NCBI GenBank assembly: GCA_050084985.1
Contig: JBITNC010000001.1
Location: 17,608,001-17,672,000 of the forward strand
Source of the DNA: Nageia nagi
Taxonomy: Eukaryota; Plantae; Pinophyta
Length of the DNA: 64,000 bases
Reading direction: 5' to 3'
Below, one piece after another: positions 1 to 64,000 of the stretch; the stretch's first letter is position 1; each line of letters starts with the position of its first letter. A model generated the notes under the pieces. The model had not been told where the DNA came from, searched no databases, and saw nothing but the letters and a program-made list of their open reading frames with translations. Made by a program: the position numbers and the translations under genes.

Positions 1-299
1 TGCTTCTTATCTTCTCACTAGTGAATGCGCTTCACCCCTAATGTTGATGTGCAATGCTTTAGTTTGGTATGTCACCTTTTGCTGACAACAATCTCTTTGA
101 TTATGTTAGACTATTATGGTAATATAAAGAGATATTTTGCTTAATTATCCAATAGGTGGCACAAGTGGTGCAAGGCTTGGTTGGATTCTTATATTAATAA
201 AGTGCTTGGGTTTTGTAGGTATCTCCTTATTGTTGACTCTTATAATTTACAAAATGTGAATATTATATATCCTAAGTGCTGCTATGAGATCCTCTAGGA

Positions 300-1300
300 G
301 AGTAAGGAACTACATCTCAATCCTTTTAGAAATAATTAAAGAAGTAAGGGACGTATTGGAGATTAGGGGATTTCTACATTTTTTTAAAGAAATTTGAAGG
401 CTATGAGTTAGGACTTTCTTGTCAATTCATCACTAGCTAGAAGGATGAAAAAGTAATGAATGTTAAGGTTATGTTTCAAGTGAATCAACTTTATTGGTTG
501 AATTCACTTGCTTCAAAATGACAAGTAAGATTATTCGAAGAGATAACTACAATATGAAGTTAGAATAATTGAAATTGTGTAAGGAAGAGATGGAATTGTT
601 GAGAGATAATATAAGAGCAAATTAGACTCCTTGCACAAGCTATGGCCAAGAGTTGCGTTGGTAATATCATGCAATATATTACCCTTGAATTATTAGAAAA
701 TTGGGTGAGGATTTTCCACTTTGGATTCCTTATTCACCTTTAGAAGTCTAAGATAAATGTCTTGGTGTTTCTCTATGGGGAGTTGGATAAGGTTGCATAA
801 GACATGCAAAAAGGGATATGCAATGGGTCGACTCATCAAGGTTTGATTCCAATGATCTTTAAACATATGACTTAGAAAATGGGGATGGAGTAGAAGTTTG
901 ACTAGAATTCACCAAGGTGTCTTCTTCTAGTAGCGGAAAATGAAGAGATAGAAAAGAAAGAGTTGTTATTGGGGGACAAGAAGAAGAAAGTTAAGGTTGA
1001 AGACTAGGAATGGCGCCCAAGTGAGATTGTGGATCATTACAACACATGCAAGGAGCATAGAGGATCAATCTATGTGGAGGATTCTTGCATTGGAGATAGA
1101 AATGAAAGAGAAATCCAATAAGGAGAAAATAATATCTTTTGTATCTTATATATATAATATTAGGATTCCCTTAAAAATCCATCTTCCAAAAATGAGAAAT
1201 GAAAGAGAAATCCAACAAGGAGAAAAAAATATTTTGGAAGGGGTGAAAACTAAGAAAAATTCCATGTATTAGCAAAATGGAAAAATCCAACTAAGAAAAA
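300..1300 (+). mobile_element. Possible highly degraded L1-type LINE ORF1 (DUF4283-like) relic
   Basis: Fragmentary motif FPLWI..PLEV*D near 713-755 followed by a Lys/Glu-rich tail; many stops. Confidence 0.3.
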
Positions 1301-2089
1301 ATAGAGAACCTATTACAATTTTGGCATAATAAATTTGCTAAAAAATCTAGGTGAAGAATTAGGAAGAGGACCACTTCTTAAATAAAAGTGAGATATGGAA
1401 GTTACTAAGTAACTTCCATATTCTAACTTTACCAAATTTCATGCATATGTCCATGAGTGGAATATCAAATCAAGGAGGAGACAATCGCAAAAAAATAATT
1501 AATAAAGGTGAATTATATTCATCCAAACCTCACTTACCGTAAGCAAAGGTTGGATAATTCTAACAAGATTCAAGAAAAATTCCCCATCCCAACCTAGCCA
1601 TCTTTCCTCATAGAGATGTTGTGGCCCTCAAATAGAAGATCATCCTTACTTTAAGGAACTTACTAGTAATGGAGCCAATATAGGTTGAGGCACTCTTAAT
1701 ATAGAACCTACAGGTTGGTTAGGAGACCCATCATATTGAGATCCATAACTTTTTTATGATATAGTTGTTATAACTTAATTAAATAATAGATTATTCCATT
1801 TTTTATTTATGGTTATTTGGTTTTATTAGCCTTGGGCCTTTTTATAGACTTAGAATGCGATTTTCTATCCATCATCTTAGTTTTTATGACCAAGTGTATA
1901 CATTTTATTTTATTAAAATAAAGGAAATGCACTTTATGGATATGAAGTTTGGGATAGAAGTATTTCTTGACAAACTTGTAATAAAATTGAGTAAATTCAA
2001 AAATAATTTATCCTTTATAATTTCAAAATTAAGAATATTATGACATGTCCTATACTTCTCATGGAAGCTAGGTTGGTACCCATTGAAAG

Positions 2090-5000
2090 TGAGCCCTTTA
2101 GAATAATAATACATTAGTAAAATCAATAAATAATATATTAGTATTATTACTAATGTATAATTATTAATTAAGATTGCTTAATTAATTAGTTCTAAGGTGG
2201 GTTCTATACGAAAACTCTTAAATGTATACAAACCTACTTTTCTCATTAATGAATTTTCTCTTTTTCACTCTCTAATTTTTGATATGGTATAGAATATTTG
2301 GAAGAATTTCTACCCTCTCTTAATCTTCCCTTGTTTTGGATGATTGTATAATTTCTATAGATCCTTTCTTTCTTTGCATCAAACCTACCCTTGCTTGGGA
2401 TGGTTAGAGAAGAGAACCAAAGAAATTTCTAATTTATGTTTTCTATGCATAAAATTTACCTTACTTTGAATCATTGTTGTATTGAAAAACATATAAAATC
2501 TAAGTTTTTTTTTTTCGCAAAGGAGTGCCAAAACCCTTGCAAAACTAGATTTTTTATGCAACCATAATGGTAAATAGAAAAGCCTTCCCTACTTAAGATT
2601 GCTATTCATTCTTCATTAAACCTATGAAGAATACTAACCATGGTGGTGTGTTGAAGATAGAAGTTCTCATTGCTATTGAGATATGTGAAGGAGATACAAA
2701 CTTGCTAACATAGATAGCCCAAATTGATACATAGAGTAGAGTTTAAACTCTAGAGGAAACCATATGTTGTGAATAAGCAGACTTAAAGGAGGTGTCCAAC
2801 ATCCAGAGTTGATCATGTTGTGACCCTATTTCATAGAGTGCCCCATGTTCAAATCCCACTAAGAGTGATACAATGTACTCCCAATAGTTGTCCCATAGAT
2901 CGCTCTTGATATCTTGAGAATGTTAATAAAATTTCTTTCTTTCTTTCTTAAGCTGCTAAGAATTTACGCCCAACTACCCACTTAATGGTTGTCTACACCC
3001 ACAAAAATCAAAGCACATATTGTGTGTGATAATACAAAAAGTAGAAGAAATATGCATACTTGACAAGACACTTACTAGCATATCACCATTAAAAAAAGTT
3101 AGCACGTGGAAATAAAACAAAGTAAGCGATTTAATTTTCTAATATCTCAAAGTTTTGATTAAAAAATTTTCTTTCAAAAATATTTGACATATTTCCAACA
3201 AGATGAGAAAACACATGCCAACTAAGCATAGCAAAACACTCCACAAGTATATTGTTCTAAAATTTTGTTATAAAATATTTTCCCAAAATATTGCACCATT
3301 TGAAGTCTTTTTAACAGTTGCCCTTCCTCTAAATTAATATATAAAGTCTTATTTTTGAAAAGATCTTTACCACCCAAAGAAATATATAATTCAAATATTT
3401 GTTTTTGAAGGTGAATGAAGAATTTTACCTCATAAAATATTATTAGATCAAGAGCTCTTGGTACGTTGGTGAAGGCTCTAAATTTGAAGATTAAAGGTCT
3501 TGAGTTCAGATCTCCATAAAAATATACTTTTGACATGTGCCTTATTATTTTTAAGCATTTGATTAAAAATTGAAGATATTAAATTTTCTTCCAAAGAATA
3601 AATTAATAGCTTAGAGATTAAAGACATTTGAAGGCAACATTAAAGGTAAAGATAATTTTTTCTTTCAAACTTTGAAGAGAGTAAATTGGCCCTATTTGTC
3701 TCCAAGATACTATTGCTCGATTAAAGTTTTGAAGGATAACAATCATGTAGTTTAGAAGACCAAGATACAAACAATATTGGAGTTTGAAGAATCATGAGAG
3801 ATTATCATTAGAAGTGAAACTCATCCAACAACATCTAGTGAAGAATAAATAATGTTTGATCAAAGAAACATGAAAGCTCAAATGATAATCTTACTTGGCA
3901 TTTTAGATGATGTTCAACCCCATGTACGCAACTCCAAATATGCTACCAAATCATGGAGGAAGTTACAACAAGTGTTTGTATCCAAGAATAAAAATCATAT
4001 TCTACATTTGAAAAGACAATTACACACATTGAAATTGAAAAGTGATGAAAAACTTGAGTCCTTTCTTCGTAGAGTTGCAGGCCTCTGCACCTCCCTATTG
4101 GTATTAGAAGATATGGTAGAAGGTAAGCTCCTTGTACTCATTTTATTGAGAGAGCTCTTAGAGACATATCCTATGTTTGTGACAACACTAAACATCTTAA
4201 ATCAAACACTTGAATTTGAAGAGTTAGTAAATATCTTGCAAATGATAAGCAGAAGATGAGTTGTTTAATTTATGGGAAGAAAGGGAATGAATTGTAGGAT
4301 TGTTGGTACAATTCTTTTACTCAAGGTTCTTTGAGCAAGAAGAATAAAAATAAAAATACCAAAATCCTAAGAATGAGGAGTGGATAAATTGAATACCACC
4401 CCAATGAAGACATCAATAAGGCAATGTTGCTAATTATGCTACAAAAGAAGAGGAGAATACTCAAGATTGCTTTTATTCATCAAGAAAAACCATCAATTAC
4501 ATCCACTTGGTATGTTGATTCTAGTGCTTCCAAGCACATGACTAGATGAAAGGATTATGTTTTTCTTAGATGAAAAATCATATAATGTTAAAGTATATTT
4601 GGATGATGACATACCTTATGACATTGAAGGCAAGGGATATGTTCAAGTTTGTCTGATAAAGGAGGTCATGTATATGCCAAGTCTAAAAAAGAACATCTTA
4701 TCTATAAGTTAGATGCTAGATAACAATATAAAGGTGGAGTTTGATAATATGAAAGATGAGAAGTGTTGTTTCATTATATATAAATCCATAAATTATAAAA
4801 TTATGATGAAAGCTATAAAAGTGGGGAAGATTTTTATGCTTGATGTCTTGTCTTCCAAAAATTAGGCATTTAATGTTCATTTGATAGATGTTACCTCTCT
4901 ATGGCATCGATGATTCAACCACATGAATCCTAAATACCTAATAACTCAACAAAAGAGGAATATGCTACATTTTATCTCATTTATTACTTCTCATACTAAT

Positions 5001-6345
5001 GTTTGTTCTAATTGCATAGAAGGGAAACAACATAGAATTCCATTGAGACTAGAAAACATTATGCTATAGGACCTCTTGATGTGATTCATACCAATCTGTG
5101 TAGACCCATAAAAGCTATTCACACTGGCTTATACTACTTCATGCTATTTGTTGATGACTATTCTAGAAATATGTGGGTGTATTTCTTGAATACAAAGGAT
5201 GAAACCTTCCAATTTTTCAAGGAGTTCAAAACTCAAGTGGAGACTGCCACTAGTCATCATATCCATGTTCTTCACTCAGATTAAGGTGGAGAACATTTAT
5301 CATATCCATGTTCAAAACACAATAAAATGAAGTTTGTAAAAGGATAAATCAAATTGTAATTGAAATGATAAGATGTATATTGAAAGATGTAAAGATAAAT
5401 GTAGAATTTTGGGAAAAAATAATAAAAATTACATTATATCTGCTAAACAAAGCACCTATAAAAGCTCTTGAGGTGATGAGTGCTAAAGAAACATAGACAA
5501 GAGTGAAACCAATATTTCTCATCTTTGAGTATTTGGTTGCACTACCTACATGCACATGCCTAAAGAGAAAAGAGAGAATTTGGATGACAAGTCCATGAGG
5601 TGCATTGTTCTTAGGTATAGTAGTGAATCCAAAGGGTACAAACTCATGGATCCTACTAGTCAAAAATTTATATAATAAAAGATGTTATTTTTGATGAGAC
5701 TGATGATACTTCATCTAGTTCACCTGCAACACCATATGCTCCTAATAGTGGTCCCATTATTTCTTCTGATGATGATAGAAAAGTTTCAGTTGTGAACTTG
5801 CAACATGAGCCACCTAATAACTCCAAAAGATTGAAATGGTAGCAAAAAATACTACATGATTAATAATTGAGTGTTCCACTAGACGCTTCTACATCCAAAC
5901 CAAGGACATGAAGCATGGCTTATGAGGAATTGAACTTGGCATTGTTGAGTATAATGGTGAATACAACTAAACTTGAAATTATTTGTGAAGCCCTTCAATT
6001 ATCACATTAGAAATTAGCCATTGATGCTAAGTATGATGCATTGATGAAAAATGACACATGAAAGATGGTAGAACTTACACATGGTAATAAGGTATTGTAT
6101 GCAAATAGGTGATCAAAATAAAGTATAAGGTTGATGGAACACTTGTTAAGCATAAGGCTTGACTAGTTTCCAAAGGATATGCATAAGAGGAAGGTATAGA
6201 CTATGATGCAATATTTGCTCCTACAACTAAGACAAAGACCATCAAAATTAATGGATACATAATTTGGCTAGAAATTCCACCAGATGGATGTTAAGAGTGT
6301 CTTCTTCCTACACAAAGACTTAGAGGAGGAAGTCTACATGCAATA
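2090..6345 (+). mobile_element. Copia element J, 3'-truncated, same family as element A
   Basis: LTR-like segment (~2090-2284) resembling A's LTR, then degenerate PBS tggtatagaat at 2285. Gag 3700-4260; protease WYVDSSASKHMT ~4508; pre-integrase LWHR ~4900; integrase IHTNLCRP..FVDDYSR..VLHSD*GGE 5081-5295; RT N-half up to EEVYMQ ~6345. The 5700-6340 segment matches 31441-32100. Confidence 0.85.
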
Positions 6346-6351
6346 AAAAAT

Positions 6352-8480
6352 TGTTGGTTCTCCTAATCATGGGACCAATGGAATCATGAATTTGTTTCAA
6401 ATGAAATATCTAATTGAATGACATAGAATGAAAGAAATTTTAGATTATGTTCACTTAAAATGTAAATTGTAGATTGGAAATGATCTAAAAGTGGTCCAAG
6501 AACTTAAAAAAAAATTCAAAAAGTTTTCCTACAATTTGAAAATTTTCAAGGAAAGGGCATAAAAGAATCTAAATCACTCAAGAAAGTTCCAAAAGATCAA
6601 ATCCACAATCCCAAAAATGACAAATCACTTTGTTTTCAAAAGTTCACCACTTTGCAGTAATTTGATCAAAATATTACAAGAATTTGTTTTGAATGAAATC
6701 ATGAATTTGTTTCGAATGAAATATCTAATTGGATGACATAGAATGAAAGAAATTTTAGATTACATTCACTTAACATGTAAATTGTAGATTGACAATGATC
6801 TAAAAGTGGTCCAAGAACTTAAAAAAAAAAATAAATTTTTTTTCCTAAAATTTGAAACTTTTCAAGGAAATGAGACCCCATAGGTCTATTTACAGACTTT
6901 TTCTTGGAAAACCTAATTTTTAATTTTGCAAAAATTAAATACTAATTAAATGCTAAATTAAGATTACAATTTAGTTTAATGGGAGAAAAATACTCATCCC
7001 ATATTTGGTTTTTTTAAAATAAACTATTTCCAAAAATTTGAGCCTTTTGCAATGAATCTTGAGGTGTTTTGCATCAATTTGGCAAAATTTGGAGCTTCAA
7101 ATCATCATTTTGGGTTCATTTGCCAATTTTGAGCTCGTTCTTTCTTTCAATATGGATTCACCCTTCATGTGAACATCTTGAGAAGATTTTAAGCAATTGT
7201 GAGAAAAGATTTCAAAAATAGTGAATTTTTGGTCTATTTTCTCGAAAAATGGAGGGAGGGGGCGATTTTGGAATTTTTTTAAAAAGTGATTTTGAGGCCA
7301 TGGATGGGTGAGGAGTGGATCAAGAAGGAATTTTCTAAGATTTTAGAGAATTTGGGGTTTTCAAAACATGTTTTGACCATGGGTGGCCATTTTCCTTGCT
7401 TGGGAAAGATTTTTGCTCTTTGAACATGCATCAAAAGGGAGTAAAGGGATACAAACTATGCCTAGGGAAAATTTGCATGATTTTTCCATTTTTTGAAAGT
7501 TTATAAGGCCAATGTGATAGTTAATTTATGCTCCATCCTTTCATGTGTTTGAATTTTGGTTTTGAAAAATGGTCAAAATGACTCATTTCACACTAGGCAA
7601 TGGGGGTTTTTGGTCTTTGGATGATGAGTAAAGCTAGAAAATGTGTGCCTAGGTGGAAGAGGATCTTTTTTAGTGCAATTGTAAAACTACAAAGTTTAAA
7701 ATTATATGTTTTTTCATTCTCCACAATACCCATGAGCTCAAAATTTGATCTCCCAAAGTTCAAACTTAACCTTTTATCACAATTTTCATTGATTTTCTTC
7801 AAAAATGGGATTAAAGCCCCAAAAGTGTGCCTACTCCTCCTTTGTCTAATTTTGATGTACTTCCTTGAACAAAATTACTTGTAATTGCACCCTCCACATT
7901 ATCATGTACTTAAATCACACTTTAATTTTTTTTTTAATCAAAATGAGGTCTATGCATGCTAGGTGCATGTTTTCTCTCTTTAAGCCTTCAAACCCCTCAT
8001 AAAGTGCTCATAGTATTTATATGCTCAATTTTTCTCCTTTTCAAAAAATTGCAAGTTTAAATATCCTTCATTTGATATCCCCTTAATACCCATGTGCCCA
8101 AATTTTAATTTTTCAAACTTCAAAATTTGATACAAACCTTGCTAGGCACACATTTTCTCTCTTTAGGGGGGCCAAACATAAAAAAACTATGCCTACTTGT
8201 GGATTGCTCAACTTTGGTACAAAGTGGAATGTCCAAAGATTAAACTTGTCTATTTGTGTACCCTTCAAATACCTATATGCCACATTTTGCCTTTTTCAAA
8301 CTCCAAGGAGTGTGGAGTCCCAAACTTGGCCTTTCATTTAGGTCTCAAAGTGAATAAAGCTAGAAAAAGTACACCTACTCACAAAGTCTTTAATTTTCTC
8401 ATTTTGATGCACTTCCTTGATCAAAGGTGCATGATTTTACTTGCTCCTTATTACCCATATTTCACTTTTTTGATAAAATA
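6352..8480. mobile_element. Large AT-rich LTR-like sequence, probably Gypsy, with an internal duplication
   Basis: Interrupts the RT of element J; ~170-bp direct duplication 6381-6554 / 6696-6870; noncoding, LTR-like composition; ends not resolved. Confidence 0.45.
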
Positions 8481-8499
8481 ACTTAACCTTGATAATATT

Positions 8500-10050
8500 A
8501 ATAAAGACCAAGATATTGAGATTAGTAGGGCATTGTTTTACAAGGTCATCACAATGTCTAGCTAAGAAGATAAAGTTGTTTGCATAAAGAAGAAGAACAA
8601 TAACAAGGTTGCAAAGGTTAGTGCTTATGCATCCAACTTATTTGAGATAATTTTCTAGTTGGTCTATGTAAATACTAAATAAAGTTGAGGCTACATGATA
8701 ACCTTGTTTAACTCCAATATTGCAACTAATTTCCTCAGACCATCCTTTACTAGTTTTGAGTTTGGTTGTAACTTGTTCATAGAGGGCCTATAAACAAAAA
8801 AATCTTAACTCAAAAGGTAAATTTCATTTATCCATATACTCTAAAAGTTTTCTCGTAAGAATAGTATCATTTTTTTTAAAATCTACAAAATAGATAAATA
8901 ACTCGTATTTAGCATTTCAACAATCTTCACCAATAATTTAAAAAGTGAGGATGTGATCAATTGTAGAAAGTTTGTGTCTAGCTTGGCCTTTAGCTCTTAA
9001 ATTGTCATCATTACACTAATTGTTAATTTTATTTTCTATAATATTATGAAAGAGTTTGGAAAGTAAATGAATTATCATATAGTTCTATATTTCAATGAGT
9101 TTCTTTTGTCCCTAGATTTATAAATAGGAACAATAGGTTTATTGCTTAAGGAAGCTTTCTTTAAGAGATGCATTGAAAGGTATGAATCAAATGAGGAGCA
9201 AGGATAAAGCTACCAATTTTTAGAAATTTTGCATGATATCCTTGTATATCTTTGGCATTCCCATTTGATAACCTTTAATCCCATCCTTAATGTCCTCCAA
9301 AGAGAAAACATTATTTTGGGTTAAAGGAGGAGATAAATCTTCCATAGTTATCCATATGTAAAAGGGAAATGTAGAGTTTTTAAATATAAAATTTCCAATT
9401 ATTAAGTCAAATTGAGGTTCAAATATCATTTCTCTAGATAAAATTAGTTTCCAAAATTGTTTTGGATTACATTTACATAGATCTAAAAGTTTTTCTTTTT
9501 ATTGATCTACAAATGCTTTATATATATATAAATTAGGTTTTATATTCTTTTATTTTATGTTTTTTATACAAATTATTTAGAAAAATATTAATATTTTTCT
9601 TAGCATCTTACAATCCTTGTTATAACATTCTATTATTACAGGTTGTAGACTTTTGATAAGAGTGATTATTGATGTAGACAAATAGTTTTTAAGTGAATTT
9701 ATTATATAAATAAGATATGGAGGACAAAGTTTTAGGATAAGGGTTAAAATAATATTGAACATCTTTATGAAAGGCAATAAGTTCATTATGATTGAAAACA
9801 ATATTTTAGTTTTAACCTTATCACCAAAAGGGTTGATTTCATGTGTTAGATATATTTTAAGTGTAAAGATATGAGGTCGATGATTAGAGTTAGGTTCATA
9901 ATCAAATTGAGAGAGAATATAGCAATATAGATTATGAAAATTTACAAGAAGGGTTACATAAAACACTTATATAAAAGGTAAAGGATTAGAGGTTTGTTGG
10001 TTGATAACTTGCAACCTTAAATAGCAAATCCTACATATAATAAAATGATG
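8500..10050 (-). mobile_element. Degraded RTE/RTEX-like LINE (APE endonuclease C-terminus plus RT)
   Basis: Minus-strand remnants YEPNSNHRP (SDHRP-like), FSLEDIKDGIK and IGVKQG (~8700-8720). Confidence 0.7.
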
Positions 10051-10059
10051 ATGTTGGAG

Positions 10060-10600
10060 ATAATTATAAAGATGTTAACCCAAAAGATAATTTTGAGATG
10101 ATTCTAAAAATAATTCTATCTCGGATGATGCTAAAACTAAAATGCAATATTTTGGAATGACTTGGATCAACTACAAGGGTTGTCAATCTTGAGACTAGAG
10201 TGTCCATGATTTAGGCTTGAATTTCATAATGTTAGGTGTTCTAGCTTGAACAATTGTTTCATCCATCACTTTTGCTACCTTAGCCTCTTAGATGATCTTA
10301 ATTATAATTTTCATAATGATAATAATATTTTCCTTGTATTATCTTCAACAATGATAAATTTTGAAGGTTTAACATGATGTTTCTTTATGATTTTTTGATA
10401 TCTAAAATAAGCACTTAGGAGGGCCTTATAAAGGATTCATAAATTGAATTTTTAAGTTCACCAGGTGGATAAATTTAGAATAATGTACATAAAAAATAAT
10501 TGCAATTCAGAGAAATTCTCTTAAGTTAACCTTGATTTACCCATAGTAGAACCAAATTGATAGTTTACATTAATCAAATAAAATACTTAAATAAAGTCAT
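10060..10600. repeat. Dispersed repeat, homologous to 36890-37152 plus 44550-44780 (that copy is split by element D)
   Basis: taaaataagcactt...gtgga...tagaa(t/c)aatgt shared by 10403-10550 and 44591-44740. Confidence 0.6.
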
Positions 10601-10849
10601 TTCAAATAGCTAACATGTAAATTTAAGTATCTACAATCACAATGCTCAAGTGGCACCTCTTCTTAAAGTAAAGATGACCATAATAATGATACTAATGATA
10701 ATGTTTCAATCTAAAAGGTAAAAAAACACCACTAAAGGGGAGATAATTATTTAAGAACATTCATCTTTTCAAAATCTTGATTTAAATTTCAACTAGAAAG
10801 TTAATCAGAAGTTAAACAAAGGAGTAAATGAAATCATGAATAGAATTGA

Positions 10850-11330
10850 TAAGTTAAACATTGATGCAAAGGGTAATATTGAAATGTCCACTTTAAATTA
10901 ATGGTCAAGGAATACATGTAATATTCTTCATTTGAGAAAAATAACAATATGATTTGGAGGAATTCTATTAAGAGGATATCAACTTCATAGAAAATAATGC
11001 CACTTGACAACTTTGTGAATTGCCTAATAATAAAAGAGTTGTGAGAAGAAAATAAGTATTTAAGATTAAGCGCAAGAGTGATTAAATTATTGAAAAGTAT
11101 GAAGCTATACTAATAGCAAAAAGTATCGCATAAAAATAAAGCACTGATTATGAAGAGACCTTTGTGACTATGGTTGGGATGGAAACCATTCCATGATTCT
11201 ACCACAAAAACCCATATAAGGTAAAAGATTCATCTAATGGATGTGAAATCAACATTCTTACATGGATACATTAAATATGTTTATGTGATTGACTTAAAGA
11301 TTTTGAATTGAAAGGGAAAGAGGGATTTGT
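10850..11330 (+). mobile_element. Copia RT fragment
   Basis: T*QLCELPNNKRVV...DYEETF...MDVKSTFLHG remnants. Confidence 0.75.
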
Positions 11331-11699
11331 GAAAATGCCCAAACCCATGCTAAAAGAATACTATGTTTCTAGAAATATGCAATGTGTGGAAGTGGTAGAC
11401 TACATATGCTTTGGAAAAGGTGGTAATGTTGAGGTGCTTATATACAATTTAAACATAAACAAGTGGAATTGGTTTCCACCATGTACCTTGAAAAAATTAC
11501 ATGAATGTTATCCAAAGGTACAATCACCCTTGTGACTCAACATGTTTAATGGTTTTTTAGCCTTCCTTAATATTATACTAATAATTTCACATATGCTCCA
11601 ATTTGCTTAGTTTGGAACTTTGAGAAATATGATGGCAAACATATGTTTATGCTCACGAATAGATAGTTTGTTTTGTCAAGGTTGTAGGTATATTTAAAG

Positions 11700-12200
11700 T
11701 TAAAGGATCTAAATCTACATTTATATATTGTTGTTCTTTGGTTTTAAGTCCCCTCTTTTCAAGACAAAAGAGAGAACATAATATAACCAAAAACAAACTT
11801 GGCAATCTTATTATACAACTTAATTATATGAGAAACAATAATTCAAATGCTTAATTGATATATATTTACTTTTGGATGATATTTAATAGATCCTACAAAC
11901 CAAGGGGTTTAAAATGATGTTAAAAGACTTATAGATATAAAGAAAATTAAGATGTGTAATAAAATTGCCAAGCTTGTTTTGGTTATCTTGATTTAAGAAT
12001 TCATGGATCAAGTTGTAATTATAATTATCATTATATGTTTGTCTAATATCTTTGTAACATGGGACGATATGGAGAAAATGAGTCTCATCTTATATAGTAT
12101 GTAGGTTACAATGCTTACAAATTCTTTTATCCCATGGTATTTTAGGTATTGTACATATACCAATTTCACTATGCAATTCATGTGAATTAGTTCTTAACTA
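11700..12200. repeat. Dispersed non-coding repeat with internal ~43-bp inverted arms; further partial copies at 14170-14215, 34398-34525 and 36010-36370
   Basis: Arms 11783-11825 and 11945-11986 are near reverse complements; clear similarity to the other copies. Confidence 0.7.
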
Positions 12201-12759
12201 TGTAATCATAAGATTCTTTTGAGATTGATAATATTATGTGGGTAGATGGAAGTTCAAATTTTGGATTAGTAATATTTTCATAGTAGTCTAGTTTTCTTTT
12301 ATTTTTGATATTATCATCACTCTAATTTTTTTGAATTACTTTATTATATATGCCCCAAAAATCAAGCCACTTATTAGAGTCTTTTAGCCACCTTCTTTTA
12401 ATACGTTGATGGGCTAGGCAATTTTGTTGGGTGATTACAGGTAGCCTTTGATGATCTAATTTTGTTAGTTTATAGTTATCTAATATATGTTATCTAAGAG
12501 CTTCACTTTCAATAGGAAGTTAACTAGCTTCTCTGAGAAGGATAGGGTATGATGTGTTATTTATAATTTTGAAGTTATAATGAATGAATTATTTTTGAGT
12601 TTTTGTTTTTAATTTTATTATATGTTTGTAAGGAAATGCTTCCACCCCAAACTTTGTAACCATATAGTATTCTTGGAGGTACGAGGTAAGAGAAAATAGT
12701 TTAATTTTTTTTCCAATTCTAAAGTCTCAAATTTTTACACTTATTTTTGATACCATAAA

Positions 12760-13420
12760 ATGCTTTCCATCAAATAAAGATTCATTTTTCAAGATTTGGC
12801 TTTCAATTTAGTTTGTGATTGGTATTGATACCTAACTATTTGTAAGAGTTAATCACCTATAAGCATTGATTATTAAAGATAATTTTAGGGTGAAGCATTT
12901 TTTTAGATTTAATGATAAAAATTTTAGTTTTATCAAAATTAATTGTTAAATTAGATATATTACAAAATGCTTGAAGTATATTTAATTATTTTACAAGATC
13001 ATGATAATGTTTAGATAACATGACAATATTGTCTACAAAAGGCAAAAGAACAATAATGATTTTGTAAAGGTTGGAGCCTATGCACCTCACTACTTCTAGA
13101 TATTTTTCCATTTGATCTACAAAAATACTAACCATAGTTGAGATGTTGGGCATTCTTGTTTAACTCCAAGATTGCAATTAATTTCCCTAAACCATCCTTG
13201 ATTAGTTTTGAGTTTAGTGATAACATGCTCATAAAACATATAAATTGCAAATCTTAATTTCAAAGGTATTTCTATGTCAACCATATACTATAAAAGTTTA
13301 CCTCTAGGAACTTTACCATTTCAATAATTTTCAACAATAATTCAAAAAGTGAGTATGTGATCAATTGTTCAATATTTCCTTCTAAAATTGGCTTTACCTT
13401 TAGCTCTTGAATTCTTGATA
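12760..13420 (-). mobile_element. Degraded RTE/RTEX-like LINE RT fragment
   Basis: NCNLGVKQECP motif on the minus strand; 13100-13420 is homologous to 8640-9010. Confidence 0.7.
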
Positions 13421-13429
13421 AAATCATAG

Positions 13430-14109
13430 ATAGTTAGTTCTCAAAGTAAGGGTTTGGAGTGAGAGTGAGACCACACTCTTTATCAAAAGAGAAGGCAATG
13501 ATATATTTCTTATATTTTTGTATGTAGATGATTTGATCTACATTGAAAGCTCTCTTGCAATGATGATCAATGATAAAAAGTTTGAAATAAAGGACCTTAG
13601 ATTGATGAGCTATTTCTTGGGTATGGAAGTCCACCAAGATGAGAGTGAAATTTTTATCTTCTTGATTGCTCCATGATTGGATGTTGTATATTCAATGAAT
13701 TTAGTTTGCAACTTTATGGTTGATCCTTCTAAGCTCCAATTAAATGTAATGAAGTAGATGGATGAGTTATAATTGGTGAGGTAGTTTGAATGATTCAAAA
13801 TAAATTTCTAACAACTTGTTCTTACTTAGTTATGGTTTGATGAATTGAAGCTTAAGCAAACAATCCATTATGGAACTCTCTTCAATAAAGGAAAAGTATA
13901 TGAAAATTCATTTCATAAGAATATATAAAGTGTTTGAGGAATTGGAGTTTTGCAATACCACTAATTAGCTTGCAAATATTTTCACAAAGGGTGTGGAGAT
14001 AGAATAATTCCTCATGTTGTTGGGTAGATTGATGACCTTTGTAATGAAGGGGGATAATGAGTAGTTGATCACTTCATGTGAAAATTTGCATTTGTTTCTT
14101 GTTCAAAAG

Positions 14110-14110
<1 letters not shown>
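13430..14110 (+). mobile_element. Copia RT/RNaseH 3' fragment with PPT
   Basis: TLFIKREG..LYVDDLI ~13475-13545; YFLGMEVHQ; ANIFTKG ~13970; PPT aatgaaggggga ~14043-14054. Confidence 0.8.

Positions 14111-14112
<2 letters not shown>

Positions 14113-14168
<56 letters not shown>
14113..14168. repeat. (AT)28 microsatellite
   Basis: Read directly from the sequence. Confidence 0.98.
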
Positions 14169-14171
<3 letters not shown>

Positions 14172-16519
14172 TGCTAATGTCATTTTAAACCCATTGGTTT
14201 GTAGGACCTATCAAAGTTTATCCAGAAGTAAATATATATATCAATTAAACATATGAAATATGATTATTTCTCATATAAAGAAAAATATTGAACAATGCAC
14301 ATATATTCCAAGAAAAAAAAGAATACTCCCAAGGAAAATTGATGCAATCATTCTAAAACCAGATCAAACACAATATGCTGATGTTTTCTTAAACCTCCAA
14401 ATAATAAATACCAATAAACCTAAAATTCATGACAAACATCCCTAAAACATTTTGTAAAGTACCCCATAATTGTTTTTTTAATCATTTTACCAAAAATTGA
14501 ATGATATTAAAACTAGGAATGAATGCTTGACTCTCTTGCATAACTTGCAGTTGCATATAATGATCTTATGTTTATCATTGTTAATAAAAAGAACAATTAA
14601 GTAGTTATTGATGGTTTGGATCAAGTTGAAAGGCAAGATGATGCTTTTATTTCATGTCCAAACTCTCACTTCGACACTCATGCTCCTCTTTCAAACTTGA
14701 AGCAAGAAGCTTTTTATATTCAATTGCCTCTACCTTGGCCTTAGCAATCCATTTATTCTTGTCTACTATTCTTGCTCGCTTCTTTTACATTGTTAAAGGT
14801 GTTACAAGTCTCTAAATATTTGGAGCTTTATTTCACTTCTTAACTATCTTCAATTGAAAAAATTAAAACTATTAAATCTTCATTTGTTCTCGAATCCCAT
14901 ATCATAGTCGCTTTTAAGTGTCATAGAAATCTTTAAGGTATCAAAGGCCACACTTAATGCCATGAAAGATATGTGACTATAGAATTGATAGAGGATGCAC
15001 CAAGAAGTTGTGAGATCTCAGGAAGTAAATGAGACTTGCAAGTATAACAAACAATAGTAGGTGAAGTTGACCTTAGGGAGTTTCATTAGGCACCAATGAA
15101 TAGTAGGTGTGGTTGATCTTTATGTTAGAAATAATGCATTATATTAGAATATAGATATTTTAGGTATCTAGATAAATTAGATGTTGAATAATACATTAGT
15201 AAATAATACTAATGTTAATTTATTAGGTATTAAGATTTCTAGGGTGAAATAATTTCTCTACAAGAATCTCTTGCTCATGTATTTAAACTCATTTTAAAGT
15301 TAATACAACATTATGTGCTCTCATTTCCAATGTGGTATCAAAGTGGGTTCAATTTATATCTTCTCATAATTTGCCTCGAAAGTGATGGTTGATCTTAGCT
15401 AATCCATGACTAGGGGATGATTGTTGTCAAGAATAAGAAACTTGAAGATTTGAATAGTATAAGGCTACCAACAACCATTATGTCAAGAAATAGTCAAATA
15501 AAAGCTCGTTGATCCATAACTTGCTTGGTTGGATCAAAGAAAGAGTGTTGAAATGTATAATGCATTATTGTAAAGGTTTGTATTAATCCTCTTTGTAAGT
15601 TCACTAATACTTAAGAGTATCATTTGATACCTTAAGTATTTAAGTGAATATGATAATGTTATTGTTCCTCACTCCTCCATTACCGACGTCTCCCCTCCAT
15701 TGTCTCAGCTACTCCACTCCTCACAACTCTATGCACCTCATTGGGCTAATGGCATGCGACCTCCTGTGGCAGTAGACCGACACCTAATCCTTTGAGCCAT
15801 GGAGGCAAGACCTTGCAACCCCTCCTCTATGCAATTTTTGTAGGACCTCGTGGCCCCTTTGGCCTCATTGACCCCGCGACCTCTCCATTCATCACCTCTT
15901 CATGCCACTCCTTTGCGGCTCTCTCAATGCTGCCCCTTCACGGCTCCCTCAATGTCACCCCTCCGTGGCTCCCTTTGTCCACCTCCCGTTGGCCTTTGCT
16001 CCACCCCCCCTTCTTCATATGTCTCACATGAATCCTCCATCTGCACACCAACTCGCCCTCACTACCTCTTTCAAATTGCTTACCTTTTTTTCTTTAATTT
16101 CTTGCTCCATGTGATTTTTTTTTACCTATAGTGGTAGGTAGGCAATTAATTTTTTTTTTTGCCTACTTGCAAGTATCTTGGTTGCATATAGAAGACATTG
16201 TATACTCTTTCCTTTGGTAGATTTTTAATTTGCTTGCAAGACTTTTTTTATTAAATGCACTTAGATCTACTTATATTCCAACTTAGAAATCATTAAATGC
16301 ATTTAGATGCCTACAAGTCATTTAAAGCTTTTCATGATGAGTATACTTACATTACTTTTGACTTGGTCCAACATTCATCATTACTATTAAATGCACTTAT
16401 TCAAAATACTTTTAAGAATAAATTATTTAGTATGCTACCTTTAGGGATAAACCTTTAAGTAAAAAAGGGGGGGAATTTGTATAAATTTTCTACTTAAATT
16501 TTTATTTAGTCTGCATACT

Positions 16520-16990
16520 AAATGTTTAAGTTAAAAAGATGCATGCTTATGCTTAGTACTTAAATTTTTTACTTTAAGATGCATGCTTATGCTTAATACC
16601 AAATTTTTTACTTTAAGATGCATGCTTATGCTTAGTACTAAATTTTTTACTTTTAAGTTAAAAAGATGAATGCTTATGCTTAGTACTTAAATTTTAAGTT
16701 AAATGCATGCTTAATACTTATTTGTTAAGTTAATAAATGCATGCTTAGTACTTAATTTTTAAATCAATGATGCATGCTTAATACTTATTTGTTAAAGTTA
16801 ATAAATGCATGTTTAGTACTTAATTTTTTTAAGTTAATGTTGTATGCTTAGGATTTAAATTTTTAAATTAGTGTTGCATGCTTAGGACTTAATTCCTTAA
16901 GTTAAAAAGATGCATGTTGAGTATTTATCCTTTATGCAAAGTTAACTTATGCAAATTTTTGAAATTAATACATGCTTATGCTTAATTATC
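16520..16990 (+). repeat. Tandem array of ~35-45-bp units (gatgcatgcttatgcttagtacttaaa...) in B's leader; homologous array in C at ~23920-24200 (minus)
   Basis: About 11 degenerate copies visible. Confidence 0.85.
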
Positions 16991-17819
16991 TATCATTTTT
17001 TTTTGCAAAGTTTGATGTAAAGATGTCCTTTAGGGGGTTTGGTAAACAAAACCCATTGGACACTCAAGTTTCAAATTTTTGCATGGATGATGTTTTACTT
17101 ATGCTCTTTTACTTCATGTTTCATATTTTGATTTATTTGCTTATGCAAACAAAAATGAAACCATTGATATCAACAACATTTTAAAATAAATATATTCGCA
17201 TGTACATTTCGCAACATGACTTGTTTGGAAAGCCATGAGGTGAGGACAGATGGACTAGAGCCTTTAAGTTCAACGATCTAAATGGTGAAAAGTTCATACT
17301 TCTCAATTACCTCTAAGTCTTCTATTGGTCTGGATATAACTCCAATAGGTAGATAAACATATGTGTACTGATACCACATATTCGCACATCCATTTAGGGA
17401 TTATCTTGATAACCTAGGAGGATAATTTAAAACTTAATCAAGATTAATAATTTGATCAATCCAATAAATGTCATAACCTTAAAAAATAGTATGTACTTCT
17501 CATTATGAGAGTATAAAACTGATCAAAGCAAACTTGTTAAGGATTAGTAGTACTTGGGCTCCTCTTGTGTGGGTATATAGGTAAAAGCTTAATTATAGAT
17601 AAGAAAATAAACTTCAACAATATCACTCTACATCTACGGTACTTGACATTAGAAATGTCTTTGAGTACATGGATTATTTGAGTTGTATAATATTTGCACT
17701 TGTAAATCAAATCATGCATGTCTTTTGTGTTAAAATTAATATGTATTTTTTACTTGGTTAAAACTTAACATATAATGTTGTTAACCACATGCTTATTATT
17801 TCACATTCTTGTGTAGCAA

Positions 17820-18158
17820 ATGGGAGACTCCTTTTTACCCAAACATATTCTTGATGGTTTCAATTTTAGAATTTGAGAACCATAGATGAAAGTTGAATTA
17901 CAGGCAAAGAAGCTTTGACAAATAATGAATAAGAACCTTGTACCTCCTATAGATGAGAAGACACTAGAGGTTTATAACACGAAAAATGAGTTGGCAATCT
18001 CCATGATCTACCATGCAATTTCAGATGATGTGCTCATGATGATTTCTTCTTCAACCTCAACAAAGGAAGCTTAGGATAAACTTAAGCAAATCTACCTTAT
18101 TTTAAATTTTTCAAGAAGGTTTACCATTCTCTAAAAGTTATTTCAATCTCATCAAGGG
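17820..18158 (+). pseudogene. Element B gag, N-terminal part
   Basis: MGDSFLPKHILDGFNFRI*EP*MKVELQAKKL*...TKEA*DKLK; reading continues across the C insertion as QSHQG|EDEKMA. Confidence 0.88.
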
Positions 18159-19456
18159 TGAAAGAATTGAACTATAATAAAAATAATCATAAACTACCAA
18201 GATCACATGAAAGCTCTCAAATTACATCCAACAAATATACAAAGCAATCTCACAACACAAGATGTAAAGTGGTTCCTCCAACTAGAAGTATATCCACTAA
18301 CTAGATCTTTACTTCTCTTATAAATACAACTCTCTTACAATCCTTCTAATCTCAACTCGTACACTTCTATCATATAGCATAACCTTACTTCATAATTGAT
18401 ATGTCATTACAAAGAGGGAGCCTTCTATTTATAGACCAAAATCCCTCCTTGGATGACCTAAACATGATATGCATATATTTGACCCAAGAGGCATGCTCAT
18501 GACTTGAAGTTTAAGATAAGTTACATTATTATATTCACTAAAATACTTAAGGTATCAAATAATACTCTTAAGTATTAGTGAATTTACATAGAAGATTTAA
18601 TACAACCTTTACAATAATGCATTATACATTCCAACATTCCTTTTTTATGCAATATTGGAATAGAGCAAGTAAGAGAAAAGAAGAAGAGAAAGTAAAAGAG
18701 TTCTCCTCCAAACAGATACAATGAAGATGAGAACTTTTTACATATTTGTGAAGTAAAAAAGATCTAATTTGAGATTCACTACTTTTTTAAATACAATCAT
18801 TAACCACAACTGGTTTCAATGTACATGAAGTAGTCATCTAACTAGAAGTCATGAAGAGTCTTCAAAAGCTTGCATACCTAAGGTAAGTAATTTGCAATCT
18901 TAGAGAAACCTGCAAGTCATTAGCAGCTCAAATAACAAGATTAGTTAGATGCATCATATTCATATCAACAAGGATAGATGAATCACACAAATGCCATCAT
19001 AAACTGATCAATGATAAAGCATATAAAGATGTCAAGAAATCATAAATGCACAACAACAAAGATGACATAAATCATCAACTATGATATCTAAGAATATCAC
19101 ATGTGCATATATCAAGATGTGCAATATTAACCAATTGATATGCATCAAAAATGATACTTGCATTTGTCTTTGTTGTTTATCATTCTATCTTGTGTATGTA
19201 TTTATTTTATATGAGGGGTGTCATCAAAATAATACAACTAACCGGATAGTTTCTCCCCTTGGATGACCGCTTCATCAAACAAATACATAGAGGATAAGAA
19301 TCATGCCAAGAATAAAGGCCAAAGTGACTAATATGGACATTAAGATTTAAAGGCAAAACAAATATCAGAAGGCACAAAATGCTAGCTTAAGGACCACATG
19401 AAGATGTAGAAAGCCATAAGGTGCCATTTAGAAATGTGATTGTACCAAGAGTAACT

Positions 19457-19676
19457 AAGATGGCACACAAAATACACTTGACTTTACCAAGAGGGAGTCA
19501 AGAAGGCATAATAAATAAGCTTGATTTGACCAAAAGAGGGTCAAGATGTCACAACAAATAAATTGGATTTTACCAAGAGTGAGTCAAGATGGCATAATAA
19601 ATAAACTTGATTTTATCAAGAGGAAGTCAAGATGCCACAACAAATAAACTTGACTTGAACAAGAGTGAGCCAAGAT
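19457..19676. repeat. 43-bp tandem repeat x5
   Basis: Units of the form aagatggcataataaataaacttgattttaccaagagtgagtc. Confidence 0.9.
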
Positions 19677-19844
19677 TGGAGAATTAGAAGTCCATCTTAA
19701 CCATGCTACCAGTTAAGAGTGAAATGATGAAATTGGTAGCATGAATAAATTGAAATAATTCAAATTTCATCAACAATATGTAAATAATCTATCATCATAG
19801 ATCAATCTTCCATCATCAGAGAAGGAGAAAAGAGTGTGGCCATT

Positions 19845-20030
19845 AGTGCATTATAAGTCATCACAAAAATGCCAAGCTAATACTTATAGTCACCAAAAGA
19901 TACTTGGATTTATATTGCACTATAAGTCATCATAGAGGATGCCAATCCAATACTTATAGTCAATGAAAAAGACATGGATTATGGTGCACTATAAGTCATT
20001 ATAGAGGATGCCAAGCCAATACTTATAATC
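19845..20030. repeat. 69-bp tandem repeat, about x2.7
   Basis: tgcactataagtcatcatagaggatgccaa.. recurring near 19847, 19916 and 19985. Confidence 0.9.
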
Positions 20031-20077
20031 ACTTGCTGTATATAAAACATGTGTTGATTATCATTAGAAAAAGAGCA

Positions 20078-20365
20078 TGCACATATGCGTTCCTTACATA
20101 TGGATAACATAAGAGTTTCTCATATATGAATAACTGAATAGTGCTAGAAGGACCAAAAAAAGAGTATGCACATAAGAGTCCCTCACATATGGATAACTGA
20201 ATAGTGCCAAAAGACACATAAGAGTTCTTCACATATGGATAACTGAACAGTGCAAGAGAGGCCAAAAAATAGAGTATGCACATATGAGTTCCTCACATAT
20301 AGATAACTGAATAATGCCAAAAGACACATAATAGTTCCTTACATATGGATAATTGAATAGTGCAA
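20078..20365. repeat. Tandem array with alternating long and short units (core gagttcctcacatatggataactgaatagtgc)
   Basis: Six core copies; B has two copies at 30350-30440. Confidence 0.9.
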
Positions 20366-20699
20366 GATAGACCAAGTTGTACAAGTTCCTCATGTAGAGT
20401 GAACTTACCATGAAGGTGTACGACAAAATCAATACTATACAACACATAATCAGTGAAAGATGCATGTAACAAAGCCATCGAGAAAAAAGACTTAGTTTTA
20501 GTAATGTAACATAATCCATCAAAAATGGATCCACCTTCTCAACATGGAAGTAAAACATAAAATGTAGATGAATAGAGTTGCAGTTGTTTCATCAAGAACT
20601 TGCTTTTAGAAATAAAAGACTTGGATTTGTGAAAGTCTACATACATATTACAATAGCAAATAAAAAATGCAATAAGAATTCAACCAATACTTCCCTTGA

Positions 20700-21218
20700 A
20701 AGGATATTTCACCAATCCTACTTCAGAAAGAGGGCTTGGTGAATAAAGGATACGTGGGTTTGGTGTAGGAATGTCCATTCCATACCAGAGTGGCTGATTG
20801 CTATGATTGAGATTGTGGGTCAACTTCGATAGGACCCACAAAAGGTTTAGATGCAATTTTCTTTAGAATGGGAATACCAAAGTGTTGAAGGATATCCTTA
20901 TACTGGAAGGCCCTTTTCTTCCACTTTTTTTGTAATCATTGCATTTCACAATGGCTATTGCTTACATCGTGCCTTTGTATCTCATTCATTTTTGCTTATA
21001 ATTGCCATATTTTTCTCAGCTAGTAGTTTATCGTGTTCAACCAAAATTGCATGGTAATACTATATACATATAGCTTTCTCTTATTGTAGCATATCATAAT
21101 GATGGGCCATTATCTCCATCTTGACCTTTATGGTAGCCAGTTCATGGCGAAGGTAGACATTTTCTAAATTTGCTCATATATTTATTTCTGTGTCAGAATT
21201 CAAGGAAGAACTTCCCAT
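20700..21218 (-). pseudogene. Element C cargo ORF3, coiled-coil-like protein of unknown function
   Basis: MGSSSLNSDTEINI*ANLENVYLRHELATIKVKMEIMAHHYDMLQ*EKAICI*YYHAILVEHDKLLAEKNMAIISKNE*DTKARCKQ*PL*NAMITKKVEEKGLP; stops revertible by C>T; 3' end uncertain. Confidence 0.55.
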
Positions 21219-21480
21219 GTGTGCAATAAAATTCTTTGTGAAAGTCATGATCAACCTATCGCTCATGATTAAAATATCCAATTTAATAGTCAAAAAGAGA
21301 GAAAAATAGCACAATGATGACTTAGTCATTACGCAACTTAGTGGTACTATCATTATTACTATCTTGACATGTATGACATTAATAAATTAAATGAGGAGTA
21401 GGTGAGATATTTTATCATCGTAAATCTTTTTCTCTAGTTGTCATAATTATTATAGTTTGATTATATCAAATCATATGCAT

Positions 21481-21489
21481 TATAAATAG
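21481..21489 (+). promoter_or_regulatory. Candidate TATA box for cargo ORF1
   Basis: tataaatag about 70 nt upstream of ATG 21552. Confidence 0.45.
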
Positions 21490-21551
21490 CCATAAATGAC
21501 CCTCGTTTGTCATTCGATGCTCTGCATTTATGATTTGAGCTATTATCTATC

Positions 21552-22118
21552 ATGGATGTGTCTCAGTTTCATACCCTACCAAGCGATCTCTAGGATAACA
21601 TAATGCATTGCAGTGTTCATGCAGCTTTAGAAAATTATGCTTTGATCGCATCTGAGGTTTTATTGCAACAACGACTAGTATTTTTGCAATTATACCTAGA
21701 CAATTATTGTGGTATTTGCATGATTTTTCATCTCAATCATGAGGATCATGTTCATTGATTATTTCATTTGCTCAGTCGACCTGATTGGACATGGTGTATA
21801 ATTATTTATACCTTGTTTAATCGTTATCTTTTGCAATTTGTATGCTACATCGGACTGCCTTCCTTTCATCCATAGAAGTATTTCGAACCACTCATTATTG
21901 CATGGGTAGTTCGTTAGCATAGGCTTCAATGGTCATCCACATACTCTTTTCGCGTTGCTTGACGAGGTGGACATCGTATTTTACGTCATCATTTTTCTTT
22001 TTCTTATCACTTTTTATTTTTTTTACATCAATATCTTTTAGAATTAGACACATTCAATTTTAGCATATCTGAAGATGATGCTAATTCTTCGAATTTTGAT
22101 GACCATTTACTAGACTAG
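21552..22118 (+). pseudogene. Element C cargo ORF1 (189 codons, F-box-like N-terminus, unknown family)
   Basis: MDVSQFHTLPSDL*DNIMH...QQRLVFLQ...ICMIFHL...RPDWTWCIIIY...YIGLPSFHP*KYFEPLIIAWVVR*HRLQWSSTY...NFSISEDDANSSNFDDHLLD*; no frameshift needed, 5 transition-type stops; paralog of ORF2. Confidence 0.8.
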
Positions 22119-22368
22119 CATTAATCAAGCCATAAGCACCACCCACTTGGGCTTATTAGTGGAAATCTTTTCTAACATTTTAATAAAGTAAAAGATAAGG
22201 TCACATTGGTTATTATGCTTGTATGGTTGATCCATTTTGATATTCCCATTTATGATCGATGATCTAGTTAATTTGTAATTCTATAAATTCATTGGATTCT
22301 AGTTGATCACCATCATTTTCACTTATATATGAAATCTTCAAAGAGATCTAACTCACTTGTCATTCATC

Positions 22369-22933
22369 ATGGATATGACCATTTTCTAAGGTCTTCGTGC
22401 TGATCTTCTTTAAGAAGTTTTTTATCGATGTATTCAAGGTCGAATCTTACAACATGCTTACATTATGCTGCAGATTGCTATGCAACAAAACCTAGTTCGC
22501 ATATAAGGTGATCAAAGTCTCTATCGATAGGCCATCTGCTTTATCCATCATTTAGAGGATACCGAGCAGTTGCACCTTATACTCACACTTGTTTATCGTC
22601 CAAACTAGACATGGAAGATCATCTTTTATTATTCGTAGATACCTTTTGTCTTCTATTATTTGCATTATGAAGGTCCTACAATGTTGCATCCTCATAAGTA
22701 CTATCACCCCTATACTATTGCATTTACAATATGACGACGAGATCTTCATTGGGAGTCCACTTATATTTCATGACTAATGTGAGAAGGGAATCAATGGGTA
22801 TACTACCTATTTTTCGACATCAGGTGTCATTTTTTTCTGATCACTTATGATATGTTATTCCATATACCTAATTTTTTCTATCATAGATCTTGAGAGTTCT
22901 AACTCTAACTCTCTCGATCATGATTCTACTTAG
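22369..22933 (+). pseudogene. Element C cargo ORF2 (~188 codons, paralog of ORF1)
   Basis: MDMTIF*GLRADLL*EVFY...QQNLVRI*...ICFIHHL...RPN*TWKIIFY...YEGPTMLHPHKYYHPYTIAFTI*RRDLHWESTY...FSIIDLESSNSNSLDHDST*; 9 transition-type stops and one 1-nt frameshift in the 3' part. Confidence 0.8.
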
Positions 22934-25785
22934 TTTGGTTATCCACTTGGGTATGTGAATGGAACTTTTCAAAAGTACTAAATATTATTTTTGTTCTATC
23001 TTGTATTAAATTGTTTATTGGATAAATTTTCAAGTTCTCAAGATAAATCTCAAATACAATAATTTTAATTGAAAGATATCGTAAATAATGATGCACATAA
23101 AACATAATAATGCTAGTGCATAAAATATTTCAAAATATAGTGTACAAAATACTTAATTTTGAAATATACATATTTTTTAAAGATAAGTGAACCCTCATGC
23201 TTGTAGAACAAATCACCATAGCATAACATATGTGAGATAAAAAGAACACCATTAGATATAGAGTGACATGGTTGAAGATTCTTGTCTTGTTTAAAAATTA
23301 GGCTTTCACTTGGATGCCCACACAAGAAGAACCCAAGTACTACCAATCTTCAACTAGTTTCTCTTGGGTAGCAATATACTCTCACAAAGAGAAGTACTAG
23401 CTATTTTTTAAGATTTTGACGTTTATTAGATCGATCAAATTATTAATTTTGATTTGTTTCAAGTTGTTCTCCTAAGTTATCAGGATAATCCTTGAATGGA
23501 TATGCGGATATGTGGTATCACTACACACATATCTATCCATCTATTGGAGTTAAATCCAGACCAATAGAGGATTTAGGGGTAATTAAGCTATACAAACTTT
23601 TCACCACTTGGATCGTCAAGCTTAAAGGCTCTAGTTCGCTACTCCTCATTGCATGGCTTCCCAAACAAATCATGTTATGGAATGTACGTGTAGATATATT
23701 CATTTTAGGGGGTTACTCATATTAATGTTTGCGTTTTTGTTTGCATAAGTAAATAAATCAAAATGCGAAACATAAAAAAACATAAGTAAAACATCATCCA
23801 TTCAATAACTCAAAACCTAAGTGTTCAATGGGTTTTGTTTACTAACCCTTAAAAGATATCTTTACATCAATTTTTATTTTGCACAAGTACATTAACTTTG
23901 CATAAGAGTATACATTAATCCATAAGTATGCATCATTAACTTAAAGAAGTATGCATCAATCTAGAAATTAAGCATGAATTATTTCTTCATAAGAACTAGA
24001 ATTTAAGAGGCATAATCATGCATTTTTAAATCATAAGCATGCATCTTCAAAAATTTTAAGTCATATGCATGAATCTTCAAAAAAATTTAAGTCCTAAGCA
24101 TGCATTTTTAACTTAAAAATATTTAACTTAAATTCTAAGTCCTTGAGCTTTTATCATCAAAAATTAAATTCTAAGAAAATATTAGGCATGCATAAACTTT
24201 TAAGTAAAATACTCATAAGCTTGTCCCCCCGTTTTACTTTAAAAACAAGATCCCGTAAAAACAAGAAGAAAAAATATATATATTCGATCACTAGAATAAT
24301 GACTAGCAAAAAAGAAGGAATAGTGCAAACAGAGCCATCCATAAAGGCAGGCCATTAAGGAAGTCATTTGGTGTGGGAATTAATATAGTGCACCATAATT
24401 CGTCATAGTTGCATTGCCAAGTAGCATAGTTTCGTGTGGGATTGAGATATATTCAACGTATATGATATTATAACTGTTAAATCAATTTCAACAAGAACAA
24501 TAACAAGAATTGAATATCATGGTGGACTTGGTGATGAAGAGCCACGTTTTCCAGGGGATGACATCTACGCAAGGACATGTATGATCCACCCAAGTCAAAG
24601 AGAGGAGGCTAAAGAATTTATCAAAAACCTACCATAGGCAAGAAGGTTGCCAAAGTGGAGTAGAGGGGAGTTGGTGGCAAAAGACAAAAAAACAAATACG
24701 CATGGCATGCGTGCTGGTCCCTGGTCTTCGATAACTTGAGGTGTATGACATTAATGAAATGATGCATGGCAGGAGCATGGGGAATGGTCTACGAGGGAGG
24801 AAAGGCTAACGCCAAGGTGGTTGAGACCATAAGTATGAGGGCCAGGCGAGGAGAATCATGGAAGCATAGTGCTTTATGCCATACAACTCTTACATTGGTT
24901 GGTATTCCCTTGACCAGGACTTCGTTATGTGTAGTAGTAGTTGCACCCTGTGCCATGAAAGCCAAGTCATTTGGATAGGATGGTGACATCAAACGAGGAC
25001 ATAGATTGGTTCATTTGGTCATGGAGACGTCGCTCGCTCTGGCCGAGGAAGGATCTGCAGAAGTAAATTCAGCAACCTCCACTTGTGGTGTTTAGGAAGG
25101 TAAAAGTACCGACCCTGCAATCGACTTCCACTAGGGTTAGTATTCTAGAAGCATCTTTAGTTGTGGAAGCTTCTATAGAGTTCGAGGTGACCAGCTTATT
25201 TGATTCGTTTGGTAACAGGGTGAGTTTGTGTAAGGGGAAGAAGAGACATTGGAGGATAGGGAAATGGATCAATGTCAGAGGAGGATGAGTAAGAATAGGG
25301 AATCTACCACCTACCCCTATGAGCTAAAATAGGAATATGGAGAGAGGGCCTATCTGAGATGCCATCATGGAACTACTCTGACTAGATAGTGCCTGGTCGT
25401 GTGGAGGATGAAGGTGCATATAGAGAGAAGGAAAGAGAGTGCTTGGTCGTGCCAATACTTTCTAGTAGCCGTCATATAGAATTTATAAAAATTAAAAAAC
25501 TATTTTATAAATTTTTATAGATGTAAACCCTCGCTTCCTCATTTGCAAAAAGTCTTATTTGTCATAATAATCAACTCAATATGGTTTTGAAGGAAAAAAA
25601 TGGAGTATATATATTTTACTCAACTCAACTGTATATAATAGCACTTAAAACAAAGGTAGGCAAAATATAGTAATATAATAGGTAATTTTAAGATTACTAT
25701 TTTTTACTAACAATAAGACATTATAGTGAAAAAAAATAATGTAACAAAATATATTGCTATAAAATATTTGCATGTAAATTTGAAA

Positions 25786-25787
<2 letters not shown>

Positions 25788-25851
<64 letters not shown>
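25788..25851. repeat. (AT)32 microsatellite in C's leader
   Basis: Read directly from the sequence. Confidence 0.98.
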
Positions 25852-25854
<3 letters not shown>

Positions 25855-26603
25855 CTCAACTTTTGATAATAAAAAACTTTCACTATTAATGAAATATATG
25901 CAAAAATTATAGCAATATGATTGAAAACTAAAATAATACATGTTAGTATGCAACAAAAATATATTGCTATGTTAAGTAAATCAAGATAAAGAGAAGTAAG
26001 ATTATACTTTGAATCACTTTTACTTATCAATGGAGTGAAGGATAAAGAATGAGGACCTCCAAGATGAAGATGTAAAGCTTCAACTCCAAGGATGTGAAGA
26101 GTGGCTTTCAAGTTCCTTTGATACCAAATGAAAGAATTAAACTGTAATAAGAATAATCTTAAACTACCAAGATCACATGAAAGCTCTCAAATTACATCCA
26201 ACAAATACACAAAGCAATTTCACAACACAAGATGTAAAGTAGTTCCTCCACTTAAGAGTACATCCACTAACTAAATCTTTACTTTTCTCACAAATACAAC
26301 TCTCTTACAATTCTGCTAATCTCAACTCCTACACTTCTATCCTATAGCATAACCTTACTCCACAATTGGTGTGTAATTACAAAAGAGCTTTCTATTTATA
26401 GGCCAAAATCCCTTCTTGGATGACCTAAGCATGACATGCATATCTTTGACCCAAAGGGTATGCTCATGACTTGGAGTGTAAGATAAGTTGCATTATTATA
26501 TTCACTAAAATACTTAAGGTATCAAATAATACCCTTAAGTAGTAGTGAATTTACATAGAAGATTTAATACAACCTTTACAATAATGCATTATACATTCCA
26601 ACA

Positions 26604-29600
26604 AAGGAGAAGATGAAAAAATGGCTATCTATTTAAACAAAATCATTGACCTAAGGATCTAACTTATTGCTTGTGGGTGCAATTGGATCAATGATGAGTT
26701 CATAATTTTCATTATTCTTCAAAACCTTTTTTCAAAGTTTGAAAACTTTGTGACGATTATGGAAACAAGGCTTGATGATAAAAAAGAAGTCTTCTTTCTT
26801 AAGAACCTTTCTAGGCACCTATTAAAGCATGAGGAAACCCTTAACAATAAGGTGTTGATTTCTTCTCCTAAGGATAATAATATTGCTCTTGAAGCAACCA
26901 AAACTCCTTTCAAAGAGTTCAACCATCAAAAGAAATCTTACCTTTCTTCCTCTAAAAGATTTGAGAAAAGAGGTAATGGCTACAATAGCAGTAGAAATAA
27001 CAAAAATAATAACTACAACAGTAGGAACAACAGCAACAACAACCACTTCAAGCAAAGAGATAGAAAAGGTAAAGCAAACAATCCATATCCTAAGAAAAAG
27101 TTTGATGGTATTTGTAATTATTATGGCATCCAAGGTTACAAAGAAGTTAATTGCTACAAAAAAAAGAGAAGAAAAGAACAAATATAATAGAAATGTAAAG
27201 AATTTCAAAAGAAATAAAAATATTTATGTTGGTTTTGCTGCAGCGCTCTACTCCATGTCTCATATTTTTTTATCTGATTGGATTGTTGATTCTGATTGCA
27301 TTAATCACCTATGCTTTGAAAAGGAAAATTTTGAAAACTTTCACAAGTATAGAAAAGATACGATTATGATAGATGATAACTTTATTTTTGAAGTCCAAGG
27401 AATTAGGAGTGTGTTGATTCACAGAAAGGTTCTTGAAAATGTTCTCTATGTTCCTAAATTAAGGATGAACCTTCTCTCTATAATCCAAATTGCTAGAAAA
27501 AGGTACTCTTTTGAGTTCAACTCAATCCTGGTGCATTAAGAAAAGACTTGCCACTTTGGTTAAAGGATCTATGAAAGATAACCTCTACATTATGGATCAA
27601 GTTCCATCAAAGATGTGTCTTGCTTCTAGTGTGTGTTCTAGAGGTAATCTTTGTCACCATCGTTTAGGGCACCTTAACCAAAAGAGTATTTAAGTCATGA
27701 AAGACTAAGAACTTGTGAAAGGTTTACCTTCAATTTCTCCTTCGATTGGTTTATGTGAGAAGTGCATTCTTGGCAAGATGTATAGATAAAAATTTAAAAA
27801 AGATCAGACAACAAGAGCATCTCAACCTCTTCAACTTGTGCATTCAGATTTGATGGGTCCGTTTCAAACTAAGTCGCTTGGAGGAGCATCTTATGTCTTG
27901 ACCTTCATTGATGACTTTAGTAGGATGACCTTTGGGTATCTACTTGAGCACAAGGATCAAACCTTTGAGAGTTTTAAGATTTTTAAGGCCTTTGTTGAGA
28001 ATCAAACTAACCTTAAAATCGAGATGTTGAGATCAGATAATGGGAAAGAATATAACAGTAATGAGTTCAATGACTATTGTGCTAAGTATAGAATCAAGAG
28101 GTAGTTTACGATTCCTTACTCCTCAGCAGAGTGGTGTTACCGAAAAGAAAAATAGAATAATTATGGAGATAACTAGATGCATGTTGCGTAGTCTTCTTAG
28201 TTTCTTGTAGGGTGAAGTTGTGAGCACTGCTATTTACACCGTGAATAGGTGTCCTACAAAAATCGTTTAAAGTAAAACTTCTTTTGAAGCTTGGTTAAGA
28301 AGAAAACTTAACATTTCTCACCTTAAGATGTTTGGTTGTGAAGTACTCTCCCACGTTATTTTTGAGAAAAAGAAGAAGTTGAACAAAAGAGTTGAAAAAT
28401 GCATTTTTGTGAGATATGACAATCAACATAAAAGTTACAAGCTCTACTATCCATTTTACAAATCCATGTTTGTTTTAAGGGATGTAAAATTCAATGAACT
28501 TCCTAAAGAATCTGCTTCTAATGAGGATGTTGATGACCCAGAGGACTTTTTAGTTGCTCCTAGTTGGTTAGATATTGATATAGATAAGTAACCTCAAGAA
28601 CAAAATTCTCCAACACAAAAGGTAATAAGGAGCATGACCTTGAATAAATCCTTATTTGCCAAGATTGACAATAAGCATAAGCCCTCATCCTTCAAAGAAG
28701 CTTCAAAGCACGAGTGTTGGATAGAAGCCATGAAAGTGGAGTATGAGGTGCTTATGAAAAATAAAACTTAGGATTTGGTTCCTTATCCCAATGAAAAGAA
28801 TGTGATTGGTAATAAATGGATCTACAAGGTCAAGTTCAATTCAATTGGAGATATTGAAAAATACAAGGCAAAGTAGCTAAAGGTTTTGCTCAAAAATACG
28901 ATGCAGATTATGAAGAAACTTTTGTTTCTATGGTAAATATGTTTACTGTAAAGATTATCTTTGCTCTTTTTACAGTTCAAAAATGGAAAGTGTTTCAACT
29001 TGATGTCACGAATGCATTTTTCATTGGTGACTTAGATGTGAAAATTTTCATGAATCAACCATAAGGGTTCATTGTGAAAGGAAAAGAGTACTTTGTGTGC
29101 AAACTAAAGAAGTCATTATATGTATTTAAGCAAGCACCTAGAGCCTAGTACAGGAAGATTTCAGGGTATTTTGCAAACATTGATTTCTTCAAGTATTTTT
29201 CAAACTTTGATCTATATGTACTTAATAAAAAAAAATATGATTTTGATTCTCCTTTATGTGAATGATCTTCTAATAACTGAGAATAATGATGAAATCATTC
29301 AAGATTGCATATCCAAACTTAAAGCAACGTTTGAAATGATTGATCTTGGTCTCTTACATTACTATCTTGAAATGCAAGTGTATCAATACAAAGATTGTAC
29401 TTATCTCAATCAATCTAAATATATATCAAACATCTTGCAGAAGTTTGGAATGGAAGAATGTAGATATGCTATGATTTGTCTCCTGAAATTACTATTTCTC
29501 TGAGCTCCAACTCTTAATTAGCTGATGCTACAGCTTACAGGCAATTAATTGGTAGTCTTTTGTATTTGACTATAACCAAACCAAATATTATCTTTGCAGT

Positions 29601-30190
29601 GAATCAGATGGTACTATTCATGCAGAAATCATATGTTGAGCATCTCAATGTTGTTAAGCAAATTTTGAGGTATGTTGTAGGGATTAAGGATGTTGCTCTC
29701 AAGTATTCTAAGTTGCCTTTATTTGTTCTCTCTTGATTCTTAGATTTTGACTATGGGGGAGATAGAGATGATAGGAAATCAACATTTGTGTATGTGTTTA
29801 GCATTGGTTCAGGTGCTATCTCTTGGGCTTCCAAGAAGCAACCTACTATTTCTCTTTCCATCGTAGAAGCTGAATACTGTGCCATGTCTAGTGTAGCTTA
29901 GGAAGCCATTTGGCTAAGTTATCTTCTGACAAAATTGGGTATGAGCAAGGTGGTTCATTTTGATTTCATCAGATAATCAATCGGTTATTTCTTTGGTTAA
30001 GAATCCTGTGTTCCATTAAAGAACAAAACATGTGAAAATCCATACCCATTTTATCAAAGAGAAGGTTCTTGATGGCATAATACACTTGGAGTATTGTCCA
30101 TCCACCTTGAACTCCATTGATTTGTTCACTAAACCCCTCCCAAAAGCTTAGTTCTATAAGCTTAGGGATGCTATCGAGTTAGTGAAGTTG
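26604..30190 (+). pseudogene. Element B gag-pol remainder: gag, zinc knuckle, protease, integrase, RT, RNaseH
   Basis: CNYYGIQGYKEVNC; WIVDSDCINH; LCHHRLGHLN; HSDLMGP..FIDDFSR..LRSDNGKEY; DYEETF; LYVNDL; ISWASKKQ; DLFTKP, in Copia domain order. Confidence 0.95.
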
Positions 30191-31439
30191 CCCTCAAGGG
30201 AGAGTGAAGTTTGAATTCTTATGTTGAATTCATGTTTGTGATGACTTCACCCTTAAAAGGATTTTGTGTTGTATAATGTTGTACACCTTCATGGTAAGTT
30301 CATTCTGTATGAAAAATTTGTATAAAATTTTAAAAGCAAAAGATTGGCCAATCTAGCACTGTTCAGTTATCCATGTGTGAGAAATTCTTGTGTCTTTTAA
30401 GACTATTTAGTTATCCATATGTGAAAAACTCATATGTGCATGCTCTATTTTATAATGATAATCAACACATGTTTTATATACAATAGGTGATTATGAGTTT
30501 TTGGCATAACATCTTTGTGATGACTTATAGTGCACCATTGATCAGTTCATGATGGCATTTGTGTGATTCATCTATTTTTGTTGAGATGAATATGTTGCAT
30601 CTAACTGATCTTATTATTTGAGCTTCTTAAGACTTGTAGGTTTTTTTGAGATTGCAAGTTACTTACCTCAGGTATGCAGGCTCTTGGAGACTCTTCATGA
30701 CTTCCAGTTGGATGACTGTTTCATGTATATTGAAACTAGTTATGGTTAATGATTGTATTTGGTAAAGTAGCGAGTCTCAAACTAGATCTTTCTTAATTCA
30801 CAAATATGTAAAAAGTTCTCTCCATTGTATTTGTTTGGAGAACTCTCTTACTTTCTCTCTTCTCTTTTATTTGCTCTATCCCAATATTGCATTAAAGGAG
30901 AGTATTGGGATGCATAATGCATTATTGTAAAGGTTTGTATTAATCCTCTTTGTAAGTTCACTAATACTTAAAGGTATCATTTGATACGTTAAGTATTTAA
31001 ATGAATATGATAATGTTACTTGTCCTACACTCCATGTCATGAGCATGCCCCTTGGGTAAAAGGATGTGCATGTCACGTTTTTGTACATTAGATAAAAGGG
31101 TGATCCAAAAAAGGATTTTGACCTATAAATAGAAGACTCCCTCTTTGTGATCACACATCAATTTGTGGAGTAAAGTTGTGTTAGAGGATAGTGTTTAGGA
31201 GTTGAGATTAGGAGGATTGTAAGAGTTCATATTTGTTAAGAAGAGAGATCTAGTTAGTGGATGTACTCCTAGTTGGAGGAACCACTTACATCTTGTATTA
31301 TCTTTGTGAGTTTTTTAGATGTGCATTGTGAGATTTCATGTGATCTTAGGAGTTTAGAGTTGTTCATGTTATAGTTCAATTCTCTCAAAGAGAACTAAGA
31401 TGAGATAGATTTATTTGATCTATCCCTCCTTCTAACCCT

Positions 31440-33130
31440 TGATGAGACCGATGATTCTTCAAGTAGCCCACCTGCAACATCACATGAACCTGATAGTGGT
31501 CCCATTATTAATCATGATGATGTGAGAGAAGTTCTAGTTCTAAACATAACAACTGATAACTTCAAAAGAAGGAAATGTTACCAAAAGACACTATAGGATT
31601 CACAGTTGAGTGCTCCACCAAACACTTTCACATCTAGACCAAGGACACGAAGCATGGCTTATGAGGAAGTGATCTTGGAATTGATGAACACATTGGTAAA
31701 TACATTTGAAATTGAAACAGTTTGTGAAGCCCTTCAATAAACTCATTGGAAATCAGCCATGTAGGCTAAGTAAGATGCATTGATGAAAAATGGAACATGG
31801 AAGTTGGTAGAACTTCCACTTGGTAAGAAGGCCATTGGATGCAAATGGTTGTTTAAAAAAGGTATAAGGCTGATGGAACACTCAAGAATCATAAAGTTTG
31901 ACTAGTTGCCAATGCATATGCACAAGAAGAAGGGGTATCGATTATGAGGAGACATTTACTCCCATAGCCAAGATGAAGACCATCAGAATTGCCTTTGCAA
32001 TGGTTGCACAATTTGGTTCGAAAGTCCACCAAATGATGTGAAGAGCGCCTTCCTGAACAAAGATTAAGGAAGAAGTCTACATGCAACAACTTGAAGAGTT
32101 TGTGATTGACCAAGGCAAAGGAAAAGTGTGTAGATTGATCCTAACTTGTATCTTTGATAACATGGGGGGGGGGGGGAATTAACATCAGGGAGGGGGAGAT
32201 TTTCATTTTTGTAATAAATGTTGATCTAGTATTCAAAGGCAATATTGAAGAGTAAATCAAATCTTGCAAAGATGACCTCAAATATCATTCAACATGACCA
32301 ACCTCGATTTACTTCACAATTGACTTCTATTGGAGGTTTGGTAGATGCATGATTAGATATTTGTTTCACAAATGAAATACACCAAGAGTTTGTTAGATAA
32401 ATTCAAGATGACAAAGTGCCAACAAATGTTGATGCCAATTGAACCTAGTTTAGATTTGTCATGCCATGATAGTTCTTCATCTATAAATGCAACTATTTGC
32501 AATTAGCTAATTGGAGGGTTAATTTACCTTACATATACCATACCAGATATTTGCTAAGCTATTAGCTATCTTTCACGATTTATGCATGAACCAAAGAAAA
32601 CCCATTAGACCATGACAAAACATGTTATGAGATACATATGTGGAATTGACAGTTATGGCTTGGAGTATAAGAACAATAAGTTCATCTTGACTAGATACAC
32701 AAATGTAGATTATGGAGGATCCTTAGATGATAGGAGATCGATGATAGGATATGAGTTTTTCCTTGGATCTAGATTGATTTCATGGGTTAGCAAGAAGAAA
32801 AGCATCACATCAAAATCTATCATAGATTTGGAATACCATGCCATAGTTGATGCTATTTGTGAAGTAGTATGGTTATGTCGTATTTTGATAAACATTGAAA
32901 TTCCAAAAAAGTAACCTACAATTTTGCACTTTGATAATCAAAGTGTATTGAAGATGGTTCGTAATTCTATTTTCCACGAATGCTTCAAATACATGGAGAT
33001 ACATATGCACTTCATTCGTGACCATGTTTCATTATAAAATATTTAGCTCCACTACATTTCCATGAAAGAGCATATTGCAAATGTCTACACCAAATCTCTC
33101 GACAATGGAAAGTTTGAATACTTTTGAAGC
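31440..33130 (+). pseudogene. Element A RT-RNaseH remnant
   Basis: TWKLVELPLGKKAIGCKWLF; DYGGSLDDRRSMIGYEFFLGSRLISWVSKKK; ANVYTKSL. Confidence 0.9.
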
Positions 33131-33481
33131 TTCCTCTCAGGTTCCTTAAGACCTAATGTATTATGGGGAGGGGTGGTGGGAGGAGAGGTAGAATAAATAC
33201 ATTAAATTATAATATAAATACTTTAGGTATTTAAATAAATTAAATGTTGAACAATACATTAGTAAATAATACTAATATTTACTAATGTTCGTCTATTAAG
33301 TATTAGGGTTTCTAGGGTGAAACAATTACTCTACTTGAATATCTATCGCTCATGTATATAAACTCATTTTCAAGTTAATAAATCATTCTCGTTTGTGCTC
33401 TCATTTCCAATACTATAGTAAGGTGATTGCAACCGATTCAACAATTGGGAGTTGTAGTGTCAAACTGGTAATAAGATGGCT

Positions 33482-33930
33482 TAGTGTCAGCCCGATGGTA
33501 GGGCAACCTAGTGTTGACCTGATAGTAGGGTGGCCTAATGATGACTCAATGGTAGGGCGACCTAGTACTGAGGGCAACCTAATGCCGACCTAATGGTAAG
33601 GTGGCCTAGTATCGATCAGATGGTAGTTTCTCAAGTATAAGCAATATATACGAGTGCAAATACAACCTAAGTAGGATACCTAGTTACGAATAAGCTTCCA
33701 AGGCTTGATAAGTTAAGGGAGCATTACAACTAGGTGTTATAATCACAAGGTATCTATGAGAAACAATCAAAATGAGTGCATTTAAGGCATCTCTATCAAT
33801 TCCATTAAAAAGACAATCTTTATTATGCATTAACGATCTAATGCCGACCCAATGGTAAGCAACCTAGTGTTGACTTACGGGCACAAGAATTTGATGTCAA
33901 CCTCGCAATAAGGAATCTACTGTTAACCAT
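33482..33930. repeat. 27-bp degenerate tandem repeat (tagtgttgacctgatggtagggcaacc) in two clusters
   Basis: About 6 units at 33482-33626 and 3-4 at 33838-33930; similar sequence lies left of A (15055-15122). Confidence 0.8.
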
Positions 33931-34219
33931 AGTTTCAAAGTTGGATTATGTCATCACCACAATTTTAAATAGCTACAAATCGATGATCGTCCTACTATTT
34001 AATTAATGCTTCACCTCAAAATATAATTAATAATATATGTGACCACTTAAACATGCAATGGAATTCAAAAATACAGAGTTGAAGCTAATCAAGCCACGTA
34101 TCCCTATGAATAGGTAATTGGCTACTATATTCAATTACCCCTATTATTATTAAAGTCTTTCATATATCATAATAATGACTAGTTTTTCTATACTACGCTC
34201 ATATAATTAGTTGTTACCT

Positions 34220-34292
34220 TGTTGGTGTCAACTTGGTTGGAGATATGTTGGTGTCAACTTGGTTGGAGATATATTGGTGCCAACTTGATTGC
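34220..34292. repeat. 26-bp tandem repeat, about x2.7 (tgttggtgtcaacttggttggagata)
   Basis: Read directly from the sequence. Confidence 0.9.
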
Positions 34293-35299
34293 AAGTTTAG
34301 ATGTAGTCAAGCTGACTACATGAATGCATATTGACAACTTGACAATGTGCAAAGGAGATGTCAATCTAGTGATGTGGACTTTAGGTGTCAACCCAACTAA
34401 AGGATCTAAATCTATATTCATACATTGTTCTCTATTTTATGGCTCTTATTTTTAAGACAGGAGAGATAATATAACATAACCAAAACAAGCATAGTGATTT
34501 TACTATAGAACTTAATTAAATATTTTATATAACTCCATGATAATCAATTTAGTATAGGAAAATGAAGGATCATACCTAAAATGAAATACATTATACATTT
34601 ATTTTTTTTAAATTTTTTTTGTGTGGTTTTATATGTATATACTAGGATTGTATGTATTAATTTGAAAACAATACAAGACTCCATTGAAGTACAAAAACCT
34701 AATCCTTATTTTCTTATTCCACTATGTCAATCTTTATGTGATGCATGATAAGTTGGCTTTGGTAGTTTCCTATCATTCTTTTTGGGTTTGCCATTCATGT
34801 TTGAAAGTGATACACAAAATGAATAAGTACACCTTGAATTAGCAAAATTAACAAGTTGGGTAGTATGACCTTTAGTTTGATGGTAACCACAATATGAAAA
34901 TTTGTGGTACTAAACTAGTTTTTCTATATTATTATCATCATGAACCCTATTTAAGAGGTAAAATGATAAATTATTTTTGTAAAATATTTATTTGTGAGAA
35001 TGTAGCAAGCTAGAATGGGGAAGGTATATTTCATTTCTTTGTTGAAACCTTGATAGTCATGTTCATTGAGTATTACCTTTAATGGCATTCCCTATTTTCT
35101 TATTTTTGTTTTTGTGGGATAATACTTTTTCATGTTGTAACCTCCATTAGGGTTTACCAATTTGATTATTGCTTGCCTAAAGTAGTTTTATTTTTTTGAA
35201 AGCATCATTTGATTTAAGCTTCCAAAAAGTGAATTTATAATATCACATACATATGCTTTTAGAATTATGATCAAAGAGTTAGTAAAGATGTCATTGAAA

Positions 35300-35700
35300 T
35301 TTTATTTTCTATTGAAATGTGAATGCTTTGTCACAATTTCTTAAACTTTGGAATTACTTTTCAATTTTCTCACTAGGTCCTTATTGTTTTGAACAAAAAC
35401 TTGCTATTGTAATTATTATTGTAATCAATAAACATATGACCTACTTGCTTATTATTTTTAAATATTTGTATTGACCATTTTTGTCACCCACAGGTATTAA
35501 TATTAATATTAAATTTAGTTCAAAATTATGGAGAGATCTAGGAGTGAATTTGTAAAACCAATTAAATGCTTCACTTGTAAGAATCATAAAGAAAAATTTA
35601 ATCATTGAATTTTTTTTAATCATTGTTGAATTCAACACTATATTCTTATTGAAATAGAAATAAATAATTCCTTTGATCTCCTCTTTATGATAAATATTTC
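35300..35700 (-). mobile_element. Gypsy (Tat/Ogre-like) gag relic
   Basis: LTSEAFNWFYKFTPRSLHNF resembles the Retrotrans_gag core. Confidence 0.5.
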
Positions 35701-36409
35701 AAATGTTGGTTTGTCCAATAATTTTCTCAAAATTTGTTAGTTTCTTATTCTAGTAGAACCCCAAGAGTGGGCAAAGTTGGATCTTGAGCATTTCGACAAT
35801 TTCAATTATATTGACTATTCTAATTTTATGATTATCTTTAGTGATCTAATTGTTATGATTATTCTAAGTATTTTGATCACTTCCATGTTAAATTGAGCTT
35901 TGTATAATAAAAAATAAAAACTAGCATATGATAAAAACATCAACCCAAAACTTGAACATCCATCCTACCCATATAAGATTATCATTCTCAAAAAGAAACT
36001 TGTGATCACAAAATTGATAACTAATTCACATGAATCATATAATGAAATAAATAGATGGATATTACTCGGAACACCATGGGATAGAAGAATTTGTAAGTTT
36101 TGTATCCTAAATGCATGAGACTCATTTTCTACTTATTTGCCTATTTTACAAAGATTTTAAACAAACTTATAATGATATTTATATTTACAACCTAATCCAT
36201 GGATTCTTAAAACAAGATGACCAAAATAAGCTTGGTGATTTTATTATGATTTTTTTTTTTTTGGGTTACAAACAATTATTTAAATATATAAATGATATAT
36301 ATTTTCTTTGGACAAATTTTGATAGATCCTACAAACCATTGGGTCTAAAGGACATTGAAAGACATCATTCGTTTAACATAGGATTTCCCTAAAAGAGGTT
36401 CTATTCTAC

Positions 36410-36467
36410 CTCCATATCATTAACTTTAAAAAATCATTCTCCATATCATTAACTTTAAAAAATCATT
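36410..36467. repeat. Perfect 29-bp tandem duplication
   Basis: ctccatatcattaactttaaaaaatcatt x2. Confidence 0.95.
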
Positions 36468-38199
36468 GAATTAATTCAAATCCTTATAATATGATGTTAT
36501 GATGCATTTGGGTTAGACCTAAGGTTGGACAAGATATTGAATCAAGAAGGATATATTAAAAAATAAAGATTCACTCAAAACCTAGCATTTGGGCAAAAAC
36601 AAATGTAAAGAGTTGAGTTCACCAATTTGCAAGCATAAAATAATTTTTTTTTTTTGTATTAAAACATGTAGATTTACTTATGCTTAGGAAATGAAATTAT
36701 ATTAATAATAATATGTAATATTCAAAATTTCAAGACATCATCTAACAAATAGGATTTTGCAAATTCTCGAGAAGAGATACAAAGAAGACATATTTGGAGA
36801 ATGGAGGATAGGAGGCCTACAAGAAAACACCTTGTGATCTTCGAAGGCAAATCCTAGCTACAACCAAATTAAAAATCTAGATGTTTGAAACATAATTTTG
36901 AAGATTATTATAATTTTGTAGATTATAATTCTAAAGATGTTTCTACTTAAGGCAATACTATAATAGGAGCATGGACATTTTGAGGTGATCTAGATAACAT
37001 TCAAGGGTTGATGATCTTTAGGGCCAAAGCATCCAAATTATGGTTGACAATGTCAAAGCATTAGGTGTTTTGGGATCGAAAGCCAAAATGTTGGTCCATT
37101 TGAAATTATAACTTCCTTCAAGATGTGTAATCCAATTTCTTTGATGTTTTGTTGCAATGTCCCCAAATTGGGACATCTAGATGCCATCCCTCGTGTCTAT
37201 TCATTATGATTTTTAGTACTTAGATTAGGAGTACTTTATTTGTCATATTATGTATTTATCATATTCATATTTGTGCCTTAAAGGCAAGCGCTCAAAAAGC
37301 ACAAATTATATATTTGTTTGAGCTATTAAAAGGGGGTCATTAAGAGGAATTATACCCCATGTCCAAGTTGACCATGCTAGGAAGGTTTGGGGCCATTTAA
37401 TATTTTATTATTTCCCCTCCTAGTTGGCTGCCTTTTGGGGACCTATTTGCTAGTTTAAATGGCTATAAAGGCAAGTCATTTTCTCACTTGAAGACACATC
37501 TTGTGCATTCGATCTTGGATCATTCGGAGTTTAGGGATCTTCCCTTCTCTACCTTCTAAGGACTAGGGCTGCTCCCTAGCCTAGAAGTGGCTCTTGTACA
37601 CTCTTGCTCAGTTGGACAGCTTGTGCCAACCTTGAGGAGCCAACTAGAGACTTGCACCTACCATTCTTGCCACTTGGAAGCTTGCGCTAGCCATTGGGAG
37701 ACATCTTGGGACTTGCACCAAGCTTGAGAGCCTTCTTGCGATTTGCACTAGCCTTTAGGAGTCTTGGTTGAAAGTATTCGAATTCTTGGGCTTTGCCTTA
37801 GAACTTGTTACAACCCTATACTTATTCTTGGTTGATTATTTATGATCTTAGGTCTCATATTGCGTCTCGAATGTGAATGAATATTCCTATATATTTCTCC
37901 TACGCTAGTATCTTCATTGTGCATGGGAATGTATGCGGATTAGTGTATTTTGGAGCTATATTTCTGTTATGTTACAAATATGAAGTTGTGCCCTAGTTTG
38001 GTCATATTCACATGTTACATGAGTTTTATATCATATCTGGCTACTACTGTTATAATTTAGTTTTGAGCACATGTTTGGATGGTTAATGAGCTTATACTTT
38101 GATGCCCTAACTTGTGAATGACTATGGAATTAAGTAAGAAATTGGATAAACCCTAGAAAGGTACATTACAATGGTATTAGAAAAAGGGACATAAATTTG

Positions 38200-39110
38200 A
38201 CACAACAATTTGCAACCATGGTAGACTTGCTATCTCAACTTGTGAAGAAGGTGGATGCACTTGCACCAACTCCATAAGTGAAAGAGAGATCAAGAATCCC
38301 ATCTAGGGCAACCACACCAGATCAAAGGAATGAAGAATCCATCTACCCTACTCAACCACCTCTACCCAAGTTATCCAAGCCTATGTTCTTGCAAGAGGAA
38401 GTGGAAAACCCTAATGAAGGCCTTAACACCTACTTCACTCAATATCAATGTAAGAGTGTCAAATTCAAGCAAACATTTACATTTGAGAGTTTTCTTAATA
38501 TTATGGGAAAAACGTTAGGAAAAGAGAATGATTATCAAGACAAGAAACACCTACAAAAGATGTAAGTACCTATGTTTGATGGTAGCAAGCCTACACCTAA
38601 CGCTTGGCTACAAAAGCTCCAAACTTACTTCACTCTTTCCCCTATGTGAGAGACAAATGCAATCAGATTTGCCTACCTTTACCTTGATGGCATAGCATAT
38701 GAGTGCTGGCACAATGACTTCACCACATTGGATCATGACAAGATTGTGGACTTTTAAGAATTTTGCAAAAGGGTTCTTGACAAGTTTGAGAGAAAGGATG
38801 AGGAAGAATACTTTAGAGAGATGGCCACACTTCAACAAACTACAATCATTGGCACTTATGTTGAAGAATTTCAGTTATGGTTGCAGATGTGTCGGACAAG
38901 AGGATAGCTTTCCTCTTTATGGAGGGACTTAAAGAACCATTGAAGGGCTTGGTCAAAGCTTGTGACCCACCTACTCTACAAGATGCAATCAAGAGGGCTC
39001 TTACTCTTGAAGATTCTGCTCTTCCAAGGACCAAGCAAGTGACACCATACCATAGAGGTCTTTTCAGAAGAAGCATGAGGACCATGATAACTATAATGAG
39101 GATGAGCCAT
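38200..39110 (+). pseudogene. Element D gag
   Basis: VPMFDGSKPTPNAWLQKLQTYF...AYLYLDGIAYECW; LFMEGLKEPLKGLVKACDPPTLQDAIKRALTLE. Confidence 0.9.
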
Positions 39111-39224
39111 CATATAGAACCATGAATATCTAAAGATCAAATCTTAAGTCAACTACGCCAACGACATTAAGAGGAGGAACACCAACTATTTTGAGTCGGA
39201 TGAATCAATATTTCACTATCAAAG

Positions 39225-39600
39225 TTCCAAAAGAAGTTTTGGGAGAGAATGTTCTAGTTTTGATTGATAGAGGTGCTACCCACATTAATGAAAAGCTAAC
39301 CACCGTAAAAAAAAATGAGGATCAAACCATTTCCGAGTTTTGATGTGATAGTTGGAAATGGGAATATTATGCCTTACAAGAAGTATGTGCCTAAGATGAA
39401 GGTTAGTTTGAAAGAATACACTATTGAAGATGACTTCTTCATCTTCCCATTGGGTAATTCACCTCATGTTGTCTTGGGGGTATAATGGTTGGTATCCTTG
39501 GGAGACTACACCACCAACCACTCAACCTTGCAATTCAACTTCATAAGTGGAGGTTGTGAAATCACACTACAAGGAATCAAAGAGAACAAGAACCAAAATG
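39225..39600 (+). pseudogene. Element D aspartic protease domain 1
   Basis: VLVLIDRGATH...FFIFPLGNSPHVVLGV*WLVSLGDYTTNHSTLQFNF..ITLQGIK. Confidence 0.88.
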
Positions 39601-39978
39601 CTTCCATTAAGAGATCGGAGGCAACCACATCAAGTACCAAAGAACAGGCCGCCTCAAGCATGGGACCACGAGGATAGGAGGCCATTGGAACAAAGGTGGA
39701 CTCTAATACCAAGGGGCATCCAAGAACAAGGTACATATGTGAATCCATTTACTCTTAGTTCCTCTTCACATTCTTCAATTCTTGAAAATAAAATTAGTTC
39801 TCCACCTTGTCTAGAAGTGATAAAACCCCACCAAGCATTCTCTAGGAAGACTACTAGGCCTCACATATATGGGAAAAGATTAGCCACAAGAGACACCCCA
39901 CTTACCTACAAAAAGAGTCAAAAGGGATCTTAGAGAACTCATTAAACCCTTGATTAAACCCCTCAAATACCCACTCTC

Positions 39979-40345
39979 AAACTAGAAGGGCATCTTATGG
40001 GAAAATCCATTATTACCCGAGTAGACATTGGAGCCACTAATAATTTTATCGATGAAGCATTTTTCCTTAGAGCAAGCTTGGACATAATTGAAACTCAAGA
40101 AGTTGGAGTCACCAAAGCTAGGGGATACCAAACTAGGTGCAAATAGATGGTCAAAGATCTTAGATACACCATTTGGAAATACACCAATGTAGCCGATTTC
40201 TATATTTATCCTATGGATGGATTCCCTCACATCATATCGGGAGTCCAATGGTTGTATCAATTAGGAGATGTCACCTTCAATTACCGAAAGTTGGAAATGA
40301 GTTTCTTTGAGCAACTGGAGAAGATCACTTTGAGAGGTATCCATG
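39979..40345 (+). pseudogene. Element D aspartic protease domain 2
   Basis: KLEGHLMGKSIITRVDIGATNNFIDE...ADFYIYPMDGFPHIISGVQWLYQLGDVTFNYRKLEMSF..KITLRGI. Confidence 0.85.
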
Positions 40346-41848
40346 CCACACATCCTTGGACAGCTGTCAACGGATTAGAGATTACCCCAATCAGCCATGA
40401 CACCTCTTCAAGGAGATATGACAGTAATAACATCAGTACACTTAGTTTGGGAAAAGTTCATAGGCAACCTTGATAGCAAAAATCAGTCCCAACATCTACA
40501 CTTCATGGAAAAGCAACACAATTGGTTTAGACAATAGTGATCTCAGTTTTGACAGAGTTTATGGGCAGCCTTTGATAACAAGAGACAGCCCAAATCCTCA
40601 CGCCACATGGAAGAACAATGTAATTAGATTTAGTGACAGGTTATAGAGCACGCTTTCATCACTTTGGTATGGGTTTAATTTTGGGTGCATAAATATGTAA
40701 TATATTAACAGAGGATTGGTCTACAAAACTACAAACAAGGACAACAATACTCTTAACAGTTTGCAGCAGTGATTGCATCATAAAAGGGGGCCAAGAATCA
40801 TCTACAATGACAAAGGACAACCAACATATCCTCTCTGATTTTTGTGACAGTCCTAAGAATTTTGCCACCATTAGAGAGGTGTTTTACATGGCAACAAGGA
40901 ACACATTTGGAGCTGATGCGTATTCACATTATGGTCAGCAAGACATGATGCTTTTAAGAAGCTATAACAGTCCTCTTCATCTTTGTCACAACCATACACT
41001 TCCTAACATGTCTTCATTTTTATTACGAAGGTAACAAACATATTTATGGTGGATACACACTTGAGTTTGGGCCAGCCAAACACACCATGTCACAACATGC
41101 CACTACAACACCATACCCTTAGCAACCAAGGTGATGAATGGATGCATAATGAGACTCCTATGGCCGCATTGTTTGACACCCTTCAAGGCATTAATAGAAG
41201 GGAACAACAAGAAGGAAGAGCTCATTCAATCGTATTTCATACAACATGTACAAATCTTGATGTTGCCAAATAAGGTACAAACTTACAATCATTTCTATAT
41301 GACTTTGACACAAACAAGTACAGTTCAGTTTTGGAGATTGGTTTGAAGATTGATGCGTTTAGAAAGACAGTTTGTGGACTCAAAAATCATTCCACTATTG
41401 ATTGATTTGCACATCATTTTGGTTGGGAAGAGCCCTACCAAATTCAGTACCGTTGGTTCAAGAGATATGACAACTAGATCCTATGAAGGAATAACACTTG
41501 GCAAGCATTTAGAAAACATTTTTACATCTAAAACAAATCAGGTCAGCATCTTATCAGCTGTGATTTTTCATATTTTTGGGACAGCGAAGAATTGGGATCC
41601 ATTTGGAGGTAAGGCAAAAGGTTTTGGGTTGAACATGCATGCATCATCATCAATAGTTGATTGCACCATCTTGACATCATCAAGGGACTGCTTCAAAGAT
41701 TATTTGGACAGTTTGTTGGCACATTTAAAGCACAACTATGGGGAGTCAAGCATCGCTTGGTACCTTTGAAGAAAACGCATGAAGACAAGCATCACCTTGG
41801 GATGCGTTTGGAATTGCTTGAGGGCAAGCAATTTGAGAAGAGAGGCCG
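40345..41848 (+). pseudogene. Element D decayed long ORF of unknown function, located where pol would be
   Basis: Overlapping ORF fragments (40807, 41046, 41131, 41350, 41661); no RT or integrase motifs seen; ends LELLEGKQFEKRG at the PPT. Confidence 0.55.
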
Positions 41849-42205
41849 TATAATGTTCCCAAATTGGAGCATCTAGATACCATCCCTTGTGCCTATTCAT
41901 TGTGATTTTTCGTACTCAGATTAGGAGTATTTTATTTGTCAAATTATATATTTATCATATTCACATTTGTGCCTTAAAGGCAAGCACTCGAGAAGGGCAA
42001 ATTATATATTTGTTTGAGCTATTATAAGGGGGTCATTAAGAGGAATTATACCCCACATCCAAGCCGACCATGCTAGGAAGGTTTGGGGCCATTTAATATT
42101 TTATTATTTCCCCTCTCCTAGTCGGCTGCCTTTTGAGGATCTATTTGCTAGTTTAGATGGCTTTGAAGGCAAGTCATTTGCTCACTTGAAGACATTAGCT
42201 TGTGT

Positions 42206-43864
42206 TGATCCAAAATGGATCATATATAATGAATAACAAATATCATTGAAGTGAGGACTTGGCACATTCTCATGTTTGGGTGGTATTTGGAACATTTTGC
42301 CATTGGTTTGTGGAAATTTGTGGCTAGAAAATATTAACAAAATCAGTCATCTTTGGGAAGACATAACTTTTGATAGAGATATCCAATTGAGTTGATTTTT
42401 TTTTTCATTGGATAATGCTCGAAAATACCTTTCCAACGAGTATATGCATGCCTACCTTTTTCAAAGATTTGATCACCATCCAAGGTGTTTTCCACAGAAA
42501 TATCAAAACTGCCAACGCTAGTGTTTTTGAGGAATTTGGATGCGGGATTTTGAATTTGATTAGTTTGGCATGTCTATATACCAAAAATGATTCTTTGTAC
42601 CAATTATCACTTAAAAAGATCAACGCGGACGCTGATGAAGACTCAACCGTTCACCAAACCCGACACCTGACCTTTCACCTGCTAATAAACCCAACATGCT
42701 AGCACCAACGCTGATGCCAACACCCACGCTAGAAAAAAAACAGATCATGTACAGATGGGAGGTGAAGCGTTTTGAGTCATTTTGAGACGTTTGGAAGTTA
42801 CTGAGAAGTTGGAAAGCCATGTGATTTTTCCAAGGGCGTCGGTTCTACCTATATATCCTTGTGAGACTTGTTGGGAGGGGGAAAAGAAAGATTGTTTTGT
42901 TCTAGAGGCTAAGAGAGTTGATTTCATTATGTAGGAAAAGATACAGGCTTAGAAGTACAAAACAAAGAGTCCTTTTGGTTGTAATGTATTCTCTATGCAA
43001 TAATAGGATATGAATGTTCTTGAATCTAGCTATATTTCTATGTTCTCTTCATTTTGTATGAATGAAGTGTAGAACATTGTTTTTATATGGATGTATATAA
43101 ATCACTCCTTGCATTTATACATTGGGGAATATAGATTAGAGGAAAAAAATATAAATTTGTAAAAACTGTATTGGAGGATCCATGAATGCTATAAGCATCT
43201 GATGATTACAGATCAAGTGGTATCAGAGCTAGATGAGATTGTTGTTGGGTATTTGTTGATTTTGTTGTAGAGTTATTATTTTGTGTGCCTATGATCAGAT
43301 CTAAAAAAAGTGAAAAAGATTTGGCTGAGGTTGACCTTGAGATTGGCTCCAGAATTTGGTTGAGGAAGAAAATAGAAATGGCTATGGAGAACGATGAGTT
43401 GAGGAGGCAGATTGAACGTTTGGAAGCATTGCTCAAAGATTTTGTGATAGAAATTGCAGATTTGAAGAATGAAAGTGTAACAAGGGAATCAAAGAATGGA
43501 GAATGTTCACATTAGATTGAGAAGAAATTGCCTTTGAAGTTGGAAGTGAAGTTTGATCTCAAATCCTTTGGAGGAGAGACTAATGCTGAAAAGTTGAACC
43601 AATAGTTGAAACAACTAGAGGTATTTTTCAGAGTACAAAAGGTTGAAAATGATAAGGAAAAGATTGATATTGTTGCACTTAAACTTGAAGGGCATGCTTT
43701 AGTTTGGTGGGAAGCATACTCTGATGCTGTCAAAAACGATGAAGAATTCCCTATTACAAGTTGGAGAAAATTGGGGAATATATATTAGAAGAAAAAAATA
43801 TAAATTTGTAAAATTTGTATTGAAAGATCCATGAATGCTTTAAGTATCTGGTGATTACAGATCA
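42206..43864 (+). mobile_element. Gypsy element E, internally deleted, inserted in D's 3' LTR
   Basis: tgatc...gatca termini; 5' LTR 42206-43215; perfect PBS tggtatcagagc 43218-43229; gag (LKQLEVFF..LKLEGHALVWWEAY) ~43378-43770; last 95 bp of the 3' LTR at 43770-43864; TSD tgtgt/tgtgc. Confidence 0.9.
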
Positions 43865-44994
43865 TGTGCATTCGATCTTGGATCATTTGGAGTTTAGGGA
43901 TGCTTCGCTTCTCTACCTTCTAAGGACTAGGGCTACTCCCTAGCCTAGAAGTGGCTCTTCTACACTCTTGTTCACTTGGAAAGCTTGCACCAACCTTGAG
44001 GAGCCATCTAGAAACTTGCGCCTACCATTTTTGCCACTTGGAAGCTTGCGCCAGCCATTGGGAGACATCTTAGGACTTGCGCCAAGCTTGGGAGCCTCCT
44101 TGGGACTTACACCAACCTTTAGGAGTCTTGGTTGAGCATATTCAGAGTCTTGGGCTTTGCCCTATAACTTGTTACATGCTTTTTACAGCCCTATACTTAT
44201 TCTTGGTTGATCATTCATGATTCTGGCTCTCATATTGCATCTCCAATGTGAATGAATGTTCCTATATATTTTTGCTATGCTATTATCTTCATTATGCATG
44301 AGAATGTGTGTGAATTAGAGTATTTTGGAGTTATATTTATGTTGTGTTACAGATCTGAAGTTGTGCCCTAGTTTGGTCATATTCACATGTTATATGAGCT
44401 TTATATCAGATTTGGCTACTACTGTTATAATTCAGTTTTGAGCGCATGTTTGGATGGTTGATGAGATTATACTTGATGCCCTAACTTGTGAATGAATGTG
44501 GAATTAAGTGAGAAAATGGGTAAACCCTAGAAAGGTACATTACATTTGTTGTGATAATCATTGCTTCTTTTTTGTTTCTTGCTTCTCTTGTAAAATAAGC
44601 ACTTGAGAGTGCTTTATATAGGTTTGACAATGATTTTGAGCTTACCTACGTGGACTTCTCTAGAACAATGTGCATATAAGATAAAGCTAAGTTCGACAAT
44701 TTCAATTAAGTTTAGCATGAATTACCTAAAGTAGATCCATTAAAATGCAATTTTAAATGTCTACACATTCACATTGAAAAGAGTAAAAATTGAAACCGTA
44801 ACACTATCTAACACATGGAATTTGACGAGAGTGTTTTTGTCCATATTTTGAATGCTTTAAGCAAAACAAGAAAATAGATTTTCACACATCGAAGTCAACA
44901 ACATCCACATCTTGTTTGTGAGCATACATAAATTTCAATTATCATCAAATCAATATACAACAAGTCCAAATTGGCTCTATGGATAAGAAATCCC

Positions 44995-46379
44995 TATAAT
45001 GTCCCCAAATTTTTGGCGTCTCATTTATTTGGCTAGTTAGAGTGGGACACTCCTTTTCATTGTGATTGCTTAGCACTTAGGATTATTTTTAATATTTCTA
45101 GCATTTATCACATACTTTTTGGCATTGTCACATGCCCATGGTTTATTTGTATGTTGTTAATATCATATTGGACCCTATGAATGATGTACAGGCCGGATTG
45201 GGTGCCAAAAATGAGTAATTGAGCACTCCAAGATTGGACGTCCCTCTTCTAGGGACACTTAGGTGCCATTTAATGTTTTAGGTGTGTTTAGTAAGTTGTT
45301 TCAAGACATGGGACACTCTTGGATATATTTTAATATTTGAAGATCTCACTTAAAGTTTCCAAAGTGGGTTTCCCCAAATGAGGTGGCATTATGAGATCCC
45401 ATGATGTAATGTTATGATTCCAAGGTGTTAAAGTTTAATGGGTTGGTGAAGCTAAGTAAAGATAATACACCTATATAAGGAGAATGAGCGCTCCATATGA
45501 GGGTATGCTTGATTTGATATTTTTGTGGGCGTGAGCTCTCCTTTCTCTCTTGCAACCACAAGGGGTGTACTTGAGGCCTAGCATTCCCCTTGTCTTATTC
45601 AACTTCTATCTGGAGGTTTGGCATTCCTCTTGGATTATTTGACTACCACCATTACTATTGTGGAGTCGTGGAATGTACTAGGGATTCACTCTATCATTAC
45701 TACTGCTGAGATCCACCAGAGATTTGTACTTCTGCTGAGATTCACTGTTGTTGAGGTTCGTCCAACTTGGAGGAGGCCGTTCTTAGTTCATGGCTACCCA
45801 TTCCAGTCTTCTTGGAGAGGGCACTCCATTACTGAAGGTTCATGAGTTCAATAACATTGTAAGATTTGCATTTAGAAAGCCACACTACTGGGGCGTCACA
45901 TCAAGGAGGTCATTTTGGTGCTTCTCACCATCCTTCAGCCTTTCAGTAGGTCCTGCACTCTTAGAGAGCATCAAATCCATTTTTTGGGGTTCTTGGGTTG
46001 ACATCTAGTCCCCTTGGTTGGGACGTCTCACTCTACTACATTTCTTTTAGCTCATTTGATCATCTCGGCATTTGAGATATATTTGTGGTCATTACTGAGT
46101 CATATTTCTAAAATCTAGTAATTGGATATTGTATTCATACTTTTGGTGATTGTATTTTCAGTAGTTTATGCCCTTGCATGGTTCGTCCCATTTTTGGAGT
46201 AATTTAGGAGCACTATGAATAATTTATTGAGCATGACCAAGAGGTTTGCCCTATGTTTGGAATATTATTTAGAGCATGATTTGGGCATATTTGAGCTGTT
46301 TGGAATTTATTGGAATTTTAGGAATTAACTGCATAATCTATTGAGCATTTTTAGGTGAGCCCTAGTTCAGCTTATTACA
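44995..46379 (+). mobile_element. Solo LTR I (1385 bp)
   Basis: t(a)taatg...attaca termini; TSD atccc at 44990-44994 and 46380-46384; TATA ctatataag ~45472. Confidence 0.92.
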
Positions 46380-46557
46380 ATCCCAAGCATAATAAGCGCA
46401 TAAAAAATTACTAATGTAGACTCATCATCAATATGAGAAATCGTGTCTATAGTTGCAAAGCCATCTATGCTACTGACAAATAACAAATGTGTGTTAGAGA
46501 TTTGAGATCTAAGCATTGAAACCAACAATGAATATAATATTTAGACATTACATATGA

Positions 46558-46623
46558 TCAGAGTTTTGATGTAGGCTGTTGCTTTGCTCGAATCAATCCT
46601 TCTTGTGTCAATGACACTACAAG
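46558..46623 (-). CDS. ACH2: Peroxisomal acyl-CoA thioesterase II (TesB/ACH2-like), terminal coding exon
   Basis: ttgcag acceptor; LVVSLTQEGLIRAKQQPTSKL*; C-terminal SKL is a PTS1 signal. Confidence 0.93.
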   Translation of the reverse strand, partial: LVVSLTQEGLIRAKQQPTSKL

Positions 46624-46726
46624 CTGCAATTAAATATATTTCCAAGTTTGTAAACTGTAGGAAATATAATAAAGCAAAATTTTGGACATCAACAGCCCAT
46701 TGAGTAGTCAAAGTGCAAATACATAC

Positions 46727-46795
46727 CTCTCCAGATCTTGTGTACATATGACCAATGTTAAATCCTCGTCCACTGCTTGCAATTGGGCTTTCTTG
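46727..46795 (-). CDS. ACH2: Acyl-CoA thioesterase II, penultimate exon
   Basis: tag|QESPIASSGRGFNIGHMYTRSGE|gtatgt, 69 bp, phase 0-0. Confidence 0.93.
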
Positions 46796-46999
46796 CTATA
46801 TCATATATCACATATTAAGGGGTTAATGGAGCTAAAAAGATTTTAAAACAATGAATTTATAGGTTTGCACAAGTACAATATCAACACGAGAAAATACTAA
46901 GCCATAATCAATTATAAAACTGAGTCTTACCATATATAACAACTATTTATCAGCTTTCAAAGGCATTAAACTATAATCAAATATAAAACTGAGTCTTAC

Positions 47000-47048
47000 C
47001 ACATATAGCAACCATTCATCAGCTTTGAAAGGCTTGTGGAACCACATT
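47000..47048 (-). CDS. ACH2: Acyl-CoA thioesterase II, third-from-last exon
   Basis: cag|A-MWFHKPFKADEWLLYV|gtaaga; TesB-family motif that follows SLDH. Confidence 0.93.
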
Positions 47049-49408
47049 CTGTAATCAAAATAATGGTCATTCATTATGAAGCGCTTCAATTCTTTCTTAT
47101 TATAAAAGAAAGCACATGTCACTTCTATGCTATAGCAGACATAAGGCATATGGAGTTCCTAGACTTCATCATAGCTTTGCAATGTAACTAACAATGCATC
47201 ACAGTGAATCATTTTGACTTGGACAAATCTGATATGCACACTTATAACCAAGAAAGTTGATGTGTCAACAACTGCAAATGAAGGATTAATTTATAAGAAC
47301 GTACAAGAGTCTAAACCATTATGCTTTAGTTGTCAATTTTTGGAATTTCCATTATATGTGAATCTCAATAATAGGATACAACAAATATATATTCTTGCAA
47401 TTTTGAAGTGTATATTGTTATTTTACTAATATTTTCCAACCTGTCAACTATTTACAGTGGCACCAAAAAGGTCATCCTGGCAAGACTTACAGTCATCATC
47501 TTGGGAGAAGAGTCCACGCTGATTGATGATTAGGGATTGGATTCTATCACTAGGTGAAGTAAATACTTCAAGTTGGAAATGGGTTATCAAAGTCACTGTG
47601 ATAACTGGACCATCCTAGGAAGGTGTGCAGAGCAATCTTTCAAGACTTCCTAGCATACAATGACAATTGAATTGTAGATGGTAAGAAATTGGTGCTGCAT
47701 GTCTACTGAGAGCTGAGACAGCCTATTGGACACTTGAGAAGTTTCCCCCTTAGTTGTGATTTGAGAAGGATCACCATATCACAACTTAGCCCAATTGTAT
47801 AGGCCAAATTTAATAGGAAGAGGTTATGTTTCAATTAGAATGTATATGCTATGGTGGTGTCCATACATCATAATCTCTCAAAACATATCATACAATACAA
47901 AGTCAGCCATAATAACGTTGGCTGTCTTTATATTGCTATGTCTGAAAACGATTGGAACTTTTGAAAAAATTTTCCAGCAACATGTTAAAATATTAGATTA
48001 TAATATTTACTTTATGTTAGCTGTCTACTACTGTTCACATGTGCACTATTCTATTCCCACAAAAATCTAAGGGGTCAAAGCTATATTGAATGCACCCAAC
48101 CAATTGATTAAGCTTAGATAAGGCTATATATACAACCTTTGTCTCCATGTATTATCATCCAATGTGAGCAATTCAATTTTGCATAGTCTTAAAGGTTTCG
48201 GGTGCTACTGTTTTCAATTTGCTCTTGTTTGCTATCTTTTGAAATCTTCTTCAATTTGCTATCACAACATCTAGAGAGTATCTGCTAAGGTTTGAGTGAA
48301 TAGGATTCCACAACTCACTAGAATTCTGTTTCCTAACACAAAACTCAGATTGCTTGGAACATTGCTTCTTAACAAGAAACTTATTCATGAGGATCCTCTG
48401 CTCAATGGAATCCAACCTCTTGATGGCATTGCTAGTGACTGCTCCGCCACTGCAGCCCGCTCCTTTGTGCATCAACACAACCCCAACACATTTTTTGGGT
48501 TGGGTCTTGAATTCAGTGGACACTCTAACCAGACCATCGACCTATGGCCCCATGCATAGCTCCAACGCCATTATATGGCGATGCTTGCCTCCTAAAGAAC
48601 TTGAGGCCACCTCTAATGGGCTAGAGCTCTCCTCCCTATCAACAAATCGAAGCCACAGAAGCCGCCATTGAGGCCACCAAAATGCTCGTGCTCAAACTCC
48701 TCAACGAAGCGCTCATGGAGGCTCTGAGGCAACATTAACATCTTTTCATGTGTACTCTTTACTGTGGTGGAGTCATTTGAAGTGATGGCAATCTCTAGGT
48801 TCTTTGTCACAAGACATGCAGTTGTTGAAATCCATTCAAAAGTTGTAGCATCGTCCCTTGTTGCCAGTTATTCGCCACCTAGAAGCATCAACATCTCATC
48901 GTGTTTTTAAAAAAAGTTATTAAAATAATAAAAAATGTCAAAATTTATTGGGGTTTCTTTTTTAGGTTAATTTTAAAGATTTTTTAATTAATAATCTTTC
49001 ATTAATTGAGAAGATTATTTAATTAAGAAAATCATTAAAAGTTTACTAGACCCCATACGTCTTGTAGTCCCTTATTTTGTTGAAAATGAGGTGTTAGATG
49101 GCCAATCCAAGCATAATGTTGAATACATTGATTGAAAAGCTCCTCGAAGCTAAAAACTTGGGGGTATGGAAACATCAAATGAAGAATTTGATGATGCCTT
49201 ATGAATTTTGAAGTTCAAGGCATTGCAATACACCATCAAACAGATGCTACAACACAAAGGATTAGTAAATCACTTGGTGAAGCAATCACCAACAAAGAGT
49301 TAGTTTCAGCCACCTTCAAGAGCTTAACAAAGGATTATCAAAGTTTGATCATGAGTCTCACATTTAGTGGGAAACTTGATACCTTCACATTCAATGAACT
49401 AGAAAGAA

Positions 49409-52400
49409 AGAAAGAAATATATTAATGTCCACATATGGACAAAAGTGATCAATGGGACTAGCAGATAAATCATGTGATACGAGCTAGTGAGACCCCTAGT
49501 GGGCCCAAACGTAAAAAGAGAAAAAACAAATAGAATATAATGTAAGCAAAAGTACATCCCATCAAAGGAAATCAAACCCTACGAAGGTAATGATGTGCAA
49601 TAAGGATGGTCAAGAAATGCCATCAAAGATCTATCTAGAGGGGGTGTCCAAGTGTGCATTCTCTATTGTGGAGAGGTCTCTTGCATCTGTGGGGATAACG
49701 CCTGAAACCCTGCTGCTGGAAGAAAAGAGGGATGCGATATGGCGCATTTGCAGAGGTGCCTAAGAAGCAAAAAGGCGTCTCCTAGTACACCGGGTAGGGA
49801 GCAAGGGCTCATCTCATGGACACCTACGTAACTCGTTAACCATAGAAGCTCAGAAATAGGACGTGATGCAATGCTCTCCTAGTGGGTGCTGAGCGCGTGA
49901 GAGGAGATGATTCTGCATGAGAAGGGATTCCCTTAGATAGAGAGCCAAGCATCTTTGATCCGGATACTGGAAAAAAGTGGACAATGATCCAAAGGAGTCC
50001 CAAAAAAGGCAAAAGTACCCGCCTCAGATCTCATGGTACACTGAGCATCGAAAAATAAAGCGGTCCTCAGATTCGGTCTCAAGTGAGTAGAGGAGAAAAA
50101 CATGTGCGTCTTGGGCTAGATGATGATCTGACACGATCCTCAATTGGTGGGAGTAGATCCAAAATTGTCCCAAAGATATCCTCAAAACGAGAGGAGGTGC
50201 AGATTGTAGTAACCCGATGCAAGGATCAACCCATTGACGATATGAAGATACTGCTGTCCATAATGTGCCAACTTTGGTGAAAGTGGTTGAGGGGGGAAAC
50301 CCAAGTCATCTGAATGAAGGCCTTGTAAATTGTCTCTCGGATATCTGAAAAATAATCCACCGAAGAACTGGTCACACTTCCCTAGGAAGCGAGAAGTGTA
50401 TCTGGGGAGAAACCAAATCTCCGAAGCAGCTCACTAACCTTGGAAAACCAACATCTATGGCAACCTCGCATTGCTAGATCCCTCAATGAAGCTTAAGCCC
50501 GCGCAGGGAGTCTCTCCATGTCGCTCCTAGTACCAAAGAGGCGGTGTAGACAATGAAGGAAGAGGACTATGTGGGCGAGGGCCCATAACTGGAGCGACTG
50601 ACAAGCAGACTCTACAAGCATGGTACTATGAGGAACCGATCTCTTGTTCTAGATGGAGCGGGATAAGGTGTTGACCAAGATCCTCTCTATCGATGTCAAG
50701 TCCGCTGCTCTCAAACTAGGTCCCCATGTCTCAATACCATAAAGTATCGTTGGGGTAACTAGAGTGTGGAAGAGTTGCAATTTGGACTAGATGTCCTGAA
50801 AGTGAAGTTGAACACACTGTCTCTCCATAGCGCTCATCGACGCATATTCCCAACTGACTCGAGGGGAGCTCGCCCTCCTCATAGAAAACCTAGGGCCCGA
50901 AAAGAACACACCCAAGCATGTGTAAGAGGTGGTGGACTCTATAGTACCATCTCTAAAGGTGATCTAGGTTTGGTCCAACGTGGCTTTTGAGATGTTAAAA
51001 GCCACAACCTTAGTCTTACTAAGGTTCACTGTAAGCTCCTGTCGAGCACAAAAAGAGTCTAGAACATGGACCAAATCCTGAAGACCCTCAGTTGAGTGGG
51101 AGAGAAGCACAATGTTGTCTACAAAGAGGAGGATAGATACTCAATTGCCATGAAGGAGACAACCCAAACAAGAGCTATGGTCTCTAGGATGGAAGCCCCT
51201 AATTCATCTATCTAGAGCGCAAACAAAGCGGGGGAAAGGGAGCGGCCTTGATTCACTCCAATCGTGCTAAGGACACTATATGAGTGTCCATCGAAAGTGC
51301 GGATGCGACCTGAAAGGGTCTCGTACAGTGTCAGTATGGTTGTGAGACTAATCTCTGGAACTCCCAATCGTCTAAGTCGATCCATAAGTCTGTGCCGAGG
51401 GATAGTGTTAAAAGCTTTGTTGAAATCCACAAAACAACAAAAGATGGGGGACTTACGGAATTTGGCCTCCTCTATGATAGCTCGAAGGGTAAAAATATGA
51501 TTTGTGGTGTGGTGATCCCATCGGAAACCCACTTGTCCTCTTGCTCTAAACCCTCTGGAATCGACCAACAGAGAAATGTAACCCTCTAGGACTGTAGCAT
51601 AAAGCTTGGCCAAGGTATGACCAATCATGATGGTACGGTAGTCGCTCGACTCCACAAGGTCACTAGATTTGAAAATAGGATGGATGATGTTTGTGGTCTA
51701 GGAGGCAGGGAAACCAAAGTAGATGACGTTATTGAAGAGCATGGAAATAAAGGGCGACAAGGTGAATTTGGCATGCTTGAGGAGTTTAGCTTGGAGGTTC
51801 TCGATGTTGAGGGCTTTGCCAGGACTAAATTTTTTGATGGCATTATGGATGAAGGGGAGGAGAAGAAATCTGAAGTGGAGGGCCGAGAGGAGTGGGTGAG
51901 TGTTTTTTGGTGGTGGATTGTGTAAAGCTGGGAGGCGTACATCATCCAAGCATGGAGGGAGATGGAGCTTTGGATGTGTTTTTTAGAAAGGAAAGCATCC
52001 AAGAAGGCTTTTGGATTCAAGTGGAGTGATGAGATTATCTCTGATCTTTTTTTGGCCAGGAAATGATGCTTCTTGGTTCGAAGAAGACAACATTAGGAGT
52101 GGTGGAGGAGGATAAGGGGTCAATGGCAATGGATTGTCGGAGGTGACAATGAGTGTCCTTACATTCAATGTCAAACCAACGGTTCATTGGACAATGGCTA
52201 GAAGGGCGAAGGCGAGGGGGAGACTAGGGCTAATTTTGTGGGGGAAGGCCTGGAGGGCTACATATTGAAGTGAATCAGCCAAGAGGAGAGCTTGGTCGTC
52301 CACTGATGGATGGGATTGAAGGTCTAAAAGTTCTTATTTCAGGATGTTGTTGTAAAGGAGGTCATGGGAAAAATCAAATAAAATGGTAACACGGGGTGGG

Positions 52401-53053
52401 AAGGGGGCCGGCAAAATATGGGTTGATAGAGAGAAAGATAGGTGAGCTTGATCGGTCAGTGGAAGGTGGGGTGCCGCATGGAAAGAATGAATATGTGTAT
52501 TGAGGGAGGAGTTGGAGAGGATGTAGTCTACTGTGCTAGAGCCTCTTGCGTGGGGGAAACAAGTATGGTGACGAGACTGAGGAAACTGAGCGATGCCATT
52601 GAGGATCAAGAGGTCGTGCATCTCACCAAGCTCGAGTAGGAACCTACCGTAACCCAAGAGTGGGCCGAATCTTTAGAGTCATGCTGAAATAATAAAGGTC
52701 GATCAAGAACCTGGATGTGAAGCAGGTCAATGTTGTTGCCATAGAATTTTGTTTGAACATTTCTCGTCCTACCATTGAAGTCGCCTAACAACAAGATCTA
52801 TCCCTGAATGGAGTACCTAGTTATCTCTGGATAAAGGTCGAGGTAAGGGGACTTGCTTGCCTCATGAATGGCATAGCTCGCAAACACCGGCGGGAAGTAG
52901 CATCCAGCAATGAAGATCCTCATAAGAGGTGGGGCCCTCGCAAGTGATATCCAAATGTAGTGAACGTGGGTGTCAATACCCTCAACTTGTACCCTAGAAA
53001 GTAAGTGATCTCTTATTTGAAAGGCCACTCCTCTTGAACCCCAACTCCTGGTG
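49409..53053 (-). mobile_element. 5'-truncated RTE/RTEX-like LINE (APE endonuclease plus RT)
   Basis: IFIAGCYFPP; LLGDFNGRT; STVDYIL; TDQAHL; DYRTIMIGHTLAKLY..QVGFR..FVDFNKAFNTI..GVNQGRSLSPALF; (TTTC)n tail; TSD actagaaagaa 49398-49408 / actagagagaa 53054-53064. Confidence 0.92.
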
Positions 53054-53558
53054 ACTAGAGAGAATCTTGTTGCAACATGAACAACTCCTCTTAAACAATA
53101 AAGAAGAAGATTCTTCTAGAGTTTATGCAGCAAAGTTCAAGAAGTTCAAGCAAAATAAGCCTTTTGTGAAAAAAGTTGAGGAGCATCGCAATCAAAGACA
53201 ATCTCAAAAGTAGAACAAGGTTGTCACTTGTTTTTATTTTGGCAAGCTAGGGCACATGTCAAAGGATTGCAAAAAGAGACAAGCTAATAATAAAAAGAAA
53301 CAAGGTGGTCATTATGCATCTAAATAGGATGGTCACATATTTATTGTTGAATACCAATCAAAAACTTATTACGGCTGAGTATGGTGCATCGATTCTAGTG
53401 CTACAAGGCACATGACAAGACAAGAAGATTGGCTTCATGGCATCATGGAAGGACAAAATGTCACCTTTGGCAACAACTCAATATTGCAAGTGAAAGGAGT
53501 TGGCAAAGCTTCCATCAAAATGTCTAATAGCAAGAGGACTTACATCAATGATATTTTG

Positions 53559-54711
53559 TATAATGTTCCAAACTAGGAAAAACCAGATTTTTGCAAAGAA
53601 TAACCAGATCTACTCAAATTTATGCCCTAGTTTCAGACCTGAAATAATAACTGAAAATAAATGCAAATCTAAGTAAACCAAATCAGATCTAGGTATTTCA
53701 ATAACACAATGGCAGATCTCACCAAATATCAAATCCACACAATATAAAAGCAATTTTGGCTAAAAAAAATCAGATCTGACTCAACAACTTTATTGAACAA
53801 TTTCAGTCTCAAAACAGTACAAAGGATGCCCTTGAGGGTGGACATCCCTCTCTCAGGCTGAATATAATTGGATATGATGTTCAATACTCCTCAAATGGTT
53901 CTCTAGAACTGGACGTCCCTCCTGGAAGCTCGAAACTCAGTGCTGAAAGTTCCAAAAGGTCTCCAACTCTTGGATCTGAATACTAAAATGCTGTGATGCT
54001 CAAGTGTAAACCATGGATAGATTCAACAACAAAGAACTCAAGGGTTTTTTTCCTTAAGTCCTTAGATCTAAGTGTGTTTTCATCCTCTAGACCACTCTCT
54101 TGCAGGTTTTCATCCACAAGAGGCTTGAAACTGACCTTTCAGCCAACTCTCAGGAAAAGATAGTTGATGATCGACAAAAGATACCTTCCAAATGGTGCAC
54201 ACTTCTCCTTTATAGCTGGACGAACCTTTCTTGGAGTCCTGGACACCCCTTCTTGGTGTCATAACTCTCCATTGAGATCTCATCAAGGCCGACAAAACAA
54301 GGCACCTCAATATCATCATAAATTACTCCTAAATGGTGCGCCCCATTCCTCTTGACTAGATCTCAACATTTTGTTGAAAACAAGGCATTATGACACCTCA
54401 ATATTACAAACACCTAATTATATTCAAAACTTGCCTATCTATTCCCACGAGGGGGGTGTCCCACCTTGGATGTCTTAATGCATCCTTACCATTACAAAAA
54501 TCACACCTAGAGATCCCAAATGCTTTTATTACAACCGAGAGCATTAAATAATGCCTCATTACTATCCAAAAACTCTTAGAAACAATAAATCATAACTAAA
54601 TGCACAAAACACACCTAACTAATCCTAGAACAGTGGCATCCCACTCCATGTGACCCAATAAAAAGATTACAATGCAAAAATGAGTGAGATGCCGAAAATG
54701 GAGACATTACA
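53559..54711 (-). mobile_element. Solo LTR H (1153 bp)
   Basis: t(a)taatg...cattaca termini; TSD ttttg at 53554-53558 and 54712-54716; host Copia reading frame resumes afterwards. Confidence 0.92.
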
Positions 54712-54955
54712 TTTTGTATATACCTAGCACAAAGAAAAGTTTGATTTCAATTAGTCAGATAGGTCAACAAAACATGAAAATACTGTTTAGAAAAGACAAA
54801 TGTATGATACAAGATAGTCAAAACAATGTAATTGGTGTAGGCAAAGAGGAATTTGGCTTGTATAAACTTGTCATTGCTAGTGACAAAGCTTTTATTTCTA
54901 AAGGATCATTAAAAGACCAATTATGGCATGAACGCCTAGGTCATTTGAACTATTC

Positions 54956-55245
54956 TTTTTTTTTTTTTGAAAAATACTACTTAAGCTTTCATTAAAAGGA
55001 AAAAGAGGTTACAGAGAGATAAGGACAACTTATACAACATCAAGCATTCTGATTTGTATTTATCAGACCTGCCTTTCTGCTCTTTTAACAATTCTCCTCT
55101 AAAAGTTCATACCTAATCGGACACACCTTTTAAGAGCTTTATTTATTGTTCTCAAGACTGGGATAGAATCATCATTAAAAACAATAACACACTTATCTTT
55201 CCAAGTAGCAGAGATGATTGAGCAAAATCTCAAAGATACCCTTGA
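54956..55245 (-). mobile_element. L1-type LINE 3' end with poly(A)
   Basis: T13 run at 54956-54968; minus-strand ISATWKDKCVIVFN resembles the W..WK.RN..VF C-terminal motif. Confidence 0.6.
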
Positions 55246-55259
55246 AAATATTATTCTTA

Positions 55260-55610
55260 TTATGCCACAAAATGTATCTCAAATTAATAATGCTAAAAGA
55301 AATTATTACATGCCTCAATGGAGCAAAATGATGCCCTAGATTGACAAGTCCCAACCAGAGGGACTAGATCTTCACCCACAAACCTTTGAATCAGATCTGG
55401 AACTCCCAATGAGGTGGATAACTTGGTGGAAGGCTGAAGTGATGATGCCAAGATCCTCTAATGACCTTCTGGATGTGATATCCTAATTGTATGGCTTCCC
55501 AGATGCAAATCTGGTGGTGCAACAAACTCAATAACCCTAGGTGATGGAGCACCCTCCTTAAGAAGACTAAAATAGGTAGCCAGGACCCAGGAATGGCCTC
55601 CCCCAAGTTG
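55260..55610 (-). mobile_element. LTR fragment related to solo LTR I
   Basis: gggtgaagatctagtccctctggttgggac matches 45995-46025. Confidence 0.55.
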
Positions 55611-55852
55611 GATGAACCTCAATAGTGATGGATCTCAGCAGTAGAAGTGTAGATCCTTGATGGATCTCAGCAACAATGTTGGTGGAGTGAATCTCTAATG
55701 GATTCCAGGACTCCTCAGTAATGATGGAAGTCAAGTAACACTAGAGCAATGTTGGGTCTTTAGGTAACAGTCGATAATCCAACAAGAATGCTAAGCCTTA
55801 AGGTAGCAGTCGTATTAGCCAAGAGGAATCCTAGGCCTCAAGACCGACCTTG

Positions 55853-56237
55853 TGTGACAAAAGGAAAAGAGAGAACTCACACCCACAAAATAATAATAAT
55901 CAAGCAGATATCTCTAATGGAGTGCACCTTTCCCTTTAATAGGCTCCATAACCCCTCTAGTTATACATCCTATCTAGAATATTCCATGTGTAAATTGGAA
56001 TTACAAAAATCACATCTAAGAGGCTCAATTCACCCTTAGGAATAGGGTGTCCCATCATGGAAATCATAATACATCATAGGGATTACAAATTTGCCTAGGA
56101 CTCATGCATTACCAATATTTGGTCATTATTAATGGCCCACTTATTAAGAATATTAAAATACTCTTAATTAAAAATAAATCACTCCCAAATAAACTAAATC
56201 ATCATTACACATCTCAAGGAGAGGGAAGTCTGTCACA
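55853..56237. mobile_element. 385-bp LTR-like segment with TGTGACA...TGTCACA termini
   Basis: 7-bp terminal inverted repeat; no matching TSD, so probably not a solo LTR. Confidence 0.55.
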
Positions 56238-56689
56238 GCCTAACTTCTTGTTGTGGATTCCCTTGCTAGATTCAGGACTATGTGGCATTTGTTTGGTGTG
56301 AAATAAGAGGACATTGTGATCTTTTATTTCACTTACAGCATTTTTATGAAATTGATTTGAAAATGCTTTATGAAAATATGATATTATCTATCCTTCTTCG
56401 TACAAGATACTGTTGAGGTGTACATGTTGTGTTGTGCAGGTGAAAAATACAAAGGCGTGATGCTCATGCGTATGGAGATGATAACACAAGGTATCTAGGA
56501 TCCGAAAAGAAGATCCAATAAGACCACTACTGGACAGCTTCCAGTTAGTAAGACACATATAGCTGCATGGGGCAATGACAATCGGGAGTCCCCCTAAGAT
56601 GTGTGTTGAATTTTTATTCTTGTTGGTTGTTTGTTGTGAAGATTCCGCCAAGGACCCCCTGATGGGAACGTTAGTAGGAGTAGGCGATT

Positions 56690-59570
56690 TATTGTTTTTT
56701 CATTATATATAGATATTACTTTAATTAATTAAAGATTAATTCAATTAATAAGATTATGTGATGAAGGATTAATTTAACTAATATGATTAATTAAATTAAT
56801 AGCTTTATAAAAATAATATTTAATACTTAAAAATAATAATAATAATATAATCTAATAAATTAAAATAAAGTAATAAAATAAAAATAATTAAGGATAAGCT
56901 TAAGGAAAAGATAAGCTTGACACATGGTCAGATAGAGTTAAGTGACAATTAAAAATTAGATGTCATGAACATAAAAATTATTATTTTATTAAAAACCCTA
57001 ATCTTTTGAAAAGTTATAAATATACCCTTAGAGCTCACATTTTGGAAAGAATTGCACGTGAGAAGCGCACCTGTAGAGAAATTGTGAGTTAAGGCAAGAG
57101 TTAAGGCAAGAAATTGTGAGAAGCGCACCTGTAGTCTTAGAACAATCACTTGAAGATGCAAGGTTATGGTGCTGAATTGGAAGTTCAACCAATTTTGCTT
57201 TGAGAAGAATTTTTCAACATTCAAGGGTTTTGGAATCCTTTCGAGAATTTGATCAATTTGGTAGTGTTTATCATGTCGTTTCGTTCCGATTTCTCAATTG
57301 GGTTATAGAAATGATATTATATGTTTCTCTGAGGGTGAAAGAAAAGTAGTAGTTTCCGCTTAGAAAGTAAAGAAAATGTTACTTTGAATGTGGTGACTTG
57401 AATAATTAGAAAATGATTTCGAATTAAGATTTTCTGCATAATATGGTGATTTTCAGAAAACATTGACTTATTTTTCCTTGATTTGGCTTATTTTTCTTTA
57501 ATTCGGTTGTTTGGGGTTGATCCGTTACAAATTCAAATATTGATTTGATTATTTGATTGTAGTTGAGAACTTGATTTTGTAAGAAATCCATCACATTCTT
57601 CGATGAAAGTTTTCAAAAAACGTCATTAGTATTTTGTCAATAACTTTGTCATATGAATTCAGTTGAGCTGAAATTTTGAGGGCAGTTCATGGACATGTAT
57701 TTGAACAAAACCCAAAGATGTTTTTCTAATTACATATGCAAAGAAAACGATATAGTCATTCTAATAAGGCTCACTTTTAAAGACTACGTTTTTGATCTAT
57801 TAGTTTATAGACATAAAGTTTATTTTATTAATCAATAATTAATAGGATGAATATAGAAAAGAATAAATTTACTCTAGTATAAAGAAAGGGTTCCTTGTTA
57901 AGAATTAGTATAGGGATGAAGATTCTTTTAAAAGGTTAAAGAGATTTAGATAACTAAAAAGGAAGAATCCAAGAAAAAGAAATTATGTTAAAGGAAATTT
58001 ATTTTAGTACGAGTGTTAAAATAAATAGGCAAGAACTTTAACATGGTATTTCTTAGAGAAAGAAATAGAGAATTAATTTAACATTTTTTAAAAAGAAAAT
58101 AAGAAAAATATTATGTGGAATCAAGTTGAAATTTGTGTTCTTTTCTTAAAATTAAATCTAGGTTTGAGTATGTAACCTAGGAGATTTTTAGTATATTTTT
58201 ATGTGTGAACATATTTTCTTGTGTATGCAAAAGTAGTTGCATTAGGGAAAAAAAAGTTGTTTTGATCCAAGTATACCCATGAGCTACCGTGTCCAAGGAA
58301 GGTCGGTTCATGCTTGTGAGGGATCCTTGTTTGTTCAATTAATTGAGGATGTCGCTTCATACTTAATAAATGATACTTGTATCGAGATTTTGGATATGCA
58401 TTAATGTAATAAAAAGATAATTTGTATAATCTTGTATTACTATACATTACTAGACAATGAGAAATGATGATGTATTGTCTATATATACAATGTGTAAGAT
58501 GGAGCCATGTATGGAATACCCTTATGACATATGGATGATATGTTAATGATATTCTAGGTGCAATTTTGGTGTGTTAAAAATGTTGGTGTGATGTTCATGT
58601 TTCGTTGTAAGATGGCAATGTGATGGACTATGATAATGTTTATGATGTTTTTATAATCTTTATGAAGAACATTAATTCAAATTCATGATGAGTTTAAATA
58701 TGATAAATTTATGTTTCATTATGAATGAATACTTTGAATATTGTTAGATAAGAATTGCAAAGTTGTATCCTTATTCAGAATTGAATGATAGGATGATGTT
58801 ATGAGATAATATATAAGGAAACTATATTCGATGATATGCTATGATGGGTAAGGTACTTGCAATTCTTATTGTAGTCTTTTCGTGTTGTTAGACTATGTGT
58901 AGAAATGTTATTGCTTGAGTAGGAGTAATAATCTTTCTAATGAAATGAGTTATGAATGTCTTAAGGTATACTTCTATAGTTATGAAAAGGTAACCTAGTT
59001 GTTGTCCTAATATACCTACGTAAGAGTTAGCATACTTGGACAAGCTATAATGAAACTAGGTGTGAGACTTAATAGTTATTACCTAGCATATTGAATTAAT
59101 CTTGGGAATTGAATAGGAAACCTAGTTGGAACCCTAAGTAAGACTTGAGCGCTATATTATGAGATTAAGGAATTATCGGGTAAGATAATTCAAGAAAATC
59201 TCATAAGAATAAGGAGTTGTCGAAAGGATAACTCAAGAAGTTCTCTACACATATGACTTCAAGATGAGAATAAGGATTATCGAGAAAGATAATCAAAAAA
59301 TTCTCAAGATTGGTCATGAAGGACCCTAAAGTACTTAAATTGTTGATCTTGATGATGGCTTTGATCAGAGTAGGTTGAGATACCATTAGGAAGATAGAAT
59401 GTTTCAAGATGGGATGACTAAGTGAGGAGGCTAATGTCTCCTAAGATGAACATTTTAGACAAGCCATTTAAGATATTTAACGAGAAGATTAATTATCAAA
59501 AGATAAATGGTGTTATCATCTAATGATGAAATTGTGACTCAAGAATGACGACACTTGGAACCATTTAGTG
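56690..59570 (+). mobile_element. Long AT-rich LTR-like region followed by a decayed Gypsy integrase tail or chromodomain-like relic
   Basis: Non-coding with short compound repeats (57058-57135); DDTW remnant ~59547-59558; ends not resolved. Confidence 0.35.
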
Positions 59571-61363
59571 ATCTCAATCTCATGGTTCACAAGTAGCTTC
59601 TAAACTTTCATTATTGAATGTCCATGTGTATTTGTATATCGGTTTTAAAAAAAAATTGTGCTCATTCCACAAGTGTTTATTGGGATTGGAGTCAAGTTCA
59701 AAGTTGGTTTTTAAGGTGTAAAAATCAGGTCTTGACAACGTTACTCTCAAAGAGGTCAAATGGAAGATAATTACAGATTCCCACGCGTGCACGATATGGT
59801 CCTTGGAGCGAACTTCAAGAAGCAATATCTCCTTTGTTTTTTGACGAAACCATGTTGTGTAAATTGTCAAAACAAATGGCTAGAAAATTCTCTCTCCATT
59901 CCACAAGATAAATTGACGATCCATGGCTTGTAGGAATAGTTATGCCTCTTGTAAGATTTCTCAAAAATGGGGCATCACATTTATTTTGGCCAATATGGCT
60001 TTGCATGGAAGACATTGGAAGATTAAGGACCAAGCAAAAACATAGAGTCGAGCAAAAAGTTTAAGGTGCCAAATTTTTGCTTGTTTGTACTTCAATTTTG
60101 GAAGAGAACAATTGACATCCTAGCGTTGATTTAAAACAATATCTATAGGAAAATGTTTGAAAGATGCAAACACGGTTTCATGGTTTGTAATGATTGCATA
60201 ATACACATAAAATGGTTTGCAAACATAATTTCATGGTCTACAATAATTGCATAATATACTTAAAAAATGGTCTGTAAATACAATTTTAGCCTTAATCAAC
60301 AGAGTTTTGTACAGTTTGGTAAGTCCTGAATTGAAGTAAATGACCTCTAAAGTCCCAATTCCTGTCTCTCCAACCTGATTCTGACAGCCCCATATTAAAC
60401 TTATATAGTAAATCATTTGGTAGAAAAGATTGGATTTGGGAAATAACATATTTATCAGCATTTTTCAACTTAAACTTGCTAGACAAGTCCCTCCAAGAAA
60501 ACCAATCAGCTGCTCCAACATTCCAAAGATCAGCCCAGGAATTAATCCTTTTTCTAGCCAGATGCTGTAATGTTCCTTTTATTTTTATTGCTCAAGTGAA
60601 TGCTCAAAACATAGTAATAAACTTGCAGCCAAGGAACAATGTCAAAACTCAGAAAAATATGCAAAATAATGAAGAGAATCAACCAAGAAATTTTATTAAA
60701 AAAATGATGTCAAACCAATACAATAGCTGAAGTGCCACAAATGCAGATCCAAGCTCACTAAAATGCCACAAATTGGCTAGATCTGAAAATGATGCAACAG
60801 AATGAGGCTAGGCTCCCATGCAAGGCTTCCAACCCTCAAGATCTCTCCAAGAAATTGCTACCTCCAACTCTAGATGTGCAAGAATCCCCAAGATTGAGGC
60901 CCACAACTCCTGAAGTCTCCCAAGCAATAGCTACCTTTAGTTCTAGGTGTACAAACACCCCTAAGACTAAGGCCCACAACCCTTGAGATCCAAATATGCA
61001 TGAACACGTGCACACTTGGGTTGAGAAAGAAATCTCTTTCACTCAAAAATAATAAAATAGATGATCCACAAGCTTCCTCAAATGGGATGTCCACTTCCCT
61101 TTTATAAGCTCATATTCTAATTTGGAGTTGACATCTCCCAACCCTAAAATCACTTAAAGTGCCCTATTACAAAATAAAAATATAAAACATAAATAAACAC
61201 AACTTAAGTTATGTCTCCTAGTCACATGAACTCCTTTTTCACTTTTATAATTAAGTGTAGGAGACATTTACAAAAAATATTTATTTTTGGTACATTACAA
61301 GTCCACCCTCCTCAAATTTGCTTGTCCTCAAGCAATTGCAATGTTGGATGGTTTACAATTTCA

Positions 61364-63544
61364 TTAATACTGTACCCAAACTGTCTCAAACACTTGTGTG
61401 TCAAAACCCCATATTGTTTCTTTGTTACCAAGCCCATTTTGAATGCATAACAAGGCTGATTTTCTGATAACAGCATTAAAATCATGGTGTTTGTACTCCC
61501 AAAACGTAGCCAAACTGAGTGATTCTCCATCCCTTATAGTTGTACTATGCATGAGTATCAACCAACCAACAATAATACTGATTGGGGTTTTGAGAAAGAG
61601 GCTGCAATGTAAGAGTAACAAGTCTAATTTTCTCTTTCCAATAGTCATAAATGACTCACAATCATCTACACTCATGCTTTCATTGTTTCCCATCAATGTG
61701 CCATGCATAAATGAAGTGTAGCTATAAATCATACCAAGAAAATAGAGACTGAAAATTGTATGTACAGCAGTATTATCATAGCCATACATCCATTTTACTT
61801 CCTCCCATATGACTTCTAAACCAAGCCAAACATTAAGAACTTCATTAGGAATGTTTTTCTTTACAACACTCAATAGACATGCCCTTTCCAATGGCCCTTC
61901 ATGCTGTTGTAGTAACCTTGAATTGAATGTGCATACCATGGATGAATATGTCTTCATAATTTCATGTTCACTCTCAAGACAAATATGACTATGTGCTCCC
62001 ACAATCGAGAATACACCTTTAAAACCAGCCAATGCAAAAAGTGTATAACTCAAATTCATGGCAAAATGTAAGTAAGTTACCTTCCCAAATGTGTGGAGGT
62101 TGGCATCACCGCAAGACACCAATTTCTGAAACTTACCAAGTTTCCTATCAACAAGCTCATCCAAATCATGCCTAAAAAGAAATAGTGCGCTGCTGTCATA
62201 AAAATCAGAATTCAACTTGTACCTGTTTAGAATGTTTCTGTGGATTCTCAAGTTCAAATTTATCTTCTTTTTCCTTCTATAACTGATTGAGGCACCTTTA
62301 CATATGAAATTTTCTGATCTTACTTTTCCTAAGTTGATAAAATGAACACATATGCAATTTTTCAACTCATGCGTAGCAGTCTCAAATCTTATTGCATCAA
62401 ATATCATGCAATGTACAGCCATATTCATGTGAATTGCAGCCAAGCCATTTGTCATCAGAACAGTCCAAAACGTCTTGCAAAGTGGAGTACAAAACATGAA
62501 GGAAGATGTACTAATGTTTTGACAACAAGTATATATAAAACTTGTCTTTGTGCATGCCCAAAGAAACACACAAATCAAATCAGTTTCCTGTGTAACTTCT
62601 GCAATCTCAAAACTGTATGCCATCTTATGCATGTCAATAATCAAATACCAACTTGAAATCCTCCAATGTAGTGTGCTCCAAATCAAACCTGAATTGAAGA
62701 TGTACAAGGGCTCCAAAGCGTGCTCAAGAGTTTTCACAAATGCTATGAACTGTATAAAAGTAGAAAAAATGCAGTCAAGACTGCCTAAGTGCTTCTTCAA
62801 GACCCATGAAGTTTTCAAAGTATCTTCCAACTCCAACAATCTAAAAATGAAATGATTAGTTTCCCATCTATAACTGTTACACATTCTCAAAATGAAATCA
62901 AAAATCATCAAGGAAAAATTATGAACCAATGTATGCCAAGGTTCAACAAGAAGTGCAACCCATTCATCCCATTTGTCTTTCAAACCATGTTCCAAGTATG
63001 TGCAAGTGTCCCAATAAAGTGTGGAATCAGTCTCCTTTTTGCTATTCCAAAACTTCATCAACAAGACAACTATAATCCCTTGAATTCTTTCAATTATGAT
63101 ACTTTTTTGCTGGCTATCCCAATTGTCTAAATAGCTGAGAATGTCATGTGGAATTGTGAGGTGACAAGTGTACCAATTGTCCACATTTCCTACTGTAATT
63201 TTTCTGATTTCTTTATCAGATTCATAGGTTGCCATCAAGTGAGAATTTTGTGCAATTCTTTCCACATATAAGGCTCCAAAAAACAACTCCAAATACGAAA
63301 ACAGAATCAACAATGTGTATACCAATGAAAGCCATAAAAAGAGATGGAAAGATACCACATATGACCATGAAAAAGTATCTTTCTCTGTAATGTTCCATGT
63401 CGGGAGTGCTCTACACATTCTATCATGCATCCACATGAGAAAAATCAGCATTTTATTTGAAGGAACCATGGCTGTAGTAAATTTACCTTCACATGAAATA
63501 TCAAAGAGTTGTCCTCCTCCCATGTACTTGTATGAAACTTCCAA
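61364..63544 (-). CDS. Element G 726-codon ORF of unknown function, probably once fused to the protease
   Basis: Uninterrupted 2181-bp frame; no YxDD, RNaseH, HHCC or DDE motifs recognised; hydrophobic segments; starts at TTG just after the protease end (QGIR|ENTSKVACKILEV, one frameshift). Confidence 0.7.
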   Translation of the reverse strand: MEVSYKYMGGGQLFDISCEGKFTTAMVPSNKMLIFLMWMHDRMCRALPTWNITEKDTFSWSYVVSFHLFLWLSLVYTLLILFSYLELFFGALYVERIAQNSHLMATYESDKEIRKITVGNVDNWYTCHLTIPHDILSYLDNWDSQQKSIIIERIQGIIVVLLMKFWNSKKETDSTLYWDTCTYLEHGLKDKWDEWVALLVEPWHTLVHNFSLMIFDFILRMCNSYRWETNHFIFRLLELEDTLKTSWVLKKHLGSLDCIFSTFIQFIAFVKTLEHALEPLYIFNSGLIWSTLHWRISSWYLIIDMHKMAYSFEIAEVTQETDLICVFLWACTKTSFIYTCCQNISTSSFMFCTPLCKTFWTVLMTNGLAAIHMNMAVHCMIFDAIRFETATHELKNCICVHFINLGKVRSENFICKGASISYRRKKKINLNLRIHRNILNRYKLNSDFYDSSALFLFRHDLDELVDRKLGKFQKLVSCGDANLHTFGKVTYLHFAMNLSYTLFALAGFKGVFSIVGAHSHICLESEHEIMKTYSSMVCTFNSRLLQQHEGPLERACLLSVVKKNIPNEVLNVWLGLEVIWEEVKWMYGYDNTAVHTIFSLYFLGMIYSYTSFMHGTLMGNNESMSVDDCESFMTIGKRKLDLLLLHCSLFLKTPISIIVGWLILMHSTTIRDGESLSLATFWEYKHHDFNAVIRKSALLCIQNGLGNKETIWGFDTQVFETVWVQY

Positions 63545-63574
63545 AATTTTGCATGCAACTTTGGATGTGTTTTC

Positions 63575-63800
63575 CTAATTCCTTGTAGCACTATACTCTT
63601 GCCATCTAGTACAAATTTTAATTCCAATTTTTGATAATTGGTAGAATAATCACCAAGAGACCAAAGCAATTGGACTCCCAAAACCATATGAGGCACACCA
63701 CCCAATGGAAAAAACAAAGAATTGCTCATCACTCTCATAGTTTCCAAAGCTGATTTTTATATTCTTTACTACTTTATTGCAAGGAATGAGGTCACCAAAG
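63575..63800 (-). pseudogene. Element G retropepsin C-terminal half
   Basis: IPCNKVVKNIKISFGNYESDEQFFVF / LGGVPHMVLGVQLLWSLGDYSTNYQKLELKF..IVLQGIR, homologous to D protease 1. Confidence 0.85.
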
Positions 63801-64000
63801 GACTCAATTTGGAAATCTCTCTTAACTCCATTCAAACTGTCACTAACTGAAAATTCTCCAATGCAATTATTATGTTCTTCATTGATTTCATTCCCAAAAA
63901 GTGTACAAAATGAAGTATTTTGGATCTTTTTGAAACATACCTCATGTGAAAGAGTGACATCTCTATTACCAATCTCTTGAATGTAATCAGCCATGCAAGA

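Follow-up and report, generated by a model that had tools for sequence, protein, structure and literature searches.

Probable relics of an anciently duplicated pair of antisense orphan genes in a gag-pol-less Ty1/copia-type LTR retrotransposon of Nageia nagi

Introduction

Non-autonomous LTR retrotransposons that rely on a related helper, such as LARD- and TRIM-type or BARE2-like elements, are usually described as non-coding. Additional genes in antisense orientation, on the other hand, have been known from plant retrotransposons for more than 25 years, most of them from autonomous gypsy elements, and to our knowledge none of them has an assigned function. A locus in the genome of the conifer Nageia nagi raises the question of whether an element without gag and pol may have kept genes of its own, and of what kind these would be. 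The window analyzed comprises 64,000 nt of the forward strand (GCA_050084985.1, JBITNC010000001.1, positions 17,608,001 to 17,672,000). It is AT-rich eukaryotic DNA with a GC content between 0.25 and 0.47 and is crowded with the debris of LTR retrotransposons, including pieces of copia gag, Pol_BBD, RVT_2, and RVT_1. All coordinates given below are positions within this window.

A sequence-only reading of the window had proposed that two tandem paralogous open reading frames, ORF1 and ORF2, both with F-box-like N-termini, reside in antisense orientation at the place of gag-pol in one of these retrotransposons, element C. The analysis described here leads, with a probability of about three in four, to the interpretation that ORF1 and ORF2 represent the decayed remains of two intronless genes of an orphan family, which arose by an ancient duplication and are an integral and antisense part of a non-autonomous Ty1/copia-type LTR lineage.

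A gag-pol-less element nested in a related copia element

Element C is bounded by two LTRs in direct repeat, the 3' LTR at positions 18159 to 18636 and the 5' LTR at 26129 to 26603, both on the minus strand. Both start with TG and end with CA, the 3' LTR with TGTTGG at its start and TTTCA at its end when read on the minus strand. The pair is enclosed by a 5-bp target-site duplication, AAGGG on the left side (18154 to 18158, read directly) and AAGGA on the right side (26604 to 26608), which agree in four of the five bases. A polypurine tract, AAAAAAGGAA, is located on the minus strand immediately 5' of the 3' LTR (18637 to 18646). The primer binding site, TGGTATCAAAGG, follows on the same strand two bases beyond the 5' LTR (26115 to 26126), and we take it to be the initiator-Met tRNA-type site usual in Ty1/copia elements, with 10 of 12 bases in agreement with the consensus. 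Together with the TG...CA termini of the LTRs and the target duplication of 5 bp, the polypurine tract and the primer site of the initiator-Met type characterize element C as a Ty1/copia-type LTR retrotransposon, with both ORFs in its interior. Since primer binding site and polypurine tract are on the minus strand, element C runs in the minus direction, and ORF1 and ORF2 on the plus strand are antisense to it, which agrees with their claimed placement.

The two LTRs are 91% identical (K2P distance 0.09), and their differences comprise 31 transitions and 9 transversions. When polarized with the LTR of the related element B, these changes were mostly C>T and G>A. Element C is an old, methylation-worn copy.

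The 7.5-kb interior of element C gave no match to gag or pol when it was searched with the copia gag, Pol_BBD, and reverse-transcriptase ORFs of the window. Ten stop-free pieces of the element did not match any Pfam family, a tblastx comparison of positions 20426 to 23252 with the remaining window yielded no match, and neither did an Rfam search over positions 15000 to 32000.

Element C was inserted into element B, a related copia element on the plus strand, which starts near position 15546 and continues on the other side of element C with Pol_BBD (26883 to 27539), RVT_2 (29120 to 29503), and its 3' LTR (30905 to 31387). Both elements have the LTR, the leader, and a repeat-bearing 3' region in common, with 79% to 88% identity. 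The leader-like region of element C on the minus strand (23253 to 24132) has an inverted copy in element B at positions 16525 to 17636 that is about 80% identical. The 3' internal region of element C contains two tandem arrays, one composed of 43-bp units (19457 to 19714) and one of units of about 110 bp (20068 to 20368), and part of this region, 19457 to 20368, is also present in element B at positions 30277 to 30501. The inverted repeat 17012 to 17636/23253 to 23870 could have been read as the long terminal inverted repeat of a Mutator-like element, but this reading was rejected because the two arms of the repeat alternate with the two LTRs; the inverted repeat exists because the leader is common to elements B and C.

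The stretch unique to element C, with ORF1 and ORF2 in it, occupies the slot that contains gag-pol in element B, so that this part of the earlier proposal was borne out. The ORF pair is located 2.9 to 4.3 kb from the 3' LTR and upstream of the tandem arrays, in an element without pol. Element C is consequently a gag-pol-less element with a related autonomous partner, element B, which carries Pol_BBD and RVT_2.

Two colinear paralogous frames on the antisense strand

ORF1 extends over 189 codons on the plus strand from position 21552 to 22118 and is the relic of a putative antisense accessory gene. It is interrupted by internal stops at codons 14, 69, 108, 122, and 137 but by no frameshift. Its paralog ORF2, also antisense (plus strand, 22369 to 22933), is more decayed, with stops at codons 7, 15, 46, 54, 80, 90, 122, 135, and 138 and further ones in its tail. 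The coordinates and frames of both were as claimed when the DNA was reread directly. The Ser/Asp-rich tails that had been ascribed to both frames are present, but that of ORF2, ending at 22933, is reached only by way of a frameshift near positions 22870 to 22885.

With X at the stop positions, the local BLOSUM62 score of ORF1 against ORF2 was 208, compared to 36.3 ± 6.0 and a maximum of 66 in 500 shuffles, so that the similarity withstood the comparison with shuffled controls. A tblastn search aligned both at E values between 1e-13 and 5e-15 with 27% to 28% identity over 169 to 176 residues. The alignment with X at the stops was indeed colinear with one single-residue gap. When all 36 pairs of frames were compared, the claimed ORF1/ORF2 pair reached a score of 221, followed by scores of 91 and 70 for the next best pairs. 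On the codon alignment, the nucleotide identity was only about 45% (308 differences at 561 sites). One strong frame pair at about 45% DNA identity indicates paralogy at the level of the protein instead of a recent duplication of the DNA. A third copy was not found in the window by tblastn.

A sister element with the same gene order

Relatives of the pair were searched for with stop-free pieces and not with frames read through stops. A phmmer search with codons 15 to 68 of ORF1 (54 residues) against 1.84 billion representative sequences returned one true relative (P0001), a protein of 61 amino acids with 58% identity and an E value of 2e-11, which forms a singleton cluster from JGI/ENA metagenomes. 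Four other matches were rejected as relatives because only a short Cys/His-rich string matched repeatedly. A homolog search starting from P0001 returned only P0001 itself, in a length window that misses full-length relatives of such short pieces, and viral contigs searched with the family alignment contained no relative.

A metagenome scan for P0001 led to two contigs, L001 and L002 (Ga0139313_100808 and Ga0181472_104633), which are identical across an overlap of 1,958 bp. Together they are colinear with element C over the LTR, the region on the side of the polypurine tract, the tandem repeats, a third frame named ORF3, and the counterparts of both ORFs, ORF1' and ORF2'. This sister element is about 72% identical to element C in the ORFs and 60% to 64% around them. 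ORF1' (L002, positions 1247 to 1810) has 54% amino-acid identity to ORF1 without any gap, and ORF2' (L002, 2076 to 2558) has 57% identity to ORF2 with one gap of 3 nt. All motifs that the sequence-only reading had listed as shared by ORF1 and ORF2 were recovered in the four-way alignment.

The cross pairs of an ORF1-type with an ORF2-type protein display 27% to 28% identity, compared to the 54% and 57% between the elements. This indicates that the genes had been duplicated long before the two element lineages diverged. The same gene order is present in both of the lineages seen.

Promoter-like motifs, a conserved 3' motif, and a third frame

The TATA-like motifs reported upstream of both frames are present. 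That of ORF1 (plus strand, 21481 to 21489) is situated about 63 nt upstream of the start codon, and the sister element keeps TATAAGTAG at this site. Two such motifs precede ORF2 (plus strand, 22283 to 22331), TATAAAT at 22283 and TATATAT at 22325, and the former is retained as TATAAGT in the sister element. The motifs at 21481 and 22283 are thus those kept in both elements.

A conserved DNA motif, CCACTTGGG ... TGGAA ... CTTTTC, follows ORF1 on the plus strand (22143 to 22175), beginning 21 nt beyond its stop codon (22116 to 22118), and a second copy follows ORF2 (plus strand, 22943 to 22975). It is kept in all copies, and its exact core occurs in the window only at 22143 and 22943. Here, the motif after ORF1 is in the frame of ORF1, but it is in a different frame in other copies, so that it is probably non-coding.

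Each ORF unit, preceded by a TATA-like motif 60 to 85 nt before the start codon and followed by the conserved motif on its 3' side, may therefore be viewed as a candidate for a gene transcribed separately by RNA polymerase II. Transcription of ORF1 and ORF2 would start from within element C, because an antisense gene is not translatable from the genomic RNA of the element.

ORF3 is the relic of a coiled-coil-like frame on the minus strand (20600 to 21400), the sense strand of the element, and is oriented divergently to ORF1. It contains stops and a frameshift, and the sister element has retained it, with a minus/minus pair as the best frame pair at a score of 243 against L001. Stop-free pieces of the ORF3 region did not match a Pfam family.

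Coding constraint on the pair

The dN/dS ratio by the method of Nei and Gojobori was 0.33 for ORF1 compared to ORF1' and 0.29 for ORF2 compared to ORF2', and between 0.47 and 1.07 in the five other frames. In the combined bootstrap of both ORFs, the ratio was 0.31 (0.22 to 0.42), compared to 0.74 (0.59 to 0.93) off-frame. This estimator is biased when transitions dominate, and the off-frame controls answer this bias only in part. The differences were distributed over codon positions 1, 2, and 3 as 64, 57, and 86 between ORF1 and ORF1' and as 41, 36, and 59 between ORF2 and ORF2'. Even codons 123 to 178, which are beyond a stop column common to ORF1 and ORF1', had a dN/dS of 0.37 (0.16 to 0.73).

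Between ORF1 and ORF1' there are no indels in 534 nt and between ORF2 and ORF2' a single one of 3 nt in 480 nt, compared to 24 events in 1,355 nt of flanking DNA. At the rate of the flanks, about 18 indels should have been found in the ORFs, which gives a Poisson P of about 3e-7 (by hand arithmetic). The low dN/dS and the absence of frameshifts between the elements indicate that both genes encoded proteins and that selection acted on them during most of the interval separating the two elements. The earlier claim of a real, diverged protein family under purifying selection is supported by these data.

Selection on the frames also bears upon the origin of the pair. It may have been captured from a host gene by transduction, duplicated after the capture, and carried along as passive cargo without any role for the element. 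Plant LTR elements do take up gene fragments (PMC7264820), and the ORFs are intronless and come with promoter-like motifs of their own, as would be expected for such cargo. Nevertheless, the only relative of the searched ORF1 piece among the 1.84 billion representatives was the fragment of the sister element and none was of a host type, and neither Pfam nor PDB sequences nor the ESM Atlas contained a match. Moreover, the pair is colinear in two lineages that are 28% apart and kept its frames at a dN/dS of about 0.3, which passive cargo would not do. A captured host gene is therefore an unlikely source of the pair, and a long-standing orphan pair integral to the lineage is the preferred reading.

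Protein character and the F-box question

The proteins encoded by ORF1 and ORF2 would contain about 190 residues, with a variable C-terminal third and an acidic Ser/Asp tail at the end. They look mostly helical, rich in His and aromatic residues, and poor in Lys. Over the four copies, 57 His residues compare to 38 expected from the composition by codon position and 4 Lys residues to 21 expected, but off-frames are also poor in Lys, and the composition results in part from the T-rich strand. An AlphaFold2 model of a 60-residue N-terminal fragment, obtained with a shallow alignment of five rows, contained a single helix from residue 2 to 47 (pLDDT 71). The conserved aromatic-rich middle part was predicted as featureless helices at low confidence (pLDDT 64).

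Two other readings of these proteins were rejected. A Cys-x2-Cys ... His string reminiscent of zf-RVT had no Pfam match, and its last Cys is absent from all copies. Just one window of 19 residues in one copy exceeded a hydropathy of 1.3, and a transmembrane reading was discarded.

The sequence-only reading had assigned F-box-like N-termini to both proteins. Accordingly, they might be adaptors that recruit SKP1 for degradation of a silencing factor, comparable to the polerovirus suppressor P0 or VANC. ORF1 does have a short Leu-Pro-x-Asp-Leu near its N-terminus, which is the only likeness to F-box proteins (PF00646) or P0, and selection on a gene of a transposable element would fit some host-directed function. 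However, hmmscan at E ≤ 10 found no match to PF00646 in the 60-residue N-terminus of ORF2' (L002, 2076 to 2255), which alone among the copies is free of interruptions, or in 11 other stop-free pieces. Of the four copies, ORF1 alone has the Leu-Pro core, and LS, LR, or LC stands in its place in the others. A profile search of PDB sequences produced 0 matches, and the resemblances in the ESM Atlas, all to generic helical proteins and no better than chance, gave no lead to an F-box. Pfam searches with 12 pieces of the ORFs and 10 other pieces yielded only chance-level hits to TIL_2 and DUF5826. The one long helix of the fragment model, to which a pLDDT of 71 gives low weight, also differs from the three helices of an F-box fold. 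The F-box-like N-termini were thus not borne out. An F-box or anti-silencing function is unsupported rather than disproved, and SKP1-recruiting adaptors are highly improbable.

Stop codons and the present state of the genes

In the parts that were compared, 5 stops are present in ORF1, 4 in ORF1', 9 in ORF2, and 4 in ORF2', and apart from the tail of ORF2, stops are the only lesions in the four copies. A random frame of the same composition should contain 9.6 stops in the case of ORF2 and 11.1 in the case of ORF1. The sequence-only reading had pointed out that a single transition separates every internal stop from a codon for Gln, Arg, or Trp; this is true, but it holds for all three stop codons and has no evidential value.

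Stops coincide across copies at alignment columns 14, 123, and 138. The genes could thus have been inactive before the two elements separated, which is the principal reservation about the present interpretation, but inherited stops are disfavored because the low dN/dS and the missing indels would then be hard to explain. The coinciding stops are instead attributed to transitions that recurred at conserved codons, in keeping with the spectrum of changes in the LTRs. That the pair was never a gene but a diverged tandem DNA duplication, with the frame as a by-product of a T-rich plus strand, which alone yields Phe/Leu/Tyr/His-rich and Lys-poor translations, and with a stop count in ORF2 equal to that of a random frame, is hardly tenable and largely refuted by the single strongly aligning pair among 36 frame pairs at 45% DNA identity, by the excess of differences at the third codon position and the lowest dN/dS in exactly the claimed frame with its bootstrap, and by the exclusion of indels from the ORFs compared to their abundance in the flanks. 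ORF1 and ORF2 at positions 21552 to 22933 are both dead relics now.

Discussion

Additional ORFs in antisense orientation, placed between pol and the 3' LTR, have been described for gene23 of maize Grande and for rice RIRE2, Silene Retand, and Phaseolus PvRetro13, without similarity to database entries and without a known function, some of the products being nuclear and some of the ORFs having promoters of their own (PMC7264820). In Retand elements, antisense ORFs, mostly with a TRP28 domain, are combined with tandem arrays that adjoin the 3' LTR (PMC11963269). ORF1 and ORF2 resemble these ORFs in many respects. They are located inside the element, in its 3' half, and antisense to the direction from primer binding site to polypurine tract; they have an upstream promoter-like motif and no similarity to known proteins, and they are conserved among diverged copies. 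The layout of antisense ORFs beside family-specific arrays just internal to the 3' LTR (19457 to 20368) is that of the Retand TRP28 (Transposase_28) ORFs.

The differences concern the carrier and its cargo. Grande, RIRE2, Retand, and PvRetro13 are autonomous Ty3/gypsy elements (Tat/Retand) with gag-pol, whereas element C is a gag-pol-less derivative of the Ty1/copia type, and unlike in Retand, both its primer site and its helper are copia-type. The cargo of element C consists of tandem deep paralogs with 27% identity plus a sense ORF. No match to Transposase_28 (PF04195) was found in the ORF pieces at E ≤ 10. What sets element C apart is the copia-type carrier, the missing gag-pol, the two deep paralogs, and the lack of a TRP28 match.

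With respect to LARD-, TRIM-type, and BARE2-like elements, element C agrees in that gag-pol is missing, while its relationship to the autonomous element B is evident from the LTRs, the primer site, the leader, and the 3' region. In contrast to them, two or three genes belonging to its lineage were maintained by selection. Element C would depend on helper proteins, which may have come, for instance, from the related copia element B. Because element C has no gag or pol and depends on a helper, selection could have acted on the pair only by way of the success of the element lineage. A helper-dependent carrier with a clear coding constraint nonetheless on its cargo argues that the genes act for the element itself.

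By analogy, the products of ORF1 and ORF2 were most likely accessory factors that would favor expression, packaging, or survival of a parasite of a parasite. Such a role has also been suggested for the extra antisense frames in Grande, RIRE2, and Retand (PMC7264820, PMC11963269). A more specific idea, tentative and on balance doubtful, is that a copia lineage without gag-pol long kept the antisense orphan pair together with the coiled-coil gene in sense orientation as a set of dedicated accessory factors. Such factors might hijack the particles of the helper or blunt the silencing by the host.

If this were true, the pair would stand for a novel class of transposable-element proteins. Being small, duplicated, and intronless, the family could readily be cloned, given an intact natural copy. 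Should this genome contain copies whose frames are open, the family would offer a practical entry to the function of the antisense extra genes of plant retrotransposons.

Conserved motif downstream of ORF1 and ORF2

The decayed paralogs ORF1 and ORF2, which are located on the plus strand and thus antisense within the non-autonomous copia-type LTR element C, were both followed 20 to 25 nt downstream of their ends by a conserved 3' motif, at positions 22143-22175 and 22943-22975 of the window, respectively. The motif was composed of CCACTTGGG, TGGAA, and CTTTTC, in that order, and was also present in the sister element, at about 1835-1868 of the metagenome contig L002. Between the paralog units, it was more strongly conserved than the coding DNA. 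Because its reading frame varied from copy to copy, the motif is probably a non-coding signal, for example a 3'-end or regulatory element.

ORF3 and other open frames

The third ORF of the cassette, ORF3 (about 20600-21400, minus strand), is on the sense strand of element C and divergently oriented relative to ORF1. Its product is rich in Lys and Glu and coiled-coil-like. The frame is disrupted by stops and one frameshift, and its stop-free pieces gave no match to Pfam. ORF3 was kept in the sister element, with a top frame-pair score of 243 against contig L001.

Two other open frames were observed. One of 187 residues, rich in Lys and Glu, lies in sequence flanking the sister element (L001, 1037-1600), and one of 726 residues is on the minus strand of the window (61364-63544), with no Pfam family at E<=0.01.

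Element B and the internal regions of element C

Element C is inserted into the copia element B (15546-31387; Pol_BBD, 26883-27539; RVT_2, 29120-29503), and the two elements have LTR, leader, and 3' repeats in common. About 125 bp into the 5' LTR of element B, a GC-rich block (15670-16020) that differs from the remainder of the region breaks up this LTR. About 2 kb of element C (24133-26128) are without counterpart in element B; an (AT)n microsatellite (25762-25863) falls within this 5' internal region. Immediately internal to the 3' LTR of element C are family-specific tandem arrays of 43-bp units (19457-19714) and about 110-bp units (20068-20368), and part of this array region has a counterpart in element B (30277-30501). 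Arrays of similar layout near the 3' LTR have been described for the Retand plant LTR retrotransposons (PMC11963269).
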